Assembly (NCBI GenBank): GCA_965214705.1
Contig: OZ243972.1
Span: forward strand, 3,648,001 to 3,712,000
Direction of reading: 5' to 3'
Length of the DNA: 64,000 nucleotides
Source: Alphaproteobacteria bacterium
GTDB lineage: Bacteria > Pseudomonadota > Alphaproteobacteria > UBA828
The position numbers and the translations under genes were made by a program. The notes under the pieces were generated by a model. That model was given only the letters and a program-made list of their open reading frames with translations, did no database searches and had not been told where the DNA came from. Positions 1 to 64,000 of this stretch are shown piece after piece; position 1 is the stretch's first letter; the number at the start of each line of letters is the position of its first letter.

Positions 1-993
1 GGGGGCTCGCAGGTCGCGCTGAAGGCGCAGGGCTGCGCCATTGGCGATCCGGTGGTCTTCATGGGCACCGGGCCGCTGCTCTACCTCGTGGCCTACCAGT
101 ACGCCCACGCGGGCGCGCGCGTGGCGGCGGTGCTGGACACGTCCCACTTGTCCCAGGCGATCCCGGTGTTTTCCGGCCTGCTCCGGGGCGGGCGGACCTT
201 CGCCAAGGGCCTCTGGTACATGACCTGGCCGCGCACGGCGGGGATCCCGGTGCGGCGCGGCATCACGCCGGTGGCGGCCGAGGGCGAGGCTGCGCTGGAG
301 GCCGTGCGCTATCGGGACCGGCGCGGACGCGAGCGCCGCATCGCCTGCACCGGGCTCGGCATCGGCTACAGCGTGAAGTCCGAGGTGCAGCTGGCGGAGC
401 TTGCCGGCTGCGAGATGGCCTTCGACCCGCTGGCGCAGCAATGGCTGCCGCAGGCGGACGAGGACGGCCGGGCGCTCTCGGGCTCGGTCTATCTCGCGGG
501 CGACGGTGCCGGCGTGGCCGGTGCCGATGCGGCGGAGGTACGCGGCCGGCTCGCGGCGCTCGCCCTGCTCGCCGACACGGGCATCGCGTCGGACCGCGCG
601 CTGCAGGCGAGGTTGCGGGGGAAGCTCCGGCGCATCATGCGCTTCCGCGACGCGCTGGAGCGGGCCATGCCGGCGCCCTTCCACATGGCGCGGACGCTGC
701 CGGATGAGACCGTGATCTGCCGCTGCGAGGCGATCACCGCCGGCGAAATTCGCCAGGGCCGGGCGCTGGATCCGGCCGAAATGAACCGGGCCAAGGCCTT
801 CACGCGTGTGGGCATGGGGCGCTGCCAGGGCCGGGTGTGCGGTCCCGCCGCCGCCCAGATCCTCGCTGCCGCGCGCGGCCGCAAGGTCGAGGAGGTGGGC
901 CGCCTGCGCGGCCAGGCGCCAGTGAAACCGCTTACGATCCGCGCGGGCGCCGAAGCCGCGGTCGAGGATCGCGCACGGGCGGCCTCCATATGA
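1..993 (+). CDS. FAD/NAD(P)-binding oxidoreductase with C-terminal BFD-like [2Fe-2S] domain (HcnB/OoxA-like), 5'-truncated by window edge
   Basis: Frame open from base 1; YLAGDGAG, ICRCE and GMGRCQGRVC motifs, ending R-x-P-V-K-P; ATGA overlap with next gene. Confidence 0.85.
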   Translation, partial: GGSQVALKAQGCAIGDPVVFMGTGPLLYLVAYQYAHAGARVAAVLDTSHLSQAIPVFSGLLRGGRTFAKGLWYMTWPRTAGIPVRRGITPVAAEGEAALEAVRYRDRRGRERRIACTGLGIGYSVKSEVQLAELAGCEMAFDPLAQQWLPQADEDGRALSGSVYLAGDGAGVAGADAAEVRGRLAALALLADTGIASDRALQARLRGKLRRIMRFRDALERAMPAPFHMARTLPDETVICRCEAITAGEIRQGRALDPAEMNRAKAFTRVGMGRCQGRVCGPAAAQILAAARGRKVEEVGRLRGQAPVKPLTIRAGAEAAVEDRARAASI

Positions 994-2105
994 GCGAGTC
1001 GCGGACCGACGTGGTCATCGTCGGCGGCGGGCTGGTCGGCTGCGCCGCCGCGCTGCGCCTGCGCGAGCGGGGCGCGAGCGTCGCGGTGGTGGAGAAGAAC
1101 CAGCTCGGGGCGGCGGCGAGCGGCGTCAATTTCGGGGGTGTGCGGCGCAACGGCCGCAAGCTCGCGGAGCTGCCCATCGCGGCGCGCGCCATCGCCGTCT
1201 GGAAGCGCCTGCCGGAGCTGGTGGGCAGCGACTGCGAGTACGAGATCACCGGCAATATCAAGGTGGCGCGCAACGAGAAGGACCTGGAGCAAATCGCGGC
1301 CCACGCCGAGGCGCAGGCCGAGTACGGGGTCGAGGTCCACATGCTGGGCCGCAACGCGTTGCGCGACCGTTATCCCTGGCTCGGGCCGAGCGCCGTGGGC
1401 GCCGCCTATTGCCCGAGCGACGGGCAGGCCAACCCGCGCCTGGTGGGGCCGGCCTTCGCGCGGGCGGCGCGGGCGGCGGGCGCCGAGCTGATCGAGCTGG
1501 ACGGCGCGAAGCACGTGGAACGCGACGGCGGTGGCTTCGTGGTCGAGACCGAATCCGGGCGCACGCTGCGCGGGGGCGCGCTGATCAACAGCTCTGGCGC
1601 CTGGGGCGCGCGGCTCGCGGCGCGCTTCGGCGAGCAGGTCGAGATCTGGCCGATGGAGCCGCAGATGATCGTCACCGAGCCCGCGCCCTACTTCATGGTG
1701 CCCGTGCTCGCCGTGATGGGCGGCGACGTCTACGCGCGGCAGATCCCGCGCGGCAACGTCATCTTCGGCGGGCGCAGCGGGACGGCAGACCTGGACGTGG
1801 GCTTCGGCAAGGTGAGCGCAGAGGAGAGCCTGACCACGCTGGCGCGGACCATCGACATCATCCCCCGCATCGCCGAGCTCTCCGTGATCCGCTTCTGGAG
1901 CGGGGTGGAGGGCTGCACGCCGGATCACCTGCCGGTGCTTTGCCCGAGCCGGACCACGCCGGGCCTGGTCCATGCCTTCGGCTTCAGCGGGCACGGGTTC
2001 TGCCTGGGCCCGGCGTCCGGCGCGGTGGCGGCGGAGCTCGCGCTGGACGGCCGCACCGAGACGCCCATCGAGGGCTTCGACATCGGCCGCTTTTCCGAAG
2101 CGTAG
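990..2105 (+). CDS. FAD-dependent oxidoreductase, DAO family (HcnC/OoxB/SoxB-like)
   Basis: ATG 990 overlaps upstream TGA; N-terminal DVVIVGGGLVG, ASGVNFG, C-terminal GFSGHGFCLGP. Confidence 0.88.
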   Translation: MSESRTDVVIVGGGLVGCAAALRLRERGASVAVVEKNQLGAAASGVNFGGVRRNGRKLAELPIAARAIAVWKRLPELVGSDCEYEITGNIKVARNEKDLEQIAAHAEAQAEYGVEVHMLGRNALRDRYPWLGPSAVGAAYCPSDGQANPRLVGPAFARAARAAGAELIELDGAKHVERDGGGFVVETESGRTLRGGALINSSGAWGARLAARFGEQVEIWPMEPQMIVTEPAPYFMVPVLAVMGGDVYARQIPRGNVIFGGRSGTADLDVGFGKVSAEESLTTLARTIDIIPRIAELSVIRFWSGVEGCTPDHLPVLCPSRTTPGLVHAFGFSGHGFCLGPASGAVAAELALDGRTETPIEGFDIGRFSEA

Positions 2106-2115
2106 CTGGAGGCGT

Positions 2116-3306
2116 CTACGTCTGGCTCGCGACCAGGCGGTCGCCGAGCAGGGCCATGGCGTCGCCGTCGATGTTGGCGAGCGCGAAGCGGAGGTAGCCG
2201 TCCTGGTCAGGGCCGAAGGCGCTGCCGGGCAGGCAGAGCACGTTCTCTTCCCGGATGAGCCGCTGGGCGACATCGACGGCAGGCGTGCCGGCGAAGGGAT
2301 GGCGCACGTAGGCGAAGAAGGCGCCGGCGCAGATCAGCGCGTAGGCGAGGTCCTGGCGCTCGAAGACGGCGCGGAACTGGGCGACTCGCTCCAGCACGAG
2401 GCGCCGCTTGTCGGCGCGGAAGTCCGCGAGATGGTTGAGGCCGTAGAGCGCCGCCTCCTGCGCGATGGCGGGCGCGCAGATGGCGACACAATCGGCGGCC
2501 TTGGCGACCTCGGCGAGCAGCTCGCCCGAAGCCACCAGCGCGCCGACCCGGTAGCCGGTGAGGCTGTAGACCTTGGAGAAGCTGTAGAGGTGGACCAGCG
2601 TCCGGTCCCAATCCGGGCGTGCGAACAGGCCGTGGGGAGGGCCGTCGCCGGGCAGGAAGTCTCGGTAGGTCTCGTCCAGCACCAGGGCGAGGCCGGCGTC
2701 GCGCGCGAGGCGGTGGAACTCCTCGATGACCGCCGGCGGATAGATGGCGCCCGTGGGGTTGTTGGGGGTCACCAGCACGATGGCGCGGGTGCGGGGCGTG
2801 ATCCGCGCCGCCGCATCGGCCGGGTCCGGCACGCCGCCCCGCTCGGGCCGGAAGGGCAGGTAGACCGGCGCGATGCCCAGCATCTCCAGCCACATCTGGT
2901 AGTTGAAGTAGGAAGGCGCGGCGAGAATCGCCTCGTCGCCCGGCCCGGCGAGCGCCATCAGCGCGAGGCAGAAGGCCTGGTTGCAGCCTGCGGTGATCGC
3001 CACCCGATCGCGGGTCACGTCGCCGCCGTAGGTCTCCGACAGGGCCGCTGCGAGGGCGTCGCGCAAATCGTCCCGGCCGACGATGGGGGTGTAGCGTGCG
3101 GTCTCCGGCCGGCGCACCGCGTCCGCCAGATGGGCGGTGAGCGAGTCGGCCGGTGGGTAGGCCGGCACCGCCTGGGCGAGATCGAGCAGCGGCTTCTCGG
3201 GCGGGTAATCGCGCCCCGCGGCGAGCTTCGCGATTTCGGCGATGGGCGGCGGGATGACGGCGCCGAGCGCCGGGTTGATGCGGTAGGCGAGGCCGCCGGT
3301 GCTAAT
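2116..3306 (-). CDS. PLP-dependent aminotransferase class I/II (start probably non-canonical ATT)
   Basis: TPNNPTG, LDETY, YSFSKVYSLTGYRVG (PLP lysine), LRFA; start discussed in findings. Confidence 0.85.
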   Translation of the reverse strand: MSTGGLAYRINPALGAVIPPPIAEIAKLAAGRDYPPEKPLLDLAQAVPAYPPADSLTAHLADAVRRPETARYTPIVGRDDLRDALAAALSETYGGDVTRDRVAITAGCNQAFCLALMALAGPGDEAILAAPSYFNYQMWLEMLGIAPVYLPFRPERGGVPDPADAAARITPRTRAIVLVTPNNPTGAIYPPAVIEEFHRLARDAGLALVLDETYRDFLPGDGPPHGLFARPDWDRTLVHLYSFSKVYSLTGYRVGALVASGELLAEVAKAADCVAICAPAIAQEAALYGLNHLADFRADKRRLVLERVAQFRAVFERQDLAYALICAGAFFAYVRHPFAGTPAVDVAQRLIREENVLCLPGSAFGPDQDGYLRFALANIDGDAMALLGDRLVASQT

Positions 3307-4663
3307 AGGCGTATTCCTCGAAGAGCGGCTCGATGCTGCGGCCCCAGCGGCCCTCGTAGGCTTCCAGCATGTCGTCGGCGGCGGTGCGCCCGCTCTCGGC
3401 GATCTGGCGCAGGTAGGTGAGGTAAGAGCGCTCGTCGGAATCGAGGTTGCCGGCAACTGCGCGACGCATGAGGCCGCCGGCCGCGATCTCCACCGTGTCG
3501 CGGGCGACCTCCTGTACCGACCTACCACCGACCGTGGCGCGGAGCGCATCCCGCGGCACGGCGCCGAGCATCGCCGCGACGTCGTCGGCGGACCAGTCGG
3601 AGACCAGCGCCTCGGCCTCGTTCAATGCGGTCGAATCGTAGAGCAGACCGACCCAGAGGGCGGGCAGCGCGCAGACCTTGCCCCAGGGGCCGCTGTCCGC
3701 GCCGCGCATCTCGATGAAGGTCTTGAGCCGGACCTCGGGGAAGACGGTGGTGAGGTGATCCTCCCAGTCCTTGAGCGTCGGCCGCTCGCCGGGGAGCTGG
3801 GGCAGGGCGCCTTCCATGAAGTCGCGGAAGGATTCGCCCGCCACGTCGACGTAGCCGCCGTTGCGCGCCACGAAGTACATGGGCGCGTCCAGCACGTAGT
3901 CGGCATAGCGCTCGAAGCCCATGCCGGGCTCGAAGACGAAGCCGAGCAGGCCGCAGCGGTCCGGGTCGGTATCGGTCCAGACATGGCTGCGGTAGCTGCG
4001 GAAGCCGCTCGGCTTGCCTTCGACAAAGGGCGAGATGGCGAACAGCGCGGTGGCGACCGGCTGCAGGGCCATGGCGACGCGCATCTTGCGCACCATGTCG
4101 GCTTCCGAGTCGAAATCGAGATTGACCTGCACGGTGCAGGTGCGGGTCATCATGTCGAGGCCGAGGCTGCCCCGCGTTGGCATGTAGCGGCGCATGATCG
4201 CGTAGCGACCCTTTGGCATCCACGGGATCGCCTCGCGCGGCGCATCGGGGCGGAAGCCCACGCCGTAGAAGCCGATGCCGAGCTCGGCGGAGACCGTCCG
4301 CACCTGATCCAGGTGCGCGTGCACCTCGTCGCAGGTGCGGTGCAGGTTGTGGAGCGGAGCGCCCGAAAGCTCGAGCTGGCCGCCCGGCTCCAGGGTCACC
4401 GACTGGCCGTCCTTGAGCAGGGCGATGGGGTTGCCGTTCTCCAGGTAGGGGGTCCAGCCGTAGCGCTGAAGCCCCTCCAGGAGCGCGCGGATGCCCCACG
4501 GCCCCTCGTAGGGGAGCGGCGCATGGTCCGCGATGCGATGGCCGAACTTCTCGTGCTCCGTGCCGATGCGCCACGTGGAGCGCGGCTTGCAGCCGGATTC
4601 GAGATAGGCGATCAGGTCGCGGCGGGTGAGCGTCTCGCCTCGCCTGGTGGCGCTTTCGTTCAC
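3302..4663 (-). CDS. gshA: Glutamate--cysteine ligase (GCS2/plant-type)
   Basis: IGTEHEKF, TLEPGGQLELSG, WMPKGRY, TCTVQVNLD, FPEVRLK, EMRGAD; GTG 4663 follows GGAGG. Confidence 0.95.
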   Translation of the reverse strand: MNESATRRGETLTRRDLIAYLESGCKPRSTWRIGTEHEKFGHRIADHAPLPYEGPWGIRALLEGLQRYGWTPYLENGNPIALLKDGQSVTLEPGGQLELSGAPLHNLHRTCDEVHAHLDQVRTVSAELGIGFYGVGFRPDAPREAIPWMPKGRYAIMRRYMPTRGSLGLDMMTRTCTVQVNLDFDSEADMVRKMRVAMALQPVATALFAISPFVEGKPSGFRSYRSHVWTDTDPDRCGLLGFVFEPGMGFERYADYVLDAPMYFVARNGGYVDVAGESFRDFMEGALPQLPGERPTLKDWEDHLTTVFPEVRLKTFIEMRGADSGPWGKVCALPALWVGLLYDSTALNEAEALVSDWSADDVAAMLGAVPRDALRATVGGRSVQEVARDTVEIAAGGLMRRAVAGNLDSDERSYLTYLRQIAESGRTAADDMLEAYEGRWGRSIEPLFEEYAY

Positions 4664-4781
4664 GCCCCCTCCCAACGGTCGCGTCGAAGCTGTGCGGGGT
4701 TTCCCCTATTCGGGCGCTGCTGTCCAGCCTATCGAACGGCGAACCGGGACATGGCAGGGCTGTGTTTCACGCAGCGCGGCC

Positions 4782-5528
4782 TCATCGCCAGTCGCCGGCA
4801 AGGGTCTGCCAGCAGGCAAGAGCGGCTGCGACCGCGGTCTCGGCGCGCAGGATTCGGGGGCCGAGCCGGGCGTGCACGGCTGCTGGGTGATCGGCGAGCA
4901 GGCGCCGCTCGTCAGGCGCGAAGCCGCCTTCGGGCCCGATCAGGATGGCCCAGGACGCGCCGGCGTTGTCCGCCAGTGACTCGGCGACCGAGCGTTCCGC
5001 CTCGGGATCGCAGACCAGCAGCCGGCGGTCCGGCGGCCAGCCGGCGAGCGCATCGGCGAGAGAGCAGGGCGGTGCGATGGACGGCACCTCCAGGCGGCCG
5101 CACTGCTCCGCCGCCTCGATGGCATGCGCCCGGACTCGCTCGACATTGACCCGCCTGGTCTGGCCGTACCGGGTGAGGACCGGGTGGATGGCGCCGACGC
5201 CGAGCTCGGTCGCCTTCTCAACCACGAAGCGGGTGCGCTCGGACTTGAGCGGCGCGAACAGGAGCCGCAGGTCGGGCGGCGGAGGCTGTGCCGCGAGCCG
5301 CGCGCCCAGCCGAATGCCGGCGCGGCTGGGTGCGAGGGTCTCGATGGCGCCCTCCCACTCCCCGTCGCGGCCGTTGAACAGGCGAATCCGGTCCCCCGGC
5401 TTGCGGTGCATCACGTTGCGGAGGTAGTGGGCCTGGCCCGAGGCCAGCGTTGCCGTCGCGCCCACGTCGAGCGGGGCCTCGACGAAGAGGCGGATGGTGC
5501 TCGGGCCGTCGTCGCGCTCGCCCGCCAT
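4782..5528 (-). CDS. rsmE: 16S rRNA m3U1498 methyltransferase
   Basis: HYLRNVM, EKATELGV, EAAEQC, IGPEGGF, LGPRILRAETA. Confidence 0.95.
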   Translation of the reverse strand: MAGERDDGPSTIRLFVEAPLDVGATATLASGQAHYLRNVMHRKPGDRIRLFNGRDGEWEGAIETLAPSRAGIRLGARLAAQPPPPDLRLLFAPLKSERTRFVVEKATELGVGAIHPVLTRYGQTRRVNVERVRAHAIEAAEQCGRLEVPSIAPPCSLADALAGWPPDRRLLVCDPEAERSVAESLADNAGASWAILIGPEGGFAPDERRLLADHPAAVHARLGPRILRAETAVAAALACWQTLAGDWR

Positions 5529-5578
5529 GGGCGGCTCTCCGCTTGTCAGTGCCAGGGCGCCACGATACACCAGCAGCC

Positions 5579-6514
5579 ATGGCCGAGCGCCTGCACACCA
5601 TGGCCGGAGCATCCGCCGGGCGTAGCCCAGGAGGGCCTGGGCCGGTCGAGCGGGCAGCGCCGCCCTTCGCCCGCCCCTTCGTCGCGCTGGCGCGGCTGGA
5701 TCAGCCGGTCGGCGTCTGGCTCCTGCTCTGGCCCTGCCTCTGGGCCATCGGACTCGCCTCCGACGGCCTGCCGGATATCGGGCTGCTGGTGCTCTTCACT
5801 GCCGGCGCCTTCGTGATGCGGGCCGCCGGCTGCACGCTGAACGACATCTTCGACCGCGACTTCGACGCGCAAGTGGAGCGCACGCGGCGGCGGCCGCTGC
5901 CCTCCGGCGCCATCGGGGTGAAAGGGGCCGTCGCCTTCATGGCGGTGCTGCTAGGCGCGGGCCTCGCGATCCTGCTCCAGTTCAACCTGTTCGCGATTCT
6001 GCTCGGCGCGGGCTCGCTGCTGCTGGTGGTGCTCTACCCCTTGATGAAACGTATCACCTATTGGCCGCAAGCCTTTCTGGGGCTTACGTTTAACTATGGC
6101 GCGCTGCTGGGCTGGGCGGCGGTCGAGGGCGGCATCGGCTGGCCGGCGGGGCTGCTCTACGCGGGCGGCATCGCCTGGACGCTCGGCTACGACACGATCT
6201 ACGCGCACCAGGACAAGGAGGACGACCTCCTGATCGGTGTGAAGTCCAGCGCCATCGCCCTCGGCCAGCGGACGCGGCCGTTCCTGATCGCGTTCTACGT
6301 GGCGGCGGTGGCGGGCTTCGCGGGCGCCGGAGTCGCCGCCGAGGCGGCCTGGCCCTACTTCGTGGGCGTGGCGGTGGCGGCGGTGCTGCTCGGCTGGCAG
6401 GCGCTCCGCGTGCGCATCGACAGCCCGGCGGACTGCCTCGCCAAGTTCAAGAACAACAGCTTGGTGGGCCTCGCGCTCTTCGCCGGCATCGTGGCCGCGC
6501 AAGCGCTCGGTTGA
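5579..6514 (+). CDS. ubiA: 4-hydroxybenzoate polyprenyltransferase
   Basis: LARLDQPVGVWLLLWP, GCTLNDIFDRDFD, RPLPSG, YDTIYAHQDKEDD. Confidence 0.95.
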   Translation: MAERLHTMAGASAGRSPGGPGPVERAAPPFARPFVALARLDQPVGVWLLLWPCLWAIGLASDGLPDIGLLVLFTAGAFVMRAAGCTLNDIFDRDFDAQVERTRRRPLPSGAIGVKGAVAFMAVLLGAGLAILLQFNLFAILLGAGSLLLVVLYPLMKRITYWPQAFLGLTFNYGALLGWAAVEGGIGWPAGLLYAGGIAWTLGYDTIYAHQDKEDDLLIGVKSSAIALGQRTRPFLIAFYVAAVAGFAGAGVAAEAAWPYFVGVAVAAVLLGWQALRVRIDSPADCLAKFKNNSLVGLALFAGIVAAQALG

Positions 6515-6517
6515 AAG

Positions 6518-7345
6518 TCACGGCGCGACGGCCGTGAAGTCGGCGTAAGAGAAGGGCTGCGCCTCTGCCCTGAGCCGCGCGGTACGCTTCTGCCTGACCG
6601 CCTCGTCGGCGACGGCTTCCAGGATGAAATCGTCCAGCGGCCCCCGTGCGCCGAGCATGGCCTGAATCGCCTGCAGCGCCTCGGTCTGCGAGCAGGTGCG
6701 GAAGCGCCGGCCCTCGGCCCGGATGGCGGCGAGGGCGAGCGGCGCGCCCTCCGGCGCGATGTGGCCGTAGCCGCCGACGTAGGTGCTCACCCGGTCCATG
6801 GGCGGCAGCAGGTCGGGCTCCAAGCGGATGTTGCGAAGCGGGCCGAAGCGGTAGGTGTGGCGGCGAAACTCGGTCTCGTGCATGCGGGCAAGCGCGCGCG
6901 CGTCGAGCCAGGTGATGGCGATGTGGCAGACCGTGCCGGGGGAAGGAGCGATGGTCGCCGGCACCGCGCCGTAGCTTGAGATGTGGGCGGCGTGGACGAT
7001 GTCGAAACCGTGGAGCCGCGCCTCGAGGACCGGGAAGACCGCCGGCCCCACGGGCGCGAACTTTCGCTGCAGGCGTTCGGGCGCGGCGTTGGCGCCGTAG
7101 GCCAACACCGGCGTGCGCTGGCTGAGCGGCGCAGGGGCGGCGATGCCGCGTTGCCGCAGCGGGGTGCCCGCCGGCACGGATCGCCCGTCGATTTCGACCT
7201 CCGCGTCTTCCAATGCTTCGCCGAGGGCGTTGAGGCGCCACGCCTCGCCGTCCACGTAGAGGAAGGAATACCCCGGCCGCGGGAAGGGATAGCGCTTCGC
7301 GGTCTCGATCAGGGCAGCGTCCGGGGACGTCATGATCGGTCGCAC
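6518..7345 (-). CDS. Hypothetical protein, possible gamma-glutamylcyclotransferase-like fold
   Basis: Fills the ubiA-ubiD gap; VLAYGAN resembles the GGCT/AIG2 YGSN loop; start may be 7333. Confidence 0.55.
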   Translation of the reverse strand: MRPIMTSPDAALIETAKRYPFPRPGYSFLYVDGEAWRLNALGEALEDAEVEIDGRSVPAGTPLRQRGIAAPAPLSQRTPVLAYGANAAPERLQRKFAPVGPAVFPVLEARLHGFDIVHAAHISSYGAVPATIAPSPGTVCHIAITWLDARALARMHETEFRRHTYRFGPLRNIRLEPDLLPPMDRVSTYVGGYGHIAPEGAPLALAAIRAEGRRFRTCSQTEALQAIQAMLGARGPLDDFILEAVADEAVRQKRTARLRAEAQPFSYADFTAVAP

Positions 7346-7422
7346 CCTGCCAACGCGCGGTTGCGCGGGCTTGACGGGCGCCGGCGCCTGCCCATGAATG
7401 TGGGCCTCCCGCCGAGGTGCCG

Positions 7423-8931
7423 ATGGCCTATCGATCGTTGCGCGACTTCATCGCCCGCCTGGAGGGCGCGGGCCGGCTCAACCGGGTCTCGGCGCCGGTC
7501 TCGCCCCATCTGGAGATGACCGAGATCCAGACCCGTCTCATCGCAGACGGGGGGCCGGCGGTGCTGTTCGAGAACGTCGTCGGCGAGGACGGCGCCCGCT
7601 TGGACATGCCGGTGCTGGTCAACCTCTTCGGCACGGTGGAGCGGGTCGCCTGGGGCATGAACCGGGAGCCCGGCAGCTTGCGCGAGGTGGGCGAGACGCT
7701 CGCCTTCCTGCGGCAGCCAGAGCCGCCGAGCGGCTGGCGCGAGGCGGTCGAGATGCTGCCGCTGCTCAACACTGTGCGCGCGATGAAGCCCCGCACCGTG
7801 GGCGGCGGGCCGGTGCAGGAGGTGGTGCTCACCGGCGAGGACATCGACCTCGGCCGGCTGCCGATCCAGACCTGCTGGCCGGGGGAGCCCGCGCCGCTGA
7901 TCACCTGGCCGCTGGTGGTGACGAAGGGGCCGAGCCGCTCGCGCATCGACAACTACAACCTCGGCATCTACCGGATGCAGGTGACCGGCCGCGACACCAC
8001 GCTGATGCGCTGGCTCGCGCACCGGGGCGGCGCCCAGCAGCACCGGCGCTGGGGGCAGGAGAAGCGAGAGCCGCTGCCGGCTGCGGCGGTGATCGGCGCG
8101 GACCCCGGCACGATCCTCGCGGCGGTGACGCCGGTGCCGGATACGCTCTCGGAATATCAGTTCGCGGGCCTCCTGCGCGGCCAGAAGGTAGAGCTGGTGC
8201 AGGCCAAGACGGTGCCGCTCGAGGTGCCGGCCGAAGCCGAGATCGTCATCGAGGGCCATGTCAGCCTCGACGACTATGAGGACGAAGGCCCCTACGGCGA
8301 TCATACAGGCTACTACAACGCGGTCGAGCCGTTCCCGGTGTTCACGGTCTCCGCCATCACCATGCGGCGGGAGCCGATCTACCTCTCGACCTATACCGGG
8401 CGCCCGCCAGACGAGCCGAGCATCCTGGGCGAGGCGCTGAACGAGGTGTTCATTCCGCTACTGGTCCAGCAGTTCCCGGAGATCGTGGACTTCTGGCTGC
8501 CGCCGGAGGGCTGCAGCTACCGGATCGCCGTGGTCTCCATCAGGAAGTCCTACGCGGGCCACGCCAAGCGCGTGATGATGGCCGTCTGGTCCTATCTGCG
8601 GCAGTTCATGTATACGAAATGGGTGATCGTGGTGGACGACGACATCGACGCGCGCGACTGGAAGGACGTGATGTGGGCGGTCTCCACCCGCATGGACCCG
8701 GCGCGTGACATCACGATCGTCGAGAACACGCCCATCGACTATCTCGACTTCGCGAGCCCGGAGCCGGGGCTCGGCGCCAAGATCGGCCTGGATGCGACGA
8801 CCAAGATGGGGCCCGAGACGAGCCGGACCTGGGGCACGCGTATCCGCATGGCGGACGAGATCGTGGAGCGGGTGACGGACAAGTGGGAGTCGTACGGCCT
8901 GCCGGGCTCGGGCAAGCCGATCTGGCGGTAA
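7423..8931 (+). CDS. ubiD: UbiD family prFMN-dependent decarboxylase
   Basis: [48 protein letters not shown]. Confidence 0.95.
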
Positions 8932-8956
8932 TCAGCACTCAGTTGGGGAATCAGGC

Positions 8957-9907
8957 ATGACTGGAAAGACTGCGTTCGTGACCGGCGCGTCGGGCTTCAT
9001 CGGCACCAACCTGGTGAAGCAGCTGGGCGAGGCCGGCTGGTCGGTGACCGCGATGCACCGCGAGACTTCGGACCTCACCTACCTGAGCCGGTTCCCGGCA
9101 TCGCTGGTGGTGGGCGACATCGGGGACCGGGCGTTTCTGGCGGGCGCGATCCCGGACGGCGTGGATGCCTTGTTCCACGTGGCCGGCAACGTGAGCTTCG
9201 ATTCCGCCGGCGACGAGGCCCAGACCCACGCCAACGTGGCGGGCACCCGCGCCATCGTCGAGGCGGCACAGGCCAGGAACGTCGGGCGCTTCATCCATAC
9301 GTCGACGGGCGCGACGTGGGGTCTTCACGACGGCATGCCCATCGACGAGACCGCGCCGTCGAACGCCGACGAGCTTCCGGTCAACTATTGCCGCTCCAAG
9401 AAGGCCGCCGAGGACATCGTGCTGGAGGCTGTGGCTGGCGGCCTCGATGCGGTCTGTGTCAACCCCGGCAACGTGGTCGGCCCCTACGATCGGGTGATCT
9501 GGGGCCCCTTCGTGCAGGCCATCGCGGGCGGCGCCATGACCACCGTGGGCGTCGGCGGCGGCTCCTTCTGCCATATCGACGGGACCGCGAAGGCGCATAT
9601 CAGCGCCTACGAGCGGGGGAGGAGAGGGGAGCGCTATATCCTCGGCGGCGCCAACGAGAAGTTCGCCACCGCAGCCGGCATCGTGGCCGAGATTGTCGGC
9701 GTCGAGCCGCCACGAGCGACGAGTGAGCGCAACCCCGACGCCAGCGACGAGATCCACTTCGTCACGAACCTGGATCAGATCATGCTGTGCGACAAGGCGA
9801 TACGGGAGCTCGGCTTCAAGCCGGTCCCGCTCCGCACCATGTTCGAAGATCTCTGCCGCTGGATGCGCGAGGAGGGGATGTTGCCCGCTGCCCCGGCCGG
9901 CGCCTGA
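8957..9907 (+). CDS. NAD-dependent epimerase/dehydratase (extended SDR, dihydroflavonol-reductase-like)
   Basis: FVTGASGFIG, FIHTST, YCRSK (YxxxK), NPGNVVGP. Confidence 0.88.
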   Translation: MTGKTAFVTGASGFIGTNLVKQLGEAGWSVTAMHRETSDLTYLSRFPASLVVGDIGDRAFLAGAIPDGVDALFHVAGNVSFDSAGDEAQTHANVAGTRAIVEAAQARNVGRFIHTSTGATWGLHDGMPIDETAPSNADELPVNYCRSKKAAEDIVLEAVAGGLDAVCVNPGNVVGPYDRVIWGPFVQAIAGGAMTTVGVGGGSFCHIDGTAKAHISAYERGRRGERYILGGANEKFATAAGIVAEIVGVEPPRATSERNPDASDEIHFVTNLDQIMLCDKAIRELGFKPVPLRTMFEDLCRWMREEGMLPAAPAGA

Positions 9908-9916
9908 GCACGCTCC

Positions 9917-10048
9917 TTACGGGACGATGCCGCCGGCCGAGAGGCCCGCAAGGACGCCGATGATGAGGACGGCGAGGCCGAGCCCCACCACATAAGGGAT
10001 TCGTGCCCGTGTCAGCTCCTCGAGCGAGGGGCCGTGCTCGTCGCTCAT
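9917..10048 (-). CDS. Putative 43-aa single-pass membrane protein (below ORF-track cutoff)
   Basis: GAGGAG 9 nt before ATG 10048; MSDEHGPSLEELTRARIPYVVGLGLAVLIIGVLAGLSAGGIVP*; GC3-rich codons. Confidence 0.6.
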   Translation of the reverse strand: MSDEHGPSLEELTRARIPYVVGLGLAVLIIGVLAGLSAGGIVP

Positions 10049-10136
10049 CGACGTCCACTCCTCTGGTTAGCGCGCTGCGACTCCTTGAAGGCGCGACGCC
10101 GGAAGATGCCTCAACCGGCGCCGCGTTTCCAGTCCC

Positions 10137-10931
10137 TTACTCGGCGGCCTGATGCAGCGTCGGCGCCGGGGTCAGCGGCTCCAGCGTATAGCCGTGTTCC
10201 GAGAGGGTCGCGCCGATGGTGGTGGCGAGATCGACCGCGTTCGGCCCGTCGCCGTGCAGGCAGATGCTGCGCGCCGAGATCGGCACCCGCGCACCGTCGA
10301 TGCTGAGCGTGTTGCCGGTCTCCAGGAAGAGCCCGAGCTTGTGCCGGGTGTCGTCCAAGTCCGCTCCTTCGTTTGAGCGCTTGAGCACCAGCGTGCCGTC
10401 ATCGTCGTAAGGCAGGTCGAAATAGAGCTCGCCCACCACGTCGATGCCCATACCGGCGGCGATCTTGGTGACCGCGTGGCGTTCCACCGGCGCGGGGTAG
10501 TACATCATCGGCTCGGGGCAGAGATCGATCACCGCGCGGGCGAAGGCCTCGCCCAGCGCCTCGTCGTCGTTGAGCATGCGATAGAGGGCGCCGTGGGGCT
10601 TGACGTGATGAAGCGCCATGCCGTTGGCCTCCAGCGCCGACTTCAGCGCGCCGGTCTGGTAGATCACGTAAGCGTAGAGCTCGTCTGACGTGATCGCCAT
10701 CACCCGGCGGCCGAAGCCCATGAGGTCCGGCAGTCCCGGATGGGAGCCCACGGCCACGCCGTTCTCCTTGGCGAGCGCGATGGTCTTCATCATGGTCATG
10801 GGGTCGCCGGCATGGAAGCCGCAGGCGACGTTCGCGGTGGTGATGTGGGGCATGAGCGCCTCGTCCGCCCCCATGACCCAGTTGCCGAAGCTCTCGCCGC
10901 AATCGATGTTGATGTCGAAGGTGCCGGCCAT
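10137..10931 (-). CDS. pxpA: LamB/YcsF family protein (5-oxoprolinase subunit A-like)
   Basis: DCGESFG, ANVACGFHAGDP, GFGRR, HVKPHGALY, ICLHGD. Confidence 0.9.
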   Translation of the reverse strand: MAGTFDINIDCGESFGNWVMGADEALMPHITTANVACGFHAGDPMTMMKTIALAKENGVAVGSHPGLPDLMGFGRRVMAITSDELYAYVIYQTGALKSALEANGMALHHVKPHGALYRMLNDDEALGEAFARAVIDLCPEPMMYYPAPVERHAVTKIAAGMGIDVVGELYFDLPYDDDGTLVLKRSNEGADLDDTRHKLGLFLETGNTLSIDGARVPISARSICLHGDGPNAVDLATTIGATLSEHGYTLEPLTPAPTLHQAAE

Positions 10932-11085
10932 GCCTCGATCTCCTCGTCAGGCGTGTGTCTCGCGCCATCATGCCCCGGTCCGGCGCCGGCGGGAAGGGTG
11001 AAGGGGGTGCCGCCGGTCGAGGCTGGCAGCCAGCGGCGGTTCTTGCTACAAGGGCGCCCGTTCCCCCGGATTATCGGTCTCAGGC

Positions 11086-11703
11086 ATGAGCCAGCCCACG
11101 CGCACGGCCCGCGTCGAGCGGGTTACCAAGGAGACGAGCATTACCGTCGCGGTCGATCTCGATGGGCGCGGCCGCTCGCAGATTGCCACGGGCATCGGCT
11201 TCCTCGATCACATGCTGGAGCAGCTCTCGCGCCACAGCCTGATCGATATCGAGTGCGCGGCGAAGGGCGATATAGACGTGACGCTGCACCACACGGTCGA
11301 GGACACCGGAATCACCATCGGCGAGGCCGTGAGCAAGGCCCTCGGCGAGCGGCGCGGCATCCGGCGCTATGGCAGTGCGGTGATCCCCATGGACGAGGCC
11401 TGCGCCAGGGTCTCGCTGGATGCGAGCAACCGGCCCTACCTGATCTGGCGGGTCACGTTCCAGAGGCCGCGCCTCGACGGCATGGATACCGAGCACTTCA
11501 AGGAGTGGTTTCAGGCGTTTGCGCAATCGGCGGGGCTCACGCTCCACGTCGAGGTCATGTACGGCGAGAACAGCCATCACATGATCGAGGCCTGCTACAA
11601 GAGCCTCGCGCGGGCGCTGCGCCAGGCGATCGAGCCCGACCCGCGCATGGCGGGCGAGGTGCCGTCCACCAAGGGCGTGCTCGGCGGCAGCCTGGAGGCT
11701 TGA
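11086..11703 (+). CDS. hisB: Imidazoleglycerol-phosphate dehydratase
   Basis: [34 protein letters not shown]. Confidence 0.97.
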
Positions 11704-11706
11704 GAC

Positions 11707-12183
11707 GTGCGCTTCTACACGGTCCACATTCCGGCCGGCGGGGAAGGCGGAGACGAAAGCGCGCTTGGCCACGCCGTGCTCGTGCGCGAAGGCTTCAACT
11801 GGCTCGCGTTCTTCTTCGCGCCGTTCTGGGCGCTTGCGGAGGGGTTGTGGCTTGCCGCCCCGGTGCTGATCGTGGCGCTCGGGGCGATCGTCGCGGTGCC
11901 CCTGGTGCTGGGCCTCGGGCCGGTCCTGCCCGTGGTGCTGGGCCTCGGCTATGCGGTGCTCGTCGGCCTATCGGCTAACGACCTGCGCCGGGCCGGGCTG
12001 GCCGGTCGCGGCTATCGGCTAGCCGAGGTGGTGGCGGCGCCGAGCCGCGCGCACGCGCTCATCCGCTACGCCGAGGCCATGACTCCGGCGCCGGCTTCGC
12101 GGCCGGCATGGGCGGCCGCCGGCGCCGCCCCGATGCCGTTCGGCCCGCGCGATCGCGATCCGAACCCCGGCTTCTGGAGCTGA
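11707..12183 (+). CDS. DUF2628-like membrane protein
   Basis: VREGFNWLAFFF, hydrophobic core, RGYRL; usual position between hisB and hisH. Confidence 0.75.
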   Translation: MRFYTVHIPAGGEGGDESALGHAVLVREGFNWLAFFFAPFWALAEGLWLAAPVLIVALGAIVAVPLVLGLGPVLPVVLGLGYAVLVGLSANDLRRAGLAGRGYRLAEVVAAPSRAHALIRYAEAMTPAPASRPAWAAAGAAPMPFGPRDRDPNPGFWS

Positions 12184-12189
12184 GACGCC

Positions 12190-12834
12190 GTGACCACCGC
12201 GATCATCGACTATGGCTCGGGCAATCTGCGCTCCGCCGCCAAGGCGTTCGAGCGGGCCGCGGCTGATGCCACGCCGGCCGAGCCGGTGCTGGTGACCGAC
12301 GACCCCGACCGGGTGCGGGAGGCCGACCGCATCGTGCTGCCGGGTGTTGGTGCCTTCGCCGACTGCAAGGCCGGGCTCGCCGCCCGAAGGGGCATGATCG
12401 AGGCGCTGGAGGACGCGGTGCTACGACGCGGCATGCCCTTCCTCGGCATCTGCGTAGGCATGCAGCTCATGGCGCGCGTGGGACACGAGCACGGCGAGCA
12501 CGAGGGGCTCGGCTGGCTCGACGGCGAGGTGGGGCCGCTCACGCCCGAGGACGAGGCGCTGAAGGTCCCTCACATGGGATGGAACGATCTCGCTCTGGAA
12601 GGCAAGACGCATCCGGTGCTCAAGGGCCTGCCCGGCGATGCCCATGCCTATTTCGTGCACAGCTACGGGTTGACCTGCCGCAAGCCCGGCGATGTGTTCG
12701 CCACCGTGGACTATGGCGGCCCGGTCACCGCGGTCGCGGGCCGCGACAACATGGTGGGCACGCAGTTTCATCCGGAGAAGAGCCAAGAGGTGGGCCTGAC
12801 CGTGATCGGTAACTTCCTTCGGTGGCAGCCATGA
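12190..12834 (+). CDS. hisH: Imidazole glycerol phosphate synthase, glutaminase subunit
   Basis: [37 protein letters not shown]. Confidence 0.97.
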
Positions 12835-13403
12835 GCCAGCTCGCGACAGTCGGACCCCGCATCGAGGTCGGCACGGTCGAGCGGCTGCGCAAGCGCGAGC
12901 TTGCCGAGCTCTGCGAGGCCGCCGCCGCCGCGATCAACGACGGCGCCGGATTCGGCTGGGTGCGCCCGCCCCAGCCCGCCGCCTTCGAGCGCTACTGGCG
13001 CGGCGTGACCGTGGTGCCCGAGCGGCTGCTCTTCATCGGCCGCATGGACGGCGTGGTGGCGGGGTCGGTCCAGCTCGTGTCGGCACCGCCCCAGAAGGAG
13101 GCCTGGCGCCTCTCCTGCCTCATCGACACGCACTTCGTGGCGCCCTGGGCGCGCGGGCACGGCCTCGCACGGCGGCTGCTGGAGGCGGCCGAGGCGGAAG
13201 CGCGCGCACGCGGCTACAAGGTGGTGAACCTGAGTGTGCGCGAGACCCAGGAGGCCGCCATCGCGCTCTACGAATCTTTGGGTTTCGAGCGCTGGGGCAC
13301 GCATCCCAAGTACGCGTTCGTGGACGGCGAGCCGATCGCCGGCCACTACTACTGCAAGGACCTGACCGATCTGACGGACGCGCCGCCGGACGCGGCGCCG
13401 TGA
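12831..13403 (+). CDS. GNAT family N-acetyltransferase
   Basis: [26 protein letters not shown]; overlaps hisH and hisA by 4 nt each. Confidence 0.88.
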
Positions 13404-14125
13404 TCCTCTTCCCCGCGATCGACCTCAAGGACGGCGCTTGCGTCAGGCTCGTGCAGGGCGACATGGCACGGGCCACGGTGTTCTCGAACGATCCCCCGGC
13501 GCAGGCGCGGGCCTTCGAGGCGGCGGGCTTCGCCTGGCTCCACATCGTCGATCTGGACGGTGCGTTCGCCGGCAAGCCGGTCAACGGCGATGCGGTCGAA
13601 GCCATCCTCGCGGCGGTCGATCTCCCGGTCCAGCTCGGCGGCGGCATCAGGGACATGGCGACAATCGAGGCGTGGCTGGGGGCCGGCGTGCAGCGGGTGA
13701 TCCTAGGCACCGTGGCAGTGCGCGATCCCGAGCTGGTGCGCGATGCCTGCCGGGCCTTCCCCGGCCGGATCGCGGTCGGCATCGACGCGCGCGACGGGCG
13801 CGTGGCGGTGGAAGGCTGGGCCGAGACGGTGGACATGGAGGCGCTGGAGCTGGCGCGCCGTTTCGAGGATGCCGGTGCCGCCGCGATCATCCACACCGAC
13901 ATCGCGCGCGACGGGGCGCTGGAGGGCGTTGCCGCCGCGGCAACCGGGGCGCTGGCGCGGGCGCTGGAAACACCGGTCATCGCGTCCGGCGGCGTCGCCT
14001 CTCACGCCGACCTCGAAGCGCTCAAGCCGTACGAGGCGGACGGGGTCTGCGGTGTGATCTGCGGCCGGGCGCTCTACGACGGGCGCATCGACCCGGCGCA
14101 GGCGCTGGCGCTGCTCGCCGCCTGA
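13400..14125 (+). CDS. hisA: ProFAR isomerase
   Basis: [35 protein letters not shown]. Confidence 0.97.
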
Positions 14126-14149
14126 ACCCGCCGGCCGCGGCTCCGCGCC

Positions 14150-14905
14150 ATGCTGAAGATGCGCGTCATCCCGTGCCTCGACGTCCACGCCGGGCGGGTG
14201 GTGAAGGGCGTGAACTTCGTCGATCTGGTGGACGCCGGAGACCCGGTGGAGCAGGCCAGGATCTACGACGAGCAGGGGGCGGACGAGCTCTGCTTCCTGG
14301 ACATCACTGCCTCCCATGAGCAGCGCGAGACCATCTACGACGTCGTTGCCGGCACCGCCGAGGTCTGCTTCATGCCGCTCACCGTGGGCGGCGGGGTGCG
14401 CACCATCGAGGATGTCCGCGCGCTGCTGCTGGCGGGCGCCGACAAGGTCTCGATCAACACGGCGGCCGTCCACAACCCGGCGTTCGTGGCCGAGGCGGCG
14501 GAGAAATTCGGCACCCAGTGCATTGTCGTCGCCATTGACGCCAAGCGGGTCGAAGGCGGCTTCGAGATCTTCACCCACGGCGGGCGCAAGCCGACGGGGA
14601 TCGAGGCCATCGGGTGGGCCCGGCGCATGGCGGACGCGGGCGCCGGTGAAATCCTGCTGACCTCGATGGACCGGGACGGCACCCGCGTCGGTTTCGATCT
14701 CGAACTGACGCGCGCCGTGGCGGACGCGGTGACGATCCCGGTGATCGCGTCGGGCGGCGTCGGCACGCTGGATCATTTGGTGGAGGGCATCCGCGACGGC
14801 CACGCGACGGCGGTGCTGGCGGCCTCGATCTTCCATTTCGGTGAGCACTCCATCGGCGAGGCGAAGGCGCACATGCGCGCCGCCGGCATCCCCATGCGGC
14901 CATGA
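14150..14905 (+). CDS. hisF: Imidazole glycerol phosphate synthase, cyclase subunit
   Basis: [36 protein letters not shown]. Confidence 0.97.
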
Positions 14906-14958
14906 CGGCGCGAACGAATTCTGTTAACCAGACGCGCTGAACGGGACGGGGCGGCAGG

Positions 14959-15306
14959 ATGAAGAGTGCGCAGGCCGGCGACGTTATCGAAGAGCTGTAC
15001 GGCGTGATCGAGCAACGCAAGGGCGGTGACCCGGAGACCTCCTACGTCGCACGCACACTCGCGCGCGGCCAGGAGCATGTCGCGAAGAAGGTGGGGGAAG
15101 AGGGCGTCGAGGTGGCGCTCGCAGGCGCCCTTGGCGACAGGAAGGGCCTCGTCTCCGAGAGCGCGGACCTGCTGTTCCACCTTCTGGTCCTGTGGTCGGC
15201 CGCAGGCGTCAAGCCGGCCGAGGTGTTCGGCGAGCTCTCGAAGAGGCGCGGCGTCTCGGGGCTGGCGCGCGAGGCGAGCAAAGGCAAGTCCGGGGACGAG
15301 CGATGA
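14959..15306 (+). CDS. hisE: Phosphoribosyl-ATP pyrophosphatase
   Basis: SYVA, KKVGEEGVE, ESADLLFHLLV. Confidence 0.93.
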   Translation: MKSAQAGDVIEELYGVIEQRKGGDPETSYVARTLARGQEHVAKKVGEEGVEVALAGALGDRKGLVSESADLLFHLLVLWSAAGVKPAEVFGELSKRRGVSGLAREASKGKSGDER

Positions 15307-15665
15307 GCTACGACGACAGCAACATATTCGCCAAGATCCTGCGCGGCGAAATCCCGAACGACACCGTCTACGAGGATGATGCCGTTCTCGCCTTTCGCGA
15401 CATCTCGCCGCAGGCGCCGGTGCACGTGCTGGTGATCCCGAAAGGGTCGTATATCTCGCTCGACGATTTCACGCAGAAGGCCTCGGCCGGGGAGGTGGGG
15501 CGCTTCTTCAAGACCGTGGGCGAGATCGCCCGCTCGCTCGGGCTCGAGCAGGAGGGCTTCCGCACCATCGCCAACACCGGCGTCAACGGCGGCCAGGAAG
15601 TGCCGCACTTCCACGTTCACCTCTGCGGCGGCCGGCGCCTGGGGCGCATGATCGCCAAGGACTGA
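15303..15665 (+). CDS. hinT: HIT family nucleotide-binding protein
   Basis: NIFAKILRGEIP, PQAPVHVLVIPK, QEVPHFHVH. Confidence 0.92.
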   Translation: MSYDDSNIFAKILRGEIPNDTVYEDDAVLAFRDISPQAPVHVLVIPKGSYISLDDFTQKASAGEVGRFFKTVGEIARSLGLEQEGFRTIANTGVNGGQEVPHFHVHLCGGRRLGRMIAKD

Positions 15666-15698
15666 TCGCGGCCGGGCCGTCTCGCTCGGCGCCTCCCC

Positions 15699-17219
15699 TT
15701 ATCCGTACGGGCCGATACGGCGGTAGGAGAGCGCTTCCGCGATATGCCGGCGCGCGACGGTCTCGGCGCTGCCCAAGTCCGCAATCGTGCGCGCGACCTT
15801 GAGCACGCGATGATGGCCGCGCGCCGAGAGCCTGAGCCGGTCGGTCGCCTCGGCGAGCAGCTCCCGTCCGCCCTCGTCCGGGGTCGCGATTCGGGTCAGC
15901 AACTCGCCTTCGGCCTCGGCATTGGTGCGCACGTCGGGCGGCGCATCCACGGCGCGAAAGCGCACCCGCTGGGCCGCGCGGGCGGCCGCGACCCGCGCTG
16001 CGACCTCGTGCGAGCCCTCTGCGGGCGGCGGCAGCGTGAGGTCGGCGGCCGAAAGCTCCGGCACCTCGACATGGAGGTCGATGCGGTCGTAGAGGGGGCC
16101 CGAGATGCGCGCCTGGTAGTCCTGCGCGCAGCGCGGCGCGCGGGTGCAGGCGCGCGCGGGGTCCGACAGGTAACCGCAGCGGCACGGGTTCATCGCGGCG
16201 ACGAGCTGGAAGCGCGCGGGATAGCGCACGTGGGCGTTGGCGCGGGCGACCGCCACCGCGCCGCTCTCGATGGGCTGGCGCAGCGCGTCGAGGACGGGAC
16301 GGGGAAACTCGGGCAGCTCGTCCAGGAACAGGACCCCGAGGTGGGCGAGCGAGACCTCGCCGGGGCTGGCGTGGACGCCGCCGCCCACCATCGCCGCCAT
16401 CGAGGCTGAATGGTGTGGATCGCGGAAGGGCCGGCTGCGCGTGAGGCCGTTGTCTCCGAGGAGGCCCGCGACCGAGGCGATCATGCTGACGCTCAACGCC
16501 TCCTCGGGCGCGAGCGGCGGGAGGATGCCGGGCAGGCGCGAGGCCAGCATCGACTTGCCGGTGCCGGGCGGGCCGATCATGAGCAGATTGTGGCCGCCGG
16601 CAGCGGCCACTTCGAGGGCACGCTTGGCGGTCTCCTGCCCCTTGATGTCGCGGAGGTCGGAATAGCGCGGGGGCGCGGCGAGTGCCGCCGCCTTGGGCGG
16701 TGCCTGCAGCTGCGTTCCCTTGAAGTGGTTGATGAGCGCCAGCAGGTCGGCGGGCGCAACGACCTCGCCGCCACCGGCCCAGGCGGCCTCCGTGCCGTTG
16801 GCCGCCGGGCAGATCAGCCCGCGCTCGCGCGCGTTTGCGCCGATGGCGGCCGGCAGTACGCCCGCCACCGGTATCAGCGCGCCGTCGAGACCGAGTTCGC
16901 CGAGCGCGACATAGGTGCCGAGATCCTCCGCCGACAGCACCTCCATCGCCGTCAGCAGCCCGAGCGCAATTGGCAAATCGAAGTGGCTGCCCTCCTTCTG
17001 CATGTCCGCCGGCGCGAGGTTCACGATGATCCGCCTTGCCGGCAACGCCAGCCCGAGACCGGCGAGCGCGCCGCGCACCCGCTCCCGGCTCTCCGCCACC
17101 GCCTTGTCGGGAAGGCCCACCACCATGAACGCGGGCATGCCCCCGCCGATATGTACCTGCACGTCGACCGGCAACGCCTCGATGCCCTGGAAGGCGACGG
17201 TCTCGACGTGGGCAACCAT
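15699..17219 (-). CDS. comM: YifB/ComM Mg-chelatase-like AAA+ ATPase
   Basis: VGLPDKAVAESRERV, NLAPAD, GPPGTGKS, FLDELPEF, AMNPCRCG. Confidence 0.92.
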   Translation of the reverse strand: MVAHVETVAFQGIEALPVDVQVHIGGGMPAFMVVGLPDKAVAESRERVRGALAGLGLALPARRIIVNLAPADMQKEGSHFDLPIALGLLTAMEVLSAEDLGTYVALGELGLDGALIPVAGVLPAAIGANARERGLICPAANGTEAAWAGGGEVVAPADLLALINHFKGTQLQAPPKAAALAAPPRYSDLRDIKGQETAKRALEVAAAGGHNLLMIGPPGTGKSMLASRLPGILPPLAPEEALSVSMIASVAGLLGDNGLTRSRPFRDPHHSASMAAMVGGGVHASPGEVSLAHLGVLFLDELPEFPRPVLDALRQPIESGAVAVARANAHVRYPARFQLVAAMNPCRCGYLSDPARACTRAPRCAQDYQARISGPLYDRIDLHVEVPELSAADLTLPPPAEGSHEVAARVAAARAAQRVRFRAVDAPPDVRTNAEAEGELLTRIATPDEGGRELLAEATDRLRLSARGHHRVLKVARTIADLGSAETVARRHIAEALSYRRIGPYG

Positions 17220-17372
17220 GGGGCAACTCTGGACTGACTCACCCGCTCGATGACTGGCGGGCGCACGTGCTCGTCCGGTTTCATATCAGAATCGGTATGA
17301 TTGCGCAGCTTCCACGGAAGACGGGTGAGTTCGATGCTGGTCCGGCGGCGGGGCGGCGGCTATGCTCGCGCC

Positions 17373-18074
17373 ATGCCGGGGACCGTCGAACGCTGGGGCG
17401 CAAGTACCGATCTCGCCGTGCTGGACCGGCTGGTGCCGGCGCACGGTCGTTCGCTCATCGATGTCGGTTGCGGCGGCGGCGCGCTGGCCCGTGCGCTGGC
17501 CGAGCGCGGTGCAACGGTACTGGGCGTCGAGCCGGACCCGGTTCAGGCGAAGCGCAATCGCGCGGCCCCGGAGACCGAAGGCGTGACCTTCGTCGAGGGG
17601 CGGGCCGAGTCGCTTCCGGCAGACGACGGTTCGGTCGACGGGGTGATCTTCGGGCGCTCCCTGCATCACGTGCCGCAAGCAGCCATGCGCCCCGCGCTGG
17701 CCGAGGCGCGCCGCGTGCTCGCACCGGGCGGCTTCGTCTACGTGATGGAGCCGGTGATGGAGGGGCCGTTCTCGGCGGTCATCAAGCCCTTCCACGACGA
17801 GACCGAGGTCCGCGAACAGGCGCGCGAGGCGGTGCGCGAGTCGGCGCCGCGCTTCGCCCGCGCGCGCGAGGTCCACTACGAGATCGAGCGGCGCTTCGAG
17901 AGCCACGACGAGTTCGTCGAGCTCTTCTCTGGCCTGACCTACAACAGCTATGGCGCCGATGCGGTGCGGAGCGAGACCGTAAGGCGCCTGTTCGAGGCCG
18001 GCCGCACGGACGCCGGCGATTACGCCTTCGTGCAACCGATGCGGGTCGATCTGCTCTTCGCCGACTCCGAATGA
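17373..18074 (+). CDS. Class I SAM-dependent methyltransferase
   Basis: LIDVGCGGG, AESLP, SLHHV, RVLAPGG; start uncertain. Confidence 0.85.
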   Translation: MPGTVERWGASTDLAVLDRLVPAHGRSLIDVGCGGGALARALAERGATVLGVEPDPVQAKRNRAAPETEGVTFVEGRAESLPADDGSVDGVIFGRSLHHVPQAAMRPALAEARRVLAPGGFVYVMEPVMEGPFSAVIKPFHDETEVREQAREAVRESAPRFARAREVHYEIERRFESHDEFVELFSGLTYNSYGADAVRSETVRRLFEAGRTDAGDYAFVQPMRVDLLFADSE

Positions 18075-19531
18075 GCGACGCCAGCGCTCTCGCGCTCATT
18101 TCCGTTGCTGAGATGTATGAGGCCGACGCGGCGGCGGCACGCGCGGGCACGCCGGGGCTCACGCTGATGGAGAACGCCGGCCGGGCGGTGGCGGACGCTA
18201 TTGTGCGGCGGTGGGGGACGCGGCCGGTGGCGGTCCTCTGCGGCCCCGGCAACAACGGCGGCGATGGGTTCGTCGTGGCCCGACTGCTGGCGGAGGCCGG
18301 TTGGCCGGTGCGGCTCGGGCTCCTGGGCGCCCGAGAACGCCTCAAGGGCGACGCTGCAGCCATGGCCGAACGGTGGGAGCACCCGGTCGCGCCGCTCGAT
18401 CCGGCGCTGCTCGAGGGCGAGCCGCTGGCGGTCGATGCGCTGTTCGGCGCCGGGCTGACGCGACCGCTCGAGGGCGTGGCGCTGGCGCTCGCGGAGGCGT
18501 GCACCGGGCGCGATCTGCCCTGCGTCGCGGTCGACATCCCGAGCGGCGTCCACGGCGACACCGGCGAAGTCCTGGGCGGGAGCTTCGAGGCGGCGGTGAC
18601 CGTGACCTTCGCCCGGCGCAAGTACGGGCACCTGCTGTTGCCGGGGCGCGCGCGCGCCGGCGAAGTAGTGGTTGCCGACATCGGCATTCCGGAGGCGGCG
18701 ATCGACGAGCTGGCGCTTCGGGTGCATGAGAACGCGCCGGCGCTCTGGCAAGGGCTGATGCCCGGCCCCGAAGCGGTCGATCACAAGTACAGCCGCGGCC
18801 ATGCGCTCGTGGTGGGCGGCGACGGCGCGCATTCCGGCGCGGCGCGGCTCGCGGCGCGCGCGGCGCTCCGCGTGGGCGCCGGTCTGGTCACGGTCCACGC
18901 GCCCGAAGCTGCGTTGCCCGTCTATGCGTCCCAGTTATCCGCCGTCATGGTGGCATCCCTGGACGATCTGGGGGCGGCGCTTGCCGACGAGCGCCGCAAC
19001 GCGCTGCTGGTCGGCCCCGGCTGCGGCGTGAGCCCCGCGACCCGCGCAAGGACGCTCCAGGCGCTCGGCGCGGGAAAGCGCTGCGTGCTGGACGCCGACG
19101 CGCTCACCGCGTTTCAGGAGGAGCCAGCCGCGCTCTTCGCGGCCCTCGGGCCCAATGCGGTGCTGACCCCGCACGAGGGCGAGTACCGGCGTCTCTTCGC
19201 CCACGAGGGCGACAAGCTCTCCCGTGCCCGTGCCGCAGCGGTGGAGTGCGGGGCCGTGGTGGTTCTGAAAGGCGCGGATTCCGTGATCGCGGCGCCCGAC
19301 GGCAGCGCGGCGATCAATGCCAATGCGCCGCCGACCCTGGCGACGGCGGGCTCGGGCGACGTGCTGGCCGGCTTCATTCTCGGCCTGCTGGCGCAGGGGA
19401 TGCCGGCGTTCGAGGCTGCCGCTGCGGGAGTTTGGCTGCACGGCGCCGCGGCGGCCGCTTTCGGCCCCGGTTTGATCGCCGAGGACCTGAGCGAATCGCT
19501 GCCGGATGTGCTCCGAGACCTGACACTATGA
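18071..19531 (+). CDS. nnr: Bifunctional NAD(P)H-hydrate epimerase/dehydratase (YjeF)
   Basis: LMENAG, CGPGNNGGDG, VDIPSG, HKYSRG, LTPHEGE, LATAGSGDVLAG. Confidence 0.94.
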   Translation: MSDASALALISVAEMYEADAAAARAGTPGLTLMENAGRAVADAIVRRWGTRPVAVLCGPGNNGGDGFVVARLLAEAGWPVRLGLLGARERLKGDAAAMAERWEHPVAPLDPALLEGEPLAVDALFGAGLTRPLEGVALALAEACTGRDLPCVAVDIPSGVHGDTGEVLGGSFEAAVTVTFARRKYGHLLLPGRARAGEVVVADIGIPEAAIDELALRVHENAPALWQGLMPGPEAVDHKYSRGHALVVGGDGAHSGAARLAARAALRVGAGLVTVHAPEAALPVYASQLSAVMVASLDDLGAALADERRNALLVGPGCGVSPATRARTLQALGAGKRCVLDADALTAFQEEPAALFAALGPNAVLTPHEGEYRRLFAHEGDKLSRARAAAVECGAVVVLKGADSVIAAPDGSAAINANAPPTLATAGSGDVLAGFILGLLAQGMPAFEAAAAGVWLHGAAAAAFGPGLIAEDLSESLPDVLRDLTL

Positions 19532-19667
19532 GCAGATGATGATTCCAGCGGTACAGGAGCGGGCGAGGCTGGAGGCACGAGCCACGTTATCCCTGGAGCT
19601 ATACTCGCAAATATCAACAAGTTAGTGGGTAGGTGCGAACCAAGGCGGGGTCCATACGCGTTCGCAA

Positions 19668-19696
19668 TTGACAGCCCCGGCGAACGTGGTCATGGT
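19668..19696 (+). promoter_or_regulatory. Putative sigma70-type promoter upstream of amt
   Basis: TTGACA-N17-CATGGT in an AT-enriched intergenic region. Confidence 0.5.
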
Positions 19697-19732
19697 TCAC
19701 AAAACCGTGAATTAGGGGACAGGGACCCGGCT

Positions 19733-21163
19733 ATGCGGCAGGAGTGTAGAAGTACACGCGGAATAGTATCGAAGCTTACTTTCGCAGGCCTTTCGCCCTT
19801 CAGATTCACCGGCAGATCCCGCTGGCGGACCGTCGGTCTGGTCCTCGTCTTCACGCTCTCGCTCGTGTTCGTGGTGCCGCAGGCCTACGCCGCGGTCACC
19901 GCCGAGACGCAGTTCATCCTCAACAGCTTCTCGTTCCTCATCTGGGGCGCGCTGGTGATGTGGATGTGCGCCGGCTTCACCATGCTGGAGGCCGGATCGG
20001 TCCGCACCAAGAACGCGTCGGTCATCTGTCTCAAGAATATCGGCCTCTATTCCATCGCCGGCCTCACCTACTACCTGGTCGGCTACAATCTCATGTACGT
20101 CGATGTGGTGAGCTGGGTCGGGTCGTTTGCGCTGCCCTATTCGACGACACCCGAGGAGATCGCTCTGCTCGGCGGCGACGAAGCCGCGGCCGAGGCCGTC
20201 ATAGAGGGCGGCTATTCCACGATGTCCGACTGGTTCTTCCAGATGGTGTTCGTGGCGACCACCGCCTCGATCGTCTCGGGCACCCTGGCCGAACGCGTGA
20301 AGCTCTGGTCGTTCTTCATCTTCATCGCGCTGCTGACCGCCTTCATCTATCCGGTGATCGGCTCCTGGACCTGGGGCGGCGGCTGGCTCTCCCAGATGGG
20401 GTTCCAGGACTTCGCCGGGTCCACGATCGTGCATTCGACCGGCGGCTGGGCGGCTCTCGCCGGCGCCATGATCGTCGGCGCACGAAAGGGCAAGTTCCGC
20501 GCCGATGGCAGCGTCAAGGTGACGTCGCCCTCCAACGTGCCGGCGGTGACGCTCGGGGTCTTCATCCTCTGGTTGGGCTGGTTCGGGTTCAACGGAGGCT
20601 CGCAACTCGCGCTGAGCGGGGCAATCGACGCGGTGGCGTTGAGCAACATCCTGGCAAACACCAATCTCGCGGCGGCGGCCGGTGTGCTCGCGGCGATCAC
20701 ACTCTCGCGGCCGATCATGGGTCGTGTCGACCTGATCACCAGCCTGAACGGCGCCATCGCCGGTCTGGTGGCGATCACCGCCGGACCCGACATCGTCGAT
20801 CACTACTTCGCGGTCATCATCGGTGCGATCGGCGGCGCGATCGTCGTGCTCGGCGTGAAGCTCCTCGAGATCGTCAAGGTGGACGATGTCGTCGGCGCGG
20901 TCCCGGCGCACCTCTTCGCCGGGGTGTGGGGAACACTCGCGGTCTGCATTGCGGCCGGCGGCGACCCCGGCGTGCAGATCATCGGTATCCTCGCGATCGG
21001 CGCCTTCGTCTTCGGCACCTCGTACCTGGCGTGGTTCATCCTCGACAAGTCCCCGCTCCGGGCACGGATCCCAGAGGCGCACGAGGAGCTTGGCCAGGAT
21101 GCGGCGGAGCTCGGCATTGAGTCTTACCCGGAATTCGTGCTAATGCCCGAAACAGACGACTGA
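19733..21163 (+). CDS. amt: Ammonium transporter (Amt family)
   Basis: FFQMVF, DFAGSTIVH and DDVVGAVPAH (twin His), GWFGFNGGS; signal-like N-terminus ending AYA; start uncertain. Confidence 0.93.
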   Translation: MRQECRSTRGIVSKLTFAGLSPFRFTGRSRWRTVGLVLVFTLSLVFVVPQAYAAVTAETQFILNSFSFLIWGALVMWMCAGFTMLEAGSVRTKNASVICLKNIGLYSIAGLTYYLVGYNLMYVDVVSWVGSFALPYSTTPEEIALLGGDEAAAEAVIEGGYSTMSDWFFQMVFVATTASIVSGTLAERVKLWSFFIFIALLTAFIYPVIGSWTWGGGWLSQMGFQDFAGSTIVHSTGGWAALAGAMIVGARKGKFRADGSVKVTSPSNVPAVTLGVFILWLGWFGFNGGSQLALSGAIDAVALSNILANTNLAAAAGVLAAITLSRPIMGRVDLITSLNGAIAGLVAITAGPDIVDHYFAVIIGAIGGAIVVLGVKLLEIVKVDDVVGAVPAHLFAGVWGTLAVCIAAGGDPGVQIIGILAIGAFVFGTSYLAWFILDKSPLRARIPEAHEELGQDAAELGIESYPEFVLMPETDD

Positions 21164-21285
21164 CGCCGTCGCGCCACGGTGTGCGGGGAGGGCCGCGGCG
21201 CTTTGGAATTCACGCGAGTTAGAGTGTGGCGCGCCCCCAAACAAGGTATATGATCGTACCAGCACGGTCTTAGGAGACGACGGCG

Positions 21286-21624
21286 ATGGAGTTGACGATC
21301 GAACGCGGCGATAACGCCCTGACCGCCAGCGTGAATGGGCGCATCGACAGCACCAATGCCCGTGATTTCGAGGAAGCGATCCGAACCAAGATCGAAGACG
21401 GCGACCGCGCCGTGATCATGGACTTCGAGAACCTCTCCTACATCAGCAGTGCGGGGCTCCGGGCCGTGCTGATGACCGCCAAGACCCTGTGGAAGCGGGA
21501 CGCCAAGTTTGCGCTTTGCTCGCTCTCGGGCCCGGTCAAGGAAGTGTTCGAGATCAGCGGCTTCGACAAGATCATCCCGATCCACGATACCCGAGAAGGG
21601 GCGCTGAGCTCACTCGACAATTAG
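21286..21624 (+). CDS. STAS-domain anti-sigma factor antagonist (RsbV/SpoIIAA-like)
   Basis: GRID, YISSAGLR phosphoserine motif, VFEISGF; AGGAG RBS. Confidence 0.9.
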   Translation: MELTIERGDNALTASVNGRIDSTNARDFEEAIRTKIEDGDRAVIMDFENLSYISSAGLRAVLMTAKTLWKRDAKFALCSLSGPVKEVFEISGFDKIIPIHDTREGALSSLDN

Positions 21625-22260
21625 CGCCCTCCGCAGACGGGCCATCAGCCCGTCGGCAGTTACGATACCTGAAGGAGAGATCGCCACGCCTGCGGCGCGC
21701 AGCATGCGCGCCGTCCATGTGTTGCACGTGTTGAACAGGTGGAATTCGCCGCGGGCATTGTAGAAGCGGCTGCCGGGGTAGAGACCGCGAGAGACGGACT
21801 CGGCACGGCCAGCGGCAGGGCGTTCGAACTCCGCCGCAAGCGCCTCGACCAGATTGAGGAATCCCGCCTCGGTTAGCGGCACGGCGACGACCTCGCGGCT
21901 GGTACCGCCGTCTCTCGGTGCGGCCGCGAGCCCAGCCATGTGCATGACCGCGGGCGTGGGCACAAGCGCCGCAGAGAGAGTCATGCCGATCGTCTTCTCC
22001 TTCGCCGGGTAGTAGACACGGTCCCCCCAACCGAACTCGAGGGACGAGGCGTCGGGAAAGTCCGCCACCTCCGGCAGCAGGCCGGTGGCGACGAGGTCGG
22101 GCGCGGGCACCACGATCGCCGTGTGCCAGCCGTTGCTGGCGACCTGGATGAGGCGGGTGTGCGGGGCGTCGTTGTCGGCTGGTGGGGGAGGCGCGGTCTC
22201 ACAGGTGGCAAGCCAGAGCGCGCAGAGCGCGAGCGCCGGCCCGATCAGCCAGCGCCTCAC
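21610..22260 (-). CDS. DUF2459 family protein, possible lipoprotein
   Basis: NGWHTAIVVP, EFGWGD, FNTCNTWTA; LATC lipobox-like. Confidence 0.75.
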   Translation of the reverse strand: MRRWLIGPALALCALWLATCETAPPPPADNDAPHTRLIQVASNGWHTAIVVPAPDLVATGLLPEVADFPDASSLEFGWGDRVYYPAKEKTIGMTLSAALVPTPAVMHMAGLAAAPRDGGTSREVVAVPLTEAGFLNLVEALAAEFERPAAGRAESVSRGLYPGSRFYNARGEFHLFNTCNTWTARMLRAAGVAISPSGIVTADGLMARLRRALIVE

Positions 22261-22286
22261 GGTGCGCCTCCCGCCGGCGATCCCTG

Positions 22287-23330
22287 CTAAAGCAGCTCCT
22301 CGGCAAGGAAGCGGATTTCCTCACGCCCGGCACCGGCGAGCAGAAGTGCCGTCACCGAGCCCTCGGCCTCCGCCTGCTTCCATGCGGCGAGCCGCTCCCG
22401 GATGTGCGCCTTCGGTCCCACCAGGGCGATGCCGTCGGCGAATTCGTCGGGCACGGCCTCCACAGCGCCCTGCTTGTCGCCGGAAAGGAAGCGGTCCTGG
22501 ATTATTTCGGCGGCCTCACCGAAGCCCAGCCGGCGCGCGTAGTCGTTGTAGAAGTTGCGGCCCTTCGCGCCCATGCCGCCGACGTAGAGCGCGAGCGATT
22601 GCTTGACCGAGAGCAGGGCACGGGCGTGGTCCTCGTCGATCTTCACGTCGACGAAGGGGGCGATGGCGAAGCCCTCGCGCCCCTCGCCGTAGCCGCCCCG
22701 GCGGAAGCCCTCGACCAGCGGTACGCGGTAGACGTGGGCGCGCTCCGGCATCATGAAGAGCGGAAACAGGCCGTCGGTGATCTCGCCGGCCAGCCGAAGC
22801 CCCGCAGGCGAGACCGAGCCGGTGTAGATCGGCAGCGGATGGCTGGCGTGGATGATGCTCTTCAGCGGCTTGCCGAGCCCGGTGGAATCCTGGCCGCGAT
22901 AGGGCATGGCGTAATGCATGCCTTCGTGGACGACCGGCTCCTCTCGCGCGACGATGCGGCGCACGATCGAGACGTATTCCCGCAGCCGCTCGTGGGGCTT
23001 GCCGTAGGGGACTCCGTGCCAGCCCTCGATCACCTGCGGCCCCGACGGCCCGACGCCGAGGACGAAGCGGCCACCCGAGAGCGCCTGCAGGGTCATCGCG
23101 GTCATCGCGGCGCAGGCCGGTGTGCGCGCCGGCATCTGCATGAGCGCGGTGCCCACCGTCATTCGCTCGGTCTGGGCCAGAATCCAGGCGGCCGGCGTCA
23201 CCGCGTCCGAGCCGTAGGCCTCGGAGGTCCAGATCGACTGGTAGCCGAGAGTCTCCGCCTCGCGGATCAGGTCGATGTCGATGGCGAAGTCCCGGCCCGA
23301 ATAGCCGAGCACGAGCCCAAGTTGCAGCAC
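22287..23330 (-). CDS. LLM-class oxidoreductase resembling F420-dependent subfamily
   Basis: WTSEAYGSDA, MQMPARTPA, SGGRFVLGVGPSGPQVIEGWHG. Confidence 0.85.
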   Translation of the reverse strand: MLQLGLVLGYSGRDFAIDIDLIREAETLGYQSIWTSEAYGSDAVTPAAWILAQTERMTVGTALMQMPARTPACAAMTAMTLQALSGGRFVLGVGPSGPQVIEGWHGVPYGKPHERLREYVSIVRRIVAREEPVVHEGMHYAMPYRGQDSTGLGKPLKSIIHASHPLPIYTGSVSPAGLRLAGEITDGLFPLFMMPERAHVYRVPLVEGFRRGGYGEGREGFAIAPFVDVKIDEDHARALLSVKQSLALYVGGMGAKGRNFYNDYARRLGFGEAAEIIQDRFLSGDKQGAVEAVPDEFADGIALVGPKAHIRERLAAWKQAEAEGSVTALLLAGAGREEIRFLAEELL

Positions 23331-23431
23331 TTCTCTTCTCCCGTGACGCGCGGTGAGGAAGCCGCGCCGTGACTGTGGGGAGATAGGCCAGTTCTGCTAC
23401 AATGGCCAGTGAACAAAAAGGGGAGGAGACC

Positions 23432-24580
23432 ATGGGCAACATGTGGAACAGCGACCCGCGCGGCTGGCGCCTGTCACGGCGCGGATTCATGAAGGGTGCG
23501 ACCGCGCTCGCCGGCACGGCAGCGCTCTCCAGCACCTTCGCGGGCCGGAATGCCGGAGCGCAGGAAAATACGCTCACTTATCTGAGCTGGCCGGGCCATG
23601 CCGACCCGTTCATCGTCGAGCCCTTCGAGCAGGAGCACGGCGTGAAGATCGTCGGCAAGGAGTATGTCGGCGGCGAGCAGATGCTGGCGCTGGTCAACCA
23701 GTCGCCGCCCGGCACCTACGACGTCATCCTGTCCGACCGGGAGTACATCGTGCAGCTGCGCGATGCCGGCTTTATCGACAAGATGAACCCGGCCGATTAT
23801 CCGTTCGACGACTTCTGGCCCGAGTTCCAGCAGCTCGAAGGCCACTGGCTCGACGGCGACCTCTACTCGGTGATGGTGGACTTCGGCTATCTCGGCCTCG
23901 TCCACAACACCGACCACCTGAGCGAGGCCGACTGCAGCAGCTACGGCGTGATGTGGGAAGACCGGGTGAAGGGCAAGGTCGGCCACTTCGACTGGTACCT
24001 GCCGACCATGGGCTGCCTTAGCCTCTATAACGGCAACAAGGACCCGTTCAACATCGACGATGCGGCGTTCGACAAGCTGCGCGATACCACCTTCTCGCTG
24101 GCGCCGCAGCTCGCCGGCTTCTACGCCATGGCCGACGTGTTCACCTCGATGACCAACCAGGACGCCTGGGTCATGCCCGGTATCGGCGAGTGGATCTCGA
24201 TCATCCTGCATCGGGGCGGTCTGCCGATCACCACCACCATCCCGGACGAGGGCGGCATCCAGTGGACCGAGTCGTGCTCGATCGGCCTGGGGTCGGAGAA
24301 GCAGGACCTGGCTGCGAAGTTCATTCAGTACCTGGCCAGCCCCGAGGGGCAGTGGCGGATCGCCGCCAAGCCGTCCTACAACGCCTCGATCCCGAACAAG
24401 AAGGGCTGGGAGGCGCTCAACGAGAACGATCCCGAGTTGTCCGAGCTGCTGCGGCACCGGTTCGACAAGCGGAACGTCATGGACGAGTACAAGGACGGCA
24501 AGATCCAGCTTCGCAAGACGCCGGTGCAGCAGTCGATCGACGACTGGACCGAGGTCTGGAACGAGTACAAGAACATTTAG
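23432..24580 (+). CDS. PotD/PotF-like ABC substrate-binding protein with Tat signal
   Basis: LSRRGFMKG twin-arginine signal; FEQEHGVKI; IPDEGG; AAKFIQYL; GGAGGAG RBS. Confidence 0.88.
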   Translation: MGNMWNSDPRGWRLSRRGFMKGATALAGTAALSSTFAGRNAGAQENTLTYLSWPGHADPFIVEPFEQEHGVKIVGKEYVGGEQMLALVNQSPPGTYDVILSDREYIVQLRDAGFIDKMNPADYPFDDFWPEFQQLEGHWLDGDLYSVMVDFGYLGLVHNTDHLSEADCSSYGVMWEDRVKGKVGHFDWYLPTMGCLSLYNGNKDPFNIDDAAFDKLRDTTFSLAPQLAGFYAMADVFTSMTNQDAWVMPGIGEWISIILHRGGLPITTTIPDEGGIQWTESCSIGLGSEKQDLAAKFIQYLASPEGQWRIAAKPSYNASIPNKKGWEALNENDPELSELLRHRFDKRNVMDEYKDGKIQLRKTPVQQSIDDWTEVWNEYKNI

Positions 24581-24588
24581 CGTCAAGC

Positions 24589-24612
24589 GGGGGCCGCGGG
24601 TTTGCGGCCCCC
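24589..24612 (+). terminator. GC-rich hairpin after substrate-binding gene (terminator or mRNA stabiliser)
   Basis: GGGGGCCGC-gggttt-GCGGCCCCC followed by TAACTTT. Confidence 0.65.
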
Positions 24613-24644
24613 TAACTTTCGGGTGCCTGTACACGACCTAATTC

Positions 24645-25541
24645 ATGGCTGTCGCCGAGACTGAAGGCGTAACGGCCTCCGCCGGCCGCAACGCCCCTCG
24701 GCCCGACGGTTACGCGCTCTTCTGGGGCCTGCCGCTCGCGCTCTGGCAGGGGATGTTCTTCCTCGCCCCTCTGGCCTTCCTCGTCGTGATGACCTTCTGG
24801 TCGGTGAAGAATTTTCGGCTCGAGCCGGACTTCGACACCGTCAACTGGGTCAAGATGTGGAGCAAGGGCTATGTCGTGGACACCTACCTGCGCACCTTGG
24901 GCTATGCCGTGCTCGCGGCCGTGGTGTGCAGCGTGCTGGCCTTCCCCGCGGCTTACGCGCTTGCCTTCAAGGTCTCGCCCGCGATCCGGCGCCTCGGAGT
25001 GTTCCTGCTCATCACGCCCTTCTTCACGAGCTACGTGGTGCGGGTCTATTCCTGGCAGGCGGTGATCTCCGACAACGGCATCCTGAACACGGTCTTTGCT
25101 TTCCTCGGCTTCGGCCCGGTGGAGATGCTGAACACGCTGTTCGGCACCGTGGTCGGCTACATGACGCTCTGCCTGCCGCTGGTGATCCTGCTCCAGCTCT
25201 TCAGCCTGGCGAACGTCGACCGCAGCCTGATCGAGGCCGCCCACAACCTCGGCTGCGGGCGGATCAGGACCATCTTCCTGGTGATCATCCCGTCCGCCAA
25301 GGTGGGCCTGATCCTGGCCGCGACCTTCACCTTCATCCTCTGCTTCGGCGACTTCGTGAGCCCGGTGAGCCTCGGTGGGAGCAAGCCGCCGACGCTCAGC
25401 ATCCTGATCGTGGACACGGTGAAGCAGGGCAATCACTGGCCGCGCGCGGCGGTGGTGGCGGTGACCATGGTGGCGACGCTCATCGTGGTCGCCTTCACAG
25501 CGCTCTACTTCGCCTACGGCCACGGGCGGGCGCGGCGATGA
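24645..25541 (+). CDS. ABC permease, PotB-like
   Basis: SYVVRVYSW, GILN, IEAAHNLG (EAA loop). Confidence 0.9.
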   Translation: MAVAETEGVTASAGRNAPRPDGYALFWGLPLALWQGMFFLAPLAFLVVMTFWSVKNFRLEPDFDTVNWVKMWSKGYVVDTYLRTLGYAVLAAVVCSVLAFPAAYALAFKVSPAIRRLGVFLLITPFFTSYVVRVYSWQAVISDNGILNTVFAFLGFGPVEMLNTLFGTVVGYMTLCLPLVILLQLFSLANVDRSLIEAAHNLGCGRIRTIFLVIIPSAKVGLILAATFTFILCFGDFVSPVSLGGSKPPTLSILIVDTVKQGNHWPRAAVVAVTMVATLIVVAFTALYFAYGHGRARR

Positions 25542-26347
25542 GGCTCGACCGCATCATCCGCGGCTCCCTGCTCGGCTACGTGTTCGTGGCGCTCGGCTTC
25601 ATCTTCGTGCCGATCGTGATTAGCTTCATCTTCTCCTTCAACGAAGGGCGCTTCCCGGTCCTGCCGATCGAGACCTTCTCCACGGTCTGGTACGAGGCGA
25701 TCTGGAACGAGGCGCCGGTGCCGCGCGCCTTCCGCTTCAGCATCATCGTCGGCCTCTCGGTCGCGGCCATCTCCACCTTCATCGGCTTCGCCACGGCGTA
25801 TACCGACTTCCGCTACCGCTTCTTCGGCAAGAACGTCTACCTCGCGCTCGCCCTGCTGCCGCCGACGATTCCGGTGCTGATCCTGGGGCTTGTCATGCTG
25901 ATGTTCCTGGGACGCGTGAGCCTGGTGGGCGAGCTGCACTCGGTGATCTTCTCCCACGTGGTCTACTGCACGCCCTTCGCCATGGCGCTGATCCGGCTCA
26001 GGCTCTCGCAGATGGACCCGGACCTGGAGCGGGCCGCGTGGAACCTCGGCGCCAACAACTGGCGGGGAATGCTGTTCGTGATCCTGCCCTTCACGATGCC
26101 CTCGATCTTTGCCGCGCTCTTCCTCACGGCAGCGGTCTCGTTCGACGAGTTCATGATCGCGTTCTTCGTGGGCGGCGTAAACGAGACCCTGCCGGTGCGC
26201 GTGCTCAACATGATGCAGGGGCAGGTGAGTCCCCGGATCAACGCGGTTGGCAGCGTCGTCTTCGCGGTATCGATCACGCTCGTTATTCTGGCGCAGGTGT
26301 TCTTGTTGACCCGCCGCGGCACCGGCCGCCTCAAGGCGCCGGTGTGA
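25538..26347 (+). CDS. ABC permease, PotC-like
   Basis: FSFN, LERAAWNLGA, SFDEF, TLPV, PRINA. Confidence 0.9.
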   Translation: MRLDRIIRGSLLGYVFVALGFIFVPIVISFIFSFNEGRFPVLPIETFSTVWYEAIWNEAPVPRAFRFSIIVGLSVAAISTFIGFATAYTDFRYRFFGKNVYLALALLPPTIPVLILGLVMLMFLGRVSLVGELHSVIFSHVVYCTPFAMALIRLRLSQMDPDLERAAWNLGANNWRGMLFVILPFTMPSIFAALFLTAAVSFDEFMIAFFVGGVNETLPVRVLNMMQGQVSPRINAVGSVVFAVSITLVILAQVFLLTRRGTGRLKAPV

Positions 26348-26369
26348 GGGAGCGGTGTGGAGGAAAGTG

Positions 26370-26612
26370 ATGTTTGTGACAATGGCATCGAAATACTTGG
26401 TCGCCTTGGCTGCTCGCGTGCTGAAGGCGTTGAAACTCAAGTCCGGCGAACAGCTCGAACTGCTGGAAGACTCGGACGCCTTTTTGTTGCCGTCTCGGCG
26501 TATCGACCCAACTCGCCTCGCGCCGCTGCGCGATAAGCTTCGGCGTGGACGAGGCACGTTCAACTTAGCGCGCATCCGTGAGCAGGCCCATGAGCCGTCG
26601 CTTCGGGATTGA
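26370..26612 (+). CDS. AbrB/MazE/VapB-like antitoxin, possibly degenerate
   Basis: GGAGGA RBS; 80 aa; pattern SKYLVALAARVLKALKLKSGEQLEL; lower GC than flanks. Confidence 0.55.
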   Translation: MFVTMASKYLVALAARVLKALKLKSGEQLELLEDSDAFLLPSRRIDPTRLAPLRDKLRRGRGTFNLARIREQAHEPSLRD

Positions 26613-26676
26613 TGTTTCGACGGTCGCGCAAGCCGGCGGCGCCCGCTCAATTAGCCACCGCACGGCGTTGGTTTAG
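26590..26676 (+). pseudogene. Truncated PIN/VapC-like toxin remnant
   Basis: ATG inside antitoxin 3' end; MSRRFGIDVS resembles PIN first strand (xxIDTS); stop after 28 codons. Confidence 0.4.
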
Positions 26677-26690
26677 CCGAGGCACGCGCG

Positions 26691-27776
26691 ATGGCTGAAC
26701 CCCTGCTGGAGCTCGATGGCCTGACCAAGCGCTTCGGCGAGCACGAGGCCGTGAGCGGCATCGATCTGGAGATCGCCGAAGGCGAGTTCGTCGCGCTCAT
26801 GGGGCCGTCCGGCTGCGGCAAGACCACGACGCTGCGCATGATCGCGGGTCTTGAAGAACCGACGAGTGGCGAGGTGCGGCTCGACGGGGAGCGGGTCAAC
26901 GAGCGCAAGCCCTGGGAGCGCGACACGCCCATGGTGTGGCAGAGCCTCGCGCTCTTCCCCTATCTCAGCGTGCGTGGGAACGTGGAGTTCGGCCTCAAGA
27001 TGCGCAGCATACCGGCCAGGGAAGGCCGCGCGCGAGCGCTCAAATGGCTGGAGCAGGTGGGCATCGCCGATTACGCGAACCGCAACATCGCGCAGCTCTC
27101 CGGCGGCGAGCGGCAGCGGGTGGCGCTCGCCCGCGCGCTGGTGACCGAGCCGCGCATCCTGCTGCTCGACGAGCCGCTGAGCGCGTTGGACGCCCATCTC
27201 AGGGTGCGCATGCAGGCGGAGATCACCGAGCTTCAGCGCCGGCTCGGCATCACGTTCGTCTACGTGACCCACAACCAGTCCGAAGCCTTCGCCATGGCGA
27301 GCCGCGTCGTCATCATGGACGCGGGCCGCATCCAGCAGATCGGTGCGCCGCGCGAGGTCTACCGCGCTCCAGCCAACCGCTTCGTCGCCGAGTTCGTCGG
27401 CACCAACAACATCATCGAGGGGCGCGTGCGGACGGCCGAGGGCGGGCGCATCGGCGTGGAGTCGGTCCACGGTGACATCCAGGCCGCCGTGCCGTCGGCG
27501 CGTGCGCCGGCGGTGGGCGATTCGGTCAACTTGGTGGTGAGCGGCGACCGGGTCGCGCTAAACGCAGAGGCGGAGGCGCATAACAACGCCGTCACCGGCA
27601 CCGTAATCAGCGAGGAGTTCATCGGCTCGGTGGTGACGCTGCATCTCGATGTCGGCGGCGGCGCGGTGTTCCGCGTCCAGAAGCAGGCGCACGAGCTCGA
27701 CACGGTCGACATCACGCCGGGCCAGACGTTTCGTGCGTCCTGGCGGGCGGAGGACACCTATGTGCTGCCGGCGTGA
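26691..27776 (+). CDS. ABC ATP-binding subunit, PotA-like
   Basis: GPSGCGKT, LSGGERQR, LLLDEP, VTHNQ; C-terminal TOBE-like extension. Confidence 0.93.
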   Translation: MAEPLLELDGLTKRFGEHEAVSGIDLEIAEGEFVALMGPSGCGKTTTLRMIAGLEEPTSGEVRLDGERVNERKPWERDTPMVWQSLALFPYLSVRGNVEFGLKMRSIPAREGRARALKWLEQVGIADYANRNIAQLSGGERQRVALARALVTEPRILLLDEPLSALDAHLRVRMQAEITELQRRLGITFVYVTHNQSEAFAMASRVVIMDAGRIQQIGAPREVYRAPANRFVAEFVGTNNIIEGRVRTAEGGRIGVESVHGDIQAAVPSARAPAVGDSVNLVVSGDRVALNAEAEAHNNAVTGTVISEEFIGSVVTLHLDVGGGAVFRVQKQAHELDTVDITPGQTFRASWRAEDTYVLPA

Positions 27777-27809
27777 CCGGGCGGCGTCCGAAACGGGGGA
27801 GAGGAGTGC

Positions 27810-29336
27810 ATGTCGATACTAATTGAGGGGGCTACCATCGTCTCGATGGACCCGGAGCACGGAAGCGAGCCGTTCCAGGGCAACATTCTGATCGAGGGCG
27901 AGCGCATCGCCGCCATCGGCGAGACCGCGCCCGACGTCGAGGCCGACCGGGTGACTTCCGGCCAGGGCAAGCTGGTAATTCCGGGCCTCATCAACGGCCA
28001 CATCCACACGCCGGAGGCCTTCGCCAAGGGGCGCTACGACAACATGCCGCTGGAGCTCTGGATGACGCTCGCCTACGGCATCCTGGGCGCGGCCGAGCTT
28101 ACGCCGCGCATGATCTACCTGCGCTCCGCGCTCTGCGCCATGGATGCGATCAAGACGGGCGTGACCTTCTTCTCCGACGACATTCTCGAATTCCCGCTGC
28201 AGTCCATGGAGACCATCGGCGCGGTGTTTCAGGCCTACGAGGACGTGGGCTTGCGCGCTTCCATCTCGGGCCACGTGATCAACCGCAAGTTGCCCGACAC
28301 CATCGTCTACCTGAACGACCTTCTGCCGGGCGATCTCAAGGACGAGATCGACGAGATGGTGCCGCCGACGGCGGACGAGTTCACCGCCTTCTGCGAGGAG
28401 GCGCTCGGCCTCTATCACAACCGCGCCGGCAGGCTCCGCTTCATGCCGGCGCCCTCCGGCCCCCAGCGCTGCACCGAGCCCCTGATGCACGCGGCCGACG
28501 AGTTCGCCCGCGCCAATGGGCTGCCCTTTCACACCCACATCCTCGAATCGAAGGTGCAGGCGGTCACCGGCCGCGAGCTCTACGGCAAGACCCTGATCCA
28601 GTACATGCACGACCTCGGCCTGCTCACCCGCAACACGACCATCGCGCACGGCATCTGGCTCACGGACGACGACATCGCGCTGATGGGCGAGGCGCGCTGC
28701 TCAGTGGTCCACAACGCGCTCTCCAACCTCAAGCTCGGCTCGGGCATCTGCGCGGTGCGCCGGCTGCTCGATGCGGGCGTCAATCTCGCGTTGGGCTCCG
28801 ACGGGTTATCCACCAGCGACACGCCGCGCATGTTCAGCGTGATGCAGTGCGCGGGCCTGATGCACAACATCTCCTCGCCCGACAACGCGTACTGGCTCGA
28901 CGCCCACGAGGTGCTGCACGCGGCGACCCTCGGCGGGGCCTACAGCGTGCTCTTGGAGGACGAGATCGGCTCCCTGGAGCCCGGCAAGCGCGCCGACCTG
29001 TCAATCCTCGACATGCGGACGGCCAACTTCACGCCGCTCAACGACGTGCGCAACCATCTGGTCTATTGCGAGAACGGCTCCTCGGTGGAGACGGTGATCG
29101 TCAATGGCGAGATCATGGTGGAAGACGGCGAACTCACGCGGGTCGACGAAGCGGCGCTGATGGACGAGCTGCGCGACATGATGCCGGCCATCCAGGCCGA
29201 CCAGGAGCGGCTGGAGGCCAAGAACAAGGCGTTCATCCCGCCGCTCGCCGAGGTCTGGCGCCGCTGCGCCGAGACCGATATCGGCATCAACCGCTGGGGC
29301 AGCGACAATCAGCCGCGCTGGCCGACCAACCGCTAG
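27810..29336 (+). CDS. Metal-dependent amidohydrolase (AtzA/GuaD/MtaD-like deaminase)
   Basis: PGLINGHIH, HTHILE, AHGIW, SNLKLGSG, LGSDG, GSLEPGKRAD. Confidence 0.88.
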   Translation: MSILIEGATIVSMDPEHGSEPFQGNILIEGERIAAIGETAPDVEADRVTSGQGKLVIPGLINGHIHTPEAFAKGRYDNMPLELWMTLAYGILGAAELTPRMIYLRSALCAMDAIKTGVTFFSDDILEFPLQSMETIGAVFQAYEDVGLRASISGHVINRKLPDTIVYLNDLLPGDLKDEIDEMVPPTADEFTAFCEEALGLYHNRAGRLRFMPAPSGPQRCTEPLMHAADEFARANGLPFHTHILESKVQAVTGRELYGKTLIQYMHDLGLLTRNTTIAHGIWLTDDDIALMGEARCSVVHNALSNLKLGSGICAVRRLLDAGVNLALGSDGLSTSDTPRMFSVMQCAGLMHNISSPDNAYWLDAHEVLHAATLGGAYSVLLEDEIGSLEPGKRADLSILDMRTANFTPLNDVRNHLVYCENGSSVETVIVNGEIMVEDGELTRVDEAALMDELRDMMPAIQADQERLEAKNKAFIPPLAEVWRRCAETDIGINRWGSDNQPRWPTNR

Positions 29337-29368
29337 AGGCACCGGCCGAGCGCGAAGAGGAGGCCGCC

Positions 29369-30169
29369 ATGACCCGCCCGGTGCGTGTCGCGGAGATCGA
29401 CTGGACCGAGTACGACCGGCGCGTGCGGGAGGAGCAGCCGGTGGTGATCCTCCCGGTGGGCTCGCTGGAGCAGCACGGGCCCCACCTGCCCATGAACTGC
29501 GATGCCGCGATCCCGACCGCGCTTGCAGAGCGGGTCGCGGCACGCACCGGCGATCTGGTCGCGCCTACCCTCTGCTACGGCTACAAGTCGCAGCCGAAGT
29601 CCGGCGGCGGCAACCACTTTCCCGGCACCACCAGCCTCGACGGCGAGACCCTGATCCGCATGGTCCGCGATATCGTCAGCGAGTTCGCCCGTCACGGCGT
29701 GCGCCGCATGGCGGTGGTGGACGGTCACTACGAGAACAACATGTTTTTAGTGGAGGGCATCGACCTCGCCCTGCGCGGGCTCCGGCGCGACGGCATCGAC
29801 GATATGCGGATCGCCAAGATTCCCTATTGGGAGTACGTCACCCAGGAGACCATGGACGCCGCCTGGCCCGAGGGCTTCCCCGGTTGGCCGCTGGAACATG
29901 CCGGCCTGATGGAGACCTCGGTCATGCTGCACCTCTATCCGGAGCTCGTGGACATGACGAAGGCGCCCGACCACCCGCCGGCCGACTTCCCGCTCTACGA
30001 CATCTATCCGACGGACACCTCGCGGGTGCCCTGGACCGGCGCGCTCTCGCCTTCAATCGCCGCGACGGCGGAGAAGGGCGAGCGTTTCGTTGCCGACTAC
30101 GTGGACGGCATGACCGCCGCGCTGATCGAGATTTTCGGGTCGAGGCGCCAGGACATCGCGGCCGAATAG
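29369..30169 (+). CDS. crnA: Creatininase (creatinine amidohydrolase)
   Basis: GSLEQHGPH, YGYKSQPKSGGGNHFPGTTSLDG, GHYEN, EHAGLMETS; matches the Pseudomonas putida enzyme as I recall it. Confidence 0.9.
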   Translation: MTRPVRVAEIDWTEYDRRVREEQPVVILPVGSLEQHGPHLPMNCDAAIPTALAERVAARTGDLVAPTLCYGYKSQPKSGGGNHFPGTTSLDGETLIRMVRDIVSEFARHGVRRMAVVDGHYENNMFLVEGIDLALRGLRRDGIDDMRIAKIPYWEYVTQETMDAAWPEGFPGWPLEHAGLMETSVMLHLYPELVDMTKAPDHPPADFPLYDIYPTDTSRVPWTGALSPSIAATAEKGERFVADYVDGMTAALIEIFGSRRQDIAAE

Positions 30170-30184
30170 AAGGGGACGCCAGCC

Positions 30185-31144
30185 ATGAGCGAGGGCTTCT
30201 ACGAGCCGGTCAGCGGCATGGACATGCCGCGCTTCAGCGCGATGCCGACCTTCATGCGGCTTCCCCACGTCACCGATTTCTCGGCCGTGGACATCGCGCT
30301 GGTGGGCGTGCCCTGGGACAACGGCACCACCAACCGCGCCGGCGCCCGCCACGGCCCGCGCGAGATCCGCAACATGTCGAGCCTGATGCGGCGCACCCAT
30401 CACACCCTCGGCATCTGCCCCTACGAGCTTTGCCGGGTGGCCGACTGCGGCGACGCCAGCATCAACCCGATCGACCTGCACGACACCATCGGGCGGATCG
30501 AGCGCTTCTTCACCGGCCTGCACGCGGCCGGCGCGGTGCCGCTCTCTGCCGGCGGCGATCACCTGATCACGCTCCCGATCATGCGCGCCATCGCCAGGGA
30601 CCGGCCGGTCGGCATGATCCACTTCGACGCCCATTCCGATACCTGGGACAGCTACTTCGGCGGCTACACCATCACCCACGGCACGCTCTTCCGCCGCGCT
30701 GTGGAGGAGGGGCTGCTCGACCCCAAGCGCACCATCCAGATCGGCATTCGCGGCTCGGTCTACGACCTTCACGACCTGGACTTTGCGCGCGACTCGGGGA
30801 TGCGCGTCGTCACCATCGAGGAGTACTTCGATGTCGGCTGGGAGAAGGTGATTGCCGAGGCCCGCGCCGTGGTCGGCGACGGCCCGACCTACATCAGCTT
30901 CGACGTGGACGGGCTCGACCCGGTCTATGCGCCGGGCACCGGCACGCCCGAAATCGGCGGCTTCTCTACCCACGAGGCGCAACGGATGCTGCGGGGCGCG
31001 CGCGGCCTCAACCTGGTGGGCGGCGACGTGGTGGAGGTTGCGCCGCCTTTCGACCCCAGCGGCAACACGGCGCTGGTGGGCGCCACCATGATGTTCGAAA
31101 TCCTGTGCGTTCTGGCGGAGGCGGTGGCCGAGGCCAAGAGCTGA
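30185..31144 (+). CDS. Ureohydrolase (agmatinase/guanidinobutyrase-like)
   Basis: GARHGP, GGDH, HFDAHSDT, SFDVDGLDP, APGTGTPE, DVVEVAP. Confidence 0.9.
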   Translation: MSEGFYEPVSGMDMPRFSAMPTFMRLPHVTDFSAVDIALVGVPWDNGTTNRAGARHGPREIRNMSSLMRRTHHTLGICPYELCRVADCGDASINPIDLHDTIGRIERFFTGLHAAGAVPLSAGGDHLITLPIMRAIARDRPVGMIHFDAHSDTWDSYFGGYTITHGTLFRRAVEEGLLDPKRTIQIGIRGSVYDLHDLDFARDSGMRVVTIEEYFDVGWEKVIAEARAVVGDGPTYISFDVDGLDPVYAPGTGTPEIGGFSTHEAQRMLRGARGLNLVGGDVVEVAPPFDPSGNTALVGATMMFEILCVLAEAVAEAKS

Positions 31145-31158
31145 CGAAGGAGGGGGCC

Positions 31159-31629
31159 ATGGACCACGAAGGCTACATGCGGCAAGCGATCGCGCTCTGC
31201 GAAGAGAAGATGGCGGCGGGCGAAGGCGGCTACTGCGCGACGCTCATCGTGCGGGACGACGAGGTGATCGGCGAGGGCTGGAACAACGTGGCCGAGAACT
31301 GCGATGCCACCGGCCATTGCGAGATCAACGCCATCCGCGATGCGGGCAAGCGCACCCGCAATTGGGACCTCTCCGGTTCGACCCTCTACACCACCTGGGA
31401 GCCCTGCGTCATGTGCGCGGCGGCGATCTGGTGGGCGCGGATCGACCGGGTGTTCTACGGCAATCTGCTCTCCCACGCGTCCGACCTCGGCATCGACCTC
31501 GCCGGACTGGACAAAGAAGTCGCGACGCCGAGCGAGCAGCGGGACCGGCCCTACCGGCGCCTGCTGGGCGATGAGACCTACGCCATGTTCAGGGCGTGGT
31601 GGGACAGCGGGGACCGCACCACCATCTAA
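31159..31629 (+). CDS. Zn-dependent nucleoside/base deaminase (CDA/TadA fold)
   Basis: HCE...LYTTWEPCVMC; GGAGG RBS. Confidence 0.87.
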   Translation: MDHEGYMRQAIALCEEKMAAGEGGYCATLIVRDDEVIGEGWNNVAENCDATGHCEINAIRDAGKRTRNWDLSGSTLYTTWEPCVMCAAAIWWARIDRVFYGNLLSHASDLGIDLAGLDKEVATPSEQRDRPYRRLLGDETYAMFRAWWDSGDRTTI

Positions 31630-31635
31630 TGGTGC

Positions 31636-31664
31636 TTGCACGGCTGAGACGGGCGCGCCATATA
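31636..31664 (+). promoter_or_regulatory. Putative alphaproteobacterial sigma70 promoter
   Basis: (C)TTGCAC-N17-CATATA. Confidence 0.6.
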
Positions 31665-31698
31665 CGAGGCGTCGTCAACAACGAAAGGAGGTGATCCA

Positions 31699-31773
31699 GT
31701 GTCAGACTGTCCTAAACCGCGATCGGCGGTCATCGCGAGCTGGGTCTCCCCCTGCGATGGGGCCCACGGCTGA
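31699..31773 (+). CDS. Putative 24-aa peptide MSDCPKPRSAVIASWVSPCDGAHG
   Basis: GTG directly after the extended SD; TGA at 31771-31773. Confidence 0.5.
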   Translation: MSDCPKPRSAVIASWVSPCDGAHG

Positions 31774-31809
31774 CGGTGACGACGCGATCTGCGGATCGCG
31801 GATTGACGG

Positions 31810-31840
31810 GGAAGGGCCGCCCCAGCCGGGCGGCCCTTCC
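31810..31840 (+). terminator. 13-bp GC hairpin, terminator-like
   Basis: GGAAGGGCCGCCC-cagcc-GGGCGGCCCTTCC; weak U-tract. Confidence 0.65.
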
Positions 31841-31854
31841 AACGTTCCGAGCCC

Positions 31855-32394
31855 ATGACTGACGAGACTCCGGAGGGCGCCACACTCGGCGTCATCCCCG
31901 CCGGATTCTGGCGGCGGGTCGCGGCGTGGGTCATTGACACGATCATCGTGCTGGTGGGCGTCTACCTCGTCGGCTCGTTCCTGTGGCCCGACCTGGTGGA
32001 GACCACGACGCGCGTCTCGGAGAGCGATGGCGCGCGGCTGGAAGTGGTGAGCTACGCGCTCTCCTGGCTCGGCTCCGTGGTCTTCGGCATCGCGCTCGGT
32101 GTCTACACGGCGCTGCAGGAGAGCAGCCGGGCCCAGGCGACCGTCGGCAAGCGCATGCTGGGCCTTCGGGTGATGGGGCTCGACGGTGGGCGAATCTCGC
32201 TGCTCACGGCGATCCTTCGCTGCTGGCCGCTCTGGCTCCCCGGCCTCATCAGCATGGTCGAGGGCCTGAATTACGTCGTCGGATTTGCGGCCATCGCCGC
32301 CTGCATCGCGGTCGCCTTCACCCGCCGCAAGCAGGGCCTGCACGACATGCTGGCGCGCTGTTTGGTGGTGCGCCGGCCGCCCCGTGTCATATAG
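31855..32394 (+). CDS. RDD family membrane protein
   Basis: AGFWRRVAAWVID, ATVGKRMLGLRV, QGLHDMLA. Confidence 0.9.
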   Translation: MTDETPEGATLGVIPAGFWRRVAAWVIDTIIVLVGVYLVGSFLWPDLVETTTRVSESDGARLEVVSYALSWLGSVVFGIALGVYTALQESSRAQATVGKRMLGLRVMGLDGGRISLLTAILRCWPLWLPGLISMVEGLNYVVGFAAIAACIAVAFTRRKQGLHDMLARCLVVRRPPRVI

Positions 32395-32486
32395 GGGCGC
32401 GCGGAGGGCACTCGCACCCGCCGGGCTTTTGCGCCATGATCGCGCGCCGGTGAGCGGAGGAGTCGCCGGGGGCAGGGGGCGAAGAC

Positions 32487-33416
32487 ATGGTCGTCGAGCG
32501 CGCGAACGAGCGGGTCTGCTACTTCAACGGGGAGATCGTGCCAGAGAGCCGGGCCCTGGTCTCCTTCCGCGACAGAAGCTTCCGTTATGGCGACGGCGCC
32601 TTCGATACCACCCGCACCTTCGGGCACCGCCTGTTCAAGCTGGAAGAGCACATCGTGCGCTTCTACAAGACCTTGCGGTATCTCAGGATCGACCCCGGCA
32701 TGGCGCCCTCGGAGATGAAGCGCCACACCGAGGAGGTGCTTGCCCGCAACCTGCACCTGCTCGGGCCGGACGAGGACTACTGGGTCTTCCAGCGCATCTC
32801 ACGCGGTCTCGAGCCGGCGGGCGGCGACTTCCACGGCTCGACCGACCCGGTACTCATCATCGACTGCACGCCGCTGCCGATCCCTCAGCGCGCCCACTAT
32901 TTCCGCGACGGGATTCCGCTGATGGTGCCCTCGAACCGCCGCGCGGCACCGGATTCGCTCTCCCCCAGGGCGAAGACCCACAACTACTTGAGCCTTTTCG
33001 TCGGCAACGACGAGGTGCGCCGCATCGATCCCAATGCCCTGGCGTTGTTCCTCGATCACAACGGCAATCTCAGCGAGGGCGTCGGCTCCAACATCTTCCT
33101 CGTCACCGACGATGTGCTCTACACCCCGCAGGACCGCTACGTGCTCAACGGCATCAGCCGCGAGACCGTGCTGGAGCTCGCGGCGGAGGCGGACATCGAG
33201 GTGGTGAAGTGCGATCTTGATCTGTTCGACGCGCACGGTGCCGACGAGGCCTTCATCACGTCGACGAGCTACTGCATCTGCCCGGTTTCGACCATCAACG
33301 GGGTGCCCTTCGGCGAGCGGAACATCCCCGGCCCGGTGACGGAGCGTCTGATGGGGCTCTACTGCAAGCTCATCGGATTCGACTTCGTGGGCCAGTACCT
33401 CAAGCACCTTCACTGA
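32487..33416 (+). CDS. Aminotransferase class IV (IlvE/D-amino-acid transaminase-like)
   Basis: DRSFRYGDGAF, AKTHNY, SEGVGSNIF, LNGISR, ADEAFITST. Confidence 0.9.
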   Translation: MVVERANERVCYFNGEIVPESRALVSFRDRSFRYGDGAFDTTRTFGHRLFKLEEHIVRFYKTLRYLRIDPGMAPSEMKRHTEEVLARNLHLLGPDEDYWVFQRISRGLEPAGGDFHGSTDPVLIIDCTPLPIPQRAHYFRDGIPLMVPSNRRAAPDSLSPRAKTHNYLSLFVGNDEVRRIDPNALALFLDHNGNLSEGVGSNIFLVTDDVLYTPQDRYVLNGISRETVLELAAEADIEVVKCDLDLFDAHGADEAFITSTSYCICPVSTINGVPFGERNIPGPVTERLMGLYCKLIGFDFVGQYLKHLH

Positions 33417-33462
33417 TGTAGCGTCCCGCCGACAGCCATGAAGAATAGCAGCGTCCCTTCCC

Positions 33463-33552
33463 CGTCATGGCCGGGCTTGTCCCGGCCATCCACGAAAGCG
33501 CTTCGGCCCGGTGCGGCGCCGCGAGATGCCCGGAATAAATCCGGGCATGACG
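33463..33552. repeat. Alphaproteobacterial palindromic REP/RIME-like element
   Basis: CGTCATGGCCGGGCTTGTCCCGGCCATCCAC...GATGCCCGGAATAAATCCGGGCATGACG: two inverted imperfect palindromes. Confidence 0.75.
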
Positions 33553-33611
33553 CTGGAGGGGTAACGTCGCTCGTGCGCGATTCCGGGACAGGACACTAGG
33601 AGACCGCGTTC

Positions 33612-34580
33612 ATGCTTGAGATCGTCAAGCCGGGACTCGAGACCAGCATCCAGGACTTCCCCGGCCGCGTGGGCTACTGGAACCAGGGCTTCCCGCCGTC
33701 CGGCCCGATGGACATGTGGTCGTTCCGCCTCGCCAATCTCGTGGTCGGCAACGACGAGGGCGCGCCGGGGCTGGAAGCCCAGTTCATGGGGCCGACGATC
33801 AAGTTCCAGCGCGACGGCGTGATCGCCGTGACCGGCGCCAACATGCGCCCGATCCTCGACGGACAGCCGATCCCGATGTGGGAGAGCGTGGCGGTGGATG
33901 CCGGGCAGACGCTCTTGATGGGGCCGGCGATCGCCGGCGCGCGCGGCTATCTCGCGGTGGCGGGCGGCATCGATGCGCCGGAGTGGCTGGGCTCGGCGTC
34001 CACCTTCCACAAGGCCGGGGTCGGCGGGCTCGACGGCCACGCGGTGCGGGCAGGGCAGGTGCTCCCGGTGAAGGAGGCCGCCGGCACGCCGGGGCGGCGC
34101 ATCGCGGACCGCGCGCGGCCGACCTTCCCCGGCGGCAAGACCTGGGAGATCCAGGCGGTGCGGGGGCCGAACGACGACTGGATCGACGACTCCGGCCACG
34201 AGCGCTTCATCGAGACGGCGTGGATGCTGGAGGCCCGGAGCGATCGCACGGGCTATCGTCTGAGCGGGCCGGACTGGACCTTCACCGAGAAGGCCACGAA
34301 CAAGGCGCCGGAGCACGGCGACTTCCCCTCCAACATCATTGATCAGGGCTATCCGCTGGGCGCGGTCAACTTGGGCGGCCAGACGCCAATCATCCTGATG
34401 AACGACGGTCCCAGCATGGGCGGCTTCATCTGCCCCTACACGGTGCCGTCCGCCGGCTTCTGGAAGCTCGGTCAGATGAAGCCCAACGAGTACATCAAGT
34501 TTCGCGAGGTCTCGGTGGGGGAGGCTCAGGCGCTGCGCCTGGCCCTCGACGAGACCTGCACGCTCGACAGCATCGAATAA
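33612..34580 (+). CDS. Biotin-dependent carboxyltransferase family protein (PxpC/KipA/urea-carboxylase CT domain-like)
   Basis: PGLETSIQDFPGRVGYW, PPSGPMD, LANLVVGN, GARGYLAVAGG, SDRTGYRL, DGPSMGG. Confidence 0.87.
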   Translation: MLEIVKPGLETSIQDFPGRVGYWNQGFPPSGPMDMWSFRLANLVVGNDEGAPGLEAQFMGPTIKFQRDGVIAVTGANMRPILDGQPIPMWESVAVDAGQTLLMGPAIAGARGYLAVAGGIDAPEWLGSASTFHKAGVGGLDGHAVRAGQVLPVKEAAGTPGRRIADRARPTFPGGKTWEIQAVRGPNDDWIDDSGHERFIETAWMLEARSDRTGYRLSGPDWTFTEKATNKAPEHGDFPSNIIDQGYPLGAVNLGGQTPIILMNDGPSMGGFICPYTVPSAGFWKLGQMKPNEYIKFREVSVGEAQALRLALDETCTLDSIE

Positions 34581-34594
34581 GAGGAGATCGGTCG

Positions 34595-34810
34595 ATGGCG
34601 GAAGAGGTTCTGACCCAGGCGCCGGGCAACGTGTGGAAGGTCCTGGTGAAGGAAGGCGATTCGGTCAAGGCCGGCGACACCCTGTTCATCCTCGAGGTGA
34701 TGAAGACCGAGGTGCCCCACGACGCCGAGGGCGACGGCACGGTCAAGGCGCTCCACGTCAAGGAGGAAGACGCCGTCGACGTGGGCCAACTCGCGGTGGT
34801 GATCGAATAG
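34595..34810 (+). CDS. Stand-alone biotin/lipoyl carrier domain protein
   Basis: PGNVWKVLVKEGDSV, LEVMKTE (EAMKM-like); GAGGAG RBS. Confidence 0.85.
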   Translation: MAEEVLTQAPGNVWKVLVKEGDSVKAGDTLFILEVMKTEVPHDAEGDGTVKALHVKEEDAVDVGQLAVVIE

Positions 34811-34850
34811 TCCGCGCGCGGGCGGTTCCGCCGGCGGCCGGGGCGGGCGC

Positions 34851-36101
34851 ATGCGGGTCCTGGTACTTGGCGCCGGCGTGGTCGGCACCGCCGCGGCCTA
34901 CTTCCTGAACGAGGCCGGCCACGAGGTCACCGTGGTCGAGCGTCAGGCCGGCGCCGGGCTGGAGACCAGCTTCGCCAACGGCGGCATCGTCGGCGCCTAC
35001 AGCTCCAGGCCCTGGGCGCACCCCGAAGTGCCCCGCATGCTGATCAAGTGGTTCGGGCGCGAGGATGCGCCCTACCTGTTCCGCCTGCGCCCCGACCTCG
35101 CCCAGTGGAGCTGGGCCGTGAGCTTCTTGCGCCACTGCACGCGGGCGCAGTTCGAGCGCTCCCAGCAGGTCTCGCTCAGACTGTCCACCTACAGCTACGA
35201 CTGCCTGAAGGCGCTGCGCGAGAAGGAGGGGATCGCCTACGATCAGCGGGCGGAAGGAGTGCTCCACCTCTACCGCGATACCGCGTCGCTGGATGCGTCC
35301 TACGCTTACGAAACGCGGATGGCGGACACCCGCTTCCACCCGGAGCGCCTGGATCGCGACCAGATGCTCGCAGCCGAGCCCGCGCTGCAGCAGACGGCGG
35401 ACCAGTTCGCGGGCGCCACCTTCTTCCGCAACGACGAGTCCGGCGATGCGCACAAGTTTACGACGGGCCTTGCCGCGGCCGCGGTCGCAAACGGCGCAAC
35501 GTTTCGCTTCGGCGAGACGGTGCGGCGGCTCACCGGCGACCGCCGGCGCGTGACCGGGGCCGAGACCGACAAGGGCGCCATCGAGGCCGACGCGGTGGTG
35601 ATGAGCCTCGCGAGCTACAGCCCGCGCTTCCTCAAGCGGCTCGGCGTGCGCGTGCCGATCTATCCGCTCAAGGGCTACTCGGTAACGATCCCGACGGCGG
35701 GCTACAACGGGGCGCCCACCCGCGCCATCCACGACGGCCACCGGCGCATCGTGATGAGCCGGCTGGGCGACCGGCTGCGTTGCGCCGGCACCGCCGAGCT
35801 CGACGGCCACAACGCGACCATCCGCGCCGACCGGGCGAGGGCGACGCTGGACGCGGCGATGGCAGTGTTCCCGAGCTGCGGCGACCGCACCAAGGCCGAG
35901 CGCTGGATCGGCTTCCGCCCGATGACGCCGGATTGCCTGCCGATCATCGGCAAGACGCAGGTTCCGGGGCTCTACCTGGACACCGGCCACGGCAGCACCG
36001 GCTGGACCTACTCGTCGGGCTCGGGCCGGATCATTGCGGACATCGTCTCGGGCCGCGAGCCTGGCATCGACTTAGCGGGCCTGCGGCCGGATCGGTTTTA
36101 G
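34851..36101 (+). CDS. dadA: D-amino acid dehydrogenase
   Basis: VLGAGVVG, ETSFANGG, SGDA, YPLKGYS, GFRPMTPD, TGHGSTGWT. Confidence 0.88.
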   Translation: MRVLVLGAGVVGTAAAYFLNEAGHEVTVVERQAGAGLETSFANGGIVGAYSSRPWAHPEVPRMLIKWFGREDAPYLFRLRPDLAQWSWAVSFLRHCTRAQFERSQQVSLRLSTYSYDCLKALREKEGIAYDQRAEGVLHLYRDTASLDASYAYETRMADTRFHPERLDRDQMLAAEPALQQTADQFAGATFFRNDESGDAHKFTTGLAAAAVANGATFRFGETVRRLTGDRRRVTGAETDKGAIEADAVVMSLASYSPRFLKRLGVRVPIYPLKGYSVTIPTAGYNGAPTRAIHDGHRRIVMSRLGDRLRCAGTAELDGHNATIRADRARATLDAAMAVFPSCGDRTKAERWIGFRPMTPDCLPIIGKTQVPGLYLDTGHGSTGWTYSSGSGRIIADIVSGREPGIDLAGLRPDRF

Positions 36102-36140
36102 CGTCTCTGCGGTCTAAGCACAGGCAGGGTTCCCGGCCGG

Positions 36141-39100
36141 TCAGGCGTCGCCGTTCCCCAGAAGGCGATCGTAGTGCCCGGCGGTGCGGGCCGCGGTCTC
36201 GCGCATCGCCTCCTTGAGCGAATCGATGTTGGTCACGTCGCAGGCCCGCTCGATCACGGCGAGCAGCGCCGGCGGCGCCGTCGCTTCGACGAAGCCTTCT
36301 TCAACCGTCAGGCTCAGGATGCCGTGCAGGTTGCGCCATAGCGTCGACGCATCGGCGAGTTCCTGCGCCGCTTCGGGCTCGATCAGGCCGTGGTTGCCCG
36401 CAGCCTCGAAGACCGCGGCCGAGTTGCCGGCGAGAACGCCGTCGGTCTCCGCGGCATGCGACAGTTGCAGGTACTGCGCGACGAATTCCGTATCGAGCAG
36501 GCCGCCACGCTTCTGTTCGATCGCCCAGATATCTTCGTCTGCACTCTCGCCCCGCACCTCCTCGCGCAAGGTCGCGAGCTGGGCGGCGAGGTCTTCGGGC
36601 GGGGGCGCGTTTGCGAGCGCGGCGCGGCGCGCGTCCTCGAAACGCTCTCCCAGATCGCCTTCCGCCCAGACCACACGCGCGCGTGTGAGCGCTTGGTGCT
36701 GCCAGGCCGGAACGACTGCGCCGAAGTGCTCGATGAAGGCCTCGAGCGAGGTGACGATGGGCCCGGCGTTGCCGGACGGGCGCGGGCGCATGTCCACGTC
36801 GTAGAGCGTGCCCTCTGCCGTCGCTGCCCTGATCGCCGCGACGTAGCGCCGGCTCAGCTGCCCGTAATAGCGATCGGGTGCCAGCGCCTTGCGCCCGTCG
36901 GATTCCATCGCGTTCGCCGGGTGGTCGTAGACCAGCATGAGGTCGAGCGGCGACGTCACCGTCATTTCCCGACTGCCGAGGCGGCCCAACGCGACCACGG
37001 CGAGTTGGCCGCCGGGGACGCGGCCGTGGCTGGCCGCGAAGGACTTGGCGACGACGGGCCACGTCGCGTCGAGGCAGGCGTCCGCAATGTCGGAGAGAGG
37101 AGCCGCCGCCTCGACCGGGAAGAGCAGCCCGCGCAGCATGTGCACGCCGATGTGGAAGATCTTGTCGTTGGCCCAGCGCCGCTCGGCATCGAGGAAGTCC
37201 TGCAGGTCCCGCTCCCGCAGCGCGATGTCGCCGAGCTCGGCCTTCATTTCCTCGGTGCCGAACTCGCGCTGGTAGAACACGCGGACGAGGCCCCGCCGGG
37301 CGATGGTGGCGAGTTCCGGCCCTAGGTCGTCGGCATCCGGCACGTCCAGGTCGGAGAACTCCCGGCTCAGCACGCTGTCGAGCAGCATGGGTCGGTGCTC
37401 AAGCCAGCCCGCGAGGCGGGGCGCGGAACCCATGATCTCGGTGATCAGGTCGAACAGCTCGGGATGAGCGGCGAACATCGAGAAGAGGTGAGAGCCGGCC
37501 GGCAGGCGGGCGAGAAAGCCGTCGAAGAGAGCGAGCGCCGAATCGGGATCGGGCCAGGCGGCGAAGAGGTCCAGGATCGTCGGCAGCAACTCCGCCAGCC
37601 GCTCGCGGGCTTCCTCGCCGCGCACCGCCCGGTAGCGCCCCTCGTGCCAGGCCTTGAGCGTCTCGAACGCGCGCTCCGGATGGGCGTAGCCCATGCTGGC
37701 GAGAGTCTCTAGCGTGGCATCGCCATCACCGTCGGGACTGAGGTCGAGGGTGCCGGTCGCGGTGAGCGACGGCTCGTCCTCGAACAGCGTCGCGTAGTGA
37801 CGTTCCACCGTGCGCAGGTGGGCGAGCAGGGCCTCGGTGAAGTCGTCGAGACTGTCGTAGCCGAGGAACGTGGCCACCTGCGCCACGCCGTCCTCGTCGT
37901 CTGGCAGGCTGTGGGTCTGACGGTCGTCCGCCATCTGCAGCCGGTGCTCGACCGTGCGGTGGAAGGTGTAGGCTTCCATCAGCTCTTCCACCGCCTGGCG
38001 GCGCATGTGGCCGGCTTCCACCAGGAGGTCGAAGGCCTGCCGCGTCCCGCGCACCCGTAGCGCCGGGTCGCGCCCACCCCAGATGAGCTGCTGAGTCTGG
38101 GCCAGGAACTCGATCTCGCGGATACCGCCACGCCCGAGCTTGACATTGTGGCCGACCACGGCGATCTGGCCGATACCGCGGTGGGCGTCGATCTGGCGCT
38201 TGATCGCGCGGATGTTCTGGATTGCGGCGAAGTCGAGATGACGGCGCCAGACGAAGGGTTGCAGGCGGTCGAGGAAGCCGTTGCCAGCCTCGATGTCGCC
38301 GGCCACCGGCTTCGCCTTGATCATGGCGGCCCGCTCCCAGTTCTCGCCGGTGGTGGCGTAGTAGGCCTCGGCGGCACGGACCGAGAGAGCCGCGGCGGTG
38401 GAGGCGGGGTCGGGGCGGAGGCGGAGGTCGGTGCGGAAGACGTAGCCGTCCGCGGTCCGTTCGTCCATGATCGTGACCAGATGGCGGGCGAGGCGGGCGA
38501 AGATCTGCTGCAGCCCGTCGCCGCTCGGGTCGGACGCGATCTCCTCGTCGAAGAGGACGATGATGTCCACGTCGCTGGAATAGTTGAGCTCGCCCGCGCC
38601 GAGCTTACCCATGCCGAGGATGATGAGCCCGGAGCCCTGCTCGGGCACGTCCGGGTCGGGCAGCGCGAGCTTGCCGCGGTCGTGCAGGTTCCGCAGCAGG
38701 TGGGTGCAGACGGCGCTGAGCGTCACCGAGGCGATGTCGGAGAGCGCGCCGGTGACCCGCTCCAGCGGCCAGACCGCGGCGATGTCGGCCATGCCGATGG
38801 CGAGGCTGGCGCGGCGCTTCGCCACCCGCAGGCGCTTCATTATCTGCTGGCGTGATTCCTCGCCGAGGGCGCTGGTGTCCGCCGCCAGCGCGCGCGCAGC
38901 GGCGTAGGCGGCCTCCGCCCCCTGCTCGATCAGTATTTGCGCGAATTCCTGGTCGGCAGTGAGGCAATGGCTGAGGTAGCGGCTGTTGCCGAAGAGAGCC
39001 GCGAGCAGCGCGTTGGTGGTGGCGTCGGCTTCGCTCGCCTCGGCGAAAGCGATGAGGCCCGCGTCCTCGCTGCGGGCCGCGTTCTCGCGCCAGCGCTCCC

Positions 39101-39176
39101 AGCAAAGCGCGAGTGCCGCCTCGTCCGCAGGCAGGGGAGGCCGGGCCGCCTCCTTCCATTCAGGCGCTATGTTCAC
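36141..39176 (-). CDS. glnE: Glutamine synthetase adenylyltransferase/adenylyl-removing enzyme
   Basis: MGKLGAGELNYSSDVD, FRTDLRLRP, WERAAMIKA, VKLGRGGIREIEF; second nucleotidyltransferase domain degenerate. Confidence 0.93.
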   Translation of the reverse strand: MNIAPEWKEAARPPLPADEAALALCWERWRENAARSEDAGLIAFAEASEADATTNALLAALFGNSRYLSHCLTADQEFAQILIEQGAEAAYAAARALAADTSALGEESRQQIMKRLRVAKRRASLAIGMADIAAVWPLERVTGALSDIASVTLSAVCTHLLRNLHDRGKLALPDPDVPEQGSGLIILGMGKLGAGELNYSSDVDIIVLFDEEIASDPSGDGLQQIFARLARHLVTIMDERTADGYVFRTDLRLRPDPASTAAALSVRAAEAYYATTGENWERAAMIKAKPVAGDIEAGNGFLDRLQPFVWRRHLDFAAIQNIRAIKRQIDAHRGIGQIAVVGHNVKLGRGGIREIEFLAQTQQLIWGGRDPALRVRGTRQAFDLLVEAGHMRRQAVEELMEAYTFHRTVEHRLQMADDRQTHSLPDDEDGVAQVATFLGYDSLDDFTEALLAHLRTVERHYATLFEDEPSLTATGTLDLSPDGDGDATLETLASMGYAHPERAFETLKAWHEGRYRAVRGEEARERLAELLPTILDLFAAWPDPDSALALFDGFLARLPAGSHLFSMFAAHPELFDLITEIMGSAPRLAGWLEHRPMLLDSVLSREFSDLDVPDADDLGPELATIARRGLVRVFYQREFGTEEMKAELGDIALRERDLQDFLDAERRWANDKIFHIGVHMLRGLLFPVEAAAPLSDIADACLDATWPVVAKSFAASHGRVPGGQLAVVALGRLGSREMTVTSPLDLMLVYDHPANAMESDGRKALAPDRYYGQLSRRYVAAIRAATAEGTLYDVDMRPRPSGNAGPIVTSLEAFIEHFGAVVPAWQHQALTRARVVWAEGDLGERFEDARRAALANAPPPEDLAAQLATLREEVRGESADEDIWAIEQKRGGLLDTEFVAQYLQLSHAAETDGVLAGNSAAVFEAAGNHGLIEPEAAQELADASTLWRNLHGILSLTVEEGFVEATAPPALLAVIERACDVTNIDSLKEAMRETAARTAGHYDRLLGNGDA

Positions 39177-39244
39177 GGGCTCTCTCGGGCCATCATGGGT
39201 TTGCGCCCCGGATGACGGGGGCAGGTGAGGGGGAGGAATTCGAC

Positions 39245-40075
39245 ATGCCGAAGGTCATGGCCAACGGAATCAATATGTACTACGAGCTGATGGGCAAAGG
39301 CGACCCGTTGGCGCTGATCGGCGGCTCGCTTTTCGGGCGACAGAACTTCGCGATGGTATGGGAGGGGCTGGCCGAGGAGTTTCAGCTCATCAGCTACGAC
39401 CAGCGGGGCTACGGGCAGACTGACCGCCCCCTGATGCGCTACGACCTCGATATCTGGGCCGACGATCTGGCGGCGCTGCTCGACGAGCTTCAGATCGAGC
39501 GCGCGCACGTGATGGGCACCTCGGCCGGCGGCATGATCGCGCTGAAGTTCGCGGCGAAGTATCCCGACCGCTGCATCGGCGTGGTCAGCGACTGCGCGTT
39601 TGCGAAGTGCGACACCATGCGGCGCATCATGTTCCGCACCTGGCGCCACATGGCGCAGACCTGGGGCTGTGGCCCCGAGTTCGCCGATCACGTGGTGACC
39701 CAGGCGGTCGGCGCGGATTTCCTCGACGGGCCCAACGGCCAGCCGCTGATCGAGATGGTGCGCACCATCGTGGGGCTGAATGCGGTGGAGACCGTGGTCC
39801 AGGCCTGCATCGCCATGGAGGAGATGGACCTGCGCGAGGACTGCAGGAAGATCAGGAACCCGACGCTGGTGATCACGGCGGCGAAGGACATGCTGACCCC
39901 CATGGTGACCGGGCCTGAAGGCGCCGGCGCGCAATGGGTGGTGGACAACGTGCCGGGCTGCGAGGCGATCGTCTACGAGGACATCGGCCACGCCGACCTG
40001 GTCGAATGCCCGGAGAAGACCATCGCATCGGCCACCGCCTTCCTCCACCGCGCGAAGGAGACGGTGCTGAGCTAG
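39245..40075 (+). CDS. Alpha/beta-fold hydrolase
   Basis: YDQRGYGQT, GTSAGG nucleophile elbow, PTLVI...D, IGH. Confidence 0.88.
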   Translation: MPKVMANGINMYYELMGKGDPLALIGGSLFGRQNFAMVWEGLAEEFQLISYDQRGYGQTDRPLMRYDLDIWADDLAALLDELQIERAHVMGTSAGGMIALKFAAKYPDRCIGVVSDCAFAKCDTMRRIMFRTWRHMAQTWGCGPEFADHVVTQAVGADFLDGPNGQPLIEMVRTIVGLNAVETVVQACIAMEEMDLREDCRKIRNPTLVITAAKDMLTPMVTGPEGAGAQWVVDNVPGCEAIVYEDIGHADLVECPEKTIASATAFLHRAKETVLS

Positions 40076-40178
40076 GGGCGGTGGCGCGGCGCCGATACCG
40101 GCTGCGGTCACAACTGCGCTTTCCCGCGCTTGATGCGACGCGCCACGATGTGCATGTTTCGGCCAGAGGGGAAATGCC

Positions 40179-40376
40179 ATGCGAAAGAAGCTGAACGCAT
40201 CAGGGCCCGGGGGCCCGAGGTCCAGTTGTCACAGCAAGGCCTCTCCGGCGCTCGCGAACAAGGGAAGCACATCAACCAAGCCCAAGGCGCTCCGTGTTTC
40301 GTCGACTTCCCAGCGAGTGATCGAGAAGACCTCGGTCAAGCGGAGAGAGGCTATGAAGGCGCTGGCAAATCGGTAA
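40179..40376 (+). CDS. Putative antitoxin for the downstream Doc toxin
   Basis: 65 aa, basic; C-terminal [12 protein letters not shown] overlaps toxin start; TTGATG-N17-CATGTT upstream. Confidence 0.5.
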   Translation: MRKKLNASGPGGPRSSCHSKASPALANKGSTSTKPKALRVSSTSQRVIEKTSVKRREAMKALANR

Positions 40377-40755
40377 GAGGCATTACCGGGTAACGTGGGC
40401 CGATGCGGTTTATGGCCACGACGAGGCGCTGAAGGATGGCGGCAGACCTGGCCTTCTTAACGAACACGGCATTCTATCCGCGCTCGCTCGTCCTTATGAC
40501 GGTTACCATCGGCGGATACACGAAAAAGCGGCCGCTCTGCTTCACGGCGTCGTCTGCAATCATGGCTTCATGGATGCGAACAAGCGCACGGCTTTGTACT
40601 TGGTCGAGCTATTGGTGCAACGCAGCGGCTATGAATTCGTCGAAACTGACGAAGAAGTCGTCGAAACAATTCTCGCTGTTGCCAGGGGCGAAGTGGGATA
40701 CGAAGAACTGACTGCTTGGTTTAGGGAACGTATCGTTCGGATCGACCCGAAGTGA
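40369..40755 (+). CDS. doc: Fic/Doc family toxin (probable ATC start)
   Basis: Frame open from a TGA near 40354 to 40755; [24 protein letters not shown] (Doc HxFxDANKR). Confidence 0.8.
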
Positions 40756-40831
40756 CCGGTCCGGTGGCTGGCGTAGGCGGGCTGTGGTAGACAGCGGCCG
40801 ATGGAGTCCCCGGCCGGCTGGAGGAGCGGAT

Positions 40832-42118
40832 ATGGCGACGAACGGCTCCGGTGAGGGACGGCGCGAGAGCGTCGGTGTCAGGGTCGGCAGCGTTACGATC
40901 GGCGGCGGCGCGCCGGTCGTCGTCCAGTCCATGACCAACACCGACACCGAAGACGCCCGCGCCACGGCTGAGCAGGTCAGGGCGCTGGCCGATGCGGGCT
41001 CGGAGATCGTGCGTATCACGGTCAACACACCGGAGGCCGCCGCCGCAGTGCCCGACATTCGCGAGCGGCTGGAGGCGGCAGGCTGCCACGTGCCGCTGGT
41101 CGGCGACTTTCATTACAACGGCCATCGGCTTCTCACCGAGTATCCGGCCTGTGCCGAGGCTCTGGCCAAGTACCGGATCAATCCGGGCAACGTCGGCTTC
41201 CGCGAGAAGCGCGACCGGCAGTTCCAGACCATGATCGAGGTCGCGCTCAAGTACGACCGGCCGGTGCGCATCGGGGTCAACTGGGGCAGCCTCGACCAGG
41301 ATCTGCTGGCGCAGCTTATGGACGAGAACGCAGCCCGGCCCGAGCCCAAGGACGCCGCCGGGGTCATGCGCGAAGCGCTGGTCGAGTCGGGCCTGCGCAG
41401 CGCGGCGCTGGCCGAGGAGATCGGGCTCGCGCGGGAGAAGATCGTGATCTCGGCCAAGGTCTCGCAGGTGCAGGACCTGATCGCGGTCTACGGCGAGCTC
41501 GGCGCGCGCAGCGACTATGCGCTGCATCTCGGGCTTACCGAGGCGGGCATGGGCTCCAAGGGCATCGTCGCGTCCACCGCCGCGCTCTCGGTGCTGCTGC
41601 AGCAGGGCATCGGCGACACCATCCGCATCTCGCTCACGCCCGAGCCCGGCGGCGACCGCACCCAGGAGGTGATCGTCGCGCAGGAAATCTTGCAGACCAT
41701 GGGCTTCCGCTCGTTCGTGCCGCTGGTGGCGGCGTGTCCCGGCTGCGGGCGCACCACGAGCACGGTGTTCCAGGAGCTCGCCGAGCGCATCCAGGGCTAC
41801 GTGCGCCGGCAGATGCCGATCTGGCGCGAGACCTATGAGGGGGTCGAATCCATGCAGCTCGCGGTCATGGGCTGCATCGTCAATGGGCCCGGCGAGAGCA
41901 AGCATGCCGATATCGGCATCAGCCTGCCGGGGACCGGCGAGGCGCCGGCGGCGCCGGTCTTCATCGACGGCAAGAAGGCGGTGACGCTGCGCGGCGCGGG
42001 CATCGCCGAGGAATTTCAGAAGATCGTCGCCGACTACGTGGCCAGCCGTTATCCGCGTCGCGCCGGCGCGGGTGACGCGGACGGGGCAGGGGACGCCCAC
42101 CGGCAGCAGGCCGGCTAA
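40832..42118 (+). CDS. ispG: HMBPP synthase
   Basis: [49 protein letters not shown]. Confidence 0.96.
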
Positions 42119-42155
42119 GGCGTCCCAGCCGCCGCCGGCTACTCCCCAAGCAAGC

Positions 42156-43268
42156 GTGGACGCCGCGGCCCTCCGGCCTGACCGCCGCGGCGGCGTCGCG
42201 CCCGAACGGATCGCGCGCAGCCGCCGCGCCGTCGCCCACTGGCTGCTGGCGCTTGCCGGACTGGTGCTCGCGATGGTCGTGCTCGGCGGAATCACGCGGC
42301 TCCACCACGCGGGCCTTTCGATCGTGGACTGGCGGCCGCTGGTGGGCGTGCTACCGCCCTTCGGCGAGGAGGCGTGGCAGGCGCTCTTCGCCGACTACCA
42401 GCGCTTCCCCGAGTACCAGGAAATCAATCGGGGCATGACCCTCACCGAGTTCAAGGGAATCTTCTGGCTGGAATATGCGCACCGATTGCTGGGGCGCATC
42501 GTCGGCATTGCGTTTGCGCTGCCCTTCATCTGGTTCCTGTTCCGGCGCACCTTCGACTGGCCGCTGGGTCTCAAGGTGCTGGCCATCGGTATCCTCGGCG
42601 GGCTCCAGGGGCTGCTCGGCTGGTACATGGTCCAGAGCGGGCTGGTGGATCGGCCCGACGTGAGCCCCTACCGGCTTGCCGCTCATCTCGGACTCGCCGT
42701 GGCGATCTACGGGTGCCTGATCTGGGTCGCGCTCGGTCTACTGACGGGCGGTGGGGTCCAGCATGTACGCCATGCAGGGCGATGGCGCGGCGCCGTCTGG
42801 GCGGCCACGGGACTGGTGTTCCTGACGATCATCTCGGGCGCCTTCGTCGCCGGCAACGACGCGGGCCTCGCCTACAACACGTTTCCGCTGATGGCCGATG
42901 CCATCGTGCCGCCGGACATCTTCCTGATCGAGCCGTTGTGGCGGAACTTCTTCGAGAACGTGCCGCTGGTGCAGCTCGATCACCGCCTGCTGGCGATGCT
43001 GACCGCGCTGGTCGTGATCCTGGTCTGGGCCGCTGCGCTGCGCTGGATGGGGCCCGCGCCCGCGCGGGCAGCGTTTCACGCCGCGGCCGGGACAGTGCTC
43101 GGCCAGTTCGCGCTCGGGATCGCCACGCTGCTCACCTTCGTGCCGGTGCCGCTCGGCGCGGCGCACCAGGTGGGCGCGATGGCGGTGTTCACGGCGATCC
43201 TGGTCGCGCTTCGCCTGCTGTATCCGGTGCGGGCGACTCCGCCTCCTGCGCCGCCTTCCGGCCCTTGA
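42156..43268 (+). CDS. ctaA: Heme A synthase (COX15/CtaA)
   Basis: GGITRL, EYAHRLLGR, GWYMVQSGL, RLAAHL, HQVGA; start uncertain (42072 or 42156). Confidence 0.92.
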   Translation: MDAAALRPDRRGGVAPERIARSRRAVAHWLLALAGLVLAMVVLGGITRLHHAGLSIVDWRPLVGVLPPFGEEAWQALFADYQRFPEYQEINRGMTLTEFKGIFWLEYAHRLLGRIVGIAFALPFIWFLFRRTFDWPLGLKVLAIGILGGLQGLLGWYMVQSGLVDRPDVSPYRLAAHLGLAVAIYGCLIWVALGLLTGGGVQHVRHAGRWRGAVWAATGLVFLTIISGAFVAGNDAGLAYNTFPLMADAIVPPDIFLIEPLWRNFFENVPLVQLDHRLLAMLTALVVILVWAAALRWMGPAPARAAFHAAAGTVLGQFALGIATLLTFVPVPLGAAHQVGAMAVFTAILVALRLLYPVRATPPPAPPSGP

Positions 43269-43953
43269 CGAAGCGCTTGATCAGTCGTGGCATGAAGCCG
43301 ATCAGGCCGAGCACGGCGAGGCCGAGCAGGGCGTTCTGAACCAGATCGCCGTCGCCGGTGGCGAGCGAGCGCCCGGCGTGGCCGAGGTAGGCGTAGGCTG
43401 CCGCGCCCGGCGCCATGAAGACGACTGACGCCAACGCATAGGCCACGAGGCGGATGCGCGTGAGCCCCAGCGCGTAGTTGAGCGCGTTGAAGGGAATGAA
43501 GGGGATCAGCCGGGTCATGGCGACGAAGCGCCAGCCTTCGTCCTCAACGCCTTCGATCACCCGCTGCACCCGCGCCGGCGTGCGCGCGGCGATCCAGTCG
43601 GCCAGCACGTAGCGGGCCACGAGGAATGCGATGGTCGCGCCCACCGTCGCGCCGATCAGGGCGATGAGCGTGCCGACATAGGGGCCGAAGAGCGCGCCGG
43701 CCGCGAGCGTGAACAGCAGGCCGGGCAGGAAGAGCACCGTGGCAAGCACATAGGCGAGGAAGAAGACCGCCGGCGCCCAGGGGCCGAAGCCGGTGATCCA
43801 GGCTTCCAGTGCCGCCGAATCAATGCTGTCCCGATTCATCACGGCGACGACGATGCCCGCGATAACAACGGCCAGCAGCAGAAGGCGCGGCAGCGCCTTG
43901 CGCAGGCGCTGGAGGCGGGGGATTTGGGGGGAGGTGCTCACAGTCGTGGTCAT
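43189..43953 (-). CDS. TVP38/TMEM64 (DedA/VTT) membrane protein
   Basis: GALFG, GATIAFLVARY, RLIPFIPFNALNYALGLT. Confidence 0.9.
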   Translation of the reverse strand: MTTTVSTSPQIPRLQRLRKALPRLLLLAVVIAGIVVAVMNRDSIDSAALEAWITGFGPWAPAVFFLAYVLATVLFLPGLLFTLAAGALFGPYVGTLIALIGATVGATIAFLVARYVLADWIAARTPARVQRVIEGVEDEGWRFVAMTRLIPFIPFNALNYALGLTRIRLVAYALASVVFMAPGAAAYAYLGHAGRSLATGDGDLVQNALLGLAVLGLIGFMPRLIKRFVKGRKAAQEAESPAPDTAGEARPGSP

Positions 43954-45185
43954 GCGCGAACTCCTTCTGCGGCCGGTGCCGCAGCACGATCGAGACCGAA
44001 AAGGGGGCGCAGGCGCGCGCCGAGCGCCGCGCCGGGAAGGGCGGCCAGCAGCCAGAGCCAGCCGTGCACGCTGCCTGAGGCGATGCCGCTGAAGAGGGCA
44101 CCGATGTTGCAGCCGAAGGCCAGCCGCGCACCGTAGCCGAGCAGCAGGCCGCCGATCACTGCGCTCGCCACCGCGCCGAGGGTAAGCCGGCTGCGGGCGG
44201 CGAAGCGGCCGGCGAGCGCAGCACCCAGCAGCGCGCCCAGAATCAGGCCCACGTTCATTACCGAAACCGTGTCATGCGCGACTCCGGCCTCGAGCTTTCG
44301 CGCCGGGCCCGGCCATTGCCAGAAGGTCCAGTCGGCGATGCCGAAGCCCAGGGCATCGGCCAGCGAGGCGCCCCAGAGCGCGAAGCCCCAGGTGACGCTC
44401 CACGGATGGCCCGCGATCAGCAGCGTCGCGATATTGAGGAGCGCCAAGGCGAGCGCGCCCCAGGCGAGCGGCCAGCCGCCATGCAGCAGGCGCTCGCGCC
44501 AGTCGCCGGCGGCGCCCCATACTAGCGGTTCGTGGGTGCCGTGGCGCCGCCGCTCCAGGTAGAGCGCGCCCAGCACAAGGAGACCGATGGCGGCAAGCTG
44601 AACGGCGAGGCCCGCCGGCCAGCCAAGCGAGTTGGGGATGGAGAGCGCGGGAAGGCGCGGCTGATCGAGCCACCAGGGCAGGTGCGCCGTGCCGATCACC
44701 GAGCCTGCGATGAAGGCGCCAAGCGTGATCGCCATGCGAAGGCTGCCGGTGCCGGCGCCGCTCAAGGTGCCGGAGGCGCAGCCGCCGCCGAGCTGCATGC
44801 CGATGCCGAACAGGAAGGCCCCGAGCGCAACGGAGACTCCGACGGGCGCCAGCGCGCCGCCGAGCCCCTGGCCGAACGCGCTGCCGCCGGCGAGCAGCGG
44901 TGCGAACGCGATGCTTGCTGCGGCGATCATCAGGAGCTGCGCCCGCACGCCCGCGCCGCGGCGGTCCACGAGAAACCGGCGGGTCGACGAGGCGAAGCCG
45001 AAGAGCGCGTGATGGAGCGCGAGCCCCGCCAGCCCGCCTACGACCAGCAGCGCGGCAAGCCGGCCGTCCACCGTGACGGCGAGTGCGACGACGCCGGCCG
45101 CGATCAGCGCTCCCGCCACGGCCACCACCGCAACCTGCGGTCGTGTTGAGGGCATAGCGGCGGCCGTTGGCATGGCGGTGCTCAT
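43950..45185 (-). CDS. YeeE/YedE sulfur-compound transporter
   Basis: FGIGMQLGGGCASG and GYGARLAFGCNIG. Confidence 0.9.
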   Translation of the reverse strand: MSTAMPTAAAMPSTRPQVAVVAVAGALIAAGVVALAVTVDGRLAALLVVGGLAGLALHHALFGFASSTRRFLVDRRGAGVRAQLLMIAAASIAFAPLLAGGSAFGQGLGGALAPVGVSVALGAFLFGIGMQLGGGCASGTLSGAGTGSLRMAITLGAFIAGSVIGTAHLPWWLDQPRLPALSIPNSLGWPAGLAVQLAAIGLLVLGALYLERRRHGTHEPLVWGAAGDWRERLLHGGWPLAWGALALALLNIATLLIAGHPWSVTWGFALWGASLADALGFGIADWTFWQWPGPARKLEAGVAHDTVSVMNVGLILGALLGAALAGRFAARSRLTLGAVASAVIGGLLLGYGARLAFGCNIGALFSGIASGSVHGWLWLLAALPGAALGARLRPLFGLDRAAAPAAEGVRA

Positions 45186-45244
45186 GGAATTGACTATTGG
45201 GCGCGTGCCGGGCGCGCGCCAATAACATTATCTTGAGGGTGCTA

Positions 45245-46114
45245 TTACCAAACGAACGTCGAAAGCGCCTTACTCGGCCTGACCCCCGCCGCCCGGCAGG
45301 CCTCCTCCAAGGCGCGGGCGCTCGGCGCCTCTCCCGGCGCGAGGTCGAGCGCGTCGGCCAGCAGGCCGCCGGTAATCAGGAGCGAATCGAGGCCGGCGGC
45401 GGCAGCGCCGGCGATATCGGTGGCGAGGCCGTCGCCGACCGCAAGTACGCCGGACGGTGGAAGGCCGAGCTTGTCCATCGTCAGGTCGTAGACGTCTGGA
45501 TAGGGCTTGCCGAAGTAGCGCACACGGCCGCCGAGTTCTTCGTAGCGGGCGGCAAGCGCACCGGCGCAGGGCTCCTGGACTCCAAGCCGGATCACGACAA
45601 GGTCGGGATTGACGCAAATCATGGGCAAGTCGCGGGCGACTGCGGCTTGCAGGATCGGCTCATGGGCTTTCACCGTGTTGCAGCCGTCGTCGAGGCCGAT
45701 GCCGAGCAGAAATTCCGCCTCAGCGATGTCAGCGGCAGGGGTATAGCCCAGCCCGTCGATCACGTCGTCGGACCAGGGTGGCCCAAGCAGGTGGTAGCGG
45801 GTGCCGAGCCCGTCAGCAGCGGGGTGCGAGCGGTCGGCGAGCGCCTGCCGCGTGGCATCGCCCGAAGCGACCACGGCGTCGTAGAGCGTCCCATCGACCC
45901 CCTTGCCGTTGAGCACGGCTTCGACCTGATGAGCGAGCCGCGGCGCGTTGGAGAGGAACACCACCCGCTTGCCGGCCTCGCGCAGCCGACGAACGCAGGC
46001 GACCGCCTCGGGGTAGGCCGGTCCACCTTGGTGCATCACGCCCCAGACATCGAGGATATAGCCGTCATAATCCGCCGCGAGCGCGGCCAGGCCGGGAACG
46101 ATTGGAATCGTCAT
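45245..46114 (-). CDS. HAD-superfamily class IIA hydrolase
   Basis: LDVWGV, LSNAPR, NPD, GKPY, VGDGLATDI. Confidence 0.9.
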   Translation of the reverse strand: MTIPIVPGLAALAADYDGYILDVWGVMHQGGPAYPEAVACVRRLREAGKRVVFLSNAPRLAHQVEAVLNGKGVDGTLYDAVVASGDATRQALADRSHPAADGLGTRYHLLGPPWSDDVIDGLGYTPAADIAEAEFLLGIGLDDGCNTVKAHEPILQAAVARDLPMICVNPDLVVIRLGVQEPCAGALAARYEELGGRVRYFGKPYPDVYDLTMDKLGLPPSGVLAVGDGLATDIAGAAAAGLDSLLITGGLLADALDLAPGEAPSARALEEACRAAGVRPSKALSTFVW

Positions 46115-46289
46115 CGGACGCCCTTGTCCCATCCGCCGCGCCGATTTGCAAAGTGCGCCGGTGGAAGGGCGGCGTTTGAGGGATGCACCAAACGCATCGG
46201 TGGCCTGCGACGGACGCGGTTTTCCTCTCTCGGGAACCGCTCTAGAGTGTTATGGGCGCGAGGCCAATGACAGAAAAGGGAGGGTGGTC

Positions 46290-47594
46290 ATGAGAATTCG
46301 TCATCTGTTGATCGGAGTCGCCGCGGCAGCGGTGGCGGTCTGGTCGCTTACGACGGCAGCGCCCGCTGCCGACCCAATCAAAGTCGGTTACATCGGTTCC
46401 TTCGATACCGACACCGGCAAGAGCACGATCCGGGGCACCGAGATCGCCATCGAGGAGCTCAACGCCGCCGGCGGCGTGCTCGGCGGGCGCATGATTGAGC
46501 TGGTCATGGCCGATACGCGCGAGGACGTGCAGGAAGGCATCCGGGCCTACGAGTATCTCAACGAAGTCGAGAACGTGGACTTCATCATCTCGGGCTGCAT
46601 CGACGACGTGTCGCTGGGCTGGCTCGAGCGCATGGCGGAGTACCGGACGCCGACCCTCGACACCTGGACCTCTTACGTCGGCATCATCGACAAGGTCGTC
46701 GAGGAGTACGAGAAGTACAAGATGTACTTCATGAACGTCTCCAACGACTACGCGCTCGCGATTCTCTACGTCGACTTCGGCAAGGACGTGCTCGCCAAGA
46801 AGATGGGCTGGAAGACCGTGTACGTGCTGCAGGAGGACACCGCGTTCGGCGGCGGCGTGTACGAGCTGATCGAGCAGGTGCTGGCACCTGAGGCCGGTAT
46901 CGAGATCATCGGTCACACCGTCTACGACACCAACACGGTCGACTTCGGGCCGATCTACAACAAGGCAGTGGCGGCGGAGCCCGACTTCATCTACTCGATC
47001 GCGGCGGTGCGCAGCCAGGTGCCGGCCTCGCAGTACGTGAAGCTCGAGGTGCCGGTGCCGATGACCGGGATCAACGTCTCGGCCTTTGCTAGGGAGTTCT
47101 GGGACGACACCGGCGGCCTCGGCGGCGGCATCTCGACGCTGAGCCCGGTGCCTTCGATCGGCTCGGAAATCGACCCGCGCACGCAGGACTTCCTCGACAG
47201 GTACGCCGCCAAGTACGGCGATTCGCGGCCGGTCTTCCCGCACTTCAACGGCTTCAACGCCTACTACGGGATGCTCAACGCCTTCGCCGCGGCCGAGCGC
47301 GCCGGCGGCTTCGCGCCGCTCGACGACTGGGTCCGCGAGATGGAGAACGACGACATCGTCATCGAGAAGGACGGCGAGATCTGGCTCCGCTACGCCTTCT
47401 GGAAGCCGGGCGAGATCGAGCCCCGGACCCAGCGGGAGTACACTCACAACATCAAGTTCGACATCAATCCGCCCTATGACGAAGGGGCGCCGTCGATGGT
47501 GGTCATCCAGTGGTACTCGGATGGCACGACCAAGGTGGTCTATCCGCCGAAATACGCCAACGGCGAGTTCGAGGTGCCGGACTGGCTGAAGTAG
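46290..47594 (+). CDS. Liv-type ABC substrate-binding protein
   Basis: Sec signal; DPIKVG, AIEELNAAGGVLGGR. Confidence 0.88.
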   Translation: MRIRHLLIGVAAAAVAVWSLTTAAPAADPIKVGYIGSFDTDTGKSTIRGTEIAIEELNAAGGVLGGRMIELVMADTREDVQEGIRAYEYLNEVENVDFIISGCIDDVSLGWLERMAEYRTPTLDTWTSYVGIIDKVVEEYEKYKMYFMNVSNDYALAILYVDFGKDVLAKKMGWKTVYVLQEDTAFGGGVYELIEQVLAPEAGIEIIGHTVYDTNTVDFGPIYNKAVAAEPDFIYSIAAVRSQVPASQYVKLEVPVPMTGINVSAFAREFWDDTGGLGGGISTLSPVPSIGSEIDPRTQDFLDRYAAKYGDSRPVFPHFNGFNAYYGMLNAFAAAERAGGFAPLDDWVREMENDDIVIEKDGEIWLRYAFWKPGEIEPRTQREYTHNIKFDINPPYDEGAPSMVVIQWYSDGTTKVVYPPKYANGEFEVPDWLK

Positions 47595-47609
47595 GCGACG
47601 TTATCGTTT

Positions 47610-47638
47610 CCGGGCGCGGCCTCACGGGTCGCGCCCGG
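47610..47638 (+). terminator. Hairpin after substrate-binding gene
   Basis: CCGGGCGCGGCC...GGTCGCGCCCGG then TCTAATTT. Confidence 0.55.
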
Positions 47639-47742
47639 TCTAATTTGTCTGTAGCCTGTCTGTAGCCGGCCGGAGCAGACCATGTTGGCGCTGCTTCGGC
47701 CGTTACACGAATGTCGATTCGACGGCGGGTGAGCCGACCCGG

Positions 47743-48597
47743 ATGGCGCTCCAGATCCTGATCCAGGGGTTTGTCCTCAGCGGCCTTTATGCGCTGATCG
47801 CCGTCGGTTTCACCATGATCTTCAGCGTGGGCCGGGTGCTGAACCTCGCCTACGGCGTCTACATCATGCTCGGCGGCTACATCTACTACGCTGCCCTCCA
47901 GGGGGCGGGGCTGCCGGTCTTCGCGAGCTTCATCCTGGCGATACTGGCTGGCGTGACCTTCGGCCTGCTGACTTACCTGCTCCTGGTCCGCCGGCTGGAA
48001 GACAACCCGATCGCGGTCGAGATATCGACGCTGATTCTCGCCGTCGTCATGCAGGCGCTGATCGTGGTGATCTTCGGCGCCGCGCCCAAGACCATGTGGC
48101 CGGTGATCCGGGGCGTGCTCCGCTTCGAGGGCATCTCGGTCACCATGAACATCCTGCTCGCCACGGGCGTGAGCTGGATCGTGCTCGGCGGCCTCATGGC
48201 CTTCGTGCGCTACACCCACCTCGGTCGCGCGATACGCGCGGTCTCCATGGACCGCAAGGGCGCGGTGATCTCGGGCATCGAGCCGAGCTTCATCAGCATG
48301 GTGACCTGGGCGCTCTCCGGCGCCTTCGGTGCCATCGCCGGGGTCTTCTTCGCGACCTTCACCCAGCTCGACTCCCACATGTGGGTGTTCCCGCTCATCA
48401 TCTCGGTCGCCGTGGTGATCGTCGGCGGCATCGGCAGCATCGTGGGCAGCCTGATCGCGGCCCACATCATCGGCTTCGTGGAGACCATTACGACCACGAT
48501 GATCGCGGCCGAGCTGCGCGGCGTCTCCACCATGCTGCTGATCATTCTGGTCCTGTTGATCCGGCCCAAGGGCCTGTTCGGCAGGGCGGAGCTCTGA
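47743..48597 (+). CDS. LivH-like permease
   Basis: YALIAVGFTMIF, LNLAYG, GRAIRAVS, GGIGS, RPKGLFG. Confidence 0.9.
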   Translation: MALQILIQGFVLSGLYALIAVGFTMIFSVGRVLNLAYGVYIMLGGYIYYAALQGAGLPVFASFILAILAGVTFGLLTYLLLVRRLEDNPIAVEISTLILAVVMQALIVVIFGAAPKTMWPVIRGVLRFEGISVTMNILLATGVSWIVLGGLMAFVRYTHLGRAIRAVSMDRKGAVISGIEPSFISMVTWALSGAFGAIAGVFFATFTQLDSHMWVFPLIISVAVVIVGGIGSIVGSLIAAHIIGFVETITTTMIAAELRGVSTMLLIILVLLIRPKGLFGRAEL

Positions 48598-48600
48598 GCC

Positions 48601-49554
48601 GTGGCCATCGACCGCGAGACCCTGCGCTATCTGGGCTGGTGGCTCGCCTTCGGCGTGCTCATGTGCCTGCTGCCTTTTGTGGTCGGCACCGGCACGCTGC
48701 GCATCCTGATCTTCGCCCACTTCCTGGCAATGTTCGCCATGAGCTGGGATTTTCTCTCAGGCCGGACCGGCTACATCAGCTTCGGCCACCCCTTCCTGAT
48801 CGGCATCGCCGGCTACACCACGGCGATCCTGAGCTTCCGCTTCGACGTGCCGATCTACTACAGCATTCCGGCGGCGATCGTGGCCACCATGGTGGGCGGC
48901 ACGCTCTTCTTCCTGCCGGCGTTGCGCATCCGCGGCACCTATTTCGCCCTGGTGACGCTCGCCTTCATGGAGATCCTCTACCAGCTCACCAAGGTGGTGG
49001 CGCCCAAGATCACCGGCGGCACGCGGGGCATGTCGGGCCTCGAGTCCATCGTCACCGGCGCCGTCAACAACTACTACCTGAGCTTCGGCATCATGTTCGT
49101 GACCGGCGTGGTGCTCTGGCTGCTCATCCGCACGCGGCTCGGAATCGCGCTGAGCGCCATCAGGATGAACGAGGAGGCGGTCCGCAGCACCGGCCACAAC
49201 ACCACCAAGCTCAAGCTCTTCGCCTTCACCGTGAGCGCGGCGGTCTCCGGCATCGGCGGCGCCTTCTATGTCCACTACATCGGCTCGATCGCGCCGCGCG
49301 GCATGTTCGAGATCAACTTCCTGTTCACTATCCTGGTGGCCGCGCTGCTGGGCGGGGCGGAGACCATCATCGGCCCGATCATGGGCGCCTACTTTCTGAC
49401 CGTCCTGCTCGAGTATCTCAGGCCCGTGATGCCCGGCATGGAACGCTACCTGCTCTACGGCGCGATCGCGCTGGTGCTCTACGTGGTCCGGCCCGAGGGC
49501 ATCTACAGCATCATCGCCGACGCCGGCCGCAAGGTGCAGGAGTGGCGCCGATGA
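48601..49554 (+). CDS. LivM-like permease
   Basis: GYISFGH, LRIRGTYFALVTLAF, TGG, RPEG. Confidence 0.9.
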   Translation: MAIDRETLRYLGWWLAFGVLMCLLPFVVGTGTLRILIFAHFLAMFAMSWDFLSGRTGYISFGHPFLIGIAGYTTAILSFRFDVPIYYSIPAAIVATMVGGTLFFLPALRIRGTYFALVTLAFMEILYQLTKVVAPKITGGTRGMSGLESIVTGAVNNYYLSFGIMFVTGVVLWLLIRTRLGIALSAIRMNEEAVRSTGHNTTKLKLFAFTVSAAVSGIGGAFYVHYIGSIAPRGMFEINFLFTILVAALLGGAETIIGPIMGAYFLTVLLEYLRPVMPGMERYLLYGAIALVLYVVRPEGIYSIIADAGRKVQEWRR

Positions 49555-50294
49555 TGGCAGCGACAAGCCCGCTGCTGGAGGTGCGCGACCTCCACATGAC
49601 CTTCGGCGGCATCCGCGCCGTGCAGGGAATCTCCTTCCAGGTGGCGGAAGGGGAGACGCTCGGCCTGATCGGACCCAACGGCGCCGGCAAGACCACCGTC
49701 TTCAACATGATCATGGCGGAGCTCAGGCCCACCAGCGGCGAGATCTGGTTCAAGGGCGAGAACATCACCCGCGTGCCCACCTACGAGCGGGTGAAGCGCG
49801 GCATCGCGCGCACCTATCAGGTGCCTCAGCCCTTCGCCGAGATGTCGGTCGGCGCCAACATCCGCGTCGGCATGGCGCCGGACGACATCTGGAAGCTCGT
49901 CAGCGAGGGCGCGGACCACGCGGCGGAGGCAGACATCGGCCGCAGCGTCGGCTTCTCCGACGAGCAGATCGACATGCTGCCGAGCGAACTCGCCATGGGC
50001 GATCTGCGCCGGCTGGAGATGGCGCGCAACGTCGCCGTCGCGCCCACGCTGCTGCTGCTGGACGAGGTCTTCGCCGGCCTGACGCTGCGCGAGATCGGCC
50101 AGATTTCCGAGCTTCTGGTGGAGAAGAAGCGAAAGGACGGGCTCACCTACATCATCGTGAGCCACGACCTGCGCGCGCTCGCGCCGCTGGTGGACCGGGT
50201 CATCGTGATGTCCTTCGGCGAGATCATCGCGGAGGGCACCTTCGACGACGTGGTGCGCGACGAGGCGGTGCGCGACGCCTACCTGGGGCAATAG
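49551..50294 (+). CDS. LivG-like ABC ATPase
   Basis: FGGIRAV, GPNGAGKTT, GIARTYQ, LLLDE, AYLG. Confidence 0.9.
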   Translation: MMAATSPLLEVRDLHMTFGGIRAVQGISFQVAEGETLGLIGPNGAGKTTVFNMIMAELRPTSGEIWFKGENITRVPTYERVKRGIARTYQVPQPFAEMSVGANIRVGMAPDDIWKLVSEGADHAAEADIGRSVGFSDEQIDMLPSELAMGDLRRLEMARNVAVAPTLLLLDEVFAGLTLREIGQISELLVEKKRKDGLTYIIVSHDLRALAPLVDRVIVMSFGEIIAEGTFDDVVRDEAVRDAYLGQ

Positions 50295-50315
50295 GGGCGG
50301 GGAGGGCAGACGACC

Positions 50316-51020
50316 GTGGCGCTGCTGAGCATCGGCGAGCTCGACGTCTTCTACGGCCGCGCGCAGGCGCTGCACGGCGTCTCGCTCGAGGTGGAAGCCG
50401 GCCAGATCGTCGCCGTCGTGGGCCCCAACGGCGCCGGCAAGTCGACGCTGCTCGACTCGATCATCGGGCTCACCCGGCGGCGTGGCCGGATCGAGTTCGA
50501 GGGCCGCGACATCAGCCGCATGGCGCCCGCGCGGATCGTCCGCCTCGGCATCGGCTACGCGCCGGAGCGCGGCAACCTGTTCCCCTTCATGGGGGTGAAG
50601 GAGAACCTGCTGGTCGGCGCCTATCACAAGCGCGACGCGATCAATGAGAATCTCAGGACCGTCTTCGATCTCTTCCCGCGCCTGGAGGAACGGCAGAAGC
50701 AGGAGACCGCGACCCAGTCGGGTGGCGAGCGCCAGATGGCCTCGCTCGGCAGGGCGCTGATGTCGAGCCCAAAGCTCCTGATGGTCGACGAGCCGACGCT
50801 CGGCCTCGCGCCCAAGGTGTGCCTTGAGATCGCTGCTGTGCTCAAGGACCTCAACGAGCGGCTGGGGCTGACCATCGTGATCACCGAGCAGAACGCGAAC
50901 TTCGCCATGAGCCTCGCGCAGGAGGTCTACCTGCTGGAGACCGGCCACATGGGCGAGAAGCGGACGCCGGAGGAGCTGCGCAAATCCGCCGACATCGCAG
51001 CGGCCTATTTCGGCGACTGA
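50316..51020 (+). CDS. LivF-like ABC ATPase
   Basis: GPNGAGKST, FPRLEER, SGGERQM, DEPTLGLAP, EQN. Confidence 0.9.
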   Translation: MALLSIGELDVFYGRAQALHGVSLEVEAGQIVAVVGPNGAGKSTLLDSIIGLTRRRGRIEFEGRDISRMAPARIVRLGIGYAPERGNLFPFMGVKENLLVGAYHKRDAINENLRTVFDLFPRLEERQKQETATQSGGERQMASLGRALMSSPKLLMVDEPTLGLAPKVCLEIAAVLKDLNERLGLTIVITEQNANFAMSLAQEVYLLETGHMGEKRTPEELRKSADIAAAYFGD

Positions 51021-51056
51021 GGGCCGGGCAGCGGCAAGAAAAAGCCGATGGGCCGC

Positions 51057-51647
51057 TTATTTGGCGTCGGATTTCTTCTGCTTGGCGATCAGTTTTTCTT
51101 CGGGCGTCCTGCCCCGGCCGATATGAAACCGGTCGACGAATAGGGGTCTTTTCGCCCCCTCCCGGTACCAGCTCATCACCATCGGCACGCCTGCCATTCT
51201 GAACAGGCCGATCTGCGGACAGCGGCGATCGGTCTCTTTGGCGAGCTCCTTCACCCGATCCGTCTTCTCGCGGGTCTTCACATGAAGATCGAAATTGATC
51301 TGCTCGTACTTGGGCTGCAGATGAAGATCGAAGAAGAAGCCGCGGATATCGATGAGAGAGCGGATATCGGTCCTCAGGTCCTGATACTTGAAGCCCTGAT
51401 CGCGGGCCACCACGGTGATGGTGATCGAGGTGCAGGAGGCGAGAGCGCAGAGCTGAGCGTGGACCGGGGTCCAGCCGCGTGATTTTCCCTGAAGATCGGG
51501 AGGGTCGCCGATATCGAAGCCTTCGGGCTCGTCGAACATAATGGAGGGCTGGCCGTCGAAATAGCCCTCCACGCGCATGTGCTCGAAGGATTTCGTGCTC
51601 ACATCCGAGATGCCGATGTAATCCGGATAGCGCGCTTCCCGTTCCAT
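51057..51647 (-). CDS. OsmC/Ohr family protein
   Basis: DEP...TP...ALASC and RCP (two-Cys pattern). Confidence 0.75.
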   Translation of the reverse strand: MEREARYPDYIGISDVSTKSFEHMRVEGYFDGQPSIMFDEPEGFDIGDPPDLQGKSRGWTPVHAQLCALASCTSITITVVARDQGFKYQDLRTDIRSLIDIRGFFFDLHLQPKYEQINFDLHVKTREKTDRVKELAKETDRRCPQIGLFRMAGVPMVMSWYREGAKRPLFVDRFHIGRGRTPEEKLIAKQKKSDAK

Positions 51648-51725
51648 GGAGTGCTCCCTTCCTCCCGTTCGTACAAGTCGTACACGGCGCTCAGGCCGCC
51701 AATATTCGCGTTGTCGGGCGTCCCC

Positions 51726-53558
51726 CTAACGGCGGCCGAAGAGGCGCTCGATATCGGCGAGCTTGAGCTCCACGTAGGTCGGCCGGCCGTGGTTGCACTG
51801 GCCGGCGTGAGGTGTGGCCTCCATCTGGCGCAGAAGCGCGTTCATCTCTTCCGCGTTGAGTCGGCGGCCGGCGCGGACGCTGCCGTGGCAGGCGAGGGTG
51901 CTGCACACGTCGCCGAGGCGCTGGCGCAGCGTCGTCGCCTCGTCCCAGTCTGCGAGCTCGTCGGCGAGATCGCGCACCAAACCCTGCGTATCGCCGTTGC
52001 CGATAAGCGCCGGCACCTCGCGCACCACCACCGCGCCCGGCCCGAAGCGCTCCAGCACCAGGCCGAGATCGGCGAACTCGCCCGCTCGCGCTTCCAGCCT
52101 GCCCACTGCCGTCTCGTCGAGCTCGATCACTTCCGGGATCAGCAGGATCTGGCGCTGGATGCCGGTATCGGCGAGGGCGGCCTTCATGCGCTCGTAGACG
52201 ATGCGCTCGTGGGCCGCGTGCTGGTCGACGATCACGATGCCGTCATCGGTCTGGGCCACGACGTAGGTGCCGTGCACCTGCCCGCGGGCGACGCCCAGGG
52301 GATAGGCGGCGGAAGGGCCTTCCTCGGCCTCGACCGCCGGCGGAATGGCCTCGTCGGCCGGCGGCGGGCTCTCGATCCGGGCGGAGGGCGCGTCCAGCGG
52401 TGCCTGGTAACGGGTCTGGGCCTCGGCAAGCAACGGCGCGTGCGAGGGCGGCGGCGCACCGTAACCCCGATCTGCCGCAGGGCCTCCGCGAGCGGCGCCG
52501 CTCCCCTGCGGCCTCATGGCGGCGAGGGTGTCGTCGGCGACCGTGGTCGCGGCGTGATGGCCGGCGGCAGCGAGCGCCCGCTTGAGTGAGCCGACGATGA
52601 GCCCGCGCACCAGCGCCGCGTCGCGGAAGCGGACCTCGGCCTTGGTCGGGTGTACGTTGACGTCGACCATATCGGGCGGGAGATCGACGAAGAGCGCCGC
52701 CATGGGATGACGCCCGCGATGCAGCAGGTCGGCGTAGGCCGCGCGCACGGCGCCGTGCAGCAGGCGATCGCGCACCGGCCGACCGTTGACGAAGAGGTAC
52801 TGGTGCTGCGCACTGGCGCGGTTGAGGGTGGGCAGCGCCGCGTAGCCGGTGAGCCGCGCGCTTTCGCGCTCGGCGTCGATGGGGAGCGCGTTCTGGGCGA
52901 AGTCGCGGCCCATGACCAGCGCGAGGCGCGCGAGGCGCCCGGCCGGCGCATCCTCGTGGGGCCCGTCGCGCAGCAGCGTGCGGCTGCCGTCGGCCAAGGT
53001 GAAGCCGACGGCCGGATGGCACATGGCGAGGCGGTTCACGACATCAGCGGCGTGGCCCGATTCGGTGCGCGGCGCCTTGAGGAACTTGAGCCGTGCCGGC
53101 GTCGCGTAGAAGAGGTCTGCCACCGTCACGGTGGTCCCCTGCGGGCGGGCGGCGGGCGTGGGGGCGCCCGGCTCGCCGCCGGCGGCTTCGATGGACCAGG
53201 CGTTGTCCGACTCGGCTGCGCGGCTCGCGAGCGTGAGCCGGCTCACCGCAGCGATGGAGGGCAGCGCCTCGCCGCGGAAGCCCAGGGTCGCGATGGACCA
53301 GAGATCGCCGTCCTCGGCGAGCTTGGAGGTGGCGTGGCGGGCGAGCGCCAGCGGCAGCTCGTCGCGGCCCATGCCGCGGCCGTCGTCGGCGACCCGGATG
53401 AGCCGGCGGCCGCTTTCCTCCAGCGTGATCTCGATGGCGCGCGCGCCCGCGTCGACGGCGTTCTCGACCAGCTCCTTGACTACCGAGGCCGGCCGCTCGA
53501 TCACCTCGCCGGCCGCGATGCGGTTGATCACGCCTTCGGGCAGGAGACGGATCGTCAT
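51726..53558 (-). CDS. mutL: DNA mismatch repair endonuclease MutL
   Basis: [41 protein letters not shown]. Confidence 0.97.
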
Positions 53559-54853
53559 GGCTCGGACTCCAGGTCGCGGCGCGCCAGTTCCTTGCCCCGT
53601 TCCACCGCCGGCTGGTCGAAGGGATCGACGCCGAGCAGGTGCGCGGCCACCACCGTCTCTAGCATGAAGTGCATCATCAGGGCACCGACGGCATGGGCGT
53701 TGGCCGCCGGGACGCTGAGGCGGCGCACCGGCCGGCCGGCGTCGGTCAACATCGTGGCCGTGGCCCGCGCCTGGGCCGCGATCAAATCGCCCAGGCGGTG
53801 CCCGCCCAGGTAGCCAGCCCCGATCGCGTCGGCCAAGGCGGCGTCCACCCTGCGGGGTGCGGTCTCCGGCGCTTCGAGGATGGTGAAGAGGTTGCCGCCG
53901 GGGCCGTCCAGGAAGAGCTGCAGCTGGCTGTGTTGGTCCACCGGGCCGGGGGCCAAGATCGGGGTCGAGCCCAGCCCGTCCTTGCCGAGGGATTCGGCCC
54001 AGAGCTGCCGGTACCACAGTCCAAAGTGATAGAGGTTTGGGCCATAGGGCATCAGCACCACGCTGGCCGCCGGCCAGGCTTGCATGGCGGCGACCGCGAC
54101 CGCGGCACCCATCGCCGGCGCCGAGTCTTCGGGCGTGGGCGCTTCCAGAGCCGCGCTGAGCACCGCCTGGGCGCCGTCGCGGGCGATCGTGCCGTACACC
54201 CCGGCGAACATTGCGGGGAGCAACCCGACCAGGGAAAGTGCCGAGAACCGGCCACCGAGCGCCGGGTCGTGATCGAGGACCGTGAGCCCGAAGCGCGCGG
54301 CGAGGCGGCGCAGGGGACTCTCGCCAGGCTGGGTAATGACCGCAGCCACGTTCACGGGCTCCGTACCGCCCAGCACGAGCAGCGCTTGCGCGAGAGTCTC
54401 GGCGGTGGCGCCCGATTTCGAGATGACCAGGAACCCGGTGCTGTCGAGATCCGGCCCGCTCAACACCCGATCTAGGCGGTCGCCGTCGCCGTTATCCAGA
54501 AACAGCAGCCGTTCGCTCTCCGGCTCGGTGGCGGCGAGTGCCTGACCGCCCAGGTTGGCGCCGCCGGTGCCGAGGACGACGAGGCGGCGAAAGCGGGCGC
54601 GCCAGTCGCCGGCCAGGGCCACCAGCGCAGCGAGGTCGTCACGCGCATCGGCGTACGCGAGGAAGGGCTGCGTTCCGGCCGCGTGTGCGCGCCGCAAGTC
54701 GGCAAGCACACGCCCAGCCTCGGGCAACAGCCCGTCGAGCGCGTCTCGCGCGATCCCACCGGGCCCGACGGCCTCGACGAGGCAAGTCGTGATGTCCTGA
54801 TGCACGGCCGGCGCGACGGCGGACGGCGCTCCCTCGCAGCCCTGCCGGGTCAT
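53555..54853 (-). CDS. pgi: Glucose-6-phosphate isomerase (short type)
   Basis: [43 protein letters not shown]. Confidence 0.88.
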
Positions 54854-55450
54854 TTAGAAGAGGTCTTCGAGAAGCGCCTTCTCGCGCCGCTTGATCGTCG
54901 GCGTCTCACCCGCCGTCACGGGCTCGCCCGCTTCGATGTTCCCGCGCAGCCGCTCGGCCTCGGCCTCCGCGTCGACCACCTCGCCCGGCGGCTGCTCTTC
55001 CCGCCAGAACATGAGGGATTCGACGAAGCTCTCGTCTTCCGAAGCGTAGCCCGAGAACTCGCGGTCGACGATCCGCCGGATGTTCGGGTCCACGTCGGCC
55101 GCGTCCGCTCGCTCGATGAAGGCGGTCTCGCCGCTCGTCGCGGTCGGGCTCCCGGCAGAACCGGCGCCGGACTCTTGCAGCAAGACACTCTCGGCCTGCT
55201 CGCGCACCGAGGCCTCGTTGGCGTTGGGCGCGCCGGGCCGGGGCGGGCGCAAGGTGAGGTCGGGCGGCAGCGTGAGCGGTGCGCTGCGCACAACCGCGAA
55301 CTCGTCCGGCGCATTCTTGCCCAGGCCGAAGGCGCTGCCGATGTTGTCGCAGGCGGAAAGCGACGCCGCCAGCGCCAGAGCGCCGAGGCCCGCCGCAATG
55401 CCGCGGCCAACGCCCCAATGCCGGATCGTTCGGTGTGCCCCTTGCCTCAT
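54854..55450 (-). CDS. DUF3035 family lipoprotein
   Basis: LSAC lipobox; PDEFAV, PLTLPP, LRPPRPG. Confidence 0.82.
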   Translation of the reverse strand: MRQGAHRTIRHWGVGRGIAAGLGALALAASLSACDNIGSAFGLGKNAPDEFAVVRSAPLTLPPDLTLRPPRPGAPNANEASVREQAESVLLQESGAGSAGSPTATSGETAFIERADAADVDPNIRRIVDREFSGYASEDESFVESLMFWREEQPPGEVVDAEAEAERLRGNIEAGEPVTAGETPTIKRREKALLEDLF

Positions 55451-55926
55451 GACTCACTTCTAGGCGCTTTCCGCGGCTTCATCAAGAAGCCGTGCACGAT
55501 CAGCATGACGACCCCTACGGTGATCGCGGAATCCGCAAGGTTGAAGGCTGGCCAGTGGTAGCCGCCGCCGTGAAAGTCGAGGAAGTCGATGACCCAGCCG
55601 AGGCGGAGGCGATCGACCACATTGCCGATCGCGCCCCCGATCACGAGACCGAGGGCGCAGCCCTGCCAGCGGGAACGGCTGCGGTGCAGCCAGACGACGA
55701 GCCCGACCGAAATTGCCAGGGCAAGGCCCACGATCAGCAGCATGCCGGCGCCCTCGCTCTGAAACAGGCCGAAGCTGATGCCCTTGTTCTCGGCGGGAAC
55801 GAGATTGAAGAAGGAGGTCACCTCGATGCGCCGGAGCGGATCCCACAGCGCATCACGGGCGGCCCACTTGGTGAACTGATCGGCGGCAATGGCGGCGGCC
55901 GCGACTACCAGTCCGAGGCGGAGCAC
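55447..55926 (-). CDS. lspA: Lipoprotein signal peptidase II
   Basis: ADQFTK, NKGISFG, GGAIGNVVDR, AFNLADSAI. Confidence 0.95.
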   Translation of the reverse strand: MLRLGLVVAAAAIAADQFTKWAARDALWDPLRRIEVTSFFNLVPAENKGISFGLFQSEGAGMLLIVGLALAISVGLVVWLHRSRSRWQGCALGLVIGGAIGNVVDRLRLGWVIDFLDFHGGGYHWPAFNLADSAITVGVVMLIVHGFLMKPRKAPRSES

Positions 55927-55961
55927 GGCCGCCGTTCCCGAGCCCGGCGCCGCGCAGCCGG

Positions 55962-58832
55962 CTAGGCGGCTGCCGGGCGGGCAGCCTCGACGGCGCCGAT
56001 GCAGCGCCCGCAAATGTCCGGATAGCGCTCGTCGCGACCGACTTCCGGCAGGAGCCGCCAGCAGCGCGCGCACTTCTGGTGCTCGGCAGGCGCGAACAGC
56101 ACGCCGACTTCGGGCACCTCGGGCAGCGTGACGAGACTGTTCCCATCTGGCGCCTCGCTCCAGGGCGCGATGGTCGCGCCGGAGGTAATGAAGAGCGTCG
56201 CGCAATCGTCGTCCTCGAAGGCGAGAGCGTCGCGATAGCGCTCGTGCACGAACACCGCGGGCGCCGCCTCCAGCGAGGAGCCGATGATCTTGGCGGCGCG
56301 AGCCTCTTCCAGCGCCTTGGTGACGACGCGGCGCACCGCGCGCATGCGCCCGATGCGCTCGGCCAGCGCGTCGTCCTGCCACTCGGCCGGCAGCGCGGGG
56401 AAGACGCGCAGGTGCACGCTCGTATCGCCCGGATAACGGGCGAGCCAGGCTTCTTCCGCCGTGAAGCAGATGAAGGGCGCGAGCCATGCGGCCAGGCAGT
56501 CGAACAGACGATCGAGCACGGTGCGCACGGCGCGCCGGCGTGTCGAATGCGCCGGGTCGCAATAGAGCGAATCCTTGCGGATGTCGAAGTAGAAGGCCGA
56601 GAGATCGACCGCGCAGAAGTGATGCAACGCCACGAACATCTCGTGGAAGGCGAAGTCTTCGCACCAGCGGCGGACATCGCGGTCGAGGCTGTGCAGCCGG
56701 TGCAGCACCCAGCGCTCCAGCGCGGGCAGCTCGGATGCGGGCAGGCGCTCGCCGGCGTGAAAATCGGCGAGGTTGCCCAAGAGATAACGCAGCGTGTTGC
56801 GCAGCCGCCGGTACGAATCGACCTGGTGACGCAGGATCTCGTCGCTGATCCTGAGATCTTCCGCGTAGTCCGTGCTTACGACCCAGAGTCGGAGGATGTC
56901 GGCGCCGTAGCGCTCGTTCACCTGCTGCGGCGCGATGACGTTGCCGAGTGACTTCGACATCTTGCGCCCCTCGCCGTCGACCACGAAGCCGTGGGTGAGC
57001 ACGGCGTCGTAGGGTGCGCGGCCGCGGGTGCCGCAGGATTCGAGCAGCGAGCTGTGGAACCAGCCCCGGTGCTGGTCCGAGCCTTCGAGGTAGAGCGAGG
57101 CCGGCCACATCAGCTCCGGCCGCTGCTCCAGGACGAAGCTGTGGGTGGTGCCGCTCTCGAACCAGACATCGAGGATGTCCGTCACCTTGTCGTAGGCGTC
57201 GGGGTCGTGCTCCGGCGCGAGGAAGCGCGCCTTGTCGCTGGTGAACCAGGCGTCGGCGCCTTCCTCCTCGACCACAGCGGCGATGCGCTCGACCACCTGC
57301 GCATCGCGCAACGGGGTGCCATCCTCGCGCGAGACGAAGACCGTGATCGGCACGCCCCAGACGCGCTGGCGCGAGAGCACCCAGTCCGGCCGGGTCTCGA
57401 TCATCGAGCGAATGCGCGCGCGGCCTGTCGGCGGCACCCAGCGCACATTGTCGATGGCGTCGAGCGCGGTGGTGCGGAGACCGGTCGTCTCCATGCTGAT
57501 GAACCATTGGCTCGTGTTGCGGAAGATCAGCGGCGCCTTGGAGCGCCAGGAGTGGGGATAGGAGTGGACCACTTCGCCGCGCGCGAGCAGGTGGCCGGCG
57601 TCGGCCAGCGCGTCGGCGATCTCGCCGTTCACCTTGTAGACGTGCTTGCCGGCGAACTCCGGCACGTGATCGTAGAAGCAGCCGTCGTCATCCACCGTGG
57701 CGGGAGTCTCGATCGGCGCGCGATCGCCGCCGCCTGCGGCGAGGCCTGCGTTGTAGAGCGCGACCGCCTCGAAATCCTCGGCGCCGTGACCCGGCGCGAT
57801 GTGGACGAAGCCGGTGCCCTGCTCCGTGGTGACGTGGTCGGCGGGGATCAGCGGCACCGGAAAGTCGTAGCCCCTGCCGCGCAGGGGGTGGGCACAGACC
57901 GTGCCGGCGAAGGCGGTGCCGGGAAGGTCGGAGGCGACCACCCGGTGGCCGGTGATTCCGCTCTCGGCGCAGAGGGTGGGCGCCAGCTCCTCGGCGGCGG
58001 CGATGCGCGTGCCGGGCGTCACTGCCGCGCCGTCCGCGACCTCGGTCACTTCCAACACCACGTAGCGCACCGCCTCGCCGTAGGCGATGCAGCGGTTGCC
58101 GGGGATGGTCCAGGGCGTCGTCGTCCAGATGACGATTGCGGCGCTGTCGAGGGCTTCCAGCGGGCTCTCGATGACCGGGAAGGCGACGGTGATCACCACC
58201 GACTTGTGGTCGTGGTACTCGATTTCGGCCTCGGCCAGCGCCGTCTTCTCGACCGGCGACCACATCACCGGCCGCGCACCCAGGTAGAGGCTGCCGTCGA
58301 CCAGGAAGCGCCCGAGCTCGCGCACGATCTGCGCCTCGGCCGCGTAGTTCATGGTGGTGTAGGGATCGTCCCAGTCGCCGATCACGCCCAGGCGCTTGAA
58401 CTCGTTGCGCTGCACGTCGATCCAGTGCTCGGCGAAGGCACGGCAGTCGGCACGGAACTCGCTGACCGGGACGGAATCCTTGTCACGGCCCTCCTTGCGG
58501 TAGGCCTGCTCCACCTGCCACTCGATGGGCAGGCCGTGGCAGTCCCAGCCCGGCACGTAGACCGAATCCTTGCCCAGCATCTGCTGGGAGCGGACGACGA
58601 CATCCTTCAGGATCTTGTTCAGCGCGGTGCCGAGGTGAAGGTGGCCGTTGGCGTAGGGCGGGCCATCGTGCAGCACGAACTTGGGGCGCCCGGCCGAGTC
58701 CTCCCGCAAGCGATCGTAGAGGCCGATCTCCTCCCAGCGTGCGGCCATCGCCGGCTCGCGTTCGGGCAGTCGCGCCTTCATGGGGAAGGCGGTGTGCGGC
58801 ATGAGGACGGTATCGCGGTAGTCGGTGGTCAT
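55962..58832 (-). CDS. ileS: Isoleucine--tRNA ligase (type 1)
   Basis: DGPPYANGHLH, GWDCHGLP, WTTTPWT, KMSKS, C-terminal CARC...CGRC. Confidence 0.97.
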   Translation of the reverse strand: MTTDYRDTVLMPHTAFPMKARLPEREPAMAARWEEIGLYDRLREDSAGRPKFVLHDGPPYANGHLHLGTALNKILKDVVVRSQQMLGKDSVYVPGWDCHGLPIEWQVEQAYRKEGRDKDSVPVSEFRADCRAFAEHWIDVQRNEFKRLGVIGDWDDPYTTMNYAAEAQIVRELGRFLVDGSLYLGARPVMWSPVEKTALAEAEIEYHDHKSVVITVAFPVIESPLEALDSAAIVIWTTTPWTIPGNRCIAYGEAVRYVVLEVTEVADGAAVTPGTRIAAAEELAPTLCAESGITGHRVVASDLPGTAFAGTVCAHPLRGRGYDFPVPLIPADHVTTEQGTGFVHIAPGHGAEDFEAVALYNAGLAAGGGDRAPIETPATVDDDGCFYDHVPEFAGKHVYKVNGEIADALADAGHLLARGEVVHSYPHSWRSKAPLIFRNTSQWFISMETTGLRTTALDAIDNVRWVPPTGRARIRSMIETRPDWVLSRQRVWGVPITVFVSREDGTPLRDAQVVERIAAVVEEEGADAWFTSDKARFLAPEHDPDAYDKVTDILDVWFESGTTHSFVLEQRPELMWPASLYLEGSDQHRGWFHSSLLESCGTRGRAPYDAVLTHGFVVDGEGRKMSKSLGNVIAPQQVNERYGADILRLWVVSTDYAEDLRISDEILRHQVDSYRRLRNTLRYLLGNLADFHAGERLPASELPALERWVLHRLHSLDRDVRRWCEDFAFHEMFVALHHFCAVDLSAFYFDIRKDSLYCDPAHSTRRRAVRTVLDRLFDCLAAWLAPFICFTAEEAWLARYPGDTSVHLRVFPALPAEWQDDALAERIGRMRAVRRVVTKALEEARAAKIIGSSLEAAPAVFVHERYRDALAFEDDDCATLFITSGATIAPWSEAPDGNSLVTLPEVPEVGVLFAPAEHQKCARCWRLLPEVGRDERYPDICGRCIGAVEAARPAAA

Positions 58833-59815
58833 GAGCGGGCCTGGCGGCGGGGCAGGACGGCGGACTCGTCGGCGTCCGGCGCGGGCAGGCGGGCGAGGAT
58901 GGCGCGGGCGGTGTCGCAGTCGTCGGCGATCTGCGCCTTCAGCGCGTCGATGCCGTCGAAGCGGCGCTCGGGGCGGACCCGGTCGGCGAAGGCGGCGCGC
59001 AGCCGCTTGCCGTAGAGGTCGGCGGCGTAGTCGAAGATGTGCACTTCGAGCAGGTCCTCCGTCTTGTCGAAGGTCGGCCGGCGGCCGAGATTGGCCACCG
59101 CCGGGTACCAGTGTCCGTCGCCGTCGGGCTGAGCCCAGAGCGCGTAGACCCCGCGCGCGGGATGCAGAATGCCGGCGCAGCGCAGGTTGGCGGTGGGGAA
59201 GCCGATGGTGCGGCCACGCCGGTCGCCTGCGACCACGTGCCTGTCGATCTCCCAATAGCGGCCGAGTACCTCGGGTAGCGCGGCGACCTCGCCGTCCGAC
59301 AGCAGGCGCCGGGCCCGGCTCGCCGAATGGATCGTGGTGCCCGTGCCGGCCGCTTCGATGCTGGTCACGCCGACCCCGAGCGACCCGCCCACCTCGGTGA
59401 GCAGTTCCACCGTGCCGGCGCGCCTGCGGCCGAAGGCGAAGTCGTGGCCGACCACGACGTGGCGGGCACCGATGCCCGCCGCCACCACGTCCGCGACGAA
59501 CGACGCAGGCTCGCGCGCCGCGAAGGCGCGGTTGAAGTGTGCGACGTAGAGAAACTCGATACCGAGGGCGTCGAGTCGGCGGGCCTTGACCCGGAACGGC
59601 GTGAGCCTGAAGGGCTCCTCCGGGGCGGCGAGCACTTGGCGCGGGTGGGGCTCGAAGGTGAGTACGGCGAGCGGTGCGCCGAGGGCACGCGCGATGCGCC
59701 GGCCTTCCTCGATGACCGCGCGATGGCCCAGATGGACGCCATCGAAATTGCCGATGGCGACCACCGCGCCCCGCGCGTCTGCGGGCGTGCTTTGCCAATG
59801 TCGAACGATGCGCAT
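58829..59815 (-). CDS. ribF: Bifunctional riboflavin kinase/FAD synthetase
   Basis: GNFDGVHLGH, TFEPHP, GFPTAN, EVHIFD. Confidence 0.96.
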   Translation of the reverse strand: MRIVRHWQSTPADARGAVVAIGNFDGVHLGHRAVIEEGRRIARALGAPLAVLTFEPHPRQVLAAPEEPFRLTPFRVKARRLDALGIEFLYVAHFNRAFAAREPASFVADVVAAGIGARHVVVGHDFAFGRRRAGTVELLTEVGGSLGVGVTSIEAAGTGTTIHSASRARRLLSDGEVAALPEVLGRYWEIDRHVVAGDRRGRTIGFPTANLRCAGILHPARGVYALWAQPDGDGHWYPAVANLGRRPTFDKTEDLLEVHIFDYAADLYGKRLRAAFADRVRPERRFDGIDALKAQIADDCDTARAILARLPAPDADESAVLPRRQARS

Positions 59816-59906
59816 GGGCGCGTTTACCCCAATCCGAGCGGGCGGGAGAATAGCCGCGGCGCTCAGGCGCGTCGATGGCTGTTGAGTCAATTTGGGGCGG
59901 GGCGCC

Positions 59907-60557
59907 TCACCACATGCGCAGGCCCAGCAACAGAACGTGCTGGGTCATATCGCCGTAGTCGTTGAGGTCGCCGGTCTTGAGGTAGCGGTAGCCGACATGC
60001 CAGCCCTGGAAGTGGACGCCCACGCCCAGCTGATAGGCGAATTCCGTGTCCGTTCCGTCGCCACTGCCCTGAAGAGCGTTTTGCGCTCTATCGACAATTC
60101 GGTGGCTGGTGTCGGCGAACAGCATGCCGGCACCGCCGCCGCCGTAGATGCCCCAGGTGGTGCCGGCGCCGAGGTCGACCCAGGAGTTCAGCATCACCCC
60201 ATAGGTGCGGACATCGCCCGAGACCGAGGCGCTGATCGCCTGCTCCTGTTGCTCGCTTCCCGAGGCCGTGTCGATGTCGAAGAACACCTCGGCCTCGGCC
60301 CGAAGCATCTCGGTGAGCCCCATGCCCATGACGCCGCTGACGCGAAAATTGGTGTCGTTGTAGCTCGGAGACGCGATGTCGTCGCAGCTGCCGTTGTTAC
60401 ACCCTTCGAACTCCGACAGCTTGCCGGGCAGATCAAAGTCGAACAGCCCGACATCGATGCCGAAGTAGAGACCGGCCTGTTCGGCCTGGCTTGGGGTGGA
60501 CAACGCTGCCAGGGCCACGAAGGTGCTCCCGGCCACGGCTGACAGAATTGCTCTCAT
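59907..60557 (-). CDS. Outer-membrane beta-barrel protein (OmpA-TM/opacity-like)
   Basis: Signal ending SQA; LRAEAE, YGGGGAG, FAYQLGVG, VGYRY; C-terminal GLRMW. Confidence 0.75.
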   Translation of the reverse strand: MRAILSAVAGSTFVALAALSTPSQAEQAGLYFGIDVGLFDFDLPGKLSEFEGCNNGSCDDIASPSYNDTNFRVSGVMGMGLTEMLRAEAEVFFDIDTASGSEQQEQAISASVSGDVRTYGVMLNSWVDLGAGTTWGIYGGGGAGMLFADTSHRIVDRAQNALQGSGDGTDTEFAYQLGVGVHFQGWHVGYRYLKTGDLNDYGDMTQHVLLLGLRMW

Positions 60558-60724
60558 TCCGATTCCCCTCGTGCAGCGGGCCGAGCGATTGCGACTCGGC
60601 GGAAGACAGCGCCCCGACGTTCCACTTGCGCGGCGCGCGCGTCAATACGGTCGTCTGCCGAGGCGCCGGCGAGAGGGGGAAAGAAGGGGAGGGGACGCTG
60701 GCCGCGCCCCCTCAAAGTACCGGA

Positions 60725-62140
60725 TCAGTCGAACGGATAAGCCGCCGGCTTCGAGGACCACTGCATGTAGGCCTCGCGCTGATTGTCGACGCCCACCTTC
60801 TCGGTGAGCGCGTCCCACGCAGAAGCCACGCCGTCGAGCTCCTCCTGCGGATCGGCACCGCCCATCACCGCCTGAAGCCCGATCGCCAGCGCATCCTCGT
60901 ACGCGAAGGTGTTGATGATCGAGAGATCGAGCAGGCCCGAGACCGCGCCCGCCTGCAACGCATCGAGATACTCCTTCGCATCAGGCCAGAGCGACTGGTA
61001 CTCCGGCGACGAGAAGTGCGACTTGCGGAAGGGATCGCGCAGCGTATAGGGCAGCTGCACCCGCTGGCCGCTGATGTCGATGCTGTTGATCCACTGGATG
61101 TAGAGGTAGGCCGCGTCCTTGTTCTTGCTGTCGGACGAGACCGCCATCGAGAACCCGGCGGCAAGCTGCGGATGGCCGCCCGGCGGCAGCGCATAGCCCA
61201 CGTTGCCCGCGACCACCGACGGCGGCACCCACTGCATCGCGATGTCGTCGGTGCCGTAGCCCGCCGACCAGCGGCCGACCGGCGGCCACCACTGGGTCAT
61301 GGCGATCTGGCCGGCGTTGAAGGCGGCGAGCGATTCGATGGCGCCCCACTGCTCGACACCGGGCGGCATGGTCGTGTTGTCCTTGACCATGCCGGCGAGC
61401 GCCTTGACGCAGCCGGGGCCGTTGATCGTCGCCTTCATGGTCTCGGCGTCGAAGAACTTGCAGCCCTCGTTCCGCGCCCGCTCCTGATAGAAGTAGTGGA
61501 GCAGACCGCGCACCCGCATGAAGCCGGCGCCGTAGACCTCCGGCGCCTTGGCGTCGGTGATCGCCTTGCTGACCTCGTAGAACTCGTCCCACGTGGTCGG
61601 CACCGAAAGGCCCATCTCCTCGAAGATGTCCTTGCGGTAGTAAAGAATCAGCACGTCGCCATCATCCGGGAAGCCGTAGATGGTGTCGCCGATCCGCATC
61701 TGGTTCTCGCGATAGACATCGCCGATGTCCTCGAGCTCCTCGCGATAGCCGTACTTGTCGACATATTCGTCGAGGGGCTCGACCGCGCCTGCGCGCACCA
61801 TGTCGCCCATCCAGGCAGGCACCACGCTCAGCACGTCATAGGCGCCGGTCCCCGCGCGATGCTCTTGCAGCATCTTCGGGAACATCTCGTTCACCTGGGA
61901 TTCGATCACGTTGACCTTGATGCCCGTGAGCTCCTCCCACTTCGGGCCAGAGAAGTTCTGCGGGCCGAGCGACTGGAGCCCGGCCTCCCAGATCACGTTG
62001 ATCTCGGTGCCGGCGTATTGCTTGGCCTCGCGCACCGCGATCTCGGCGGCACTCTCGGCCCAGGCGGCGCTTGCGCCCGCGCCGAGCAGCGCGAGCGCGG
62101 TGAGACCGCCCATCATTGACCGCATCGTTCCCATTGCCAT
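60725..62140 (-). CDS. Extracellular solute-binding protein, family 1 (copy 2)
   Basis: Signal ending AWA; WEELTGIKV, YYRKD, PTTWDE, AAYLYIQW. Confidence 0.9.
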   Translation of the reverse strand: MAMGTMRSMMGGLTALALLGAGASAAWAESAAEIAVREAKQYAGTEINVIWEAGLQSLGPQNFSGPKWEELTGIKVNVIESQVNEMFPKMLQEHRAGTGAYDVLSVVPAWMGDMVRAGAVEPLDEYVDKYGYREELEDIGDVYRENQMRIGDTIYGFPDDGDVLILYYRKDIFEEMGLSVPTTWDEFYEVSKAITDAKAPEVYGAGFMRVRGLLHYFYQERARNEGCKFFDAETMKATINGPGCVKALAGMVKDNTTMPPGVEQWGAIESLAAFNAGQIAMTQWWPPVGRWSAGYGTDDIAMQWVPPSVVAGNVGYALPPGGHPQLAAGFSMAVSSDSKNKDAAYLYIQWINSIDISGQRVQLPYTLRDPFRKSHFSSPEYQSLWPDAKEYLDALQAGAVSGLLDLSIINTFAYEDALAIGLQAVMGGADPQEELDGVASAWDALTEKVGVDNQREAYMQWSSKPAAYPFD

Positions 62141-62183
62141 TGTTGCCCTCCCTTCGTGCGGCGCGACGGCGCCGGAAAACAAA

Positions 62184-62211
62184 TGGGGAGGGAACGATGT
62201 CCCTCCCCAAA
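62184..62211 (-). terminator. Hairpin between the two solute-binding paralogs
   Basis: TGGGGAGGGA...TCCCTCCCCA, followed on the minus strand by TTTGTTTT. Confidence 0.65.
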
Positions 62212-62222
62212 GAACTCCGGGA

Positions 62223-63638
62223 TCAGTCGCCCGGATAAGCCGCAGGCTTGGAGGCCCACTCCATGTAGGCCTCGCGCTGCGCATCGATGCCCACCTTCTC
62301 GGTGAGCGCGTCCCACTTGGCGGCGACGCCGTCGAGCTCCTCTTGCGGATCGCCACCGGACATCACCGACTGCAGCCCGGCCGCGAGCGCGTCGATGTAC
62401 GCGAAGGTGTTGATGATCGACAGATCGAGCAGGCCCGAGACCGCGCCCTTCTCAGCCGCTTCGAGATAGTACTTCGCGTCCGGCCAGCGCGACTGGTACT
62501 CCGGAGACGAGAAGTGCGACTTGCGGAAGGGATCGCGCAGCGCGTAGGGCAGCTGCACCCGCTGGTGGCTGATGTCGATGCTGTTGATCCACTGGATGTA
62601 GAGGTAGGCCGCGTCCTTGTTCTTGCTGCTGGACGAGACCGCCATGGCGAAGCCGGCGGCGAGCTGCGGGTGACCGCCCGGGGGCAGCGCGTAGCCCACC
62701 TTGCCCGCGACCACCGACGGCGGCACCCACTGCATCGCGATGTCGTCGGTGCCGTAGCCCGCCGACCAGCGGCCGACCGGCGGCCACGACTGGAGCATGG
62801 CGGACTGGCCTGCGTTGAAGGCGGCCAGCGTCTCGACGAAGCCCCACACCTCGATACCGGGCGGCATGGTCGTGTTGTCCTTGACCATGCCGGCGAGCGC
62901 CTTGACGCAGCCGGGGCCGTTGATCGTCGCCTTCATGGTCTCGGCGTCGAAGAACTTGCAGCCCTCGACCCGCGCCCGCTCCTGGTAGAAGTACTGCAGG
63001 AGGCCGCGCGCACGCATGAAGGCGGAGCCGTACATGTCCGGCGCCTTGGCGTCGGTGATCGCCTTGCTGACCTCGTAGAACTCGTCCCACGTGGTCGGCA
63101 CCGAGAGACCCATCTCCTCGAACACGTCCTTGCGGTAGTAGAGGATGAACACGTCGCCATCATCCGGGAAGCCGTAGATGGTGTCGCCGATCCGCATCTG
63201 GTTCTCGCGGTAGACGTCGCCGATATCGTCGAGCTCCGCCCGATAGCCATACTTGTCGACGTACTCGTCGAGCGGCTCGACCGCACCGGCACGCACCATG
63301 TCACCCATCCAGGCGGGCACCACGTTCAGGACGTCATAGGCGCCGGTGCCGCCCCGATGCTCCTGCATCATCTTGGGGAACATCTCGTCGTGCTGGGCTT
63401 CGATGATGTTCACCTTGATCCCGGTGAGCTCCTCCCACTTCGGGCCGGAGAAGTTCTGCGGGCCCAGCGCCTGCAACCCGGCTTCCCAGAACACGTTGAT
63501 CGTGGTGCCGGAATATTTCTGGGCCTCGCGCACTGCGATCTCGGCAGCGCTTTCCGCCCAGGCGGCGCTTGACCCCACGCCGAGCAGTGCAAGAGCGGCG
63601 ATCCCGCCAATTGCGGACCGTATGGACATGGTTGCCAT
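62223..63638 (-). CDS. Extracellular solute-binding protein, family 1 (copy 1)
   Basis: Same motifs and same length (471 aa) as copy 2. Confidence 0.9.
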   Translation of the reverse strand: MATMSIRSAIGGIAALALLGVGSSAAWAESAAEIAVREAQKYSGTTINVFWEAGLQALGPQNFSGPKWEELTGIKVNIIEAQHDEMFPKMMQEHRGGTGAYDVLNVVPAWMGDMVRAGAVEPLDEYVDKYGYRAELDDIGDVYRENQMRIGDTIYGFPDDGDVFILYYRKDVFEEMGLSVPTTWDEFYEVSKAITDAKAPDMYGSAFMRARGLLQYFYQERARVEGCKFFDAETMKATINGPGCVKALAGMVKDNTTMPPGIEVWGFVETLAAFNAGQSAMLQSWPPVGRWSAGYGTDDIAMQWVPPSVVAGKVGYALPPGGHPQLAAGFAMAVSSSSKNKDAAYLYIQWINSIDISHQRVQLPYALRDPFRKSHFSSPEYQSRWPDAKYYLEAAEKGAVSGLLDLSIINTFAYIDALAAGLQSVMSGGDPQEELDGVAAKWDALTEKVGIDAQREAYMEWASKPAAYPGD

Positions 63639-63686
63639 TGATGGCCTCCCCTTGTTCAGCGCGGCGGCGCCGCGCTCTCCTCCAAA

Positions 63687-64000
63687 CTAACGCTGGCCAG
63701 CGACGCCTGTACGCGGTCCGCGGCAGGCCTTGCGCAGCGCGGCAATGCCCTCCGCGACACCGCGCTGAACCAGCCAGCTGTCACCAGAATAGCATAGGAA
63801 ATCGAAGCCCAGATCATGCAGCGCCAGGCCGGTCTCGGTGTCTTCGTAGATGCGGCCGAGCGACTTGCCGTGTTGCGCGCATGCCGCGGCGACCCGCTGC
63901 ATCGCCGCCTGGAACTTCGGATGGTCGAACTTTGCCGGGATGCCCATGGCGACCGACAGGTCGAAATGGCCGATCCAGATGCCGTCGACTCCCTTGAGCG
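63687..64000 (-). CDS. HpcH/HpaI aldolase family protein, 5'-truncated by window edge
   Basis: Frame open to edge: GVDGIWIGHFDLSVAMGIP. Confidence 0.8.
   Translation of the reverse strand, partial: LKGVDGIWIGHFDLSVAMGIPAKFDHPKFQAAMQRVAAACAQHGKSLGRIYEDTETGLALHDLGFDFLCYSGDSWLVQRGVAEGIAALRKACRGPRTGVAGQR

What the first reader, a model, noticed from the sequence alone, without database searches (positions are those of the whole stretch)
31630..31855. Self-contained micro-locus with 17-nt complementarity to the 16S rRNA 3' end, a 24-aa ORF and switchable hairpins
Seen: promoter TTGCAC-N17-CATATA (31636-31664); GAAAGGAGGTGATCCAG (31683-31699); GTG-started ORF MSDCPKPRSAVIASWVSPCDGAHG with two Cys; hairpins at 31718-31737 and 31783-31800; CCGCGATC (31717-31724) can alternatively pair with GATCGCGG (31794-31801); 13-bp hairpin at 31810-31840 just before the RDD gene, which has no obvious SD. 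Known: the 17-mer is the reverse complement of the conserved 16S tail (CUGGAUCACCUCCUUUC), far longer than a normal 4-8 nt SD and reaching into helix 45. Inference: (a) a 30S-binding or sequestering RNA, or a factor in 16S 3'-end maturation; (b) a strongly initiated peptide; or (c) a leader attenuator for the RDD and aminotransferase genes. I recall similar extended-SD small ORFs in other Alphaproteobacteria but cannot name a family.
Basis: partly seen in the sequence, partly recalled or inferred. Interest (0 to 1): 0.78.

Follow-up and report, generated by a model that had tools for sequence, protein, structure and literature searches.

The report
Ribosome-clamping small mRNA, already described
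This is a real, conserved small gene whose RNA grips the ribosome's small subunit through an unusually long match to the end of 16S rRNA, but the family was already published twice (as the rre small mRNAs and as the sRNA CC2171) and its role in the cell is still unknown.

Summary
GAAAGGAGGTGATCCAG (31683-31699) is the exact reverse complement of this genome's own 16S 3' end. It occurs nowhere else in the 7.9-Mb assembly except at the 16S gene. It ends in the G of a GTG-started 24-codon frame.

It is not new. The locus matches Rfam RF01867 "CC2171" over the full model (65.6 bits, below the cut-off of 75; E 3.4e-13). It has every sequence hallmark of the rre small mRNAs of Hahn et al. (PMC5711450). 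Their rreB binds 30S and is translated only weakly, and its decay depends on the start codon; its function is unknown. Bradyrhizobiaceae-type loci (14-codon frame beside a tRNA) also hit RF01867. No held paper names both families.

- The peptides show no purifying selection (pooled pN/pS 0.97, against 0.34 for the neighbouring RDD gene).
- A frame of 14-33 codons is nevertheless kept (97% of 182 loci).
- An internal imperfect copy of the 16S tail (31740-31752) can pair with the SD. One pair of this helix covaries across the family.
- A look-alike family exists in Burkholderiales.

The leader-attenuator reading is not supported.

The parts
31636..31664 (+). Predicted promoter: TTGCAC (31636-31641), 17 nt, CATATA (31659-31664)
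   Evidence: Read. The two hexamers are invariant or nearly so across the genus while the spacer varies. The consensus scan did not detect it. No transcript start was mapped.
31670..31682 (+). Predicted 5' leader (start near 31670 is inferred). CGUCGUCA (31670-31677) can pair with UGACGACG (31777-31784). The C/A-rich CAACAAC lies at 31676-31682.
   Evidence: MFE fold. The helix pairs in 88% of cells in the genus, and one pair changes U-A to G-C in 2 sequences. A CAAC-type motif precedes the SD in most family members.
31683..31699 (+). Extended Shine-Dalgarno: a 17-nt exact complement of the 16S rRNA 3' tail
   Evidence: The computed duplex with the tail is -31.0 kcal/mol. The first 15 nt are kept across Alphaproteobacteria.
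31699..31773 (+). 24-codon frame, GTG to TGA, encoding MSDCPKPRSAVIASWVSPCDGAHG
   Evidence: The frame is kept in the genus at 24 codons. There is no third-position excess (0.088/0.209/0.126, against 0.185/0.148/0.317 for the RDD gene). pN/pS is 0.95.
31740..31752 (+). Internal imperfect copy of the 16S tail (CUGGGUCUCCCCC), able to pair with 31687-31699. Its 5' part can instead form hairpin 31741-31748/31759-31766.
   Evidence: 98.9% of cells pair across 16 genus sequences. One pair of this helix covaries across the family. The alternative hairpin appears in the RNAalifold consensus.
31783..31800 (+). Hairpin CGCGAUC-UGCG-GAUCGCG
   Evidence: 99.1% of cells pair in the genus, with two one-sided wobble changes. 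It is part of the RNAalifold consensus.
31810..31840 (+). 13-bp G+C-rich hairpin, the predicted 3' end of the RNA; no U tract follows
   Evidence: 99.5% of cells pair in the genus. It aligns to the terminal hairpin of RF01867. The terminator scan did not call it.
31676..31837 (+). Extent of the match to Rfam RF01867 (CC2171)
   Evidence: 65.6 bits, gathering score 75, E 3.4e-13, model positions 1-159 of 159.

Best explanation
The locus is a stand-alone small gene of the rre / CC2171 family.

Predicted from sequence: an RNA of about 175 nt runs from its own promoter to the hairpin at 31810-31840. About 12 nt from its 5' end it carries a 17-nt exact complement of the free 3' tail of this organism's 16S rRNA. 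That stretch ends in the G of a GTG start codon of a 24-codon frame.

Inferred: in the free RNA most of this stretch can pair with an imperfect internal copy of the 16S tail (31740-31752, inside the frame), which tends to leave the 5' end of the stretch (GAAAG in the model) single-stranded. A 30S subunit docks on that toehold and displaces the internal copy. The result is a clamp of up to 17 bp that uses the whole single-stranded tail.

Shown only for the homologue rreB of Bradyrhizobium japonicum: the clamp holds the RNA on 30S subunits but makes translation weak, and the start codon shortens the RNA's half-life.

What selection keeps across the family is the clamp, the start codon, a frame of 14-33 codons and RNA pairings. 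It does not keep the amino-acid sequence. My reading is that the frame serves to let a captured ribosome run off and open the RNA. The physiological role is unknown.
For: Identity:
- Full-length RF01867 match.
- Conserved in 17 of 20 genus genomes, and in 22 of 151 genomes sampled one per alphaproteobacterial family (the window's own genome included).
- The pattern AAGGAGGTGATCCNDTG is present once per genome in 57 of 114 same-class genomes. It occurs in 2 of 286 other-class genomes, and both of those sites precede ordinary long genes.
- Bradyrhizobiaceae-type loci with a 14-codon frame beside a tRNA, like the published rreB (which lies beside tRNA-Gly), hit RF01867 at 41.7-49.4 bits.

Experiments on rreB (PMC5711450):
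- A 165-nt RNA is seen on Northern blots and co-sediments with 30S.
- The 17-nt version is ribosome-bound; the 14-nt and 8-nt versions are mostly soluble.
- Reporter fusions are translated weakly.
- Changing GUG to UAG raises the half-life from 10 to 37 min.

Pairing with 16S is what is selected:
- The six loci with a variant SD among the Infernal-found homologues carry A>G (four loci), C>U (one) and A>U (one). Five of the six keep a wobble pair.
- The 16S gene stays GATCC in the two variant genomes where its 3' end was found.

The peptide is not selected:
- There is no third-position excess in any of 6 clades.
- pN/pS is 0.73-2.12, pooled 0.97. The same letters read out of frame give 0.93 and 0.80. 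The adjacent RDD gene gives 0.34.
- The second codon is Ser in 166 of 177 loci, mostly TCT (121). TCT accounts for only 2 of 62 Ser codons in five neighbouring genes.

The frame is selected:
- 97% of 182 loci have 14-33 codons, against 24-26% in the other two frames.
- All 40 Infernal-found loci have 18-32 codons.

Internal copy of the 16S tail:
- It pairs in 98.9% of cells in the genus.
- A fold forced to contain it costs only 0.9 kcal/mol (-88.4 against -89.3).
- The untranslated base between GAUCC and the start codon covaries with the base 5' of GG[AG]U[CU] near +42. 68 of 101 RNAs form a Watson-Crick pair there, against a shuffled mean of 37.4; 0 of 10000 shuffles reach 68. A-U, G-C, U-A and C-G are all seen.
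- Hahn et al. predicted the same kind of sequestration for rreB.
Against: - No transcript, 5' end or 30S binding is shown for this organism. The metatranscriptome contigs laid on the region prove nothing.
- The Rfam score is below the curated cut-off (65.6 against 75).
- In the thermodynamic ensemble the SD:internal-copy helix has a probability of only 0.03. There is no covariation for it within the genus, where its columns hardly vary.
- Across the family the SD's best internal partner is on average only 2.7 kcal/mol better than a reversed-sequence control. The Sphingomonadales clade shows no consistent partner.
- RNA constraints on synonymous sites inflate pN/pS. The clades were defined by peptide prefix and length. 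Most loci were found with a pattern that requires a start codon.
- Relatedness inflates the shuffle test.
- Overproduction of rreB RNA or peptide gave no growth phenotype, so no function is demonstrated.
Confidence: 0.8

Rival explanations
1. The selected product is the 24-residue peptide. The unusual ribosome-binding site only sets its very low or conditional level of synthesis.
For: A start codon (A/G/T-TG, never CTG) follows the SD in all 41 Infernal-found loci. The frame length is kept. RreB-EGFP fusions are made in B. japonicum, and Hahn et al. describe the peptides as conserved within clades.
Against: Pooled pN/pS is 0.97, no different from out-of-frame readings, while the neighbouring RDD gene gives 0.34. 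The best-kept residues are explained by RNA pairing. W-V/I is UGG-GUC/AUC, part of the copy of the 16S tail, and it becomes R-I (AGG-AUC) exactly where the untranslated spacer base is U. The first codons are invariant at all three positions in the MSHC clade, where they pair with the pre-terminator sequence. Peptides of different orders share nothing beyond 'MS'. Synthetic RreB and RreR were unstructured, and overproduction gave no phenotype.
Confidence: 0.2
2. It is a cis-acting leader. Translation of the short frame switches hairpins and so controls read-through into the RDD and aminotransferase genes.
For: In the genus all 17 loci keep the same downstream open frames, including the frame that is the RDD gene. 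The hairpin has no U tract and ends 14 nt before the RDD start codon, which lacks an SD. One 173-nt metatranscriptome contig from a relative spans 31719-31880; this is weak, because contigs do not show single transcripts.
Against: No flanking-gene cluster is shared between clades, and Hahn et al. state that context is not conserved outside Bradyrhizobiaceae. In other clades the hairpin is followed by a U-rich tail and the RNA stands alone. The stop codon (31771-31773) is 37 nt upstream of the terminator stem, out of a ribosome's reach. The proposed alternative pairing has no compensatory change.
Confidence: 0.07
3. The RNA acts on the ribosome rather than the reverse. It would be a sponge for 30S subunits, or a guide or protector of the 16S 3' tail during late 30S maturation or quality control.
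For: The only segment conserved throughout the family is the complement of the entire free 16S tail, so 16S is the only plausible base-pairing target. rreB sits on 30S rather than 70S fractions. Variants in the SD keep the pairing.
Against: There is one copy per genome. Hahn et al. judge ribosomes to be far more abundant than the RNA, and saw no growth effect at 20-fold overproduction. Conservation of a start codon and of frame length is not needed for a pure sponge. There are no data on 16S ends.
Confidence: 0.1
4. It is a chance match or a relic of an rRNA operon on the opposite strand.
For: The minus strand carries 17 letters identical to the 16S 3' end.
Against: Identity stops at both ends of the 17-mer. 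About 9e-4 such matches are expected per genome. The element, with its start codon and hairpins, is conserved across the class.
Confidence: 0.01

Closest known systems
rre small mRNAs (rreB of Bradyrhizobiaceae, rreR of Rhodobacterales; Hahn et al., RNA Biol 2016/17, PMC5711450; Results and Discussion read)
   Same: [quoted passage not shown] A very short frame. A stand-alone RNA of about 165-175 nt with its own promoter and terminal hairpin. The SD is partly sequestered, with a free 5' toehold. One copy per genome. Gene context is conserved only within a clade.
   Different: The frame here has 24 codons (rreB 14, rreR 18), and the peptide is unrelated to RreB and RreR. The terminal hairpin lacks a U tract. 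Nothing has been tested in this organism. The paper treats the peptides as conserved small proteins, whereas the counts here show no selection on them.
Rfam RF01867 CC2171, a Caulobacter sRNA. Landt et al. 2008 is not held; it is known here only through citing passages. A Northern blot in Methylorubrum extorquens is reported in bioRxiv 10.1101/2022.01.24.477521 (passages read).
   Same: Full-length alignment to the model. The model consensus itself begins ...GAAAGGAGGUGAUCCAGUG and ends in the same G+C-rich hairpin.
   Different: The score of 65.6 is below the gathering score of 75, so the locus would not be annotated automatically. Rfam and the preprint treat the RNA as non-coding and do not mention the SD or the frame. 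No held paper links CC2171 with rre.
SD-sequestering hairpins of RNA thermometers and riboswitch expression platforms (recalled general knowledge, not searched)
   Same: An internal anti-SD-like stretch pairs with the ribosome-binding site and competes with 16S rRNA.
   Different: Here the internal stretch copies 10 of 13 letters of the 16S tail, the SD is 17 nt long, no ligand or temperature signal is known, and no downstream gene is controlled.
Ribosome-dependent leader peptides such as trpL of Sinorhizobium meliloti (seen as abstracts in the search listing)
   Same: A short frame whose translation, not its product, may matter; the small RNA is released as a separate molecule.
   Different: There are no regulatory codons, no terminator/antiterminator alternative supported by covariation, and no conserved downstream operon.
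Extended SD motifs in Staphylococcus aureus (PMC13009471; search listing and start of the abstract only)
   Same: SD-anti-SD pairing longer than the textbook 4-6 nt.
   Different: That is a genome-wide property of ordinary genes that favours initiation. Here a single gene per genome pairs with the entire tail, and for rreB this pairing inhibits translation.

Membership tests
rre small mRNAs (Hahn et al. 2016) | [quoted passage not shown] | tested here: met
   17 of 17 nt against the 16S end found in the same assembly.
rre small mRNAs (Hahn et al. 2016) | The complementary stretch ends in the first base of the start codon of a very short frame | tested here: met
   G31699 is both the last paired base and the first base of GTG. 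The frame has 24 codons.
rre small mRNAs (Hahn et al. 2016) | A stand-alone transcript of about 165 nt with its own promoter and terminator | tested here: inconclusive
   The promoter-like hexamers are conserved in the genus and there is a 13-bp terminal hairpin. However, the consensus scans found nothing, and the RNA contigs cannot show transcript ends.
rre small mRNAs (Hahn et al. 2016) | Predominant association of the RNA with 30S subunits, dependent on the 5' extension of the SD | not testable with these tools
   Shown for rreB only.
rre small mRNAs (Hahn et al. 2016) | Conserved within its clade; gene context not conserved between clades | tested here: met
   Present in 17 of 20 genus genomes. 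Flanking-gene clusters are clade-specific.
Rfam RF01867 CC2171 | Score at or above the curated gathering score (75 bits) | tested here: not met
   65.6 bits.
Rfam RF01867 CC2171 | Significant full-length alignment to the covariance model (sequence plus structure) | tested here: met
   E 3.4e-13 over model positions 1-159 of 159. It is the only significant match in the genome. Relatives score up to 90.5 bits.
Ribosome-dependent transcription attenuator (leader peptide) | Mutually exclusive terminator and antiterminator helices supported by covariation, with the stop or regulatory codons placed so that a ribosome chooses between them | tested here: not met
   The alternative pairing has no compensatory change. 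The stop codon lies 37 nt before the terminator stem.
Ribosome-dependent transcription attenuator (leader peptide) | A conserved downstream operon | tested here: not met
   Downstream genes are shared only within clades.
Small-protein gene under purifying selection | Excess of synonymous over non-synonymous change, with the third codon position the most variable | tested here: not met
   Pooled pN/pS is 0.97 over 6 clades, against 0.34 for the RDD control. Position 3 is never the most variable.

The most novel reading that the evidence does not exclude
The rre/CC2171 genes are not small-protein genes in any functional sense. They are self-gated RNA clamps for the free 3' tail of 16S rRNA. The RNA carries its own imperfect copy of that tail as a lid, a toehold for the real tail, and a neutral frame of 14-33 codons. 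The frame's only job is to let the captured ribosome leave and, in doing so, open the RNA and trigger its decay. The cell would use this to report or test free, mature 30S subunits. The same design has arisen or spread in Burkholderiales.
Probability: 0.35. Interest if true: 0.6.

Novelty: new member of a known kind. Interest (0 to 1): 0.33.

Why it matters
For the scan, the finding is real but already in print, so it should not be counted as a discovery.

For the field, three points may be useful.
- Two literatures describe one family under two names: the non-coding sRNA CC2171 and the small mRNA rre. No paper in the held library links them.
- The peptides that motivated the name 'small protein' evolve as if neutral, while the frame, the 16S clamp and an internal copy of the 16S tail are kept. 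This shifts the question from 'what does the peptide do' to 'what does the RNA-30S encounter do'.
- The design also occurs in Burkholderiales, outside the class in which it was described.

An RNA that pairs with the whole free tail of 16S rRNA in about half of the sampled alphaproteobacterial genomes (57 of 114), and still has no known function ten years after its description, remains an open problem in translation biology.

Tried and rejected
- Rfam at gathering thresholds found nothing in the window. Only the E-value mode showed RF01867.
- The consensus promoter and terminator scans found nothing.
- Landt et al. 2008 (PMC7540941) is not held, so what Caulobacter CC2171 does is known to me only from citing passages.
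- Schrader et al. 2014 say that two previously predicted ncRNAs are translated, but name them only in Dataset S1, which I could not see. Figure S1 of Hahn et al. was also not visible.
- The Caulobacter sRNA-library paper gave nothing on this RNA. A 2025 review of dual-function RNAs does not mention rreB.

Expression:
- 14 metatranscriptome runs hold 5-12% of the sampled words of 31300-32400.
- Four of them were laid. They gave short contigs from relatives over the deaminase gene, the small gene and the RDD gene.
- One 167-nt contig (31627-31793, 2 differences) starts upstream of the predicted promoter.
- Contigs cannot show starts, ends or strand, so this gives no verdict on transcription.

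Structure:
- MAFFT plus RNAalifold on 35 diverse sequences could not align the middle of the RNA and returned only two helices.
- Shuffle z-scores for pairing of codons 2-6 with downstream sequence were not significant (median z -0.16).
- A positional rank test then showed such a helix next to the terminal hairpin in the MSHC, MSHG and MSS clades (79%, 86% and 63% of RNAs within the top 5%). It did not show in the window's genus (11%), the rreB clade (0 of 6) or the rreR-like clade (0 of 8).
- I built no covariance model of my own.

Other:
- The deaminase control alignment failed (one usable column per codon position) and is not used.
- The chance or rRNA-relic reading is rejected (see rivals).
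- ORFs that overlap the locus on either strand have no Pfam family.
Full report
THE OBSERVATION. Reading 31300-32200 confirms every element at the stated coordinates:
- TTGCAC (31636-31641), 17 nt, CATATA (31659-31664).
- GAAAGGAGGTGATCCAG (31683-31699).
- A GTG-started frame of 24 codons (31699-31773).
- The two short hairpins, the two mutually complementary octamers, and a 13-bp hairpin (31810-31840) 14 nt before an RDD-family gene.

The neighbouring genes are an arginase-family gene, a cytidine/deoxycytidylate-type deaminase ending at 31629, the RDD gene and a class IV aminotransferase. The assembly's own 16S gene ends ...GGCTGGATCACCTCCTTTCT, so the 17-mer is its exact complement. GGAGGTGATCC occurs 21 times in the genome, mostly inside coding sequence. 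The full GAAAGGAGGTGATCC occurs only here and at the 16S end.

WHAT IT IS. At curated thresholds Rfam finds nothing in the window. An E-value scan aligns 31676-31837 to the whole model of RF01867, 'CC2171', at 65.6 bits (cut-off 75) and E 3.4e-13. The model consensus itself begins with the same SD and GUG. The RNA is found in several samples:
- 17 of 20 other genomes of the genus. The three without it are 62%, 100% and 100% complete.
- 22 of 151 genomes sampled one per alphaproteobacterial family, under stricter filters.

Nearly all are from Alphaproteobacteria: Sphingomonadales, Rhodobacterales, Hyphomicrobiales, Acetobacteraceae, Azospirillum and others.

In a sample of the phylum, AAGGAGGTGATCCNDTG is present exactly once in 57 of 114 same-class genomes and in 2 of 286 genomes of other classes. 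The reversed control pattern gave 0 in the listed rows. The two outside hits precede ordinary long genes.

THE LITERATURE. [quoted passage not shown] I read its Results and Discussion.
- rreB of B. japonicum is a 165-nt RNA with a 17-nt complement to the 16S end that includes the G of GTG, and a 14-codon frame.
- It is found in the ribosomal pellet and co-sediments with 30S.
- Shortening the complement from 17 to 14 nt releases it.
- GUG>UAG lengthens the half-life from 10 to 37 min.
- Overproduction has no growth effect.
- The authors found analogues in Caulobacterales, Rhizobiales, Rhodobacterales (rreR, 18 codons) and Rhodospirillales, and state that the function is elusive.

The 14-codon loci next to a tRNA in my set (L065, L127, L143, L163) match the published rreB arrangement (which lies beside tRNA-Gly). 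They hit RF01867 at 41.7-49.4 bits, so rre and CC2171 are one family.

The rre paper does not mention Rfam. The Methylorubrum preprint that validated CC2171 by Northern blot does not mention an SD or rreB. No held paper contains both names. Only three held papers cite the rre paper, and all are trpL/peTrpL studies.

WHAT SELECTION ACTS ON. I collected 182 unique loci. Most were found with a pattern that demands a start codon, so start-codon counts are biased. The 41 Infernal-found loci are not biased in this way, and all have A/G/T-TG 1-2 nt after the SD.

177 of the 182 have a frame of 35 codons or fewer. The peptides are order-specific and share only 'MS'.

In six clades with ungapped frames, diversity at codon positions 1/2/3 never peaks at position 3. 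For the window's genus it is 0.088/0.209/0.126. The RDD gene of the same 16 loci gives 0.185/0.148/0.317.

Counting changes along minimum spanning trees gives pN/pS of 0.73-2.12, pooled 0.97. The same letters read out of frame give 0.93 and 0.80. The RDD gene gives 0.34.

Yet the frame is kept. 97% of loci have 14-33 codons in frame, against 24-26% in the other two frames. The second codon is Ser in 166 of 177 loci and is usually TCT, a codon used for 2 of 62 serines in five neighbouring genes. So the letters, the start, the stop and the distance between them are constrained, but the residues are not.

RNA ARCHITECTURE. The window RNA folds well (-89.7 kcal/mol, z -3.97). Within the genus (16 sequences, 93% mean column identity) the results were:
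- Hairpin 31783-31800 and the terminal hairpin are pairable in 99% of cells.
- Hairpin 31718-31737 is pairable in 81%.
- A helix between the 5' leader and the sequence just after the stop codon shows one compensatory pair.

More informative is a stretch inside the frame, CUGGGUCUCCCCC (31740-31752). It repeats 10 of the 13 letters of the 16S tail CUGGAUCACCUCC and can pair with 31687-31699 in 11 of 13 positions.
- Forcing its seven-pair core (31693-31699 with 31740-31746) costs 0.9 kcal/mol, although its ensemble probability is only 0.03.
- It is pairable in 98.9% of genus cells.
- The MSHC clade has CUGGAUC(N3-4)GCCUCC at the same place.
- The rreB-type loci have a partner at +31..44, and the rreR-like loci have one downstream of the frame.

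The untranslated base N between GAUCC and the start codon covaries with the base 5' of GG[AG]U[CU] near +42. Watson-Crick pairs by N are A-U 42 of 62, G-C 19 of 28, U-A 6 of 8 and C-G 1 of 3. The total is 68 of 101, against a shuffled mean of 37.4, and 0 of 10000 shuffles reach it. After collapsing similar peptides the figure is 42 of 70, against 24.3.

This explains the 'conserved' Trp. UGG turns into AGG exactly where N is U.

Family-wide, the computed probability of being unpaired is 0.60 for GAAAG and 0.31 for GGAGG. This fits the toehold idea that Hahn et al. proposed for rreB. For the window's own RNA the contrast is weak (0.45 against 0.33).

In three clades codons 2-6 also pair with the sequence abutting the terminal hairpin. 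This helix is weak in the window's genus.

Variants of the 15-nt core among the Infernal-found loci keep pairing with 16S in five of six cases. The 16S sequence is unchanged in the two variant genomes where its 3' end was found.

MECHANISM. I read the locus as a self-gated clamp for the 16S tail.
- Toehold binding, displacement of the internal copy and a 17-bp duplex (-31 kcal/mol): inferred.
- 30S retention, weak translation and start-codon-dependent decay: shown for rreB only.
- The frame acting as an exit ramp: inferred from the selection pattern.

The physiological role is unknown. A sponge role is unlikely given the published overexpression result.

The attenuator reading fails for three reasons. 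Flanking genes are shared only within clades. The stop codon is 37 nt from the terminator stem. No switch is supported by covariation. For this genus, read-through into the RDD gene cannot be excluded, because the hairpin has no U tract.

BEYOND THE CLASS. Three Burkholderiales contigs carry the same 5' design. In a sample of their order, 32 of 301 genomes hold the pattern (reversed control: 1). Of the 25 loci fetched, 16 are small genes with these features:
- a TACACT-type -10;
- CAACUUU or CAACCAC before GAAAGGAGGUGAUCC-N-GUG (AUG in one);
- a frame of 22-27 codons (M-R/S-..-QG-TGR...TGS...RS);
- in nearly all, a U-tailed terminator.

Again there is only a weak third-position excess (0.314/0.330/0.373). 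RF01867 scores them poorly (32.1 and 25.0 bits; no hit for L110 at E 0.01 or better), and no other Rfam family covers them.

VERDICT. The finding is a correct observation of a member of a family that is already published under two names. It would escape automatic Rfam annotation, and its peptide differs from RreB and RreR, so I file it as a new member of a known kind. Interest is modest. What keeps it above the floor is that the family's function is unknown, and that the counts here point to the RNA-30S encounter, not the peptide, as the selected function.

Noticed in passing
It has a TACACT-type -10, CAACUUU or CAACCAC, GAAAGGAGGUGAUCC-N-GUG (AUG in one), a frame of 22-27 codons (M[RS]..QG.TGR..TGS..RS) and, in nearly all, a U-tailed terminator. 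The frame holds GGAUCA, complementary to the UGAUCC of its own SD. The pattern occurs in 32 of 301 sampled genomes of the order, and 16 of the 25 fetched loci are of this type. No Rfam family other than weak RF01867 hits covers them. The rre paper does not mention this group.
   Followed up: partly
This is an ordinary gene using a 13-nt SD.
   Followed up: no
L116 (Azospirillum MAG), L156, and also L088, L154: Behind the full GAAAGGAGGTGATCC-N-start there are frames of 48-60 codons that begin like signal peptides (MSHGA.PVVAA.FGLA.LLTAGIA...). RF01867 did not hit L116 at E 0.01 or better. Hahn et al. note that the Azospirillum rre gene is plasmid-borne and starts with ATG.
   Followed up: no
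L061 (Gemmatimonadetes MAG), L090 (Phycisphaerales MAG): rre-like loci on contigs binned outside Pseudomonadota (RF01867 at 35.6 and 30.5 bits). Possible causes are mis-binning, horizontal transfer or independent origin.
   Followed up: no
L010, L030, L033 (genomes G022, G070, G042): Three family members from three different families carry GGUGGUCC instead of GGUGAUCC. The 16S genes of G070 and G042 keep GATCC, so the change turns an A-U pair into a G-U pair. No 16S end was found in G022, which is 77% complete.
   Followed up: yes
L110 5641-6021 (-) and L092 6610-7006 (-): A cspA thermoregulator (RF01766, 89.4 and 73.7 bits) lies 1-5 kb from the rre-like gene on two Burkholderiales contigs. 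This may be coincidence.
   Followed up: no
G000 (whole assembly): The assembly has three contigs of 4.17, 3.04 and 0.71 Mb at 66.7-66.9% G+C. Estimated contamination is 8.72%.
   Followed up: no
window 31627-31793 and 31719-31880: Metatranscriptome contigs from coral and sponge samples, 90-99% identical to the window, cover the small gene together with its promoter region or with the start of the RDD gene. Relatives of this organism occur in those samples, but the contigs say nothing about transcript ends.
   Followed up: partly
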